Source: Octopus vulgaris (lineage: Eukaryota). Taken from it: a DNA stretch of 64,000 nt. The position numbers were made by a program, and so were the translations under genes. The stretch covers positions 38,874,001-38,938,000 of the forward strand of contig OX597829.1 of the NCBI GenBank assembly GCA_951406725.2, read 5' to 3'. Shown here piece by piece: positions 1 through 64,000 of the stretch. Each line of letters begins with the position of its first letter. Position 1 is the first letter of the stretch. The notes beneath the pieces were generated by a model. It was given only the letters and a program-made list of their open reading frames with translations. It ran no database searches and was not told the DNA's origin.

Positions 1-636
1 CAACCTTCTTCCATGCTGGCATGGATTGGACAGTTTGATTGGAGCTGTCCAGGCAGAAGACTGCACCATACTTCTGTGTCTGTTTTGACAAGGTTTTTAC
101 AGCTGGATGCCTTTCCTAACACCAACAACTCTGCAGAGTGGACTGATTGCTTTTTACATGGTACCAGTACAGGTAAGGTAAGTTTTGGCATGGTTTTTAC
201 ACTTCGGTGTGGACTGGATGTTTTTTGTGCAGCACCAGCACTGGCAGGCTCACCAAGTAACTTACAAGACAAGGAATCTTTGAGAGGTGAAGGGGCATTG
301 GAGGAGGTGATCTTGTGTCAGATGATGAAAGGTTAGAGTGTGATAGAGAGACAGAGAGGCAGAAACAGGTGCTTTCTTTTTCATTATAATTATTATTATT
401 ATTATTATTTAAAAAAATTATCTTAGTTGCTCAATACTTGACAAGCAATATATGTTTCATTATTATTATTTAAAATGCTGTGACATTCATTTCTAGTATT
501 CTGTAAGAACATGTTTGGCCATACCAAGAATTAGTTAAGGGTTGGCAAAAGGAAGAGCATCGAATAATCTATGTCTGACCCATGCAAGCATGAAAAAATA
601 TGATCATTAGGTGATGATGAATGAACGATATATATG

Positions 637-809
637 TGTGTGGTAAGAAGTTTGCTTCCCATTCACATGGTTCTGGGTTCAATCTCACTACATGGCACTT
701 TGGGCAAGTATCTTCTACATAGCCTTGGGTTGACCAAAGCCTTGTGAATAGATTCAGTAGAGAGAAACTGAAAGAAGCCTAACGTATATACGTGTGTGTG
801 TTTGTGTTT

Positions 810-846
<37 letters not shown>

Positions 847-1050
847 TGTGTGTCCCACCACAGATTGACAACCAGTGTTGGTGTGTTTACATTACTGTGA
901 CTTAGTGGTTTGGCAAAAGAGACTGATAAAATAAGTATCAAGCTTAAAAAAAGACAAATACTGGAGTTGATTCATTTTACTAAAAATTCTTCAAAGCAGT
1001 GCCCCAGCATGGCCACAGTCAAATGACTGAAACAAGTAAAAGAATGAAAG
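637..1050 (+). mobile_element. tRNA-derived SINE family A
   Basis: Head tgtggtaagaag..gggttcaat, central (TG)n, tail cagtcaaatgactgaaacaagtaaaaga. Many copies in the window. Confidence 0.85.
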
Positions 1051-1279
1051 ATATATATATATATATATATATATATGAGTAGCAGCAGCAGCATTACTTT
1101 AATATCTACATTTCCATGATTACATGGGTTTGACAAGAGTCGATTGAGGCAGAGTTTTTCTATTGCTGGATGTCCTTCCTTTGCCAACCCTGATTTGTTT
1201 CACGTAAATTTAATCATTTCTCAGTCTATTTAGCAACTAACAGCCAGGACACGTTTTATGAGTGAAAGTGAAAACATCA

Positions 1280-1659
1280 ATTCTGTTGTGTCTGGGGAGA
1301 GTCATTCTCTTTTTGTGCCTTATTATGTAACACACTCACTGGCAACATTTCCACTTTTTTCTTATTTTTATTGTCCTTAAATTTTCGTTGCATCTTGCAA
1401 CCTTTTCAATAGTTTTGACTCTCTTCTTTATATGAGTTTGTGTGTTGAAGCATATTCTATTGTGTCTGGGAAGAGTCATTTTCTTTTTGTGCCTTATTAT
1501 GTAACACACTCACTGGCAACATTTCCACTTTTTTCTTATTTTTATTGTCCTAAAATTTTCGTTGCGTCTTGCAACCTTTACAATAGTTTATACCCGTGAG
1601 TGTGTTACATAATAAGGCACAAAAAGAAAATGACTCTCCCGAGACACAATAGAATATGC
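1280..1659. repeat. Tandem plus inverted repeat of a pLTR-like terminus
   Basis: Direct copies at 1280-1415 and 1454-1589; inverted partial copy at 1596-1659. Confidence 0.85.
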
Positions 1660-2334
1660 AAAACCAATAATTCATTATTACAAATTAGCCACAAATTTTA
1701 CAAAAGACAGCTGATGGTAACTTAGAATTTGAACTTGGAATATCAAATTAAGTCATTAGACAAAGAATGCTTTAAGGTATTTTAAATGTTTTTGTTTTTT
1801 TTCTTAATGTACTAAAGTTAAAATCCTATAAAAGAATTCTTTCTTTTTCATTTCATACCTTTGCTACTGCTGGCTACTTCAACATCTCAGGGTCAAGAAA
1901 ATAAGTACACACACACACATACACATATGTATGCGAAGGGCCACTTTCAGTTTCTGTCGACCAAATTCACTCACAAGGCTTTGGTCAGCCTGCAGCTATA
2001 GTATAAGACACTTGCCCAAGGTTCCACATAGTGAGACTGAACCCAGAAGCATGTGGTTGGGAAGCAAGCTTCTTAGCACATAGCCATGCCTGCACCTGAA
2101 TACCTAAATATATGTAGATGTGTGCCTGTGCATACTGGTGTAAATCAGGGCATCACTTTATGCCAAAAATGCAAAAAATGTAAAACATACTAAGGATAAT
2201 CAAATATACTACATCACTTTTATCTTTCAAAATTACCAAAATATAAACCAAATATTTGATCCAATTGCACCTAGATAGTACATTGGGCAAGTATCTTCTA
2301 CTGTAATTCTTAGTTCACTTATAATTAAAATTTC

Positions 2335-2650
2335 ACCAAACTGAGGTACAAAGACACTCTGAAAAGTAACCTCAAAAGGAGTGGCTTTAGCCCACATGAA
2401 CTCAGAGCCCCTGTCATACAGAGATCAGTGTAGAGGTTTCTCACCTCATGAGAAGCAGCTGCCTTTGAAGAAGACTGGTGACAACATCTTGATACTGCAA
2501 GAGAAAGATGTCACTGGGCAACAGACCATCACTGTGACATCTGTGGGTGCCTGTGTATCTCTAGCTTTGGACTATGGAGTCATGTGCTCTCATCACCGAG
2601 AACACAGACTTTGTTGTCATCAGACATCAATGGACTACCTACCATTATGT
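2335..2650 (+). mobile_element. 3' end of an RTE-type LINE
   Basis: KLRYKDTLKSNLK...AAAFEE...CDICG.LC.SSFGL.SH C-terminal signature. Confidence 0.65.
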
Positions 2651-3231
2651 ATTTACACATACACACACCAATTTACAAGACACTTCTCAGGACAGAGGAT
2701 GTTCCGACTTCAAAGATATAACCCAATTTTCACTTGACAATTTTGAGATAATACTAAACACAAAAAAAACGAGGTTTCATTTCTTTCATATACTTTACCA
2801 AGACATTTTGTTAGTGGCTCAATGAAACATATTGATCCTATAGATCACTTATAGTGTTACAGCATTTACTTTTACAATATGGAGACATGGTAAATTTTGC
2901 ATAGATAATCCTCCTACGGGTGAATGATGGCTTATGGATAAACTTTTTCCTCTATGGCACAGTAAATTATATCGGTTTATTTTAGGAGGTCCCTTCTACC
3001 CAGCTGCCCCACCCCAATACAGTTTTCTTAATGCTTGAAAATATAATGCAGCTCTTGCTGGTCCAAATCAGGTATACAACCTATGCGGGTGTCTTTTCAT
3101 AACATTGTCTGGTTTAAAAAAGCCACCTGAGATGCCATGATGGATCTAAGATGTAGGTATAAGAGGTGGTCAAACTCTGCATAAAAAGTAGACAACCACC
3201 ATACATATATATATATGTTTTTCTGATGGCC

Positions 3232-3294
3232 AGATAACTGAAGAGATGGTGGTGTGGATTTCCACCTCAGCATCCAAAACTCAGAGTTTTATCT
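3232..3294 (+). ncRNA. Degenerate hammerhead motif (PLE tail remnant)
   Basis: AGAUAA-CUGAAGA-GAUG...CAUC-C-AAAA-CUC(A)GAG-UU|UUAUCU. GAAA is mutated; the tail runs into TA repeat at about 3398. Confidence 0.5.
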
Positions 3295-3429
3295 TGGCTA
3301 CCGAATAATTGTCACATATTATATTTACAAATAAATTCCTCTATTTACATAATATTGAGGTCTCTTTCTTTCTTTTGTTATCTTACCGTTTTTACCATAT
3401 ATATATATATATATATATATTATACCTAT

Positions 3430-3735
3430 GGAGGCACATGACCTAGTGGTTAAAGCAGCGCGGTCGAGGGATTGCGAGTTCAAATCTCAGACTGGGCGAT
3501 GTGAGTGTTTATGAGCGAAACACTTAAGATCCACACGGCTCCGGCAGAAGGTAATGGTGAACTTCTGCTGACTCTTTCGCCAGAACTTTCTCTCACTCTT
3601 TCCTCCTGAATCTTGCAGCTCACCTGCGATGGACCGGCATCCCATCCAGGTGGGGAACCTATATGCCAAGGAAACTGGGAAACCAGCCCTTATGAGCCAG
3701 GCATGGCTCGAGAAGGAACAAACAAAAACAAAACA
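3430..3735 (+). mobile_element. tRNA-derived SINE family D with a V/Meta-like central domain
   Basis: Head GGAGGCACATGACCTAGTGGTT..GAGTTCAAAT; cctgcgatggaccggcatcccatccagg; (AAC) tail. The head also occurs at 53516-53578. Confidence 0.7.
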
Positions 3736-4099
3736 ACAATATAATACCTATGCATTCATCTTCTCCATCCACTATTCCTGGGAGTATTGTGGTAATAGAG
3801 TTCTCCATAGTATCTTATCAAAAGCAACCATCATTACAATTTCCTGCTGGATTTCCAAATATGACCAACTGAAACTATGGATTGAATATTATGCAATTAT
3901 CTTATCTCATTCTTAGTCTACTCCTAAGTCTCCAGCCCATTGGTTTGGCTTCAAAATTCCAGCTTGTAATTTTTCCCTGTGACATTTCAATCACATGTCT
4001 ATAGTGTGAAATCTGAGAAGCAGGGGTTTGACCTGGAGTAACTCTCAATGCAGAGAAGTAGGAGTTTGACCTGGAGTAACTCCTTGTAATGTACATTCA

Positions 4100-4975
4100 C
4101 TTTTATTCTTTTATTCTTTTACTTGTTTCAGTCATTTGACTGCAGCCATGCTGGAGCACCGCCTTAAAGGGTTTTAGTTGAAGAAATTGACCTCATGACT
4201 TATTCTTTGTAAGCCTAGAACTTATTCTGTCTCTTTTGCTGAACTACTAAGTTACAAGAATGTAAACAAACCAACATCGGTTGTCAAGTGATAATGGGGG
4301 GGAGGGGACAAAGACACAACGATGCACACACACATATATGTATGCGAAGGGCTTCTCTCAGTTTCTGTTGACCAAATTCACCCACAAGGCTTTGGTCTGC
4401 CTGCAGCTATAGTATAAGACACTTGCCCAAGGTGCCACATAGTGAGACTGAACCCAGAAGCATGTGGTTGGGAAGCAAGCTTCTTACCACACAGCCATGC
4501 CAGCACCTGAATACCTAAATACATGCACATGTGTGCCTGTGCATTCTGGTGTAAATCAGTGCATCACTTTATGCCATATACTCTTTACTCTTTACTCTTT
4601 TACTTGTTTCAGTCATTTGACTGCGGCCATGCTGGAGCACCGCCTTTAATCGGGACTTATTCTTTTGTAAGCCCAGTACTTATTCTTTCGGTATCTTTTA
4701 CCGAACCGCTAAGTAACGGGGACATAAACACACCAGCATCGGTTGTCAAGCAATGCTAGGGGATAAATACAGACACACAAACACACACACGCATATATAT
4801 ATACATATATACGATGGGCTTCTTTCAGTTTCCGCCTACCAAATCCACTCACAAGGCTTTGGTCGGCCCAAGGCTATAGTAGAAGACACTTGCCCAAGGT
4901 GCTACGCAGTGGGACTGAACCCGGAGCCATGTGGTTGGTAGACAAGCTACTTACCACACAGCCACTCCTGCGCCT
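4100..4975 (-). mobile_element. Two tandem SINE family A copies (4100-4508, 4582-4975)
   Basis: Same consensus as 637-1050. 4325-4580 also closely matches 1910-2165, including the 5' flank. Confidence 0.85.
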
Positions 4976-6475
4976 ATATGTGCAAAAAATGTAAAAACTT
5001 TGCAATCCGATAAACTGAGATTGATAAACATCAGAGTGAAATAAGTAATGTTATGAATATGATGAACTAAACACCGTTGAAGGCAGTGCCCCAATATGGC
5101 CACAGTTGAATGATTGATACCAGTAAATGAACAGTAAAAGAATAACTCTAAAGAAGGGAATGGGAAATCAGCTTTATTCTTAAATATACTTTTAGACACA
5201 AGGAAATGGTTTCATAACATTTAATGTATGACTTGCTTCAGTCTTTAGTCATTCATCATTAATCTTTCATTATCTACTGAGGCATTTTAATTCGGGTTTT
5301 TGTGTTTGAATAGAACTTGCAAAAGAATCACACACAGGAAATTATTATATGAGAGAAAGACAGACGGAAAGAAGGAATTATATATTTATAAATATGGAGA
5401 GAAAGAGAGAGAGAGAGAGAGAATGAGACATAGAGAGAGGGAGAGAGAGGAGAGAGGGAGAGAAAAAGAGACAGAAACAAGAGAGAGAGAGAGCAGAAAT
5501 ATGAAAATTAGGGTTAGGGTTAGTCTATGTTTAATGTCTATGTGTGTGTGTTTGTGTGTATCTATGTGTGGGTGAGTGTGTGTGTATGTGTGTGTGTGTG
5601 TGTGTGTGCAAATGGTGTTTGTGTAAAGACTAAATGCATTGTGTGTTGCAAGTGTTGAATGCGTGCGATGAAGGCAACTGATTAAAAATAAAGAGCGTGA
5701 GTGAATTAACAAAAGACATTCGTGAAATAGAAAAAAAAAACAAGAGTCAAAATGAAAAAAAAAGTATACACTAGCATGTGTGCATGTCTGTGCATACGTA
5801 TCCTTATGTGCACACCCCAGTACATGTATGCAAACACACACCACAGTACATATATATTGATAGGTATATACTCAAATATATCATCATCATCGTCGTCGTT
5901 TAACGTCCGCTTTCCATGGGTTGAACGATTTTGAATGAGGGCTGGCGAACCAGGTGGCTGCACCAGGCTCCAATCTTGATCTGGCAGAGTTTCTACAGCT
6001 GGATGCCATTTCTAACGCCAATCACTCCAAGAGTGTAGTGGGTGCTTTTACGTGCCACTGGCACGGGGGCCAGTCAGGTGGCACTGGCAACGACCATGCT
6101 CGAATTTTTACACATGGGCCAGTCAGGCGGTACTGGCAATGACCTCGCTCAAATTTTTTGGGCCAGACAGGCGGTACTGGCAACAACCTCGCTCGAATTT
6201 TATACACATGCCAACGGCACAGGTGCCATTAAGGCGACGCTGGTAACGATCACGCTCGAATGGTGCCTCCTACATGCCATGCACTCATACACCCTTATAT
6301 ACAATATCATGTATATACACATGTATATATAATATATTTATACACATGTGTATATACATATATAATATACATATATATATGTGTGTGTGTATAAAACATG
6401 TTATATATACATAAAGGGACAACAGAAGAATGAGACCTTGATATTAGAGAAATAGAGGATTATTTATTTATATAT

Positions 6476-6669
6476 GTTATAATCTAGAACAAACAGTAAA
6501 AGGCTGTCATTATAGTACTCAGAGTTTCAAATGTCAGAGCAAAGAGCTACAATGCATTCTTGTCAGTTATTGCCATTAATAGCTGACGAGAATGCATTGT
6601 AGCTCTTGGTTCCAACATTTGAAACTCTGAGTACTATAACAACTTACTGTTTGTTCTAAATTATAACAT
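6476..6669. repeat. Foldback (head-to-head inverted PLE-tail copies)
   Basis: Arms at about 6476-6569 and 6578-6669 are near-complementary and lie between TA tracts. Confidence 0.85.
6579..6637 (+). ncRNA. Minimal type-I hammerhead ribozyme
   Basis: AUAG-CUGACGA-GAAUG...CAUUU-GAAA-CUC(U)GAG-UA|CUAU. Canonical core, stems I and II, GUA triplet. Confidence 0.75.
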
Positions 6670-7790
<1,121 letters not shown>

Positions 7791-8690
7791 CACATAATAT
7801 ACATATGTGTACATACATACTTACATATAAACATGTTATCATTATCATCATCATCATCATCATTTACCTTCCATTTTCCACACTGGCGTGGGTTGGATAG
7901 TTTGGCAAAGTCCAATGGGTTCAAAGACTGCATTGTGCTCTGGTGTCTGCCTTAACATGCTTTACATGGCTGGATGCCCTTCCTAATACTATCCAATTTA
8001 CAGAGTGTACTGAATGAATTTGGTTTTATGCCACCAACGCCTGTGAGGTCACTATGCTTGTATGGCTCAGAACAGCTTTATGCTAAGAGATAAGGAGTAA
8101 AGAAGGGTAAGATATGAGAGAAAAGGGACCAGAGCAGGACAGGTTTCTTGCTGTAGAGTTACTATTTGGCTACTCATATTTTAGAAGAGAGCCTGAAAAT
8201 AATTGGTGATAAAAATAGTAAAGACGAGGTGTCAGGGTGAACTTTTAAAGTTCAAAGATGAGTAACAGTGAGAGGAGTAGAGAAACAAAGAGTGAATGGG
8301 GTAAGTGTAGATGTCTGATAGTGCGAAGCAGCAGAATAGTGATGATAATATGGTAGATAGGAGATGGATGAAAGAAAGATGAAACATGATATTGTGGTTA
8401 ATTATAGAAGTTGATGCGGGAGGAGAGGGGCAGACAGAGATACATGTAAGGTAAGATGTATGGGGGGGGAGGGCACAAGAGATCATTTGCTGACTCAGTG
8501 AGGGAGGGTGGGTGATCAATGAAAGTGTGATAGAATAGAACAGAAGTAAAGGATGAAGAATGGACAACAAGTGAAATGGTTCTGGGTATTAAAACGAGGT
8601 ATCAAGGAAGAATTGCAGTTAGGGAGGTGATTGGTAGTCACGGTGGTGAGTGTCTTAAGGAAGAAGGAAATTGAACAAAGTGTCCAGTTG

Positions 8691-8729
<39 letters not shown>

Positions 8730-8917
8730 ATATTATATATACACAGTGTTACTAGAAGTTAGTTTCATTCATATGAGTGTGTCTTAAGAACTACATATCA
8801 CCATTCATCCTGGTCCCTTATCATCTTCATGTCTAGAGATTAAGCTTCAGCACTGCATCCCTTGTCTTCCTAAGTCTCTTTAAATCACAAGCTCCATCAA
8901 AATGCTTAGTGATCAGC

Positions 8918-8964
<47 letters not shown>

Positions 8965-9022
8965 GTATTAACACACACACAAATACATATCTATGTATAT
9001 ACATATTTGTGTATGTGTGTGT

Positions 9023-9079
<57 letters not shown>

Positions 9080-9499
9080 TACATGCATACATAAACATAT
9101 ATATATATTTGTAATGAAAGTGTCATAACAGCAAGGTTGTGTGTATGTATACAGAAATCAGATACATGTTTAACAAATACGTATTTAGTCCAGCTTTGGA
9201 AATATGACCTGTGAGTAAACTACAGGAGATTCAATAGTTGGGAGTGAATATCATCAAACTAGTTTCATTGTGTTTTAAGATACATTACATACATAATATA
9301 CATAAGAAAATATCTCAGTTTAGGAAACGGTATTTTAATTCATAATAATACTTTGTTAATACTTCTTGAGTCCAACAAAGATGATTCTGCAGTTTTTGAA
9401 CAACCTGCTCAAATAATTTGTTTATAGTGATCAAAAGTTTTGTGTTGTGCATTAAGCTCACTGCCTATATTAACCCTTTAGTATTCAGTCTACTGTCAC

Positions 9500-9822
9500 G
9501 GAACAGGATTCAGTAGTTAGAGTCATGACAGTGCGTTCGAATCCCGCACCGGGTTGTGTGTTGTGTTCTTGAGCAAGACAATTTATTTCACATTGCTTCC
9601 ATTTCACTCAGCTGTAGAAATGAGTAGCGACATCACTGGTGCCAAGCTGTATTGGCCTTTGCCTTTCCCTTGGATAACATCGGTGACGTGGAGAGGGGAG
9701 GCTTGTATGCATGGGCGACTGCTGGCCTTCCATAAACAACCTTGCCTGGACTTGTGCCTCAGAGGGTAACTTTCTAGGTGCAATCCCATAGTCATTGATG
9801 ACCAAAAGGTGTCTTTACCCTT
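9500..9822 (+). mobile_element. SINE family E (CORE-like ttgagcaagaca motif)
   Basis: Copies also at about 18590-18915 and 56190-56475. This copy sits inside a TTAA-CCCTTTAG-started MITE-like repeat (9474 to about 9998). Confidence 0.7.
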
Positions 9823-12800
9823 TTTTATTGTCAAATGTAACACTTATTCATTCACGCTGTTTTTAAATTAGTCAGGCATTATCTTGTAGCTCTGAGATTC
9901 TGATTACGTGACTATATTTTTGAATGACATTGTAGGGTCGGTGTGAGAAGCTATATACAATAATATTTGAGCCAGACTTGGCCAGTTTAAATGTGCTACA
10001 TGTCAGTTGTTGAAGTGATTGCAGAGCAATGTTAAATGAAGTGTTTTGCTCAAGAATACAAAGCACCATCCAGATCAGGAATTGAAACTATGATCTCGTG
10101 ATTGTGAGTGGAACGCACTAACCACTAAGTCATGTACCTTCACATTATGTCAGATACCTTTGCTGATACATTTGTAACTAAATCTTTAGTCAACAACCAT
10201 TCTTAATTACATTAAGCCAGTAATAACTTAAGTTTTTATAAGAAATATAGTTAATTCCTAAAGCTGAGCAGTGAAGTTGGTGACGCTTGGTGAGTCTTAA
10301 ATAAGACGAAAATAGATCATCTTTACTCTGAGTATGAATGAGAGAATATTTAGTATATTGTGTAACATTTCCCTACACACATAAATATTATGTTATACAT
10401 ATCCATATTATGTACATGCTATGTTACACACACACACAATATTATATGCTTTAGTGGTTCAAGCCAAAAGGTGTGATCATGCTGGGACTATCTGATCAAT
10501 GATGAGGCACACACATATATGGTCTCTCCAAACACCTCCTACCAACTTTATATAAAGGAAAAGATACCGAATGTAGAGAGTGTCTAAAAAATAAGGTTGA
10601 TCAATCATGGTTTTCGACACTGGTTTTGTTTGATCAATGCTGACCATATATGATAATGATACTCTTGTAGTGCTTCTCTTAGAGATGGGGGCTGTGAAGA
10701 TCATACCTACACTGGCAAGTTTAGAAAACTTGCCAGTGAAAGTGTGACCTGGTAGCACACTGGACAAAAGTGCTTGGTACATTTTTTTCTGGTTCTTTAC
10801 AATCTGAGTTCAAATCCTGCTGAGACCAGCTTTGCTGTCCCTCTTCATTTCATGGTTAATAATATAATGTATCAGTCAAGGACTTGGGTTAAAAATTGAA
10901 AGATAGACAGAAAGCTGGCAGAATCATTAGCACATCAGATAAAATGCTTAGCTGCATTTTCCCCAGTTCCTTATGTTCTGAGTTCAAATCCTGCAGGGGC
11001 CAACTTTGTTTTTCATTCCTTTGGGGTCAGTAAAGTACTTGTCAAGTACTGGTGCAGATGTAATTGACTTTCCCCACAGCCTCAAAATTGTTCACTTTGA
11101 ACCCTCCAATGAACTGGCATCCTGTTCAGAGAGAATGTTGTGAATTTGGTCAGACAAAAGCCAAGGAAAGTCGGTAACTGGCCTTGTAAGATTTTAGGCT
11201 AAAAAAAAAAAAAAAAAAAACTGTCATGAAGTAAAAAGAATATAGATAAAAAAATGTAACTGGTTTTTTTCTCATTAATAAAGAGGGGGAGGTGGGATTC
11301 AAAAATACTTTTATAGTTTTTTTATTATCTTTTAATTGTTTTAGCCTTTGATCTACAGCCATGCTGGGACACCCTCTTGAAAGGTTTATGTGCATATGTG
11401 TGTGTGTGTATACATACATATATATATATACATACACGTATGTATATATACACAAGCATATTACAAAAATTAGTATGCATAGAGCACACTTTCAATGAAT
11501 TATTATTATTATTAATATTAAAGTGGTAGAATCATCAGAGCATTGAAAAGTATATCTTGCAGTATTTCTTTTATCTGTACATTCCGAGTTCAAATCCTAT
11601 TAAAGGCAACTTTCTCTTTCATCACTCCAAAGTCTATTAAATAGTGTAGTGGGATTGATATTAGTTGATCCCTCTACTCAAAACTGCTGATCTTGTGACT
11701 CAATAAGCAACTATTACTATTATTATTATTATGCTTGCAGAACAACAAAAGCATACTGCCTGCACTCCTGCAGTGTCCAAGAATTTCTGAGTTGCAGCAT
11801 TATACCAAACAGCTGTAGTAATATGTAGGACAAATTTGATTATTGGCCAAAACCAACAAGAAGGTCACCCTACTACCAATATTTCACAAAGCAAGCTGGT
11901 GGTATTCCTCTAAATAGTGGCTATGACAAAACTGGTTGTATGGTGGACGAAGCTAAAAGGACAGAGGAAAGACACCTTCCTCTTCAGTCAAGCCCTCATT
12001 GACATTTTCTTTAAGATCAACATGGAAAGTTAAGTGAGGATGAAGATGGAAGTGTTTTCTCTCTCCCAGTGTATTTGTGAAAGGGTGGGTTAACTATGGC
12101 AAAAATAGATAAGGTGAATGAATCTATTCTAAGCATCTGCCTGTAGATTGGAGAACAACAGGTGGGCAATCCTGGATCTGTAAGGTTCTTTGATTGGCCC
12201 CAGCTGGTATCCAGATGACTGTATCATTTGTGTTCATATAGATTGTACAGAAATTTCTCGTTTCACCCTCTTTTCTCCTTTTCCGTCACTTTTTATGCAA
12301 ACACCCCCAAGTTATACACTGTCCTTGTAATGTACACATCATTATGTCGCAGTGGTAAATTAAAAAAAAAAATCACTATCATCATTGTTATTGTTTACAA
12401 CAATTATATATGAGTTTCTTCTGCATAAACCATATTCTGGAGACGTGTGCAGCTTTTGAGAGTGTATAAATGCAATTGCATGCCACATTATATTTTCTGT
12501 GTTGTAAGAGTTTTGTTATTGTTGTTAGTATTGGTGCTACTTTAGCAATCCATCTGATTGTTTTGTAGAATACGTACAATGTGAGTGTTATATTATTTTG
12601 TAAGGTGTTGATTGTGTTATGTGATTGGTGTTATATTATTGGATGGTGATTGCATTGAAAATGTGCCGTGTTGGTTGTAGAGAATATGTGCTGTCTGTGT
12701 GTGTGTTTTTTGTGGAGATTCTTTCTATTTAAAAATTTTTTTTAACTTAGTTTACTTTTCCCTATACAATGTAACTAGCTAGTCAAAATTAAGGCTGACA

Positions 12801-14373
12801 AAACAACCGTTTTACAAGAGAACTGATGAAAGCTAAATTAACATCAAGAAGAAAAAAAAAAAATTTCTTTGACAACTAACTTGAATTCAAATAAATAAAA
12901 TCGTGTGTGTGTGTGTGTGAGAGAGAGAGAGATAGCAAAGATAAGGAAGGAAGATGTGGAAAGAAGAAAAAGACAAAAAGAGAGAGGAGAGCAGAGAGAT
13001 AAAGATAAAGAGAGAAGATAGCAGAGAAATAGAAAAAGACAAAGAAAGAGAGAAAAAGAAAAAGACAAAGAGAGAGAAAAAGAAAGAACAAATATTTTAC
13101 AATACATTCAACTGTTTTGTCTTTTAAATTAAAGATAATAAGATTTGAAAAATGAAAAATATATGCAAACAAAATAATTTAAATTTAAATTAGAGGGCAC
13201 AAGCTTAATTAAAATACTTCAGAAATTGGGAAAAGAATGAAGGAAAAAATGAATAAATCTTGAAGACTAAGATGTAAAATAAAAGTTAAAAATAAAATTA
13301 ACACATATGTGTTTATTTAAATGTTTATTATATAGTATATAATTTTATTTTCAAGTACTGTCACTATTCTGCAGAACAGCTTCAATTTTTTTTTTTTTTT
13401 TAAGTGTAAGACAGAGGTGGGTTGTTGTTGGGTGCAGGTGGGGTGGCAGCGGGAAGCAAGGAACTGGCAAAAAAAAAAAAATGTGTACCTATGGTACAAA
13501 AACATTGAAATCGTCGTCGTCGTCATCATCACCACTACCATCATCATCATCATCAGCATCATTATTAACAATATCTTCCAATAAGAAATATACTTAAAAG
13601 TCAGTTGATAGAAACAATGCAATTATAATAAATCATAACTAATTTTTTAGTGCATTTTTAACTGATGTTTTTTTTTTTTCTTTATGAACAAATTTTTAAA
13701 AGTACATTTTTACATATAAAGAAAAACGAAAACAGGAAGAAACAGGACATGATATTAAGAAAGAAAAAACAAAAAAAAAATGTGTGTGTGTGTGATAGGG
13801 TGGGATAGTTTCAAATAAATTAATCTAACATTAATTATAACTGTTGAAGTTGTATTACATCAACAGGTGCCAACAACACACCGAGACTATAAACCAAACA
13901 AACATGTTGCGCATTCACATATTAATGAAGTCAAATAATTTTGAACAACAAATCAACATATTACAATTTGTGGAAGCAACAATAATGGCAAGGATAGCCA
14001 GGAATGCATGCTGCTGCTGATGATGATGATGTTGAATATTATTATTATTATTATTATTATACCTCTCAAAGTACTCAGTCTTACTTGCTCTGGTTGATTC
14101 TGAGAGAGCAGAGGTCAGAGGTCTCACAGTCTCTTTCTACAAATTATAAACTTTTATTCAGAATTATTATCATTATTATTATTACTGAAATTTTGTGGGA
14201 GGGGCTAGTGGATTACATCAGCCCTGGTCCTTAATTATTACTTATTTTATCAAGCCCAAAAGGATGAGAGGCAAAGTTGACTTTGGCAGAATTTGAACTC
14301 AGAATGTAAAAGCAGTAAGAAATGCTGCTAAGCATTTTGTCCGGTGTGCTAATGATTCTGTCAGTTCACTGCC

Positions 14374-14420
<47 letters not shown>

Positions 14421-15308
14421 CCTTTCTACTAAAGGCACATGGCCTGAAATTTTAGGGGAGTAAGCAAGTCAATTACACTGACCCCAGTACTCAACTAATA
14501 CTTAATTTATTAACCCTGAAAGGATGAAAGGCAAAGCTGACCTGGGCAGAATTTGAACTCAGATCATAAAGATTGATGAAATGTCACTAAGCATTTCACC
14601 CAGCATGCTGACGATTCTGTCAGCTTACTGCCTTCAATAATAACAACAACAAAAACTTTTACTGTGACAGCAGCAATGCAATTAGCATAAATATAATTAA
14701 CGATAGCATTAGTAGCTATAATGATGAAGCTAGTGATGGTAGCAACAAAGCAAAAATAGCACTATAAACAATAACATCAACAAAAAGAAACATCATTCAT
14801 TAACCACCATCACACCCTTGCCTCCACTACCACCACTATGTTTATCTGTAAATTTTAATGAAACTCAACATTTATACAAATATGAAGAAAAAAAAGGGGA
14901 TAAAGAACCCAAACATGATGTAGGGGCATTATCAAAAACAGGGTTTTTGTCACATCTAATTGATCAATAAATATATTTGGTTGCGCAACTTATGTCTTAC
15001 AAAACTAACGTATGCATTCATACAATCATGTGGATGTGTGTATGTGTAAGTTTATACACTGTATATACATTATATATTCATGTATGTATGTACACATATG
15101 CATATGTGCGTAGAACTCAAAACATATATTATTAATCAACAGTAGTTACAGAATGACTCCAAGGTTGAGAGCTTTTTGCATTGGCATTTATGAAACTGAT
15201 AAATGCCCATGCATGAAACTCTTGGCCCTTGAGTTGCTTTGGAGCTTCTACTGATTAAAATAAAAATTATATATTTTTATCTACATAAAATGTGCTTATA
15301 TATAATAT

Positions 15309-15361
<53 letters not shown>

Positions 15362-17899
15362 GCTTTAAACCATCTTTTATATCAATTATACACTGATGTA
15401 AGAACGGATTGTTTATAAAGCTTGAAACACGTGTACCGCGATATCCTTTGTGTTCTGTTTTTAATTTTATTTGATATATATATATATATATATATATATA
15501 ATCATCATTTAACATCCATTTTCCATACTGGCACTCTGACAGAAAACTAGTTGGACAAGCTTGTATAGCATGCTATGTATCACTGGGCAATCATTGGGCT
15601 CCTTGTCAAATGGAGTACTTTTTTTTTTATTGATCCCATCAATAACACAACACTGTATATGTACACACACACACATGAGAGTGTTACCTTAATCTGGTGG
15701 TTAAGGAGATCACTTGCACAAGTAAGGACTTAATACATCTGAATATAGAGAAGAACGCATTAATTCGGGGTGTCCAATAATTGTACAAAAGTTTCATGGC
15801 ATAATGGCTTCTCAAAGACTGCTTGAAAAGAAACTGTTAAGCCCTGATCTATTGTTTTGGGGACTTTTGTATGGATGATATACCCACTGTAGTGTGTGTG
15901 TGTGTGTATGTACATATGTATGTACATATGTATTTACATATTATACATATACACATATGGTACATATATACACACATTAATTTGTTTCCAAATGATTTAT
16001 CCTGGCATTACTCTGAGTTTTTTTTCTATGTATCATTCATCAACCAGAGGGTTACACACAGCATGAAACTGGGAATAACTTTACAATGTACCTTAAGTAC
16101 ACTTTCTCCAATATATACACCCACATACACGTTAAGCACTCAGATTTTTAATTAAAAATACATTAAGCTTCAAAATTTAAACATTAATTCGTATTTGATT
16201 ACAGGTCAGACTAGAAATGTTTCGAATTAATTTGACAAATATATACACACATAACATATACATACACCAACTGCAACAAATGCTTTATTCTCCATATAAA
16301 CATATATATGCATGTGCACATACGAAGATGCACACAAAAATGCATGCACACACACACACAGACAGACACGTGCATACAGATAGTAATCAACATAAAATAT
16401 CACATTTTAAAAATTTATTTTTGGCTGTTATTGTTGTTATTTGAATGGGTAGGAGAAAATTCATTGATAAAATTATATTATAATAAATTAATAAATTGTT
16501 AATCACATTTTCTTTTATGGCCGAGGGAGGACAGGGTGGAAAGGTTTTTTGCTTTGTTTTTTTTTTCCTTTTTTTTGTTTTTCTTTTAAAATATTTGATA
16601 AAATTCTAAAACAAATAATAATAATAATAATCTTTTCTACTAAAGGCACAAGGCCTGAAATTTTGTGGGGAGGTGACTAGTCAATTACATTGACCCCAGT
16701 GCTCAACTGGTACTTATTTTATTGACCCTGAAAGGATAAAAGGCATAGTCAACTCCAGTGGAATTTGAACTCAGAATGTAAAGACAGACAAAATACCAAT
16801 AAGCATTTCACCCAGCATGCTAACAGTTCTGCCAGCTCACTGCCTTAATAATAATAATAATAATAATAATAATAGTAATAATAATAATAATGAGTGAATG
16901 ATGATGATGGTGTTTAGTCAACGACGTGTTTGGTAATCTGAAAACAAATTACATTACGTATTGAAATAACATTCAGTGAAAGCCATTTTCTAACTACGAG
17001 CAATGTAGATGGTTAAACACACATACATGTAGACGTATATAAACAGTAAAAAAAAAACATGTAAACATACAACACAGAGAATTTAAATACTTAGTAATAT
17101 AATTCCATTGCATACGTGAATGCACGCATACACACATATATATATATTTTTCTTACATCAATTTGTAAGCAATCACACACACATGCACACACACACACAC
17201 AAATGAGCATGCATGCGTTTATGCATAAATATATTGTACCTTTAAACTGAAGATCCAGTCTTGACACATCATCAGTTCTGTTGAGAATTACATTAACAGT
17301 ACATGTACCTATGGAATGCACACTCACATTAGTTCAAGCAACAGGCAGCATAATTTATTACACAACTAGACAGTCATATATTTCTCAATGGGAGAAACCA
17401 CCATATATATATATTACACACACACACACACATGCATGCATATTATCATTATATATTTCTATATATACTTATATAAATATATATTATATATTTAATAATT
17501 ATTATTTGAGGGAATATTATTCCTAACTTACAGGGAAAAATTCAATTTAGAAATACTAAATCAAATTTCACAAAATATAATATATATATATAAAAATTAG
17601 AAAAAAAACACCTTTTATCAATTCAAAATGAACAATTAAATTACACCATCTAGAAAATTACATATAATATAATATAAATATATATTATATATACTTATAT
17701 AAATTATCGTTATTGTTTCCAAGACAACTTCTCTGCATTTGAGGTTGTTCTACAGCCAGATGCCCTTTATGTCTGTCCTCAGATCATATCCATTTCCAAA
17801 TTTCCAAGCAAGGTAATATTTTTCCCTATATATTGGCCTAGATGTCTCTCCACACCACACATTGAAATGTCCGTAATGCAAGACGTGACAAATCTGCCC

Positions 17900-18450
17900 C
17901 AGAGTGCAAGAATGAGATCCCTAAGGAGAGGAAAATACTTATGAAAAAACTAAGATTGCAAACCAACTAAACAAACATTTCAGAAGTGGTAAAAAAGTTC
18001 CACAAGAAAACAACACTGATGGAGATTGAGAAAAGTTTGAATCAATCCCATGAAAAAAGTCTGAGTTGTAAAAAAAAAACAATAAAGCCAAACCCCCAAA
18101 GCTTCTTTAACTTGCAAAGCAAAAGAGCCTCTGTACACTACAAGATAGAGTACCTCTTCCAAAAGGACAGCTCTTTCACAGGAAACCCAGTGAGGGTAAG
18201 AGAAATACTGATTGCATTCCCTGAATCAGTGCACAATTTCGGTATTGACATGAGTAATGATGATTCTTTCCAGGGGTATATTACTAAATTGGCAATAAAA
18301 TGCAGGCAGTTGGCTAAATAGATTCTTTGAACTTACAGAATAAGAGAATAGGAATCCATGATGGTTCTCTGGAGGACATATGTTCTCAGCTGTTTAGACT
18401 ACTCCTTCCAACTGTAGTTACCACACAACATAAAATTAATGGCAGGACAA
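17900..18450 (+). mobile_element. Internally deleted fragment of a related CR1/L2-group LINE
   Basis: LMEIEKSLNQSHEK..IKPNPQSFFN matches the 21130-21480 region. It then jumps to C-terminal LWRTYVLSCLDYSFQL. Confidence 0.6.
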
Positions 18451-19021
18451 GGAGACCTGGGTAATAAAAAAATATGAAATCAAACCCTAAAGCTTTTTTT
18501 AACTTTGCCAAAGAGATGGCCTCAGCAACTTCCAGTTTATATTATAAGATCCCACTGGAGAGATTTCTGGTGATCTGTATAAATATATGGGTCAGTGGTT
18601 GTATAAATATATGAGACAAGCTTACAACTGTGAGTTATGAGTTCAATTCCAAGAGCAGGCAGTGTGTTGAGTTCTTGGGCAAGATACATTATTTCACGTT
18701 GCTCCAATTCACTCAGCTGTAGAAATGAGTTGCAATGTCACTGGTGCCAAGCCTTATTGACCTTTGTTTTTCCCTTGGATAACATCAGTGATGTAGAGAG
18801 GGGAGACTGGTATGCATGGGTGACTGCTGGCCCTCCACAAAACACCTTTGCCTGGACTTGTGCCTCAGAAGGAAACTTTCTATTGTCAGTCATGACCACA
18901 GGAGGTGTCATTACTGACAATATATATATATATATGTAAATTTATATGTGTGTGTGTAAATTTATATGTATATGTAAATTTTCATATGTATATATATGTA
19001 ATTTTATACATATATATATAC

Positions 19022-19054
<33 letters not shown>

Positions 19055-19172
19055 CATATATATATGTAAATTTATATATATATATATATGTGTGTGTGTA
19101 TATATGTAAATTGTTATTTATATATAATATATATAGGTGTGGGAGTGGCTTGTGGTAAGTAGCTTGGCTTAC

Positions 19173-20130
19173 CTCATTGCGCATGTGCGAGTCAGTGTTG
19201 TGTTTGGCACTGAAGCGGTGAGGCATGCTTTTGAAGCCGTCCTAAATTGAAAAATTTTGAAGCTCCATTGTAAGGTAGGATTCTGTTTTTTTGGGTCCAG
19301 TGGGAATTTTTGTTGAGAATTTTTTTTTGTACAGGCAGGAAGTCCTACTGGATTTGGAATTCTGGTTCTGCCTGCATGGAGCGAATATTTTTCTTGCTTA
19401 ATTGTGAGAATTTTTGTTTGGGGGCATATTCATGTTCCTAGTTAGAGGTTTATGTTGAGTGAATATTTTTCTCAATTATGAGAATTGTTGCTTGGAGGAG
19501 TATTGTGCCTACTAAAAATTTGTTCATTTTGAAGAATTTAAAAATAATTGTGAGAACTGCTGTTTGGAGGAGTGTCTTTGCCTCTGAAGATTGAACAATT
19601 GTGGGAAGAAAATAATGAGGGCTTGAGTATGTGGGCTGCCGCCTGGAATTCAGTCTGAATGGACAGAACAGACCTTTCGTAGAAGTCTGGGCAGTAGTGG
19701 AACCAAGCCCCTCAGTGTTAGGGTTGAGGCCGCAACTGATTGGACAGGGTCAAAAGCAGTTTCGACCCTTTAGACCCAGTCGGCCGGAGACCTAGTATTC
19801 CCTGATTTTTTTGTAATGGCTGGGGCCAGGTATCCAGTGATCCTTGAGGGTTGCCCACCCCCAAGTGTCACCTGTGCCTGGAACCAGGCCACATCAAAAA
19901 GAACTGCCCCCAGAGCTGAGGTAAGGCCTTGAAGCAGAGGAAAAAAGAAAAGGTGCCCTCTGTCACCACCCCATTGGAGAGGGAGATGGAAGAAGTGGTG
20001 GATGCAGTTGCCTCCCCGAAAAGGAAAAGAAAGGCGAGCAACAATGGTTGATCACCAAAAGACATACAGGTCAGTGGGAATTGGCCACCACTAACACCTA
20101 CTCCGATATCGCACCCATGCTCCTACAGAA
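19173..20130 (+). mobile_element. 5' region/ORF1 remnant of an L1/Tx1-like retroelement with a CCHC zinc knuckle
   Basis: CHLCLEPGHIKKNC (CX2CX4HX4C) at 19866-19907, preceded by VILEG.PP. This frame is not in the ORF track. Confidence 0.5.
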
Positions 20131-20209
20131 TATTGGGGGTTTGCTACAACTCAGCAACAGAAGTAAAATTCACTATCTCAAAGAGCTTGCTACATGCAAT
20201 CAAGCAATA

Positions 20210-21910
<1,701 letters not shown>

Positions 21911-21914
21911 TAAA

Positions 21915-22620
21915 TACTCAGCATGTGATTGATTCACATGGAGGTATACGGACCTATGTCCAGCATGTGTACAGATCAATTATCTTCCACCCAGTAAGAA
22001 GCTGGGACAAGTTAAATTTTTACCAATTACCATGAAGTTACAGAATGAGAATATTGTGAGCAAAGAATCTGCCTGCTAGAAGATCCTACAACAACTACAA
22101 CTTGTTATAGAAGAATGTTCTATTCTCTCGGACTTGGATTGCCTTCTTCACTGTATTCTCGCCTTCCTTGAAGACATTCAGTAAAAAATACCACTGCGCA
22201 ACCCCAGAACCACCAGGCAGATTAGGGATGCTGAAGGCCCATGTTCATTTCCTGCTGAGGGATGAGAGCCAACTTTTAAGGTGTTTGGTAATGTCACAAA
22301 GTACAGAACTGATTTTATTACTGAGTCTCTGACTGAGATGATCAAAGACCTGGTGTCTTCCATCAAGAAATCTGAAATCATGCCAATGATGATTATACTG
22401 CTGCCATCTAGAGGTTGAACAAGATGCGTCCTTTACACACCATCACAGACCCCATATGATATGTCATCTGTTCACGGGCTGGACGTAGTTCACGGGCTGG
22501 ACGTAGTTCACGGGCTGGACGTAGGTCAGTATGCCTCCATGTATACCTCAGGCAGACATTATTGAATGTATAGTACAGAGACCAACACGTTTCAAGCAGG
22601 GATCCAATTGAAGTGAAGAT
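21915..22620 (+). mobile_element. Highly decayed, possibly Gypsy-type pol remnant
   Basis: Scattered pieces in pol order: GGIRTYV, FYQLP, RRM..ILSDLD, ITD.., SMPP.I and QHVS. Weak. Confidence 0.3.
22468..22523. repeat. 3 x 18-bp tandem repeat gttcacgggctggacgta
   Basis: Three identical units. Confidence 0.95.
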
Positions 22621-23549
22621 AGTGATATCCCCCTGAAAATTCCTGTACATTGCCACAAACTCACAAAAGTCTTGTCTCAGCAAAGAAATCACAGCTCAAT
22701 GTGATTTTTGTTTACCTCGATGACTGTATTCTTGGAGACAATAAAATATGAATTGTGTGTGTGTGGGGGGGGGGGGGCATGATATTGTGATCAGGCACAG
22801 ACAGGATTGTGTAAATAGATGCTGATGTGGGCTGTACGGCTAAAAAAATTCATTTCTCAATGATGTGGCATCTGGTTCAATGCCACAACACAGAAGCATG
22901 GTTATGAGTCTTCAACTATAGCCATGGATGACCAAAATCTTGTGAGTGGGGTTTGGTTTGTGTGTATGTATGAGCATGTGCATGCCTGTCTGTTTGTTTA
23001 CATTTATATTTCCCCCCCCAAATTGCTCAACTATAGACAGCGATATCCCTGTCATTTCTCCTGTCAACAGGGCACCTGCTGGTTTTGCATTTTGAGGACA
23101 TTGTGGAATAAGATAGCTGCTTTTTATGTGAAATAATGAAGGTAGGGTTTGGCATAGAATGAGCATCTAGCAGCAAAACAATTTCTCAATAACATATACC
23201 TCCAACCAATGCTAGCAAAGAAGCATAAATAAACAGACATAAAAACAAAGGAAAAAGATAAAAGTGTATGTATATATATATATATACATATATATAAAGT
23301 GGAAAGATAATTTTTTTTTAACACATAAATACTGAATAGTATGTATAAAGGATGAAATCCTTTTTTTAAGAGCAGAAAAATTTGCCAGCAAACTTTTCTG
23401 CTCTTAAAACAGATATTATCCTTTATATATACTGTTCAGTATTTACGTGTTAAAAAAATAATCTTTCTACTTGTTCTACAATACATTTCAACGCTTCAAA
23501 AACAAACTTATGTTTGTTTACATATGATGTAATATAGATATATAAATGT

Positions 23550-23582
<33 letters not shown>

Positions 23583-23594
23583 CACATACATACA

Positions 23595-23625
<31 letters not shown>

Positions 23626-23708
23626 ATATACACACATACATATACATATATACATACATATACATATATACATACATATACATATATACATACATATACA
23701 TATATACA

Positions 23709-23739
<31 letters not shown>

Positions 23740-23741
23740 AT

Positions 23742-23919
23742 AACTTATAAATAAGGGCAAACGAAAAGATTTCTAATGCCAAATATGCTGAAATTAGACA
23801 CCCTGTCCATAACCATATAATTTTTCACAATTTTGAAAAATTATATGGTTATGTACAGAGTGTCTAATTTCGGCATATTTAGCATTAGAAATTTTTTCGT
23901 TTGCCCTTATTTATAAGTT
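23742..23919. repeat. Long foldback between TA tracts
   Basis: About 85-bp complementary arms centred near 23830; the right arm continues to about 24006. Confidence 0.9.
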
Positions 23920-24559
23920 GTTTATAAATTTAACCTTTAAAGGTATTTTTTAATATGCTGGCCATTGATAAAATTTTTTTAAAAAAAATTTTTATCCTAC
24001 ATTAAATATATATATATGGTAGAAATACAGAATCCTTAGTAAATAGTATATATTTGAAAAACAAAGAAGCATGATGTTCCTGATCATTTTCCCCAGTTTA
24101 ATGATTGGAGGTTAACAAATGATATCATGATAGTTTAACTTTCAGTATTCAGGTGTGTTTCAAAAAAAAAAATTTTTTTTTTTAAAGGAAGAGTGGTGTA
24201 TCTGATTTGAGATTCAATTCTTTCTTAAAGTCAATTTTTGAACTGTTCTTTTGTTTTTATTGGTATTAAGAAATGGAGGATTTTCACACAACAAACAAAA
24301 AAGTCCATCATTCCTCAAAGAAACTCAAAAGTTCAACTATGTACAGGTGTAAAAAGAAGTAGGACAAGACACAAAGGTAACAGAAATCACCAGAGGCCAA
24401 ATAAAAGACCCAGCAGAACAACCTTTAAACCAACAAACAAGAGTTTACTTGCTCAGAGATAACCAGCCTGAAGTATTGACATACAGAATACAAAATTCCA
24501 ACACAAAACACCCCTAACACAAATAAGAATCAAGAGATCTTTTATAAAAAAAAGGTGGG

Positions 24560-24890
24560 GGTGGGGAATGACACCATCACTGAAGGAATATTAGAAAACA
24601 CAAAATAATAACTTCATCCGAAAAAATATTATCTCAACAAGAAATTAAAATCTCAGAGAATGGTCTAATACTTACATCCACTGAGTCTAACAAAACCAAG
24701 CTTGTAAAAGACAAAAGAATTTTGCCAAAAATTATGATTACGTGAATTCTTCCTAGATGCTGAATATATTGATGAATCACTAGTCAAAAGCAAAAATAGG
24801 ATTCAGACAGAGATAAATACTTGAAACAATACATAACCTACCTATGGTGATCAGTACAATCCAATAGTACAGAGAGGAAATGTGAATCTA

Positions 24891-24930
<40 letters not shown>

Positions 24931-27010
24931 ATTACAGGTATTCAGTATTTTATAAAAAGACTCATCAATAATTATCTAAAAGCTGACAAGATTGGGGCAA
25001 TTATAAATAGGAATAAAAACCATTATAGAGGCATGGTTTTATAACAACTTGATGATAAAATCAAAGAGCCTGACCGAATAAAATCAATTATTTAACCAAC
25101 TTCAAAGACCAATAATTTTTATGGATTACCTAAAGTTCATAAATCAAAAACAAATTCAAGGTAAATATAGAACATACGTTGAAATTCCAAAACCAAGACT
25201 TGAAATTCCAATCATTTCCAAGCCTACATCAAATACACAACACCTATTAAATATAATACTTAAACCATTATGAAAAATGGTGCCGAGCTTCATCTGAAAT
25301 GATATGGACTTTCTAAGTTACATATCAGAAAGAATACACCGGGAAACAATATTCAGCTTTGATATAACAAGTATCAGGCCATTGAGAATGAAATGGGTGA
25401 ATTTTTTTATGTACCAAATTTGATAGTCATTAACTCTAATGTTTTATCCTGACAATTCTTTGTTTTACAACATAGAAGAATTACATCATCACTTTCTGAA
25501 ATGCAATTCATGGTGTCTGATTATATTGTGAGTTTTCTTTTGTAAATCAATTTCTGTGAACCCAGGGACAGATCAAAGATTTGTGTTGTTAATAAATATG
25601 AGTTCTGTCGTGGAACTAATGCATCCCAGACAGCTCGAAATATCTATGAAGTGTTTGGTGAAGATGTGGTGAATGAGCACACTGTATGTCGATGGTTTGA
25701 GAAGTTCTGGTCTAGTGACTTTACTCTTAGAAATTAGCTCTGTGGTAGAGCTGAGACCAAGGTGGATAATGACGAACTGGAAAGCAGCAAGGTTTGATGT
25801 CTCGATTCCAACTGTATTGGACCATTTGAAACAAATCAGCAAGGTAAAGAAACTGGACAAGTGAGTACCACATGAACTTAATGAGCATTAAATGACATGT
25901 TATCTTGGAACTTGCTGTTCTTTGCTGTCATAGCATAAAAGCAAACCATTTTTGCATTGTATTGTTACAGGTGACAAAAAATGGATTCTTTTTAACAATA
26001 GCAAGTGTTCTGCTTGGTGGTTGGAGAAGGACAAAGTGCCAAAACACAATCCAAAAAAGAATATTCACCAGAAGCTAATGGTGCCGGTTTGGTGGTCCAG
26101 TGCTGGTGTCATCCACTGCAGCTTCATGAGACCTTATAAGTCAATTACAGCAGATGTATACATCAACCAATTGGATGAAATGATGAGTGAACTTGCAATT
26201 AAACAACTGAGATTGGTCAATAGAGACAGGCCAATTCTCTTGCAAGACAATGCACACAGAACGCTACTCAAGATACAGGAACTGAACTTGGAAGTACTCT
26301 GTCATCTACCATATTCACCAGACCTTGCACCAACTGATTATCACATTTTCCAGGCATTAAACAACTTTTTACAAGGAAAAAACTTTAAATCTGAAGAAGA
26401 TGCAAAAACAGCCTTTTGTGATTTCATCACCTCTTACTCTCCAGAATTCTTCACTGTTGGCATAAATAAGCTTCTGATAAAATGGCAAAATTGTGTTGAT
26501 AATTTAGGTGCATTCTTTGATTAACTTCATTGCTTTTTTGTTGAGATAAAGTAAAATAAACTTTCAGTTCAAAATCAGATATTTCATTTTTAATGACCTG
26601 ATACATACATCAACATCCCACATGACTTAGAAAGTGAAGCCATGAACTTCTGGTTGACAAAACACCCAAATCATATTCAAGAAAGATTCTCAAAGTACTT
26701 AATTTTAGAAATAATGAACTTAATACTTGAAAATAACCATTTCTTCTTTGATGATAATTTGTATTTACAAATAAAAAAAATGGCATTGAGTACAAAAGTA
26801 GCCTCTACATGTGCAGCACTTAAGTGATTTTTAGAGGATAAATTTTACTTCCCAACTAACAGAAACAGTCAATCAACAATCCTCCATATAGATTTTTTAA
26901 AAAACCCAATAAAGGTGGTATCAAGATGACTATTCTATCTTTCAGAACAAAAATCCCAAAGACTAAGAAACTTCTATTTTCTTCTAAATAGCTACATGCT
27001 GCAAGTAATG
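24560..27010 (+). mobile_element. Decayed Penelope-like RT interrupted by the mariner
   Basis: KADK (about 24980) and FYGLPKVHK (25117-25143). SFDITS|TYINIPH is split by the mariner. ILENNHFFFDDNLYLQIK..MALSTKVAST follows it. Confidence 0.8.
25374..26601 (+). mobile_element. Full-length decayed mariner (DD34D) transposon
   Basis: TA target duplications at 25372-73 and 26602-03. TIRs TCAGGCCATTGAGAATGAAAT and rc TCAGGTCATTAAAAATGAAAT. Transposase motifs IVTGD, LLQDNA and YSPDLAPTDY in ORF 25952-26524. The N-terminal part is frameshifted. Confidence 0.93.
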
Positions 27011-27014
27011 CAAG

Positions 27015-28630
27015 ATTCCAAAACATGTACTCAAAAACAGAAAAGGTGGAGAAGTAAATACAAGAATTGAGGATCAGTGGAACTGAGTCACAACTTGATG
27101 AAACAGATGACTGCAAAACAGATAAAAAAATATAAGCTAATCCCAATGGAATGTCAGTGCTGTAAAATACCTAGAAAAGTTAAGCGTCACTTGGCAAATA
27201 CACTTCAAGAACAAATAGATAAAAATAAGACCCATCAATGGTTGGCTGCATCTGGACTTAGATCAGAAATAGAGTACTTTGTTTTAATAGCTTGGGTGCT
27301 GATCCTGTCTGCTGTTCTTGTAGTGCAGCTAGGGAAACAATTGACCACCACATCTCTGGATAATCTATACTCTTTTACTTGTTTCAGTCATTTGACTGCA
27401 GCCATGCTGGAACACTGCCTTTAATCGAGCAACTCGATCCCGGGACTTATTCTTTTGTAAGCCCAGTACTTATTCTATCGGTCTCTTTTGCTGAACCGCT
27501 AAGTAACGTGGATGTAAACACACCAGCATCGGTTGTCAAGCAATGCTAAGGGGACAAACACAGACACACAAGCACACACACGCATATATATATATATACA
27601 TATATACGACGGGCTTCTTTCAGTTTCCGTCTACCAAATCCACTCACAAGGCATTGGTCGGCCCGGGGCTATAGCAGAAGACACTTGCCCAAGGTGCCAC
27701 GCAGTGGGACTGAACCCGGAAACATGTGGTTGGTTAGCAAGCTACTTACCACACAGCCACTCCAATCTATGCTAGCCACACATGAACAAATTAATTACTA
27801 GGATAAATTTAGCCAGTATATACATTGACTCATAAATCTGGATTCCCATATGAGATGAATTGATGGGAACATAACCCTACCAAAATAGTAGAAAATAAAA
27901 ATACCACCATTCTTTGAGACTTCGGCATCCAAACTGATTGTGCTATACAGACTAATAAAAAAGTCATTGTGGTAAAAAATCATGGTGACAAAAGATGTCT
28001 ACCCGTGGATATGTCAATCTCATAAGCATGCAAGGATCAAGATTGATGCAATCAATACCTTAGCTATAATTGTTGTAACTTAATATTATAAAATGGTCGC
28101 TCAGTGAGATCAGTAAGATTGAAAAATACAATACACAAGTACCTCACAAGGCATTGCATGCATCACACAAAGGCAAGTGTAGATGGATTATACATCTCAT
28201 GAAAGGATGAAGGATGTTGACTGATTGCAGGTGCAACTGTCTCTAAAGACAGTAACCATAAGTGTAGATGCCTACCTAAAGAACACCCGTGACTAGATGC
28301 TTGAAGTATGAAGCCCCCACCCCCACCACCACTACCAAAATGTACTCAGTACAAACCAAATCAAATGGAATCTTACAGCTGCAAAATACATGGAAAGTAT
28401 ATGGACAGTGTATGACAAGTATTCTCCAAGAGCCAGTAGATATGAGTATGGCCCCTCTGCAAGTATGAAGGTACCAAAACAATGTACTCAGTATCAGAAG
28501 AAGCAAAGAAGCATATATATATAGGTACTGAGGATCAATGAAACTAAGACATGGTTAGATAAAACAGATCAGCCCATTAGGATTGCAAAATAGATAAAAA
28601 TACAGACCAATCACAATGGAATCTCCTTCT
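27015..28630 (+). mobile_element. Fragments of a second Dong/R4-type LINE
   Basis: IDKNKTHQWLAASGLRSEIE, DKFSQYIH and IL*DFGIQTD..IVVK. Interrupted by a SINE (27368-27763). 28480-28622 resembles 27020-27152. Confidence 0.6.
27368..27763 (-). mobile_element. SINE family A
   Basis: Full head-to-tail match to the other copies. Confidence 0.85.
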
Positions 28631-29130
28631 TGGAGGATTTGTAGAAACTATAGCTAACTAGTGATTTTTGTCAAAATTTTCTCCCTGTATTATAATTAAC
28701 ATTAAATTATACTAAAATTCTATTAATTTGGCAGTTTTCTTTCAGAACATTTTATCAAGATTAATTAATCAAATGAAAAACTAATGCTGAATTTGAATAC
28801 AGGTTAGTAAATGGTTTTTGGGGCAGCACTTGAAGCTGCCTTTATGCTTTGATAGGATCAGATATCATGCTTGGCACCGATTATCTGCTCTATTCAAGTA
28901 AATTCTGCTGCTACTGGTCTTTGTAGTCAAGGTCACTTGGCTTAATGACTTTGATATCAATGCTTTTAACTAACCCTATATTTATGACCTTATTCCACTA
29001 TCCACCTCTCAAAATTGGCTAGTTGGAGACACATCTACTTTAAATTTCTTAAATGTTGGTTATCTGATTAGAAATTTCAATTGCTGATAATCTGTTGATT
29101 AATCGAGAAGTCAATGCTTACTTGTATATT

Positions 29131-29232
29131 TGGTACCCTGATGAGTTGGGAGTTATGTAACATTATGCAATCGAATTGTATTATATTTATGTCACAATAA
29201 TGACTTCTAATGAAACAATTGTAGCAATACCA
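29131..29232 (+). ncRNA. Hammerhead motif with long stem II
   Basis: CUGAUGA-GUUGGGAGUUAU...AUGACUUCUAAU-GAAA-CAAUUG-UA|. Palindromic stem III; stem I imperfect (UGGUA/UACCA). Confidence 0.6.
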
Positions 29233-29347
29233 CATAAACCATTCATCTGCTTTGTTTTTATGCCATGCTTAAGTTTCCATTCATTGTTGGATACTTTTGG
29301 ATTTGTGGATTATCTAACATCGATATATATAAGTATATTTTTATTTT

Positions 29348-29386
<39 letters not shown>

Positions 29387-30150
29387 CTATATCATGAAAT
29401 ATATCTGCCACCTATATGTGGCTGTCCCATAGGGGATGATGCTACTGTTATTTATATCTCCAGGAAGACATCTCCTCCAACTGGCTAGCGACAAACTGTG
29501 TGTCTGATCAGTATTTGCAAAGGGAAATCATCATTCACATTTCTAGCCTTACGTGATACACACAGACCCAGGTTTCTGGGTAGTAACCCATCAGGTTACT
29601 ATGTGTGTGTGAATGAATGTATGTATATATAGGTTTCTAACACCTCAATATCTGGACATAAACTAAAATGTTATTAAAAAGAACTGATACCAATAAAAGA
29701 ACAATTTGAAAATTATTCTTAACCAAGAAACTCAGTCCCAAATGAGAGATCTGCTTATTTTCACAACCATCAGAGCACGAAGCATTCCTCATGACTGCAA
29801 GTTCATGATATGGTTGTGATTTGTAAACCATTTTGAGTAGGAACCGAAAAAGAAGTATGAACATCCAATGAACATGTGCACATTGAATTTGTAAAATGGA
29901 AAAGAATAAAAATAAAAATGCAATGTGAATGTCAAACAAGTTATATGAGGTCTGCATGCCGTCTGACACCACTATCACAGATTTGCTGTGATTTTCTTGT
30001 TCATATTAAAAAATAAAAAAAAAAAACCTGATTACTGAAAGAAAAAGTGAGTCATGATACGATTTGTAAGCATCTAAGCATTAAAATGGAACGAAATTAT
30101 CCAAGTCATACTTTTCCATCATTTGAAATATATATACAACACATTACATA

Positions 30151-30208
<58 letters not shown>

Positions 30209-30529
30209 GTGCATTCACATATATTGATATATTTCTACACATAACTACATACCTATCAATACAAATATTTATATAAATATATGCATATCTATATATATGA
30301 GGATTTATGTATATATAAATCCTCTTATATATATATATATACACACATATATATATATATGTTTAAATATTTGTTGTGCAAGATTTTTTATGTGAAGTCG
30401 TGTGTTGAAACAGATATTGTTATATTTCGGAATGGTCATATTGCCAGTTTAGCCAATAAAAACACACGCACTATATATTTGGTGTTATTTTGCTTCAGTG
30501 TTATTTATTTTTTACATTAATCTTATTTC

Positions 30530-30574
30530 GGCCAGAGTTCTTTCGTCACACTCCTGTGACCGCATCAGTGGTCC
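30530..30574 (-). ncRNA. Minimal type-I hammerhead ribozyme in the 3' pLTR (CUGAUGC core variant)
   Basis: GGACCA-CUGAUGC-G-GUCAC(aggagu)GUGAC-GAAA-GAAC-UC|UGGCC. Stem I CCA/UGG, 5-bp stem II, CUC cleavage triplet. Confidence 0.65.
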
Positions 30575-30969
30575 TTTGTCCCCTTCTTTCTTATCTGTGT
30601 CTCTCCTTACCAAACGTCAGCCATTTTGTATTTCTATTGTATGTCTTCATTTGCGCATGCTTATATCTCTATGTGCGTCTATGTTTATTTAGTGTGTTTG
30701 TGGGGGGATGCCTGTAATATTTGTATCTTCTGTTTATATATGTTCATGTAATGTGTATTTTGTTTTTGTTGTTTTTGTTTATTCCTATTTTGCTCATGTG
30801 TTTACATCCACTTATTATTATCATTACATATGCTTGTATGTATGTATAACAACAATACTAGTAATAATAATAAATCGAATCGAAAAAAAAAAATATATAT
30901 ATAGTTATTTATTTCTATTAGTTTATTTATCTGTGTATTTATTATGTTTTCGGGATCCTCTATCGTCAT

Positions 30970-33374
30970 ATGTTGTGGTGTGTGTTAGTGCTCCATTCTA
31001 GTTTTCTATTCAGGCTAGGTTTATTTTATATTATGTGTGTAGCTTCTGTAATTTGTCTAATTGTTGCATCTGTTCTATGTGTGGACAATATTTTAATTTC
31101 TATGTTATTGATTGATCCCCCGTGTTCCTGTTTGGTGTGTTGGTACAGAATCTATGAGCTTTTACCTTCCTTGAGTTGTCTCCAATGTTCATTTACCCGC
31201 TCTCCTATGCTTCTTGCCATTTCCCCTACGTATGTCGTTGTCTTGTTACTGCATCGTCCCTCTATACATCTTATACTATAGACTACATTTCTGGCTTTAC
31301 AGTTTGTTTGTGGGCTAAATCTACATACAGTACAGTACTTATCCATACAGGGGGTTCTACTAAAAGGATAGGTTCTACCAATTATAGATTTGATAGGGTT
31401 GCCTGGCTTTTCAACAACCTTAATTCTTAGCTTAAGTTTGTCTAGGGTCCTTCTAAAGCGGTATGCCAGTTCACCTCCAGGGGTGGTGTCAACGAACATG
31501 ACACTCTGGTATTTATGGCTATCATACCAAGAGTTGGCCTTCCCTATTTTCTTTTTTGTCCTTTCTATAGTGTTCCATGACTTGTTCCTATAGAGTGGGC
31601 AAATCCCATTCCTATCATTACATAATATATTATCAAATTTCTTCATGGCTCCTTTGTATACTCTGATCCTTTCTTTATGGCTGTAACCCGAGAACTGCAA
31701 GCGGTGAATGAAATATTGTATGTGTCTCTTTAACTCTGTGGGCTCGCACATGCGTGACACATTTCTCATTATTCTGACGAGGTTTGCCATCAAAATATTG
31801 AATTTGGCATTGTCCGCAATGGCTGAGTTCCGGTGGATCAAGTATTTTGAGGCCATAGGTTTGGTATAGTATGAATGAAGGATTTGGGTTTTATTATTCA
31901 CAATTTCTAGCCAGAGTTCAGTGTCTAGTACTGGTAGTCTATGGTTGGGGTGTTTAGTGGGGTAGTCTATTGTGACCTTAATACTCTGGTAGATGGAGTT
32001 AGCTATTTGCTGGATGCTCTCCATAGTATTAGTTTCTATCACTATATCAACATTACTCTCTTGTGGGGGTGCCTTTACCACTATGTTGATATCAACATAG
32101 CGAGAGTACATGTTTACGAGTATGGAGTTCTGTGTTAGGCGTTCTTTAAGCCTTCTGTCCCACCATACCATGAAACAGTTGGCCACATCACTAGCGATAC
32201 TAACGCCGATGGCTGCCCCCTCGTCCTGGGCATATATTCTATTATTAAACTTAAACGTGTGGCCTTTTAGGGTAACTCTTATACTAGCTCCTAGTGCATG
32301 TGTGATCATTTTCTTTATCTGATGGACATTTGCGGGGCTCCGTATGGCTCTGGTCCATCCGCGCCATCTTTCTATATGTGTCTTCCTAGCCATAGAAGTA
32401 ATTGTGGGCAGTCTACCTCTTAAACATCTACTGGGGCAGAAACTACTAAGATTATGTTTATCTAAGTATTCATTATTACATGTCAGTCTAAGTAGGAGGC
32501 CCAGTTCTTCTGTGTTGACATTACGGAACTCCACCTGGCTCTCATTGATCATTTCCATGCACTTCTCCACTGCAAAATCTACGTCGATCGATGGGTATAG
32601 GGATACCACATCCATGCTACCCACCATACATCCTGTCAGGTCACAAGTGTTGTTACAGTCATCGATCCTGCTGAGGAGATCTGTGCTGTCACAAACATCA
32701 GGTGACATCCGGATTATAGGGCGTATGATCATTGAGAGGAAGTAGGAGATTCTGTAATTGCTAGCGATATTCGCTCCACAGACTGGTCTTGTTGGTGGTC
32801 CTGCTATAGGGTCAGTAATTACTTTATGGTCCTTGCAAAGTCCATACAGTGCTGGGATATTATTGTTCCAGGCTTGGAAATTATTTGCTGTACGTTTCTG
32901 GGGTCCCAGAACAATTGTCCACATCATCATGTGGGTGTTGAGGACCTTTTCTCTCTCCTCATGCGCCTGTACAGTTGTTATTTTTGTATTGGCGATATGA
33001 GGTTGCATTGCCTGGATGTAGTTCGGTAAGCTGTCTATTGACATCCTGTCGGACTTATCTGTGGGAAGGCATACCACCTCTCCATTCCTCGTGCGCTGAA
33101 TGAGCTTATGTAGGCAACATGCAGGTTTAATCCCGAGTTGTTGGGCCTCTGTCTTATTCTGTCTCTGTCTCTTAGTGTATAATCCTAAAATCTGTCTAAG
33201 TTTGGTCCTAGCTATAGTGAACTGTGCTTCCATATGGTCATTAGTATGTCTTGGGATGTAGACTCTTTTGTTGAAGGGTAATGTTGTTGGATAAATCCGG
33301 CTCATGCAGTAAGTTTTGTCACATACGTTGAAGAATTGAGTGTCAAAGGAGTGGGTATACATGTCAATGGTCAT
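30970..33374 (-). pseudogene. PLE reverse transcriptase / GIY-YIG endonuclease ORF, inactivated
   Basis: Motifs PTDKS, LYGLCKDHK, PTRPVCGA, SMDVVSLYPSI, QDEGAAIG and RYVD-INI (one Asp missing from YVDD). Cys linker CMDKYCTVC and VVYSIRC...YVGEMARSIGERVNEH. The frame continues past TAG (31152) and a TAA to RQITEATHI...LNRKLEW. A frameshifted Asn/Gly-rich N-terminus extends to about 33900. Confidence 0.9.
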
Positions 33375-33974
33375 TCTAGGGTTATCTTCATTATCGTTAC
33401 TGTTTCCATCATCAGCCTCCCTATTATTATTACCACCATTACCACTACTACTATTATTACTATTACCACCACAACTACCATCATTACTACTTCTACTGTT
33501 ACCACCACCACCACTACTACTACCACTATTATTGTTATTACCGTTATTCCTACCATTGCCATTATTACTATCATTCTGATATTTTCATTGTTCCTGTTTC
33601 TGATGTATGTGTTGTTCATATTAGTGTTGGGTTTTATGTCTGTTTGTTGGTCCCTGTCATTCCCTCTGTTGTGGTTGTTATTTTTGTTCCTACGAGTATT
33701 GTTATTATTATCTGTTTCAAGTCTACTGACTCCCTGTCCAAGGATCCTGTTGCATTCAACTTTATTTTCCATCGTGACCCCCATGACACAACTTTTATTT
33801 GTGTCTTTGTGACTATGGTTATCTGTGTGTGTGTTTGTGTGTTGGTTCTCCCTATAATTGTTGTTGTTGTTGCTGTTGTATACGATTTTTTTTCTCTCTG
33901 TTTATGTTTTTGTATCTATACAAAATGGCTGACGGTTACTAAGGAGAGACACAAATAAGAAAGAAGAAAACAAA

Positions 33975-34019
33975 GGACCACTGATGCGGTCACAGGAGTG
34001 TGACGAAAGAACTCTGGCC
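33975..34019 (+). ncRNA. Identical hammerhead motif in the inverted 5' pLTR
   Basis: Exact reverse complement of 30530-30574. Confidence 0.6.
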
Positions 34020-34140
34020 GAAATAAGATTAAGATTAATGTAAAAATAAATAACACTGAAGCAAAATAACACCAAATATATAGTGCGTGTGTTTTTATTG
34101 GCTAAACTGGCAATATGACCATTCCGAAATATAACAATAT

Positions 34141-34953
34141 ATATATATACATACATATATACATTTATATATATATACATACATATATACATTTATATAT
34201 ATATACATACATATATACATTTATATATATATATACATACATATATACATTTATATATATATACATATACATTTATATATATATACATATACATTTATAT
34301 ATATGTACATATACATTTATATATATGTACATATACATTTATATATATATACATATACATTTATATATATATACATATACATTTATATATATATACATAT
34401 ACATTTATATATATATACATATACATTTATATATATATACATATACATTTATATATATATACATATACATTTATATATATATACATATACATTTATATAT
34501 ATATACATATACATTTATATATATATACATATACATTTATATATATATACATATACATTTATATACATACATATATACATTTATATATATATATATACAT
34601 ACATATATACATTTATATATATATATATATATACATACATACATACATACATTTATATATATATATATATATATATATACATACATACATTATATATATA
34701 TATATATATATACATACATACATACATACATTTATATATATATACATACATATATACATTTATATATACATACATATATACATTTATATATACATACATA
34801 TATACATTTATATATACATACATATATACATTTATATATACATACATATACACATTTATATATATATACATATATACATTTATATATATATATACATATA
34901 TACATTTATATATATATATATATACATATATATATACATACATACATATATAT

Positions 34954-34986
<33 letters not shown>

Positions 34987-35147
34987 CATACATATATACA
35001 TTTATATATATATACATATATACATTTATATATACATACATATATACATTTATATATATACATACATATATACATTTATATATATACATACATATATACA
35101 TTTATATATATATATATATATATACATATATATACATATATACACAT
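34141..35147. repeat. (TATACATT)-type compound microsatellite, about 1 kb
   Basis: Direct reading. Confidence 0.97.
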
Positions 35148-35506
35148 AAAGAGAGAGGGGGAAGAGAGAGGTGCATTCATATACATGCTTACATGAGCAT
35201 GTATGTGTGTGTGCATATATACATATTCACACTCGCTCAGACATACTGACACAAATATTTATACATACACATACACACGCACACGCACACATATATACCA
35301 AGCATCTAAATTCCAACACATCAACAATGCATTTGTTCATTGAGTCAGCCTTACAAACACAAAAGCAAACACACATATTTCTTCAGACATGCATACATGT
35401 ATGTGTGTTCATGCATGCTTTATGTATATACACAATTGTGCAAACTAGCCTTATACAGCAGCACATACTTGTTCGGGTTAACAGTTAATGATTTCAGTTA
35501 TAATTG

Positions 35507-35547
<41 letters not shown>

Positions 35548-35652
35548 TTTAGCTTAATGACCAATAGGCCTTGGACATTGTCAGTGACAGTAAATAGTCA
35601 CATGATATAATCAGTAACCAATGGTAATTGGAGATCAGGATATGTTCAGTTG

Positions 35653-36810
35653 TCAAGAATCGGAACATTCTACAGACTTGCTAAGTATATTTAGTTGTTT
35701 GTCAGCAATTTGTGGCTGATTAATTGTTGTTGTTTCTGCTGCTGCTGCTGCTGTTGTTGTTGTTGTTGTAGCTGCTACTCCTGGTGTTGTTGGTGGTTGC
35801 GATTCAGGTGACATTGTCGGTATAATAGTTGTTGCTGTTGTGGTTGAAGTTGTTGTTGTTGTTGTTGTTGTTGTTACTGCTGCAGTAGCTGCTATTGCTG
35901 TTGCTGCTGCAGGTGTGGCTGTTGTTGACGACGACGACGACGATGACGGTAACGATGACGATGACGATGATGACAATGATGACCAGGCTGCAGTTGCGGG
36001 AGACGTTGATGATGATGATGATGATGACAACAACAACGACGGTTGTTGCGCGGGCTGTAGTAGAGCAGCTGCTTCTGGAAGGAGATGATCTTGGTGAGGA
36101 GTGACTGTGGCGGTGGGAGGTGATGGAGATTGTTGTTGTTGTTGTTGAACTGGCACTTCATTTTGTTCCTGTTCCTCTTCTTCTTCTTCTTCTTCTTCTT
36201 CTTGGTGGTGCAATGGTGTTGGTGTTGTTGGTGACGGTGGTGATGGTGGTAGCATTGGTGGTGATATCACAACGGACATTTGTGGGTATTTGGAAATACT
36301 GTGTTCTAGCTCCTCTGAGGCACCACCTCCAGTGACTGCACCACTAGATCTCATTGCATTAGTGGCCTTCATGCTTGGTCTACTGCTGTCAAAAACACCG
36401 TTACCGTTTCCATAGCCATCACCATCGCTACCATTATCAATGTTTGTGCCATCATTGATGCTACCTTCATTAGCTTCCATCATTCCTTCTGTTACATCAG
36501 GAGGCACAACCGAAATGGAAAGGACTGGTAATGGACTGGAGGAATTTGACTGAAGACCAGCAGAAACAGGAAGAGTGGGTTGAGCTTGTTCAACCTTTTG
36601 ACGTTCTTCTTCTTGTTGATCAAGGCAATGCTGCAAACCTGCACAATAGTGTAGTAGCTGCATCATTAGTCGTTCATTTTGCTCATCAATCATTCTGATC
36701 TCTGCCTGATAGACTTTCTTCATAGCAGGATCATTAATGCTTTTCTCTTTCTTAGTCAACTGGCCCTTGTATTCTGTCGCTTGATCAATTTGTTCTTGGA
36801 CAATGCTTAC
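35653..36810 (-). CDS. PDZD8: Terminal coding exon of a PDZD8-like gene (C-terminal coiled coil plus low-complexity tail)
   Basis: Minus-strand polypyrimidine tract and acceptor ttgtttttgtttactttcag| at 36811. The exon reads VSIVQEQIDQATEYKGQLTKKEKSINDPAMKK...EQNERLMMQLLHYCAGLQHCLD. This aligns without gaps to the PDZD8 C-terminal coiled coil as I recall it (LQxEIDQExE...EEKETTD..KK...ERLQALTLLMIHYRAGI). Stop TGA at 35653-35655. The ORF-track start at 36912 lies in intronic SINE/TAA repeat. Confidence 0.75.
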   Translation of the reverse strand, partial: VSIVQEQIDQATEYKGQLTKKEKSINDPAMKKVYQAEIRMIDEQNERLMMQLLHYCAGLQHCLDQQEEERQKVEQAQPTLPVSAGLQSNSSSPLPVLSISVVPPDVTEGMMEANEGSINDGTNIDNGSDGDGYGNGNGVFDSSRPSMKATNAMRSSGAVTGGGASEELEHSISKYPQMSVVISPPMLPPSPPSPTTPTPLHHQEEEEEEEEEEQEQNEVPVQQQQQQSPSPPTATVTPHQDHLLPEAAALLQPAQQPSLLLSSSSSSSTSPATAAWSSLSSSSSSSLPSSSSSSSTTATPAAATAIAATAAVTTTTTTTTTSTTTATTIIPTMSPESQPPTTPGVAATTTTTTAAAAAETTTINQPQIADKQLNILSKSVECSDS

Positions 36811-37342
36811 CTGAAAGTAAACAAAAACAACAATTTTAATAACAATGAAAACAACAACAACAACAATAATAATAATAATGATGATAATAATAATTCTTTC
36901 TACAATAGGCACAGGATCTGAAATTTTTGGGAGAGGAAGCTACTTGGCTGCATCGACCTCAGTACATTCTGAGTTCAAATTCCGCCAAGGTCGACTTTGC
37001 CTTTCATCCTTTTCGGGGGTCAATAAATTAAGTACCTGTTACGCACTGGGGTCGATATAATCAACTTAATTCGTTTGTCTGTCCTTGTTTGTCCTCTCTG
37101 TGTTTAGCCCCTTGTGGGTAGTAAAGAAATAGATAAATAATGATAATAATAATTGTTCCTACCATAGTCTCAAGACCTGAAGTTTTAGAGGAAAGGGTTA
37201 TTTATTGCATAAAAATTCAGTGCTCAATTGATGCTTATTTCATTGACCCCGAAAGAATGAAAGGAAGAAAAAAATTGGCCTCTACAGAATTTGAATACAG
37301 AAAGTAGAGCTGGAAGAAATCCTGCTAAATATTTTGTCCAGC

Positions 37343-37403
<61 letters not shown>

Positions 37404-37778
37404 TGATGATGGTAATAATACCAACAACAAAGATAAAATAATATTCAATAATGGTTTTTAACAAATGAATTATAAATAAAAAAGCATATTACAAAAGAAT
37501 GTTAAAAAATGCAAAAAAGAAAAAAGGACAAAACAAGCATTGTGAAAGTGAAACAGAACTGTGATGAAATTTTTTGTGCAAGTATGAAAACTTATTTCAC
37601 AACAAAAACATACTTTTCCCTTAAAAAAAAAAAAAAAAAAAAAAAAAATCAAAAATTAAAATCTACACCCGGCTTAACTATTTTTAACCACAGTTTACAA
37701 AATTATGTGTGTGTGTGTGTGTGTGTACAAGAAAAAGAGGTGACAAAGGAATAAATGATTATCTAATGAATGCCATTA

Positions 37779-37846
37779 GCTTACAGCTGTTTCTGCTATT
37801 AGGTGCAGTGCACTCATAGTTGAGTGCCTTAGTAACACCTTAGAGT
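37779..37846 (-). ncRNA. Degenerate hammerhead remnant
   Basis: Long stem II (UGUUACUAAGG...CCUAAUAGCA), then GAAA-CAGCUG-UA with a palindromic stem III. The CUGANGA is decayed to CUAAGG. Confidence 0.4.
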
Positions 37847-38009
37847 TTATAGATCTAGTATTGGAAGATCGAAAGGACATCTATCTGCTTGCAACTATAC
37901 GTCCCTGCAATAACTGATAATAAAGAGAGTGGTGAAAGCTGAAATCATATCATGCATGACTGCAATACGCATGCATATATGCCTATACACACACACACAC
38001 GTACACAAG

Positions 38010-38052
<43 letters not shown>

Positions 38053-38130
38053 TCATCATCATCATCATCATCATCATCGTTTAACGTCCGTTCTCCATGC
38101 TAGCATGGGTTATATATATATATACTCTAT

Positions 38131-38362
38131 CTTTTTTACTTGTTTCAGTCATGTGACTGTGGCCATGCCAGAGCACTGCCTTTAGTCAGGCAAATCGCCC
38201 CCAGGACTTATTCTTTGGAAGCCTAGTACTTATTCTATTGGTCTCTTTTGCCGATCCGTTAAGTTACGGGGCCGTAAACACACCAGCATCGGTTGTCAAG
38301 CAATGTTGGGAGACAAACACAGATACACAAACATATACACACACACATATATATATATATAT

Positions 38363-38400
<38 letters not shown>

Positions 38401-38561
38401 GATGGGCTTCTTTTCAGTTTCCATCTAACAAATCCACTCACAAGACTTTGGTCAGCCCGAAGTTATAGTAGAAGACACTTGCCCAAGGTGCCACGCAGTG
38501 GGACTGAACCCAGAACCATGTGGTTCGTAAGCAAGCTACTTATCACACAGCCACTCCTACG

Positions 38562-38565
<4 letters not shown>
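38131..38565 (-). mobile_element. SINE family A
   Basis: Full-length match. Confidence 0.85.
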
Positions 38566-38620
<55 letters not shown>

Positions 38621-38983
38621 AGATATATATATAAATTAGAGAAAAACAACCTTTTATCAATTCAATTGCTATGTTTTATCTTATATTTAATCTTTCTATA
38701 AGATGTAATTTTTCTAAATGGTATAATTTAATTTTTCATTATTGAATTGATAAAAGGTAGCTTTTTTCTAATTTATATATATATATACAAATTGAGATAG
38801 GGGTTGTAAATGCAACCCTCTATGGGATAACGTATATCCAATATACTGCTAGTGAAGTACCCAACAACGTTAATACATAAATGTTAAGGATTGCGATGCA
38901 ATCATATATATTATATTTTGTGAAATTTGATTTAGTATTTCTAAATTGAATTTTTCCCTATAAGTTTGGAATAATATTCCCTC

Positions 38984-39096
<113 letters not shown>

Positions 39097-39282
39097 GTAT
39101 GTATGTATAAAAGGAGCTTGCCTCCCTTGCGAGTCATAAGATTCAATGCTTGCTTTTGGCTAAGAGTTGTTTTGACTTATTTCTAGCAATGCTGGTACTG
39201 ACTAATACCCTAAGTCACTTTAGTGACGTATATACTTCTGCCTTGCAGTTGTAAATTGCAAATAAGCCACCTTTATTATTTA

Positions 39283-39678
39283 TAGGTGTAGGAGTGGCTG
39301 TGTGATAAGTAGCTTGCTCACCAACCACATGGCTCTGGGTTCAGTCCCACTGCGTGGTACCTTGGGCAAGTGTCTTCTACTATAGCCTCGGGCTGACCAA
39401 AGTCTTGTGAATGGATTTGGTAGACGGAAACTGAAAGAAGCCCATCATATATATGTATATACATCTATATATGTATGTGTGTGTGGATATGTTTGTCCCT
39501 CCAACATCGCTTGACAACCGATGCTGGTGTGTTTACGTCCCCGTAACTTAGCGGTTCGGCAAAAGAGACCGATGGAATAAGTACTAGGCTTACAAAGGAT
39601 AAGTCCTGGGGTCAATTTGCTCGACTAAAGGCGGTGCTCCAGCATGACCACAGTCAAATGATTGAAACAAGTAAAAGA

Positions 39679-39719
<41 letters not shown>

Positions 39720-39922
39720 GATATATGTATGCGCATGTGTTTTTGTAAGCATATATGCATATGTATTGCATGTATGATTTTTCTTTTTTTTTTCTTTTAC
39801 TTGTTTCAGTCATTTGACTGTGGCCATGCTGGAGCACCACCTTTAGTCGAGCAAATCGACCCCGGGACTTATTCTTTTGTAAGCCCAGTACTTATTCTAT
39901 CGGTCTCTTTTGCCGAACCGCT
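39283..39922. mobile_element. SINE family A (+, 39283-39680) followed by an inverted tail copy (39793-39922)
   Basis: Tail-to-tail arrangement. Confidence 0.85.
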
Positions 39923-40502
39923 ATGAGTATCAGCCATCACCACTCTATTATTAGTTATTGCATGGCTGTGTAGTTGCCAGCAGAGATACATCCATTCACT
40001 CTTCCAATGCTAGACCTAGTGGAACATCCAAAATGTGACTGGAGAGAGAGAGAGAAAGAGAGTAGGGTGGTAATTGATTTTCAACCCTGGAAAAAAATGA
40101 AAGGCAACATTATCATAGCAGGATTTGAACTCAAGATGTGAAGCACTGCAACTAAATGCTACAAAACATTACCTGCTGCTCTAAAAACTTTTGTCAATTT
40201 CACTGCTGCTACTAATACTACTAGCATTAATTCTAAATGGGGAACAAAAACAACATGACCAACAACAATAAGAAACAGTTTGATTTTGAAGGGAAAAACA
40301 TATACAGTATTCTAAATTTGCTATTCAATTACAAGTAGCTTTGTATTTAAAGAACCTTGAGATAAATAAAAGAAAAAATGTGAACATGCCAGAATAACTG
40401 TTGATAATATGCATTATTCTGCTTGTCACAACATTCATTTATTCAAGTGTTAGGTTTTAAACAACCTTAACAATGGAAGAAAATCAAAGACATAATGAAA
40501 CC

Positions 40503-40671
40503 ATAAAGTGATAGTATGTTGTCAACTTAATGTGACAGTCCCATAAAAGGGAAGAGTGCTACTGACTGTTATCTAGCCCTAGGAAACGGTGTTTCCTAGG
40601 GATAAATAACAATAGCATTCTTCCCTTTTATGGAACTGTCATATTAAGTTGACAACATACTATCACTTTAT
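40503..40671. repeat. Long foldback
   Basis: About 80-bp complementary arms centred near 40589. The inner part resembles 29418-29470. Confidence 0.88.
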
Positions 40672-41736
40672 AGTGCTGCTACTGCATAAATCTCTCTGAG
40701 AGACTTAGAAATATCATCATCATCGTTTAACGTCCGTTCTCCATGCTAGCATGGGTTGGACGGTTCGACCGGGGATCTGGGAAGCCAGAAGGCCGCACCA
40801 GACTCCAGTCTTATCTGGCAATGTTTCTACAGCTGGATGCCCTTCCTAATGCCAACCACTCCGTGAGTGTAGTGGGTGCTTTTTATGTGCCACCTGCACA
40901 GGTGCCAGGCGAGGCTGGCAACGGCCACGGTCGGATTGGTGTATTTTACGTGCCACCGGCACGGAAGCCAGTCGAGGCGGCGCTGGCATCGGCCACGAGT
41001 CGGATAGTGCTTTTTACGTACCACCAGTCCAGGGATCCTGGCTGGTTCGAAACTAGCTTGAGTGTTATGCATTAAACATTCTCTACTATGGATCTAAATT
41101 ACAATGTAATCAAAATCTTTAACGTAATACAGGTTCATGTGTTACACTTTAAACAGCCTTCATTATGAAATGAAATCAAAAGCATAATCAAAATATCTAA
41201 TGAAACTAGTTCAAGTGTTTGTGTTTTAAACAGTCTTAACTATGGAACAAAATCAAAGATGTACACAAAATCTTTGACACTGATTGCATGATGTTAACAT
41301 TCAATTACATCCAACACATTAAATCAAGGTAATAAGACAATAACACACACATATATATATATACAGACATTCCATCAGTTACACTAATGAGGGTTCCAGT
41401 TGATCTAATCAACAGAACAGCCTGATTATGAAATTAACATGCAAAACACATACCAATAACGTAGTTCTCTGGGAGATTCAGCATGACACAGAATGTGACA
41501 AGGCTGGTCCTTTTTCAAATACAGGTACTACTCATTTTTGCCAGCTGAGTGAACTGGAGCAACATGATACAGAGTGTCTTGCTCAAGGATACAACTCTCC
41601 ACCAGGAATCGAACTCACAGCCTTATGATCATGGGCCTAATAACCTAATCACTAAGATATGCACCTTCACTAACACACACATCATATATGGTAGACAGAA
41701 ACCTAAAGAAGCCTATTACATATATATATATACATA

Positions 41737-41886
41737 CTTTATTTAAAGCAGCAGAAAATTCAACAAAACCTGTTACTCTGAGTTTCACGTTGCCGTTCAT
41801 CGGACCTAGCAAAAACTGTCCGATGAACGGCAACGTGGAACTCAGAGTAACAGGTTTTGTTGAATTTTCTGCTACTTTAAATAAAG
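41737..41886. repeat. Foldback containing a hammerhead motif in each arm
   Basis: Arms 41737-41805 and 41818-41886. Plus arm CUGU-CCGAUGA-ACG(GCAA)CGU-GGAA-CUC(A)GAG-UA|ACAG; the minus arm has an intact GAAA. Confidence 0.8.
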
Positions 41887-41956
41887 CATATTACTCTACC
41901 ACTGGTATTTGAGTACTCTTTTTTCCACCTTGTTTCACATTTATGTGTTTACTCCG

Positions 41957-42015
<59 letters not shown>

Positions 42016-42047
42016 CACACACATGTTTGTATATGTGTGTGTGTATG

Positions 42048-42079
<32 letters not shown>

Positions 42080-42740
42080 AACACACATATATATATATAT
42101 ACACACATACACACACATATATACACACACACACACATACATACACACACACATATATATACACACACACACATATATATACGCACACGCATGTGCCCAC
42201 ACACAAATATATATGTATTTACTAGCTAGTGTACCTGGTAATTCCTGGAGGTAAAGATGTTCTACTGAAATGCCTTATTACTCTGATATAAGAAAGCAAT
42301 TTCATTATAACTGCCACAAAATGTGTATTTTCTGTCATGAAAAATACAAAAAAACTGTCAGCTGGAGGAGGGAGGGATCGTTGGAGGTTGGCGAGACAGG
42401 TTTTTGAGGTTGGTGAGAGAGGTTTTTGGAGGTTGAAGAGAAAGATTGTAAGAGGTTGGTGAGAGGCAAAGACATTATTCTACTTAGCGAAGGCATCTGG
42501 GAAATGTATAACTGCTGTCATTCACAGAAAAACTATTGTTTTACCATGAGAAAAATGCTGTTGAAATGTTAAGTTAAATTTGGCAATCAAGGATCGAATC
42601 TACACTATGCCTGCATGAAGCCACTACAAATATGTTGTGGAATAAAAAATTTATCTACAGTCACGGAGAAAGTGTAACTGTAAAAATGCAGAATTATTGG
42701 ATCAATGAGCATTAAAAAAAGTATGTATGTATAGAAATGT

Positions 42741-44692
42741 AGCCTATCACCATTGCTGTTTGTGATTTGAATGATACTCCTCACACACATACTACGGAAA
42801 GTGACATCAGGTTACACCAGGAAAAGTGGAGAAAAATTAAATCACTTGTTATATATGGATGGCTTAAAGACCTTCAGGAAGACCAAATATGAAATAAATG
42901 GTCTGGTTTCAACAGTGCAGATATTCAGTAAGGATATCAGGATAGAATTTGGTGAGCTGGCAGAAACATTAGCATGCCGGACGAAATGCGTAGCCACATT
43001 TCGTCTGTCGTTACGTTCTAAGTTCAAATTTCACCGAGGTCGACTTTGCCTTTCATCCTTTCGAGGTCGATAAATTAAGTACTAGTTACGCACTGGGTTC
43101 AATGTAATCAACTTAATTCATTTGTCCTTGTTTGTCCCCTCTATGTTTAGCCCCTTGTGGGTAATAAAGAAACAGATATCAGGATGGAATTTGGAATTTA
43201 AGAATGTGGTATGCTTATCATAAAAAAAGAAGGCAAGTAGTGTTGTCTGATGGTGTAGAACTACCCAATGGTAAAAAAAAATCAATAAAGTTGAGATTGA
43301 TGGATATTAGAATCTGGAGAGTGAGATGAAGGAAAGCTTTAGGTGAGAATATCTCAGAAGAACCAAATTAATCATGAGAAACAGACTCAATGAAAAGAAC
43401 AAGATCAGAGCAATGAATACATGGGCTGTTTCCTTAATATGATAGAGCACAGGTGTTGTTAGGTGGACAAAGAACAAGCTTGAGGAAATGGATAGAAAAA
43501 CTAGAAAAGTTATGATAATGAACAAGGAACTGCATCTGAAAAGCAATATTGATAGACTAAATGTGCCTAGGAACAAAGGATGAAGAGACTTCATAGGATG
43601 TAAGATGTGTTGTCAATGAGAAGAACAGTCTTAGTTCACCAAACAGCAGGGGAGGACCCTTGATGGTCACTGTTAGAAATTAGAAATAACACGATGACTA
43701 CTGAAAATATGACACACCCAAAAGCATTTAAGAAATAAGATGGAGAACATATAATAAACAACTGAAAAATGAAAACAATGCATGGGGAATACCCCAAAGA
43801 AATTAAAGGGCAAGACAAGACCAACACTTGGAGATGGCTAAGAAAATGTAATCTGAAAGGAGGCATTAATATGCAGTGCCCAAAGACAAGCTCTAAAAAC
43901 TAATAAAACCAAGTTCCAAACAGATAAGAGCAGTGGATCACCCATTTGTAGGATGTGTGGCAGCAGAAATGAAACAATCTCACATACTGTAAGTGAGTGT
44001 AGCAAGCTGACCCATGAGCACTTCAAAAGGAGGCACGATAACGTGACTAAGTTTGTTCACTGAAGATTGTGTGAGAAGTAGTCTGGGAAGAGCATGGAAA
44101 TGGTACGCACATGAACCAGAGAACACTAAATATAAGATCCTATATATAAGAACAATATAAGAACAAAAAATATAAGATTTTACAATCCAACATGACTCTC
44201 TAATCAATGCTTGGAGACCAGACATTGTTGTGGTCGATATGGGGGAAAACCGGTAGCCAAGATCATAGACATTGCCATACCTGGTGATGAATGCATAGGT
44301 GACAAAGAACAGGGAAAGGTGGTAAAATACAGACTACTAAAAGATGAAATGGTAAGAATGTAGACAATGAAGAGAGTAATTGCTATCCCAGTAGTTGTAG
44401 GGACACTTGAAATGCTAACAACCAAATTCAAGAAATAAGTTGGAGAAATTTGAATTGACATGAGGGTAGTGCATACCCCAAAAACTGCTCCATTGGGGAT
44501 AGCTAGCATTTTGAGATTAGTGCTTGGGGGTTAGGTATCAACCATAATACTTAACATCCAAGGACCAAGTCTTACAATTTGTGGAAAGAGACCCTGTGAA
44601 ACCCCCTGATAACAGGTTGCTGTCTCTTCTCACAGAATCAACCAGAGTAAGTAAGACCCCAAGCTCTGAGAAGTAAAATATGATAATAATAA
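42741..44692 (+). mobile_element. 5'-truncated Dong/R4-type LINE (RT, CCHC, restriction-like endonuclease), decayed
   Basis: SLSPLLF, HLLYMDGLK, TWRWLRK, CRMCGSRNETISHTVSEC, RPDIVVVD, IIDIAIPGD and KVVKY. The 3' end runs into (TAA)n. A SINE is inserted at about 42951-43175. Confidence 0.85.
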
Positions 44693-44936
44693 TTCCTTTC
44701 TACAGGAAGCACAAGGCCTCAAATTTGGAGAAAGAGATTAAGTTGATTACATCGACCCCAGTGTGTAACTGGTACTTATTAAATTGACCCTGAAAGGATT
44801 GAAAGGCAAAGTTGACCTCAGCGGAATTTGAACTTAGAACATAGTGGTAGATGAAATATCACTAAGCATTTCACCCGGTGTGCTAACAATTCTGCTAGCT
44901 CACCACCTTAATAATAATAATAATGATAATAATAAT

Positions 44937-45300
44937 AACAAGAGCACTCAGAGAACGCAAACCTCCATCAAGGCAACACCAAAACCCTCTCAACGATTAG
45001 TCAGAGATGAGCTTTAAAATGATAATATCTGAAATTCAACAGCTCTCAAAAACGAGAATACTGAAAATGAACCCGGATGCTCTCAAAAATTAAGTAAAAA
45101 AACAGGAAAACTAATCCAGAATCCTTGTCTGGTACTGGATCTATCCCAAAACCCAATTAGTTCATGCCAGTCACAAGGCCAAACATCCCTGAAAGTTTCA
45201 TCTGAATCCATCCAGTGGTTCTTGAGATATCTTGTCCAGGGACAAACAAACAAACAAAACATGACTGAAAACAATACCTCTACCTTCGCTAAGGTAATAA
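44937..45300 (+). mobile_element. Helentron-associated (DINE-1/HINE-like) non-autonomous element
   Basis: Starts AACAAG inside a TAA tract. Core aagtttcat..aatccatccagtggttcttgagatat, (ACAA)n microsatellite, 3' hairpin acct...aggt then aataa. Confidence 0.55.
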
Positions 45301-45589
45301 CAACAATCCTTTCGACTATAGGCACAAGGCCTGAAATTTTGCAGGCAAATGGTTAGTTAATTACATTGATCCCCCAAAAGGATGAAAGGCAAAATTGACC
45401 CTGGAGGAATTTGAACTCAGAATATAAAGACAGGCAAAAATGCCCTGGAGCATTTTGCCCAGCATGCTAACAATTCTGCAAGTTAGCCACTTTAATGATG
45501 ATGATGATCACTACTATTGATTTCAATGTGTGAGTGTTTGAAGGAAAGGATTTATAGAAAAAAGATTAAAAACAAAAGAAGCTGCATCA

Positions 45590-45930
45590 TCTATTTGCGA
45601 TGGATGGGTGAATGTAATTTGAGTCCAGGATTTTACTGTGAAGTCACAATGGGGAAAATGATTTTGATTTTGCCTGCAATTGGACAAATGTGTCTGTTGA
45701 TTGCAGGATAGAATTCTTTTATTGCTCTGTTTCTTCAGTTCCAATTGCTTTGATGCTTCATGACACATTTTATGCCATTTGGATCGATCTAGGCAATAAC
45801 ATTCCCAAGGTGCTAAATTAAACTGTAGGGATTTTAGCGATTGCTTCAACTTATCCTTAAGGGTGGGGTTTCCTTTACTGCAGAATCCCTCTACTTTTTG
45901 ACCATTCAAAAGAATATATAATAATAATTT
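45590..45930 (-). mobile_element. 3' end of an RTE-type LINE
   Basis: LLY..L..G.....G.P.LKDKLKQSLK...WE...LDRSKW. Confidence 0.6.
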
Positions 45931-46128
45931 CAAATTTTGGCACATGGTCAGGAACTTCAGGGGAAATTATACTTCACAGGTATTTATTTTATTGATGCCA
46001 AAAGGATAAAAGGCAAAGATGACCTTGGCAGAATTTCAACATAAAAACAATGAAATGCCACTAAGCACTTTGCTCAGCATGGTAAGAATTTGGCCACCTC
46101 ACCACCTTATAATAATAATAATAATAAC

Positions 46129-46167
<39 letters not shown>

Positions 46168-47738
46168 TAATATTATTATTATCCTTTCTGTTACAGGTGC
46201 AAAGCCTGCTATTTTGGGGTAGAGGACTAGTCAATTTAATTGACCCCAGTGTTTCACTGGTACTTAATTTATCAACTCCAAAAGGTTGAAAGGCAAAGTT
46301 GACTTTGGCAGAATTAGAACTCAGAGTGTAGTAGCAGAAGAAATACCGATAAGCATTTTGTCTGGTGTGCTAACGATTCTGCCAGCTCACCACCTTAATA
46401 ATAAAATAATAATAATAATAATGATAATTTTTTCAGATTTTGCCACAAGGGCAACCATTTTAGGGGAGGGAATGCATCGATTACATCAACCCCAGTGTTC
46501 AACTGGTACTTATTTTATTGACCCTGAAAGGATGAAAGGCAAAGTCGACCTTGGTGGAATTTGAACTCAGAATGTAGCGGCAGACAAAATGCTGATAAGC
46601 ATTTCACCCAATATGCTAATGATTCTGCCGGCTCACCACCTTAATAATAATCCTTTCCACTAAAGGCACAAGGCCTGAAATTTGGGAAGAGGGGACTAGT
46701 CAATTACATTGACCCCCAGTACATGATTGGTACTTATTTAATCGACTCCGAAAGAATGAAAGGCACCTTAATAATAATAATAATAATTATTATTATTTAA
46801 TGTCCATTTTCCATGCTGGCATGGGTTCAACAGCTTGACTGGAACTGGCAAGCCAGAGAGTCATACAAGGTTCCAGTTTGATTTGGCATGATTTCTACAG
46901 CTAGGTGCCCTTTCTAACGCCAAATAATAATAATAATACCTTAACCAATTGGGCATGTCCCTTAGTGGCTGACAATATGTGCATCTCTGATCACGAGCAG
47001 AAGTAGTGGGAGAGCATCATAGCCACGTGTTAAGAGGAATTCTTTGGGGTTTGGATAATTCACCTTTGGAAACATGGGTGGTTCATTCAACATCCTTAAA
47101 CAATCCTTATTCAGGGACCTTTTGAGTGGGATGTGTCACTCAACCAGAAGAAAATTCTAACTGGGCCCCCACCTGCAAGGTCATGTGCTGTTTATCTTGA
47201 TATGAGATCACCATGTCGCGCACATATGGTTGTGATGCATGTGCCTGGTGTACCCTTATCAGACGGGTAGTCATGATGGGTATACTGGGCTTTGTATATT
47301 TTACCCCAGTGTCACTTTGATGGCATGCACTGCTCTCTCGCATAATAATAATAATTAATTTTTTTTATTTTCTACAAGGGCAATGAATGAAATGTTTCAT
47401 AGCAGAAGCCTAATGTCACCAGGAGGTGTTTGAATCACTGCTCTACCAAGGCTTCAACCAACCCACCAGCTAACCCAAAATATCTTTGTATATTTAGTAA
47501 ATATTTATTTGCTATCCTCCTTTCTGTTTGTTTCAGTTTAGATACTGAAGAAAAGATGGAGTTGTTCCAACTATAATATTCTCACAAGTGTCAATTTAAT
47601 TACAGTTATTTATTATAAGGCTTAGAAAAATACCAAGTTTTTTTAGATTCAAGATTAAGTTGAAGAGTGAGGGTGAAGCAGGCCATTCTATAAATGACAA
47701 AACTGCATATATAGCTTAATGGTGTCAAAAATAAGTTC

Positions 47739-47790
<52 letters not shown>

Positions 47791-48395
47791 ACACATTTTG
47801 TAATAAGTAGTTGGAAAGGAAGTAATCTTAAGAAGTTCTTTTTCACTACCTCTCTCTCTCCTCAGCTCATTCTCTCTCTCTCACATACACACATTCTCTT
47901 TGCACATTTGTTACAGTAACAAACAAAAATAATTTCACTATAAACAACCACCACAAGAGTAAGAAAACAATGTTCTAACAGTTCTTACAACATTTTAGTA
48001 AAAGGTGTATGTGCATGTGTGTCCATATACCCATTCAAAGACAGACAGACACACACACAAACTGAGGTCTCCTTGTGGCTCGCGAGAGTATGCATTTGCT
48101 CCTGGAAAGTTTTTTTGCCAAAAAGCAATTCTAAGCAAGACTTTTTTTTTGTTTTGTTTCATGGGAGACTAACAGTTATCTATGTATTCAAGTCTGCCAT
48201 CTCCATGCCACCATTGTTGTGCAAAGGAAATACAAAAGGCTGTACAGTTTGGCATTCATGTTGTTACAAGACACTTCTATCAGAATGCTGCAAGAGTTCC
48301 TGTTTGACACTAACAATTTCTCTAAGCCACTGTTTCTTTATTTTATCAACCCCAGATGGATGAAAATTAAAGATGAATATGATGGTTCATGGATC

Positions 48396-49157
48396 TGAAT
48401 GGTAAGATAATGTCACCATCATTAGTGATCACTCCAAACACAATCATGTTGCCTGAATGTTTGATTTTTATCACTCTCAGTACATGTTTTGCGGGGCACA
48501 GCAAGTCAATGGCCGTTCTGTGTGTTCACCACCTGATCCTGATAGAAATTTTTCTAATCTGAGAAAAACCAAAGCATGTTTGGTTGGAGAGGATACAAGA
48601 ATTTGTTCAGAAGTTTCATAGTACAGTCTCTCCTCTTGTCCTTGGTGGCTTGGGATAAAAACTGGCCCTTTCTCATCTTGTATGAGGAATACTGAATGTC
48701 TTCATGCACTACCTGCCTGATAAGAAACTCAAACACTCCCATGTTCTTGGCAATGGACTTGATTGTCTTGGAGGGATCATTGTGAATCATAGCCTAGATC
48801 TCACCAACAAATTCTGGGGTTCTTTTCTTATCAGAACAATCAGAGTGAGTTTTCCAAGCTGCCATACCTTCATAATCACCACTAGACTCACCCAACTCTT
48901 TCTGAATCCTCTGCACTGTCCTCAGATTGACAGTCAAACATTGAAGTGTTGGTATTGGAGCTTTTGGCATGAATGCTAAGTAGTACAGCACGTTGTTTCC
49001 AAATTTCTAGCAGACTGAATTGCACCATGGTGCAGTTTTTCTCAGATGGTGCCCAACTGACCCTACTATACTGTGTAGTCAACAAAATCAAAAACAAGCA
49101 ATGCACATGTGTGAAATTAGAAATATAAAATGGCAACAACTTACCCATCGCACCCTA
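48396..49157 (-). mobile_element. N-terminal half of a Tc1/mariner-superfamily DD37D (maT-like) transposon
   Basis: Terminus TA-TAGGGTGCGATGGGTAA, HTH region, WFFSD and IVFGVITNDGDIILPF. Ends abruptly at 48396. Confidence 0.8.
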
Positions 49158-49200
49158 TATATGTGTGTATCTATGTATGTACATACACATGAAGATTATT

Positions 49201-49727
49201 TACATTATTTACATTTGACAAATATTTGTCCTCATCTTGTTTGTTGTTGACACAACATTTCAGCTGATATACCCACCAGCCTTCATCAGGTGTCTTGGGG
49301 AAATTATGAACCTGGGTTCTCATTCCTAAGGTCTTTTTTGATATTATTATTATTATTCAGGTCACTGCCTGGAATCGAACTCAGAATCTTGGGGTTAGTA
49401 GACTGTGCTCTTAACCACTACGCCATATGCCCGTGGACATATGGCGTAGTGGTTAAGAGTGTGGGCTACTAACCCCAAGATTCTGAGTTCGATTCCAGGC
49501 AGTGACCTGAACAACAACAACAACAACAATAACAGCAGCAGCAACTACAACAACAACAGCAGCAGCAACAACAACATTGCAAAATGCCTTAGGAATGAGA
49601 ACCCAGGTTTGAAATTTCCCCAAGACACCTGAAGAAGGCTGGAGGGTATATCAGCAACAAGATGAGGACAAATATCTGTCAAATGTAAATAATGTACATA
49701 ATTCCTCATCTCTTAAATATAGAACTG
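49201..49727. mobile_element. Head-to-head inverted pair of a tRNA-headed element with a hammerhead-bearing tail
   Basis: Centre about 49433. Each arm has A box TGGCGTAGTGG, B box GAGTTCGATTCC, an (AAC/AAT)n tract, then GACAC-CTGA(T/A)GA-AGGCTG...CAGC. Confidence 0.8.
49249..49294 (-). ncRNA. Minimal hammerhead motif
   Basis: GACAC-CUGAUGA-A-GGCUG...CAGCU-GAAA-UGUU|GUGUC, with a 5-bp stem I. Confidence 0.65.
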
Positions 49728-50648
49728 TAATACACATGAATATATGTATGTTGTATGCATGAATGCTCAGCATTTCTCTCATTACCTCATGTATGCAGGC
49801 ATGTGTGTGTGTGTGTATATATATATATATACATATATGTGTGTGTGTGTGTGTGTGAGTGTGTATAAGTATTTACTTTTGCAATAGATACATTTTTCTC
49901 ATTTGTAAGCCAAAATACACAGTGTGCATTTCACTATCATTTAGTGTCTGTATCCCATGATGATGATGGTGTATTTGTGCATGTGTGTGTGGGCAGAGAG
50001 TGGTAAAGGACTAAACACAAAATTTGAATATGATACATATAAAAATAAAGAAAATATAGCGAAATTAAGTACCTGCTCTATGGACCCTTATGGTCCATGA
50101 AATGAGACTAATTAATTTTACTTTTAAGAGACCTCTTCTATGAAGAGGTAAAACTCAAATAATAATCTCTAATTAAATTATGAAAATGTAGAATTGAAAG
50201 GGCTAGTGGTGATTGTGGGGGGAAGGAGGAGGAGGGCTATATAATGTGTTATATGTTTGTATGTGTATGTACATGTGTGATGTTATATTATTGTTTAGAG
50301 AGAGAGAGAGAGGGAGGGAGGGAAAGAGAGATAATATATATAAACACATACACATAGAAAGGGATACATCAGTGTGTGTGTGTGTGTGTATATGCACATA
50401 TTGATACATACATGTATAAAGATAGGGATATATATATATATATCCCTATATACATACACACACACACACATATATGAAAAGATAAAATTCTTTAACATAT
50501 CTGTAACTATAAGTTATATATATATTATGGAGATGTACTTGCATAGCAAGTGACCTGATCTGAGAACATGTGCTGGAACAAAAACAATTGCAGCATGGAA
50601 GGTATTTATAAGCCACCGTTAGATTCACTTCAACATTTAAATTTAATT

Positions 50649-50695
50649 TGCCAAAATATTTCAGTTACTTTGAGACCATGACCTGATCACTGACA
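50649..50695 (-). ncRNA. Hammerhead-like motif with swapped G3-C8 core
   Basis: UGUCA-GUGAUCA-GGUCAU...GUAACU-GAAA-UAUUU-UGGCA. Confidence 0.45.
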
Positions 50696-50830
50696 AAATT
50701 CTGTGCTTGTCAATGGTGGGTTCCAGAAATTCCAAGCCAGAAACTACAGCCTAGAAGACAAGCCTCATCCTGGAAGATCTGCAGATCTTGACAAGGACAA
50801 CCCATACAGGTATAGAAAAATGGGCATTAA

Positions 50831-51051
50831 CCCTTTCGTTACTGTATTTATTTTGAGATGATCTGTGTTTCTTTCAATTACTTTAAATATAACAAAGAAT
50901 TTAGTAAAATAACTTAGTTATCACTAAGCTAGTGTTAGGAACATAAATTATGACTTAGGTTTGGTGGAAGATTTTAATTCAAAACTTATGAAAACAAGAC
51001 ATTTATACTACAGAGCCAAAGTAGGTTTCAGCCGAATTGGTATCGAAAGGT
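50831..51051. mobile_element. piggyBac-like MITE
   Basis: TTAA on both sides; TIR CCCTTTCGTTAC / GTATCGAAAGG(T). Confidence 0.75.
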
Positions 51052-52036
51052 TTAAAAATTGATGATGATGATAATTAGAGGATGATGATGATAATTAGAG
51101 GATGATGATGATGATGAACACTTTAAAAATCTAGTAATCACTCAACTAAGATGTTCCAGCATACATATTTATTTGAAGTAAGTAGTGTGTTTAAGAGCAG
51201 AATACTCCAGAGATGTGGCAAGACTTAATTTCTGGTTCTCTTTGGTCAGTTATAGTTTAGAATTTCTTCTAGTTCCTTGCAACCATTTTCTTTATTGTTG
51301 TGACAATGATAGTTATTTCCTAAATAACCAAAATTCTTCATAGCCTTAACTATGTTTTCCAAAATCTGCAATCTAATAAGTTGAAAGTTCATGGAAGTAA
51401 GAAGTAAAAAAAAAAGGAATTGTTTAAGAAATAAATTAAGTGAAAGCTGTAGTTCAGTTTGTTTTAAAAGCAGACAGTTAATTTGTTATAAGCCTTATAA
51501 TACTGGAAGAATGGTTTCTGGTAACATTAGCAGAATGACTTTATTGTAGCAGAAGAATTGTTGATCTTCCATGGAGGAAATTAACAAGCATCAGATAATG
51601 GTATGTTCTCAAACAATTAATGCTGCATAATGTGGTTTGAAATCTTCTCAAGGTAATTGATGCATGTATGAGAGAGAGAGGGGGGGGAAGAGCTTGCATG
51701 TGTGAGTGTGTAAGTGTAGTGTAGTGTAAACATTGTAGATGCGTTGTGTTGTGTGTTAGAGTTCTTGTGTGAATAATACAAATTTGTGTATGTGTTATAA
51801 TTGTGTGCAAGTACATGTTGCGCCAGTGTACTTGTATCAATGTGTGTGAATGTAAGTGTGAATGCATGTGTTTGTGAGTATTATACAACAAGTGCTTGCA
51901 TATGTGAAAGAGAGAGTGAGAGGGTATTTGAGAATGTATGTGTGTGTGTGTGTGTACACACACGTACATTAGCGTGTCAGTGCAAATGTGCTAAATGCTT
52001 GTATGTGTTTGAGAGTATTATACAAGTGTTTGCATA

Positions 52037-52075
<39 letters not shown>

Positions 52076-53577
52076 GTATTTTAGAATGTGTGTGTGTGTG
52101 TGTACACACATGTACATTAGTGTGTGAATGCAAATGTATGTGCTAAATGCTTGTATGAGTTCATGCATGTGTGAGTGTGTGAATATGTGTTTATATACTT
52201 ACTTATGAATGTGTTTGTGAGGATATCTATGTTTGTATTGTGTGTGTGTGTGTGTGTGTGTGCAAATAAATGAATATGAATAGATTTAGTGTATGTGTGG
52301 AGGGAGGGAGGGGGGAGGGGGTATTTTTGAGAAAGCCAGGAACAAAAGAGTTTGAAGAATGTACTGCTGTGATTGTTGGATTGTCTCAGAAACAATTGAT
52401 GGTGATAGGTAAAAGAGAAAATAACAATCAAAAGAATGATCTTTTGAAACTGTGGTCATCATTTTCTTTATTTTGAATAGAAATTCCTCCAGGAACCACA
52501 GAAGACATTTAATGGGTACTTTCTTTTACTTGTTTCAGTCATTTAGACTGCGGCCGGCCGGCCATGCTACGGCACTGCCTTGAAGAACTTATAATCAAGC
52601 GAATCAACCCCAGTACATATCGTTTTTCTTTTTTAAAACCTGGTACTTATTCTATCAATCTCTTTTGACAAACTGCAAAGTTATGGGGCTGTAAACACAC
52701 CAATATCACTTGTCAAGCAGTGGTAGGGGACAAACAACACACACACACACATACATACAAATGGCTTCTTTCAGTTTCCATCTACCAAATCCACTCTTAA
52801 GGCTTTGGTCAGCCTGAGGCCCTAGTAGAAGACGGGTGCCTAGCACTTCACTAATTACATATATTTTTGTTAGCTCTAATCTGAGGGTATTTGCTCAACT
52901 CATAGCCTTCATAATACTATTGTTCACAAAATGCATGACGTAGCATAATACTTATTTCTTTATTGCCCACAAGAGGCTAAACAGAGAGGGGACAAACAAG
53001 GACAGACAAACGGATTAAGTCGATTATATCGACCCCAGTGCGTAACTGGTACTTAATTTATCAACCCTGAAGGGATGAAAGGCAAAGTTGACCTCGGTGG
53101 AATTTGAACTCAGAACGTAACGGCAGACAAAATACCTCTAAGTATTTCACCTGGCGTGCTAACGTTTCTGCCAGCCCGCCGCCTTTATGCATGACATAGC
53201 ATAATACTGCCAAGGAATGGTGGAACTATAAGCAGTAATTGAAATAGAAGAAAGAATATTGAGCTACTAATTAAAATTGCATCATTATCTTTTACTTGTT
53301 TCAGGTACCACCTTGAAGGGTTTTAGTCGAACAAATCGACCCTAAGACTTTTGCTTTTTAAACCTAGTACTTATACTATTGGTCTCTTTTGCATACGGGA
53401 ATGTAACTTTGTGGTGGTGGGAAACACAGACACAGTGAGAGAGAGAGAGAGAGAGAGATAGACAGACAAAAAGCTTCCTTTGGTGTTTTACACACGCACA
53501 CACACACACGTGTGTGGAGGCACATGGCCTAGTGGTTAGAGCAGCAGACTCGTGGTCGAGGGATTGCGGGTTTGAAT

Positions 53578-53739
53578 CTAACAAAAAATTTAGTAAAATA
53601 ACTTAGTTATCATTCAGCTAGTGATAGGATCATAAATTGTGACTAAGGTTCGGTGGAAGATTTTAATTAAAAACTTATGAAAACAAAACATTTGTAATCA
53701 AAGCCAGAGGTGGTTTCAGCCGGGTTGGTATTGAAAGGG
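53578..53739. mobile_element. Partial copy of the same piggyBac-like MITE
   Basis: Matches 50890-51051; ends GAAAGGG-TTAA. Confidence 0.7.
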
Positions 53740-54904
53740 TTAAAGGCAATAAAAGTGTAAACAGGTAAAACTAAGTGAATAAAATATAAAATAATACTGC
53801 AAAATTCTGGTTTCTTTTAGATGCTCCCTTGTAAACATAAACATGCATACATATGTTGTATGTGTGCACGAGAGAGAGAGAGAGAGGGTTGGAAGCAAAA
53901 CTTCATAAATAATTACTCTGAGTTCTTTGTCTCCAATTTTTAGATGATTATGAAAATCAGGACCGATGATTGCTCCAGTTTGCATTATTGTTCAAAGATC
54001 AAAAGTGAAAAATTTTTAAATAACAATTTGTAAAGTTTCAGCTACCAATATAACAATATATGATAATATAGCCTGTGCCGGTGGTACGTAAAAAGCACCA
54101 TCCGATTGAGGCCGTTTGCCAGCCTCGTCTGGCACCTGTGCCGGTGGCACGTAAAAACACCCACTACACTCACGGAGTGGTTGGCGTTAGGAAGGGCATC
54201 CAGCCATAGAAACATTGCCAGATCAGACAGGGGCCTGGTGCAGCCTTCTGGCTTCCCAGACCCCAGTCGAACCGTCCAACCCATGCTAGCATGGAAAGCG
54301 GACGCTAATAATAAAATTCTATTTTTAGTTTTGAGCACTCTTTTTCATTTACTTTATACACATGGACACACACACACACACAAACTATCTATGTGCATAT
54401 TTGTAGCATGTTTGTATATTAGTTTATATGTGATTGAATGAGCCAGGAAGGACAGGAAAAAGTGAAATAAAATAAGAAAAAAAGATGACTAGGCATACAA
54501 ATGAAATAGAGGAATAAATAAATGAATAAAATGATAATGAGACTAAATAATGAATGAATGGAAGCAAAAATGTTTATGTTGCATGAATGGTACACAAATG
54601 TGTTGTCAGAGGTTGGCTAAGCTTTCAGAGTAGTGCTACACCTCAAGTAGGTGTAAGAGGAGGGAGAGGAAAGGCTTAAGGGTAGGGTATAATAATCCTT
54701 TGAACTATAGACACAGGGTCTGAAATTTTGGGGGAGGGGTAAGTCAATTACATCAACCCCAGTGTTGGTACTTAATTTATCAACCCCAAAAGGATGCAAG
54801 TCAAAGTTGACCTCAACAGAGTTTGAACTCAGAACATAAGGGTTTTTCCAGCAGAGGAATCTACTTGAATGTTTTAAGTGTGAGTCAGACTTTGTGTGTA
54901 AACG

Positions 54905-55080
54905 AGGCGCAGGAGTGGCTGTGTGGTAAGTAGCTTGCTTACCAACCACATGGTTCCAGGTTCAGTTCCACTGCGTGGCACCTTGGGCAAGTGCCTTCTA
55001 CTATAGCCCTGAGCCGACCAAAACCTCGTGAGTGGATTTGGTTGACGGAAACTGAAAGAAGCCAGTCATATATATGCATG

Positions 55081-55114
<34 letters not shown>

Positions 55115-55537
55115 TCATGCTCGGAATGGTCAGTGGCAAGAGAGGAAGAGGCTGACCAAGAACCCACTGGCTTGACACCATCAAGAGTGATACCAGAATG
55201 GACATAGCCAATCTGAAAGAAGCGGCCTAGGATAGAACTGACTGGAGGACACTGATCCATCAAGTAACCGAGAGTCAACTTCAACTGAGTGGATAGATAG
55301 ATAGTATGTGTGTGTGTGTGTGTGTGTATATGTTTGTGTGTGTGTTTGTCCCCTCCCCCCAACATCGCTCTACAACTGATGCTGGTGTGTTTATGTCCCC
55401 GTAACTTAGTGGTTCGGCAAAAGAGACCGATAGAATAAGTACTAGGCTTACATAGAATAAGCCCTGGGGTCGATTTGCTCGACTAAAGGCGGTGCTACAG
55501 CATGGCCAGTCAAATGACTGAAACAAGTAAAAGTAAA
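54905..55537 (+). mobile_element. SINE family A containing the RTE insertion
   Basis: Head AGGCGCAGGAGTGGCTGTGTGGTAAG; tail gactgaaacaagtaaaag. Confidence 0.85.
55113..55304 (+). mobile_element. 3' tip of an RTE (BovB-like) LINE inserted in a SINE microsatellite
   Basis: IMLGMVSGKRGRG*PRTHWLDTIK...DRTDWRTLIHQVTES, then a (GATA)n tail. Confidence 0.75.
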
Positions 55538-56090
55538 ATAGGAAGGGAAAGTCTCTCCACTTTTATTTAGGATTTCTTCATTGTGCATAAATTGCACTTG
55601 CTACATCACTTTTCTTTGTCTGTTTAGTAATGTTCTACTTGATTGTGGTGTTACCATATTTTACGACATCAGTTAACATAGTATATAGTGTAAACATTCA
55701 AACATCAACACTATCTTCGCAAATTGTATTCTCATATCACACAAAACTTTTGCTCCTCTAAACTTGTCTTTATACATAAGTTGGACGATTATTTTTAAAT
55801 GTAAATTTTAGTCTAAAAAATTTGATATTTATGTCAGAAAATATATCCTATGATCCTTTACATTCCCAATAACCTTTGGTATGAGGTGGAGTTGCACTTC
55901 TCTATGTCTAAATAAGACAAGCTGAGTATATTGGTCTTTGAATGTATTCTTTTTCATGAGGCCAATATGTATCTTTTGCCATCATAAGAATATCTAAAAC
56001 ATTAACTATATGCCCCAACTTCTTTTCAAGCATACATCATTCTGAGGGTAGTATTGTGTGGATCTACAATTACACTTATATTAAAATGAG

Positions 56091-56144
<54 letters not shown>

Positions 56145-56483
56145 ATATGTATGTGTGTATACATATACATACATACATATACACACACACATTTGATTCC
56201 GGGACTGGATAGTGCATTGTGTTCTTGAGCAAGACACTTTATTTCATGTTGCTCCAGTTCACTAACTGTAGAAATGAGTTGCGACATTTCTGGTGTCAAG
56301 CTGTGCCAACCTCTGCCTTTACTCTGGACAGCATCAATGGAATGGAGAAGGGAAGCAGGTAAGCATGGCCAACTGCTAGTCTTCCATAAACAACCTTGCC
56401 CAAACTTGTGCCAAGGGGGGTATCTTTCTAGGTGCAATCTTATTGGTCATTCAAGACCAAAAGGGATCTTTACCATATATATA

Positions 56484-57010
56484 TCATCATCATCATCATC
56501 ATCATTTAGCGTCCGTTTTCCATGCTAGCATGGGTTGGACGGTTCAACTGGGGTCTGGGGAGCCCGAAGGCTGCACCAGGCCAGTCAGATCTGGCAGTGT
56601 TTCTACAGCTGGATGCCCTTCCTAACGCCAACCACTCCGAGAGTGTAGTGGGTGATTTTATGTGCCACCGACACAGGTGCCAGACGAGGCTGGCGAACGG
56701 CCACGCTCGGATGGTGTTTTTATGTGCCACCGACACAGGTGCCAGACGAGGCTGGCAGACGGCCACGCTCGGATGGTGTTTTTATGTGCCACCGACACAG
56801 GTGCCAGACGAGGCTGGCAGACGGCCACGCTCGGATGGTGTTTTTATGTGCCACCGACACAGGTGCCAGATGAGGCTGGCGGACAGCCACGATCGGATGG
56901 TGTTTGTTACGTCCCCAAAGCACGGAGGCCAGTCTATGCAGTACTGGCTACGGCCACGTTCGGATGATTTTCTTGTGTGCCACCGGCACTGGTACCACAA
57001 AGATACAAAT
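56484..57010 (-). mobile_element. SINE family C ((GAT)n tail) with an internal 62-bp tandem array
   Basis: Shares ctacagctggatgcccttcctaacgccaacc with 1-370, 5880-6280, 7840-8050, 40714-41050, 54070-54307 and 63710-63845. Confidence 0.8.
56657..56905. repeat. Minisatellite, 4 x 62 bp
   Basis: tgtgccaccgacacagg recurs at 56661, 56723, 56785 and 56847. Confidence 0.95.
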
Positions 57011-57011
57011 T

Positions 57012-57061
<50 letters not shown>

Positions 57062-57166
57062 TTATATATGCATGTATATATACATGTAGATGTAGGTACG
57101 TACATATATGTATGTATGTATGCATATATTTTATTTATTAAATTATATATATATATATATATACAT

Positions 57167-57197
<31 letters not shown>

Positions 57198-57923
57198 CAC
57201 ACACACACACGTAATTCCACACTTACTATTGCCAAAATTAAATAAACAGTGTGTATCACATAACATACATTCACACAGACATATACTCACTCGCAAGAAT
57301 ACAAAAGAAACACAACTACATATTCAGTTTCTCTCTCACTCCCTTCCACACACACACACAAACACACACTCCCTTCCACCAACTGAAAATAGGTCACACA
57401 TGGCTAATTCCATCATGCTTAATTACAATTATCTTTCATAATCGGAAAGCCTAATTAATTCACTCTACACTGTGTAAAGAAATTCATAGAACCTTCTGGA
57501 AGCATATCAAACTTGTTCTTACAGCTTTGTTACGTTGTTAGAACACTGTTATTTAAACCGTTTATTAATTGGCACCTTCTCTTCTGATTATAGATTCAAT
57601 CAATCCTAATGAGGAATGAGGAAAGCAAAACAACTTAGAGATAGTGAAATACTTTACAAATGGAGTTTTTGATGATGATGATGATGATGTGGATGATGAT
57701 GATGATGGTGACAATAGCAACGATGATGGTGGTGGTGATGATTATTGTGGTAAACATGACTGATGAAAATGATGATGATGATGGCAGGAGTGGCAATGGT
57801 AATAATAATGATATTGGTGATGATGGCAATGATGATGATCATAGTAATGGTGGTCAGGATGATGATTTATTTCTCAAATAAAAATAGAATAGTGAAAAAT
57901 TTAGAATACACAAATATATAACA

Positions 57924-58463
57924 CATCTTCCTACACATCCTCAGACTCAAACCAGAGGCCTACATCAAGTGCCTGGAGGAGGTAGTGCTGCCCTGGGTCA
58001 AGATGGTGCCTGCTGGAAGACCCTATGTCTGGCAACAGGACTCTGCACCATGTCACACAAGCAGAAGAACCCAGTCATAGCCGTCAGACAATCTCTGCAA
58101 CCATCACTCCTAACATCTGACTACCTAACTCCCCAGACTGCAATCCCCCGGATTATTATGTGTGGGGCACAGTTGAGCAAGAGACCAATAAAATCCCTTG
58201 TAGTATCAATAATGAACTGAAAGCAAGAATTATGGCAGCATTCACCAACTTAAACAAGGAGACTATCCAAAGAGTTGCAGGAGATTCTGAAGTTGTCTGG
58301 AGGCTGTGGTTGAAGCCAATGGCGATTTCATTGAATAAATTTACTCTTTAGTATTCCAAGATATTTTTATGTAATTTTGGTAAATATATCTGTTAAAAGG
58401 AGATGTCAGTGTTATTTTCATTTTTGCATAATTTAGATGACAGTTTATTCACTGCAACCTCTG
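57924..58463 (+). mobile_element. C-terminal half of a DD37D (maT-like) transposon
   Basis: IFLHILRLKPEAYIKCLEEVVLPW...VWQQDSAPCH...PNSPDCNPPDYYVWG. Ends in a TIR-like sequence (rc CAGAGGTTGCAGTGAATAA). Confidence 0.82.
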
Positions 58464-58499
58464 TGTGTGTGTATGTGTATGTATGTATGTATATGTATG

Positions 58500-58547
<48 letters not shown>

Positions 58548-58598
58548 TACATATATATATGTAAGAGTACATATACCCCAGCCTGTTGTTGTTATTAC

Positions 58599-58634
<36 letters not shown>

Positions 58635-59282
58635 TGCATGCCCACACTCACAAACATATCAGAAATCATACTGCAGCATGGTTGTTGTTGTTATATTAGA
58701 ATAGTTTTAATGACGGATAAAAATAGCAAAGAATGAATTTAAATGCCAGCATGTACGAGATAGATTGACAGATAGTGAAGGAGAAGGGAGGAGGTGTTTA
58801 TGCAGACATTGCATCTTTTTTTGTCATCTCATGTCCATTACACTTTTATTACAAGTCTTAGTACTTTAACTGTGACCTTCATTTTTCAAGTGAAACAGCA
58901 AGTGGTAGCATATTTGATGTAGAGAGTATCAAAAAATAACTAAAACAGAATATCTAAAATAAATCTTATTAAAAAAAAACATGTTTATCTTTGAAACAAA
59001 TATAGGTGACAGCTCTGCTTGTACAGCAAAGTTTATGCATCACTAAGCAGGTCAGATCACACAAAAACATGTCTGGAGTTCTCTCTTGCATTTGATATAT
59101 TAAGTAAAATTATATCAATTCATTGAGCTAATATTTTTTTTTTTTTTTTTTTTTACTGCATAAATTTTTCAAAGTATGTATTTTTTTTATTTTTTTACAT
59201 GGTCACAGTCATTGAACTGAAACATATAAAAGAATAAAAGAATGTCATCTCTGAATTAACCTCAGTGAACTTTTTTTGTTAA

Positions 59283-59485
59283 CCCTTTTGATACTAACCC
59301 ATCTGAGACTGCCCTTGGTTTTATGATATAAACTTCACGCTTTTAAGGAATTTCAGTTAAAACTTTCCATCAAAATTCAATGTTAATATATGTTCCAGAC
59401 ACCAACTTAATAATGACAAAATTATTTTACTAAATTCTTCGTTACTTTCAGACATAATTGAAACAAAGGCAACGTATTTCAACAT
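59283..59485. mobile_element. Diverged, inverted copy of the piggyBac-like MITE
   Basis: Begins TTAA-CCCTTTTGATAC; internal sequence is the reverse complement of the 50831 copy. Confidence 0.6.
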
Positions 59486-62279
59486 AAGAGATAAATGTAC
59501 TAATTTTTCATGCTCTAATTATATGCAATATTTTACATCCAATTTTGGCAAAAAACAGTGAAGGAAATTTCTTTTTCTTTCTTTTCTTTTTGTTGTTGAG
59601 AAGGTCTAATAAGACCAAAATATGCTCAAAGTTGTCTCCCACACTTACTGAAATGATTAAAATGAAATTGTCTTTTCCTTGTAACATAATTATTTCAAAT
59701 TAGGTTCTTTTTTTTTTATATATATATGTTTTAACTACTCAATGGGAATATATCACTAATATGTGTTGTCAGCCAAACAAACCAGGGTAAGGTTAGCAAA
59801 GTAATATGTCTATGTATAGTTACTCAACAATATGATTAGCTTTTAGCAAAGAACTGGACTCTAGTTAATAGATTCACCGACTTCAATTGAAATGCATTTC
59901 TATAAAGCTGTACACACACACACGTACACAAATACATATAACATAGTGAGAAAATAAGACAAACATAGAGAAATATTATTCAATAGAAAAGAACAATCCA
60001 CTGATGCCAAAACGCATATTTCTGAGACCATTGTGCAGTGCAAGTGTTGGTTTACATAAGTTATACACAACAAAGCATTCTTGTAAAAGTGCTCCTTATA
60101 GAAGTATGCAGTGTCATTTACTGTTGTTTACCATGTATACATAGAGTTATATATTATTACTTATACATATGGAAAAACACACCCACACTCTTCCTGCTTT
60201 TCTTCATCTCTGTGATATACATGAAAATCCATTTGTGTGTGTGGTGAAACTCATGAATAGAGGATGGTGGAATTTTTTTTTTTTTTTTTACAACTAGCCA
60301 CCCCAATCAGATCAACTCTAAATTTGTTCAAAGGAACTTTGCTGCTACCCATTGCCAATTATATTCAACTAAATAAGGTGTTGGCTGCATGAAACCTTCA
60401 AATATTTCATTAGATGAACTGTTGATGAAGCAGAATTAATGTGAAATGAAATACAAAGAAAACTGTGAAAATGAAAAAAGAATAAACAGCTGAAATTTTT
60501 GATATTTCACAGTAAGGATCCCTTCCCAAGGACATGTGAAGTAATGAGAGATGGAATTAATTGATGCTCAGATACGTAGGATTGGCTTTTATAACACCCC
60601 CAGTCTGTACATGTCAGTATCCTCTCAGCCCTGATATATCAAAATACGTGGTAAAACTTCCAACTGTTGTTCTATCTTCACATTTGTAGTTCATTTTGTA
60701 TCTCGTTTTCCATTGTTTTGACCTTATCAACTTTTTATCTAATAAAGTATAAAAAAATGCTTTGTGCAAACTATTCTTTAACGTATTTGTTTTACATACA
60801 TTTACTTTATTCTCCCTCATTCTTGAATATACACACACATGTATATATACATGTGTGTGTTTATGCGTACGTGTAACAATGTAATGTGATATGTCATGCT
60901 GTGCCAGAATGCAACAGGGTATACGATTGCAAGTGATAATATCAGGTATGAATAAAGAATACACAAGACAAAGTGTCAGATAGAAATATAAATATATATA
61001 TTACATAGAACATGATGAAAACCCATAAAAAAATTAAATCTCATATGCATACATTATACACACAAATACACACATTATATGTAGGTATACACATACATGC
61101 CATGAGTATATGTGTGTATAAATGAATGTATATATAAATTAATATAATAGGGAGAAATCAATACAAATTTACTAAAAGAATAAACAACTAATTTTTTTTT
61201 AAATGCTTCAAACAAACTAAAAATAAATTAATATAACGAAGTTTTATGAAGACTATTTTTAAGAATGTCTGGTAAATTCCATGAATTCTGACAATTTAAT
61301 ATGTATTTGTTACAATATCAATAATTGATACTATACAGCAGGTTTAATGTAATCAATAATTTGATTATATTTTATTAGCATAAAATATTTCTTATTTGGT
61401 TTTACTATTTGTTAAATTTTCATTCATTTTTTAGTGCCTTCTTTTTAATTTTCATTTCCTTGTCTTTTTAATGAAATTAAATTTAATTTCAGTTTTGGTA
61501 TCTTAGTTTTTTTTATATATATGTTTGTTTTGTAATTTTGTAGTCTGTTTCCACAAGCTATTAATCTCAGATAACTACTTTCAAAGAAGATATATTAGCT
61601 CAAAACACTCACACATATATAATGTATGTATGTATGTATACATGTGTGTGTGTGTGTGTAGATGTTATGGTCAATCTGCAAAATAGTGGTGAAGAATACT
61701 GTGTAGGAGTAAGGATACAAAAAATAATAAAGAATCACACAACATGAGTAGAATAAGAGACAAAGAAAAAATAGTATGCAGAGTTAGGCAAGTGAAGCAT
61801 GTGTCTGAAAAGTGTAGAAATATAAAGTTAAAAAACATCAAACAAAGAAGTGTACAATGAAGCTTAATACATCAAAGGAAGAAACAGAGGAGAATCTAAC
61901 ATTTCAAGGGATATCCATTTTCAAGAAGAAAGAATAAAAAAAGAATTGAGGAGCAAGACAAAGTAAAAAATTAACAAAACTAAAAAAAAGAAAAGATGTC
62001 TGTTCAAATGTCAGGTCTCAGGTGAAATGAAAGCAAAGAAGTGGAGGCACAATCTGAGTTACAAAGAGCTTAAATAAAGAAAGAACTTTGGAGTGAGGGA
62101 GAGAATAAGTAGGAAAAATAAGAGGGTGAAGAGAAAGTGAAAAGAGGAGGGGAAAAGAGATATGAATAGAGAGTGAAAACAAGAGGAAGTGTACTAGCAA
62201 GGAAAAAGTGAAAGGTGCATGTAAAAGTGTTTTGTACTATGATAGAGGTGAAGGTGGATGAATGGAAGGTGGTGTAGTA

Positions 62280-63350
62280 GGGTCTAGTATGCTACCATTA
62301 CCATACTATTCATAACTGAAGAGATGGAGTAGCTGAGGCAGATGAGGTACTGTTCTTTTTAGAAATGAGAGACAGGAAATCTGTAGTGTGAAATAATACC
62401 ACAGACTGAGAGAGGAGAAGCAGTGTGTGCAGGTGAGTTAAAATAGTGCCTAACTGGTGATGTGGTGGTGTTTTGGCAGATCTCTCAAAATAGTTCAGTG
62501 ATTTGATCCACTAACCTATAGCTATTTTTCTCCAATGTGTAGGAGACCACAGAACTGATTTTTAAGATACTAAATAACATTTTTAGAGATGCAGGTAAAA
62601 TGACAAGTAGTACAGGAGTGATGTTGGTGGGACTCAAGATGCATGGCTGTGTGTTGAATGAAGGACATGTTACACTGGGTTTGTGAGCAGGGGAAAGATG
62701 CAATTTGAGTGTTACGGTTGGGATTAGAAGAGCTGCAAACTGAAATGTCATGCAAATTACAAGCCCATTTAAAGCAAAGGGTCATTCATGGAAATTGCAG
62801 TGATAACTGTAGTATGTAGAAAGAGTACAAGATGGATTATTGATGAGATAAAATAAAAATGGAAGGTGATGGAAAAGGTCAAATGGTCAAAGGTATAGAG
62901 TATGAGTGTAAAGATGCAATCAATGTTAGGAGAGCAGAGGAAGAGGGTATTATTGAAAATAATCAGGGGATAACCTTGATACAAGAATTGGAGTGTCAAC
63001 AAGTGGAACTGAGCTTTCAAATCATGATCATGGTTACAGAGATGGCAAAAATATAGGAATTATGAGTAGAGGATGGAAGATTTAGAATAGATGGGGTGGA
63101 AAGTGGTGTAGTCAGTTGGCTCATAGAAAATGGACATGGAGTGAGAAAGGTTTTGATAATAAATGGGGAAAGAGATATCAAGGAAATTGACAGGATGGGA
63201 TGGTCAAAGGAATTAAAAGGCTGTGTGGAAGGACTTGATGAAAGTGATGAGTTGAATATGGGAGAGAAAGGTGGTTCTGGTGTAGTTATCTGTATACTTA
63301 TACACAGAGGTGACACCAGCAAACAGGTCAAAGACTTGAGCCATAACATA
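62280..63350 (-). mobile_element. Highly decayed LINE (Jockey/CR1-like) remnant
   Basis: Purine-rich plus strand. Minus-strand pieces (KWACNL, YRLVDQ, YYF) resemble post-RT LINE motifs. Weak. Confidence 0.3.
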
Positions 63351-63678
63351 ACCTACAAAATCATTAATGTAACTAGAGCCTATTCTAGTTCCTATGGTCA
63401 CTTCAGTTCTATTCTAGTTCCTATGGTCACTTCAGTAATCTGCTAGTTAAATTTACTATAAAAAGAGCAATTCAAAGTAAGGACAAAAGTAAAGGCATGT
63501 TCAGTAAAGTGGAGGAGAGTAGAAGTGCTGGGGTCAATGATAATGCAATAGTCTAAGAGTACATGATGATGAGAAGACAATCATCCTTTCAGTAAAGAGT
63601 GTATAGGGAATTAGTATGTTTTATTTGCTTCCTTTTTGGTTCTTACTGACTCTCAATGTTAGAGAGTCAATATATATG

Positions 63679-63712
<34 letters not shown>

Positions 63713-63843
63713 TTGGAAGGGCATCCAGCAGTAAAAATCCTGGCAAAACAGTCACAGAAGTCTGGTGCAAGCTTCAGCCTGGCTGGCTCTTGTGGTACTA
63801 TCCCACCCATGCTAGCATGAAACACAGACGTTAAATGATAATG

Positions 63844-64000
63844 ATATCTATCTATATATATATCTATATATCTATATATATATATATCTATATATCTATA
63901 TCTATATATCTATATCTATATATCTATATTTAGATATATATCTACATCTATATATCTATCTACATATCTATCTCCATCTATATATCTATCTACATATCTA
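63844..64000. repeat. (ATATCT)n-type microsatellite
   Basis: Direct reading. Confidence 0.95.

Follow-up and report, generated by a model that had tools for sequence, protein, structure and literature searches.

The question raised by this locus is how two halves of a transposon came to lie on opposite strands, 9.5 kb apart, within one intron of an octopus gene. The window, by which we mean the whole stretch of 64,000 nucleotides that was analysed, contains the last coding exon of PDZD8, which is encoded on the minus strand. The first-pass annotation had placed the split element in a presumed PDZD8 intron and explained it by an inversion with one breakpoint inside the element. Mapping of the PDZD8 exons using 200 kb of neighbouring stretches confirms the location, namely the last coding intron, which is 74.6 kb long; the coordinates, strands and junction letters of the element are also as first described (Table 1). 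There is good evidence that the two halves once belonged to a single element and that a real germline rearrangement split it. This rearrangement was probably an old end-joining inversion with a 2-bp microhomology, and one inversion, of 48396-57925, offers the simplest route and our best reading.

Table 1. Features of the split transposon and its host intron, in window coordinates unless stated otherwise.
Feature	Position	Strand	Basis or remark
PDZD8 last coding exon	35656..36810	-	exon mapping
PDZD8 preceding exon	G000:C16 window-offset 111462-111656		outside window
Short fragment resembling a SINE, 20 bp before left break	48328..48376	+	no continuation across reconstructed joint
Left junction, 2-bp overlap (CA on element strand)	48396..48397	-	paralog overlap; X2 contig
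Left half, 5' part of dead maT/DD37D transposon	48396..49157	-	consensus 1-765, 89% identity
TA next to 5' terminal repeat (expected target duplication)	49158..49159	.	3' partner = TG
Interior, 8.8 kb of host intron DNA	49160..57923	.	single-copy stretches, old and younger repeats, microsatellites
Right junction, 2-bp overlap (CA)	57924..57925	+	paralog overlap; X1 and X4 contigs
Right half, 3' part, same maT/DD37D family	57924..58461	+	consensus 764-1304, 91% identity

The element can be assigned to the maT/DD37D group by its motif, size, terminal repeats and DDE similarity. The consensus of its family, which has about 6,000 candidate copies genome-wide, is 1,304 bp long and encodes a transposase of 349 amino acids with the catalytic residues D158, D250 and D288. 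This D-D37-D spacing is kept in 14 of the 15 homologues checked (the fifteenth has no match to the search pattern), and so the DD37D label given in the annotation is borne out. The two ends of the consensus agree at 22 of their first 26 positions, which amounts to imperfect terminal inverted repeats of about 26 bp. One paralog, L030, matches Sleeping Beauty (E 3.6e-5) and also homologues bearing PF13358/PF01498; direct Pfam scans of L030 and of a 51-amino-acid piece from the window gave no matches. The maT/DD37D elements of the Tc1/mariner group are described, in bioRxiv 10.1101/2022.10.13.512200, as about 1.3 kb long with a transposase of about 346 amino acids, terminal repeats of 13-48 bp and the DD37D motif. 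The octopus family fits this description in length, transposase size, terminal repeats and motif; unlike the elements described there, the octopus copy is dead and split.

The left half, which ends within codon 212, carries the 5' terminal repeat, the DNA-binding region and the first catalytic D, and the right half carries the region of the second and third catalytic D, the stop codon and the 3' terminal repeat. Each half thus has one terminus, as had been noted. Aligned to the consensus, the halves abut with an exact 2-bp overlap, which was found in all 13 informative paralogs, i.e., those of the 58 paralog loci examined that are intact and have both alignments reaching both breaks. Mapped to P0012, a homologous transposase that is intact, the left half covers residues 30-211 and the right half residues 212-349. 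At a random joint, two or more overlapping bases are expected with a probability of 0.16, so the 2-bp overlap is weak evidence when taken alone. Divergence, counted outside CpG-like columns, is similar in the two halves (7.3%, 49/673, on the left versus 6.1%, 30/493, on the right; Fisher p 0.48). The joined halves had been described as one continuous frame with a CA microhomology and no evident gap or overlap. This holds at the joint, where the frame is unbroken; both halves contain stops and frameshifts. The consensus has TA on both sides, and the split copy is flanked by TA at its 5' end and TG at its 3' end.

Could the halves instead stem from separate insertions of two family members, both shortened by deletion, that abut on the consensus by chance? 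The family is abundant and truncation is common, at least 12 of the 58 paralogs ending inside the element. One of the 58 (L029) likewise stops at consensus position 765, beside a microsatellite, and a short TA/CA-rich run that precedes the right half resembles runs at other truncation points. In addition, the best matches of the right half are enriched in a form with an internal deletion (16 of 29). However, a comparison of 16 deletion-form with 31 full copies found no subfamily-diagnostic columns outside the deletion itself, and so no site in the right half distinguishes the two forms; for the same reason, a common origin of the halves cannot be proved by subfamily. The number of abutting pairs expected by chance, which depends on assumed inputs, is 0.006-0.19 for a genome and about 1e-6 for a window, and a scan of about 460 kb of non-focal sequence revealed only one other family copy and one distant relative. 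For ten of the truncated paralogs, of which there are at least 15, the missing part was sought within about 11 kb, and in no case was it there. Two independent insertions are therefore improbable. Together, the exact abutment, the equal divergence, the low chance expectation and the bridging of the junctions by reads argue for a single element.

The read evidence is as follows. The left junction is spanned by a contig of run X2 (48111-48436) with zero differences from the window, and the right junction is spanned by single contigs of X1 and of X4 (57754-57962). X1 is a different sample, and X4, under a second organism label, shows substitutions and an indel of 13 bp relative to the window. X4 and X16 also contain pieces of the left half with one difference. 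In X17, X4 and X16, the left-flank contigs end at 48365, and none crosses 48396 among the matches listed; such absence of a contig is uninformative. The right junction is not covered in X11 (organism C), which gave no single-copy matches at 92%, or in X18, whose cover is confined to 57400-57615. The uninverted arrangement was seen in none of the read runs compared. A mis-assembly, or a variant private to the sequenced animal, would have to be considered for the left junction, which was found in X2 only, a run identical to the window that may be the source of the assembly. However, the right junction is present in another sample and under a second organism label, and both junctions occur in read contigs, so we regard an artefact as having a negligible chance.

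On the outer sides of the breaks there is non-family DNA, the flanks are single copy, and neither transposon ends nor a pair of inverted repeats were found. An inversion by recombination between repeats (the RRMI type), which calls for inverted copies of one family across both breakpoints, does not fit, since non-family DNA lies outside each break. The high copy number of the family and a second copy in this PDZD8 intron, at a distance of about 17 kb, might suggest an inversion caused by the transposon, either by ectopic recombination between inverted copies or by aberrant transposition. When two copies recombine, both persist as whole chimeras, and after aberrant transposition the breaks are marked by element ends; here, one break is in the middle of the element's gene and the other is in non-family DNA. 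Furthermore, the second intron copy has just two non-CpG variants in common with the split copy over 769 aligned bases. Causation by the transposon is accordingly very improbable.

The following sequence of events would account for the locus. A transposon of this type requires both of its ends to move; the element would therefore once have been whole, and the split state would be derived. A maT/DD37D copy would have inserted whole into the last PDZD8 intron. Two later DNA breaks, one of them within the element, would have released a piece that was rejoined in the inverted direction, presumably by end-joining. The joining would have used 2 bp of inverted microhomology or have followed a staggered cut of 2 bp, two routes that the junctions do not distinguish. 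The element would have been a passive bystander and not the cause, and the interior between its halves would now be reversed. The event probably postdates the insertion, as dated by the 6-7% distance from the consensus, and probably predates the split of organism labels A and B, whose flanks are about 1% apart.

Similar rearrangements are known. Among human-chimpanzee inversions, 63 of 252 have an L1 or Alu across one breakpoint and a repeat-independent second breakpoint, and microhomology is the proposed cause of such cases in Lee et al. (2008, PMC2603318). The 49 recombination-mediated loci of that study range from 166 bp to 81 kb, a range that includes the size of the octopus segment, and intronic inversions are among those reported. 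The octopus case differs from these in that a mollusc DNA transposon is involved and the inversion is deduced from the fossil and not by comparison with an uninverted genome. The staggered-break inversions of Drosophila, as presented by Ranz et al. (2007, PMC1885836), also have an end-joining origin, no causal repeat and the same letters inverted at both breakpoints; their inverted duplications cover genes or long stretches, whereas the 2-bp overlap in octopus is inseparable from chance microhomology. This is an ordinary rearrangement, small, old, purely intronic and of an already described kind, with no evident effect on PDZD8; what it cut was itself a genomic parasite. The segment contains no PDZD8 exon and no sign of function, and no publication on this locus was found in open-access text. 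The split copy is nonetheless a clean example of how transposon fossils can record rearrangements without an outgroup, and a genome-wide tally of split copies could measure the rates of small inversions in cephalopods.

The original proposal of an inversion holds in that one element was split and the junctions are real; it meets with difficulty at the second joint, which restores nothing recognisable, and in the purine tracts of the interior, which are not flipped. When the reciprocal joint is rebuilt, no recognisable element results, and the SINE-like fragment near the left break gains nothing (16.0 versus 16.0-16.2 bits with a 104-copy profile). In the gene outside the segment, purine-rich tracts on the plus strand outnumber pyrimidine-rich tracts by 55:9, and inside the segment the ratio is 8:0. 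A flip without later change predicts the opposite polarity (p about 2e-7). The GC skew of the interior is positive as in the flanks, and under light masking the 5-mer strand scores are positive as in the gene. These observations would suit a complex event, with at least three breakpoints or two nested inversions, in which one half and some of its flank were moved and inverted and most of the interior was left unflipped.

However, such an event demands extra breaks, and no third breakpoint recurs among the paralog-adjacent alignment pairs at 44-64 kb (library 0.71 Mb), where the opposite-strand pair 48400/57920 ranks top (26+7+3 pairs). Moreover, the tracts in the interior are mostly near-perfect, short-lived microsatellites, and the strictly masked interior has an AT skew of -0.007, against values of +0.064 to +0.106 for the three blocks closest to it. 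We therefore consider a complex event unlikely, although it deserves to be weighed. Without strict masking, the AT skew is +0.015 to +0.021 in the interior versus a gene mean of +0.040 to +0.055; with strict masking, the strand likelihood ratio for the interior is 0.75-1.6 either way. A possible donor of the interior was sought, and only dispersed repeats turned up (three stretches, about 3.7 of the 8.8 kb); the old repeat of the interior is 72-81% identical to paralogs. All 50 Rfam matches in 47800-59000 are below the gathering score and on microsatellites.

Under the old inversion that we prefer, the strand-biased microsatellites of the interior would have arisen after the event. The plus-strand substitution bias has the same sign in both halves (T>C 10 versus A>G 7, and 6 versus 2; not significant), which is the expectation of an old inversion, although the changes are too few. 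It is conceivable, and we offer it tentatively, that the split fossil both dates and polarises the inversion without an outgroup, and that within less than 7% divergence PDZD8 transcription has fully re-imposed the purine polarity of the microsatellites (8:0), whereas the skew of the complex DNA has only been neutralised. If true, split fossils across the genome would provide a clock for the rebuilding of intronic strand asymmetry in octopus.

The first-pass annotation had described a DD37D transposon split into two halves, 9.5 kb from each other, in opposite orientations and with a 2-bp overlap, and this description is borne out. Aligned to the family consensus, the halves abut, and their overlap is exactly 2 bp in each of the 13 paralogs (13 of 13) with alignments extending to both breaks; junction letters were compared across all 58 paralogs. 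On P0012, an intact homologous transposase, the left half stops at residue 211 and the right half starts at 212, and the break lies between catalytic aspartates one and two. The divergence of the halves outside CpG-like columns is similar (49/673 on the left vs. 30/493 on the right, p 0.48), and both contain stops and frameshifts.

Positions of the transposon halves and of the last two PDZD8 coding exons
Feature	Position	Strand	Basis
Left half	49157 to 48396	-	consensus 1-765
Right half	from 57924	+	consensus 764-1304
Last two PDZD8 coding exons	offsets 111462-111656 and 36810-35656	-	mapping of two homologues

The consensus, made from 23 near-full paralogs, is 1,304 bp long and flanked by TA on both sides, with terminal repeats that agree in 22 of 26 bases; its 349-amino acid frame contains D158, D250 and D288, giving DD37D. 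Homologues of a paralog's frame are Tc1/mariner transposases of 349-355 amino acids; the aspartate spacing is the same in 14 of the 15 checked, and the closest solved structure is Sleeping Beauty. A direct Pfam scan of decayed copies gave no match. The family matches the maT description in a preprint (bioRxiv 10.1101/2022.10.13.512200), and the split maT fossil is real and old. Each half has about 6,000 first-look candidates in the 2.80-Gb genome, 40 of which were scored. The family is star-like, and no column outside the deletion separates 16 internal-deletion copies from 31 full copies; therefore, the subfamily test neither supports nor refutes a common origin.

The internal-deletion derivative (about 890 bp, with consensus about 243-675 missing) is common, being found in 16 of the 58 paralogs and as joints in all four sequencing runs compared over 47830-49180, and its deletion ends and fillers vary slightly between copies. 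One paralog (L030:1217-2296, minus strand) has a stop-free frame of 359 codons that covers most of the transposase with changed catalytic residues, and two others have extra inverted copies of the element's 3' end adjoining the main copy (L032:1314-1437 and L050:2545-2767).

That two separate copies happen to abut is very unlikely. Paralog L029 also ends at base 765, adjoining a microsatellite, and therefore a plain deletion can make such an end; the 2-bp overlap is weak alone, with P = 0.16 for two or more such bases at a random joint. Under assumed inputs of 6,000-12,000 copies, 15-30% per truncated class, 10-20 kb and an abutment window of 5 in 1,200, 0.006-0.19 chance pairs per genome are expected. 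Of at least 15 truncated paralogs, 10 were checked for about 11 kb on each side, and none of these 10 has its missing part nearby.

Twenty of the 24 runs listed contain part of the stretch. The right junction is bridged by single contigs of X1 (organism A, a different sample) and X4 (organism B), each over 57754-57962 in the region 57400-57962; the X4 contig has substitutions and a 13-bp indel relative to the window, and X18 and X11 do not cover this junction. Therefore, the arrangement is almost certainly not an assembly error, a concern of the first-pass annotation, and it predates the A/B split. In the region 47830-49180, an X2 contig (48111-48436) bridges the left junction with zero differences, and X2 may be the source of the assembly. 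In X17, X4 and X16, the left flank is covered by contigs that differ by about 1% and end at 48365 inside a SINE-like fragment; none bridges this junction among the pieces listed, and left-half pieces with one difference are present in X4 and X16. No uninverted arrangement was seen in run contigs over either region. At 47900-48365, X17 (organism A) shares flank variants with X4 and with X16 (organism D), and therefore organism labels and haplotypes are not simply matched.

The presumed location in a PDZD8 intron was also correct. Over a stretch of 73 amino acids, the open frame at 35653-36939 has 100% identity to an Octopus bimaculoides protein named PDZD8. When two PDZD8 homologues are mapped over the window (G000:C16:38874001-38938000) and 200 kb of neighboring DNA, their exons lie on the minus strand in consecutive order, descending from offset 248730 to 35656. 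The split transposon and its segment lie within the 74.6-kb last coding intron, and the homologues have no exon matches inside the segment. Downstream of the PDZD8 stop, an 810-amino acid frame (31152-33584, minus strand) resembles, by eye, a reverse transcriptase of the Penelope type ending in GIY-YIG. A 196-amino acid frame (25934-26524, plus strand) resembles, also by eye, a mariner (DD34D) transposase fragment.

No single event other than the proposed inversion of 48396-57925 rejoins the halves, and we consider a simple inversion probable; tests of its further predictions were mixed. The SINE-like fragment at 48328-48376 is not extended by the reconstructed second joint. No recurrent third breakpoint appeared among paralog-adjacent alignments in 44-64 kb. 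The interior contains single-copy DNA, an old repeat 72-81% identical to its paralogs and younger repeats at 93-94%; searches with three stretches found no donor locus. Counting against a simple flip, purine-rich tracts on the plus strand run in the same direction in the gene outside the segment (55 purine to 9 pyrimidine) and inside it (8 to 0), and lightly masked 5-mer scores of the interior are positive. Most of the interior's purine tracts are near-perfect microsatellites, and microsatellites are short-lived. With repeats and low-complexity DNA strictly masked, the remaining 2,243 bases have an AT skew of -0.007; the value is +0.049 for the 32 blocks of the gene and between +0.064 and +0.106 in the three nearest; the likelihood ratios of 0.75-1.6 lean neither way. 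All of the interior data fit an old inversion with microsatellites arising after it. They likewise fit a complex event in which most of the interior stayed where it was, a reading that we regard as unlikely. In the introns of PDZD8, from position 36811 of the window to offset 248730, purine-rich tracts display strong strand polarity, the plus strand being the template strand, and SINEs are biased in orientation by 51:27.

Under a simple inversion, a maT copy would have inserted whole at a TA within a microsatellite; two DNA breaks and reverse rejoining, by end-joining on 2 bp of inverted microhomology or by a 2-bp stagger, would have followed, with fixation before the A/B split. It is highly improbable that the transposon caused the inversion: the other break has no second copy and no element end, and the other family copy in the intron has only two non-CpG variants in common with the split copy. 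Therefore, the element is almost certainly a marker and not a cause. Lee et al. 2008 (PMC2603318) report a retrotransposon over one breakpoint only in 63 of 252 human-chimpanzee inversions and propose microhomology as the cause; Ranz et al. 2007 (PMC1885836) describe end-joining inversions with inverted duplications. An open-access literature search found no prior account of this locus.

A 540-bp palindromic repeat (49190-49729) adjoins the transposon 5' end; Rfam gave no match to it. On the minus strand its left arm has a CTGATGA-stem-GAAA arrangement, which we take to resemble a hammerhead ribozyme core, and the right arm has a mutated copy of this arrangement.
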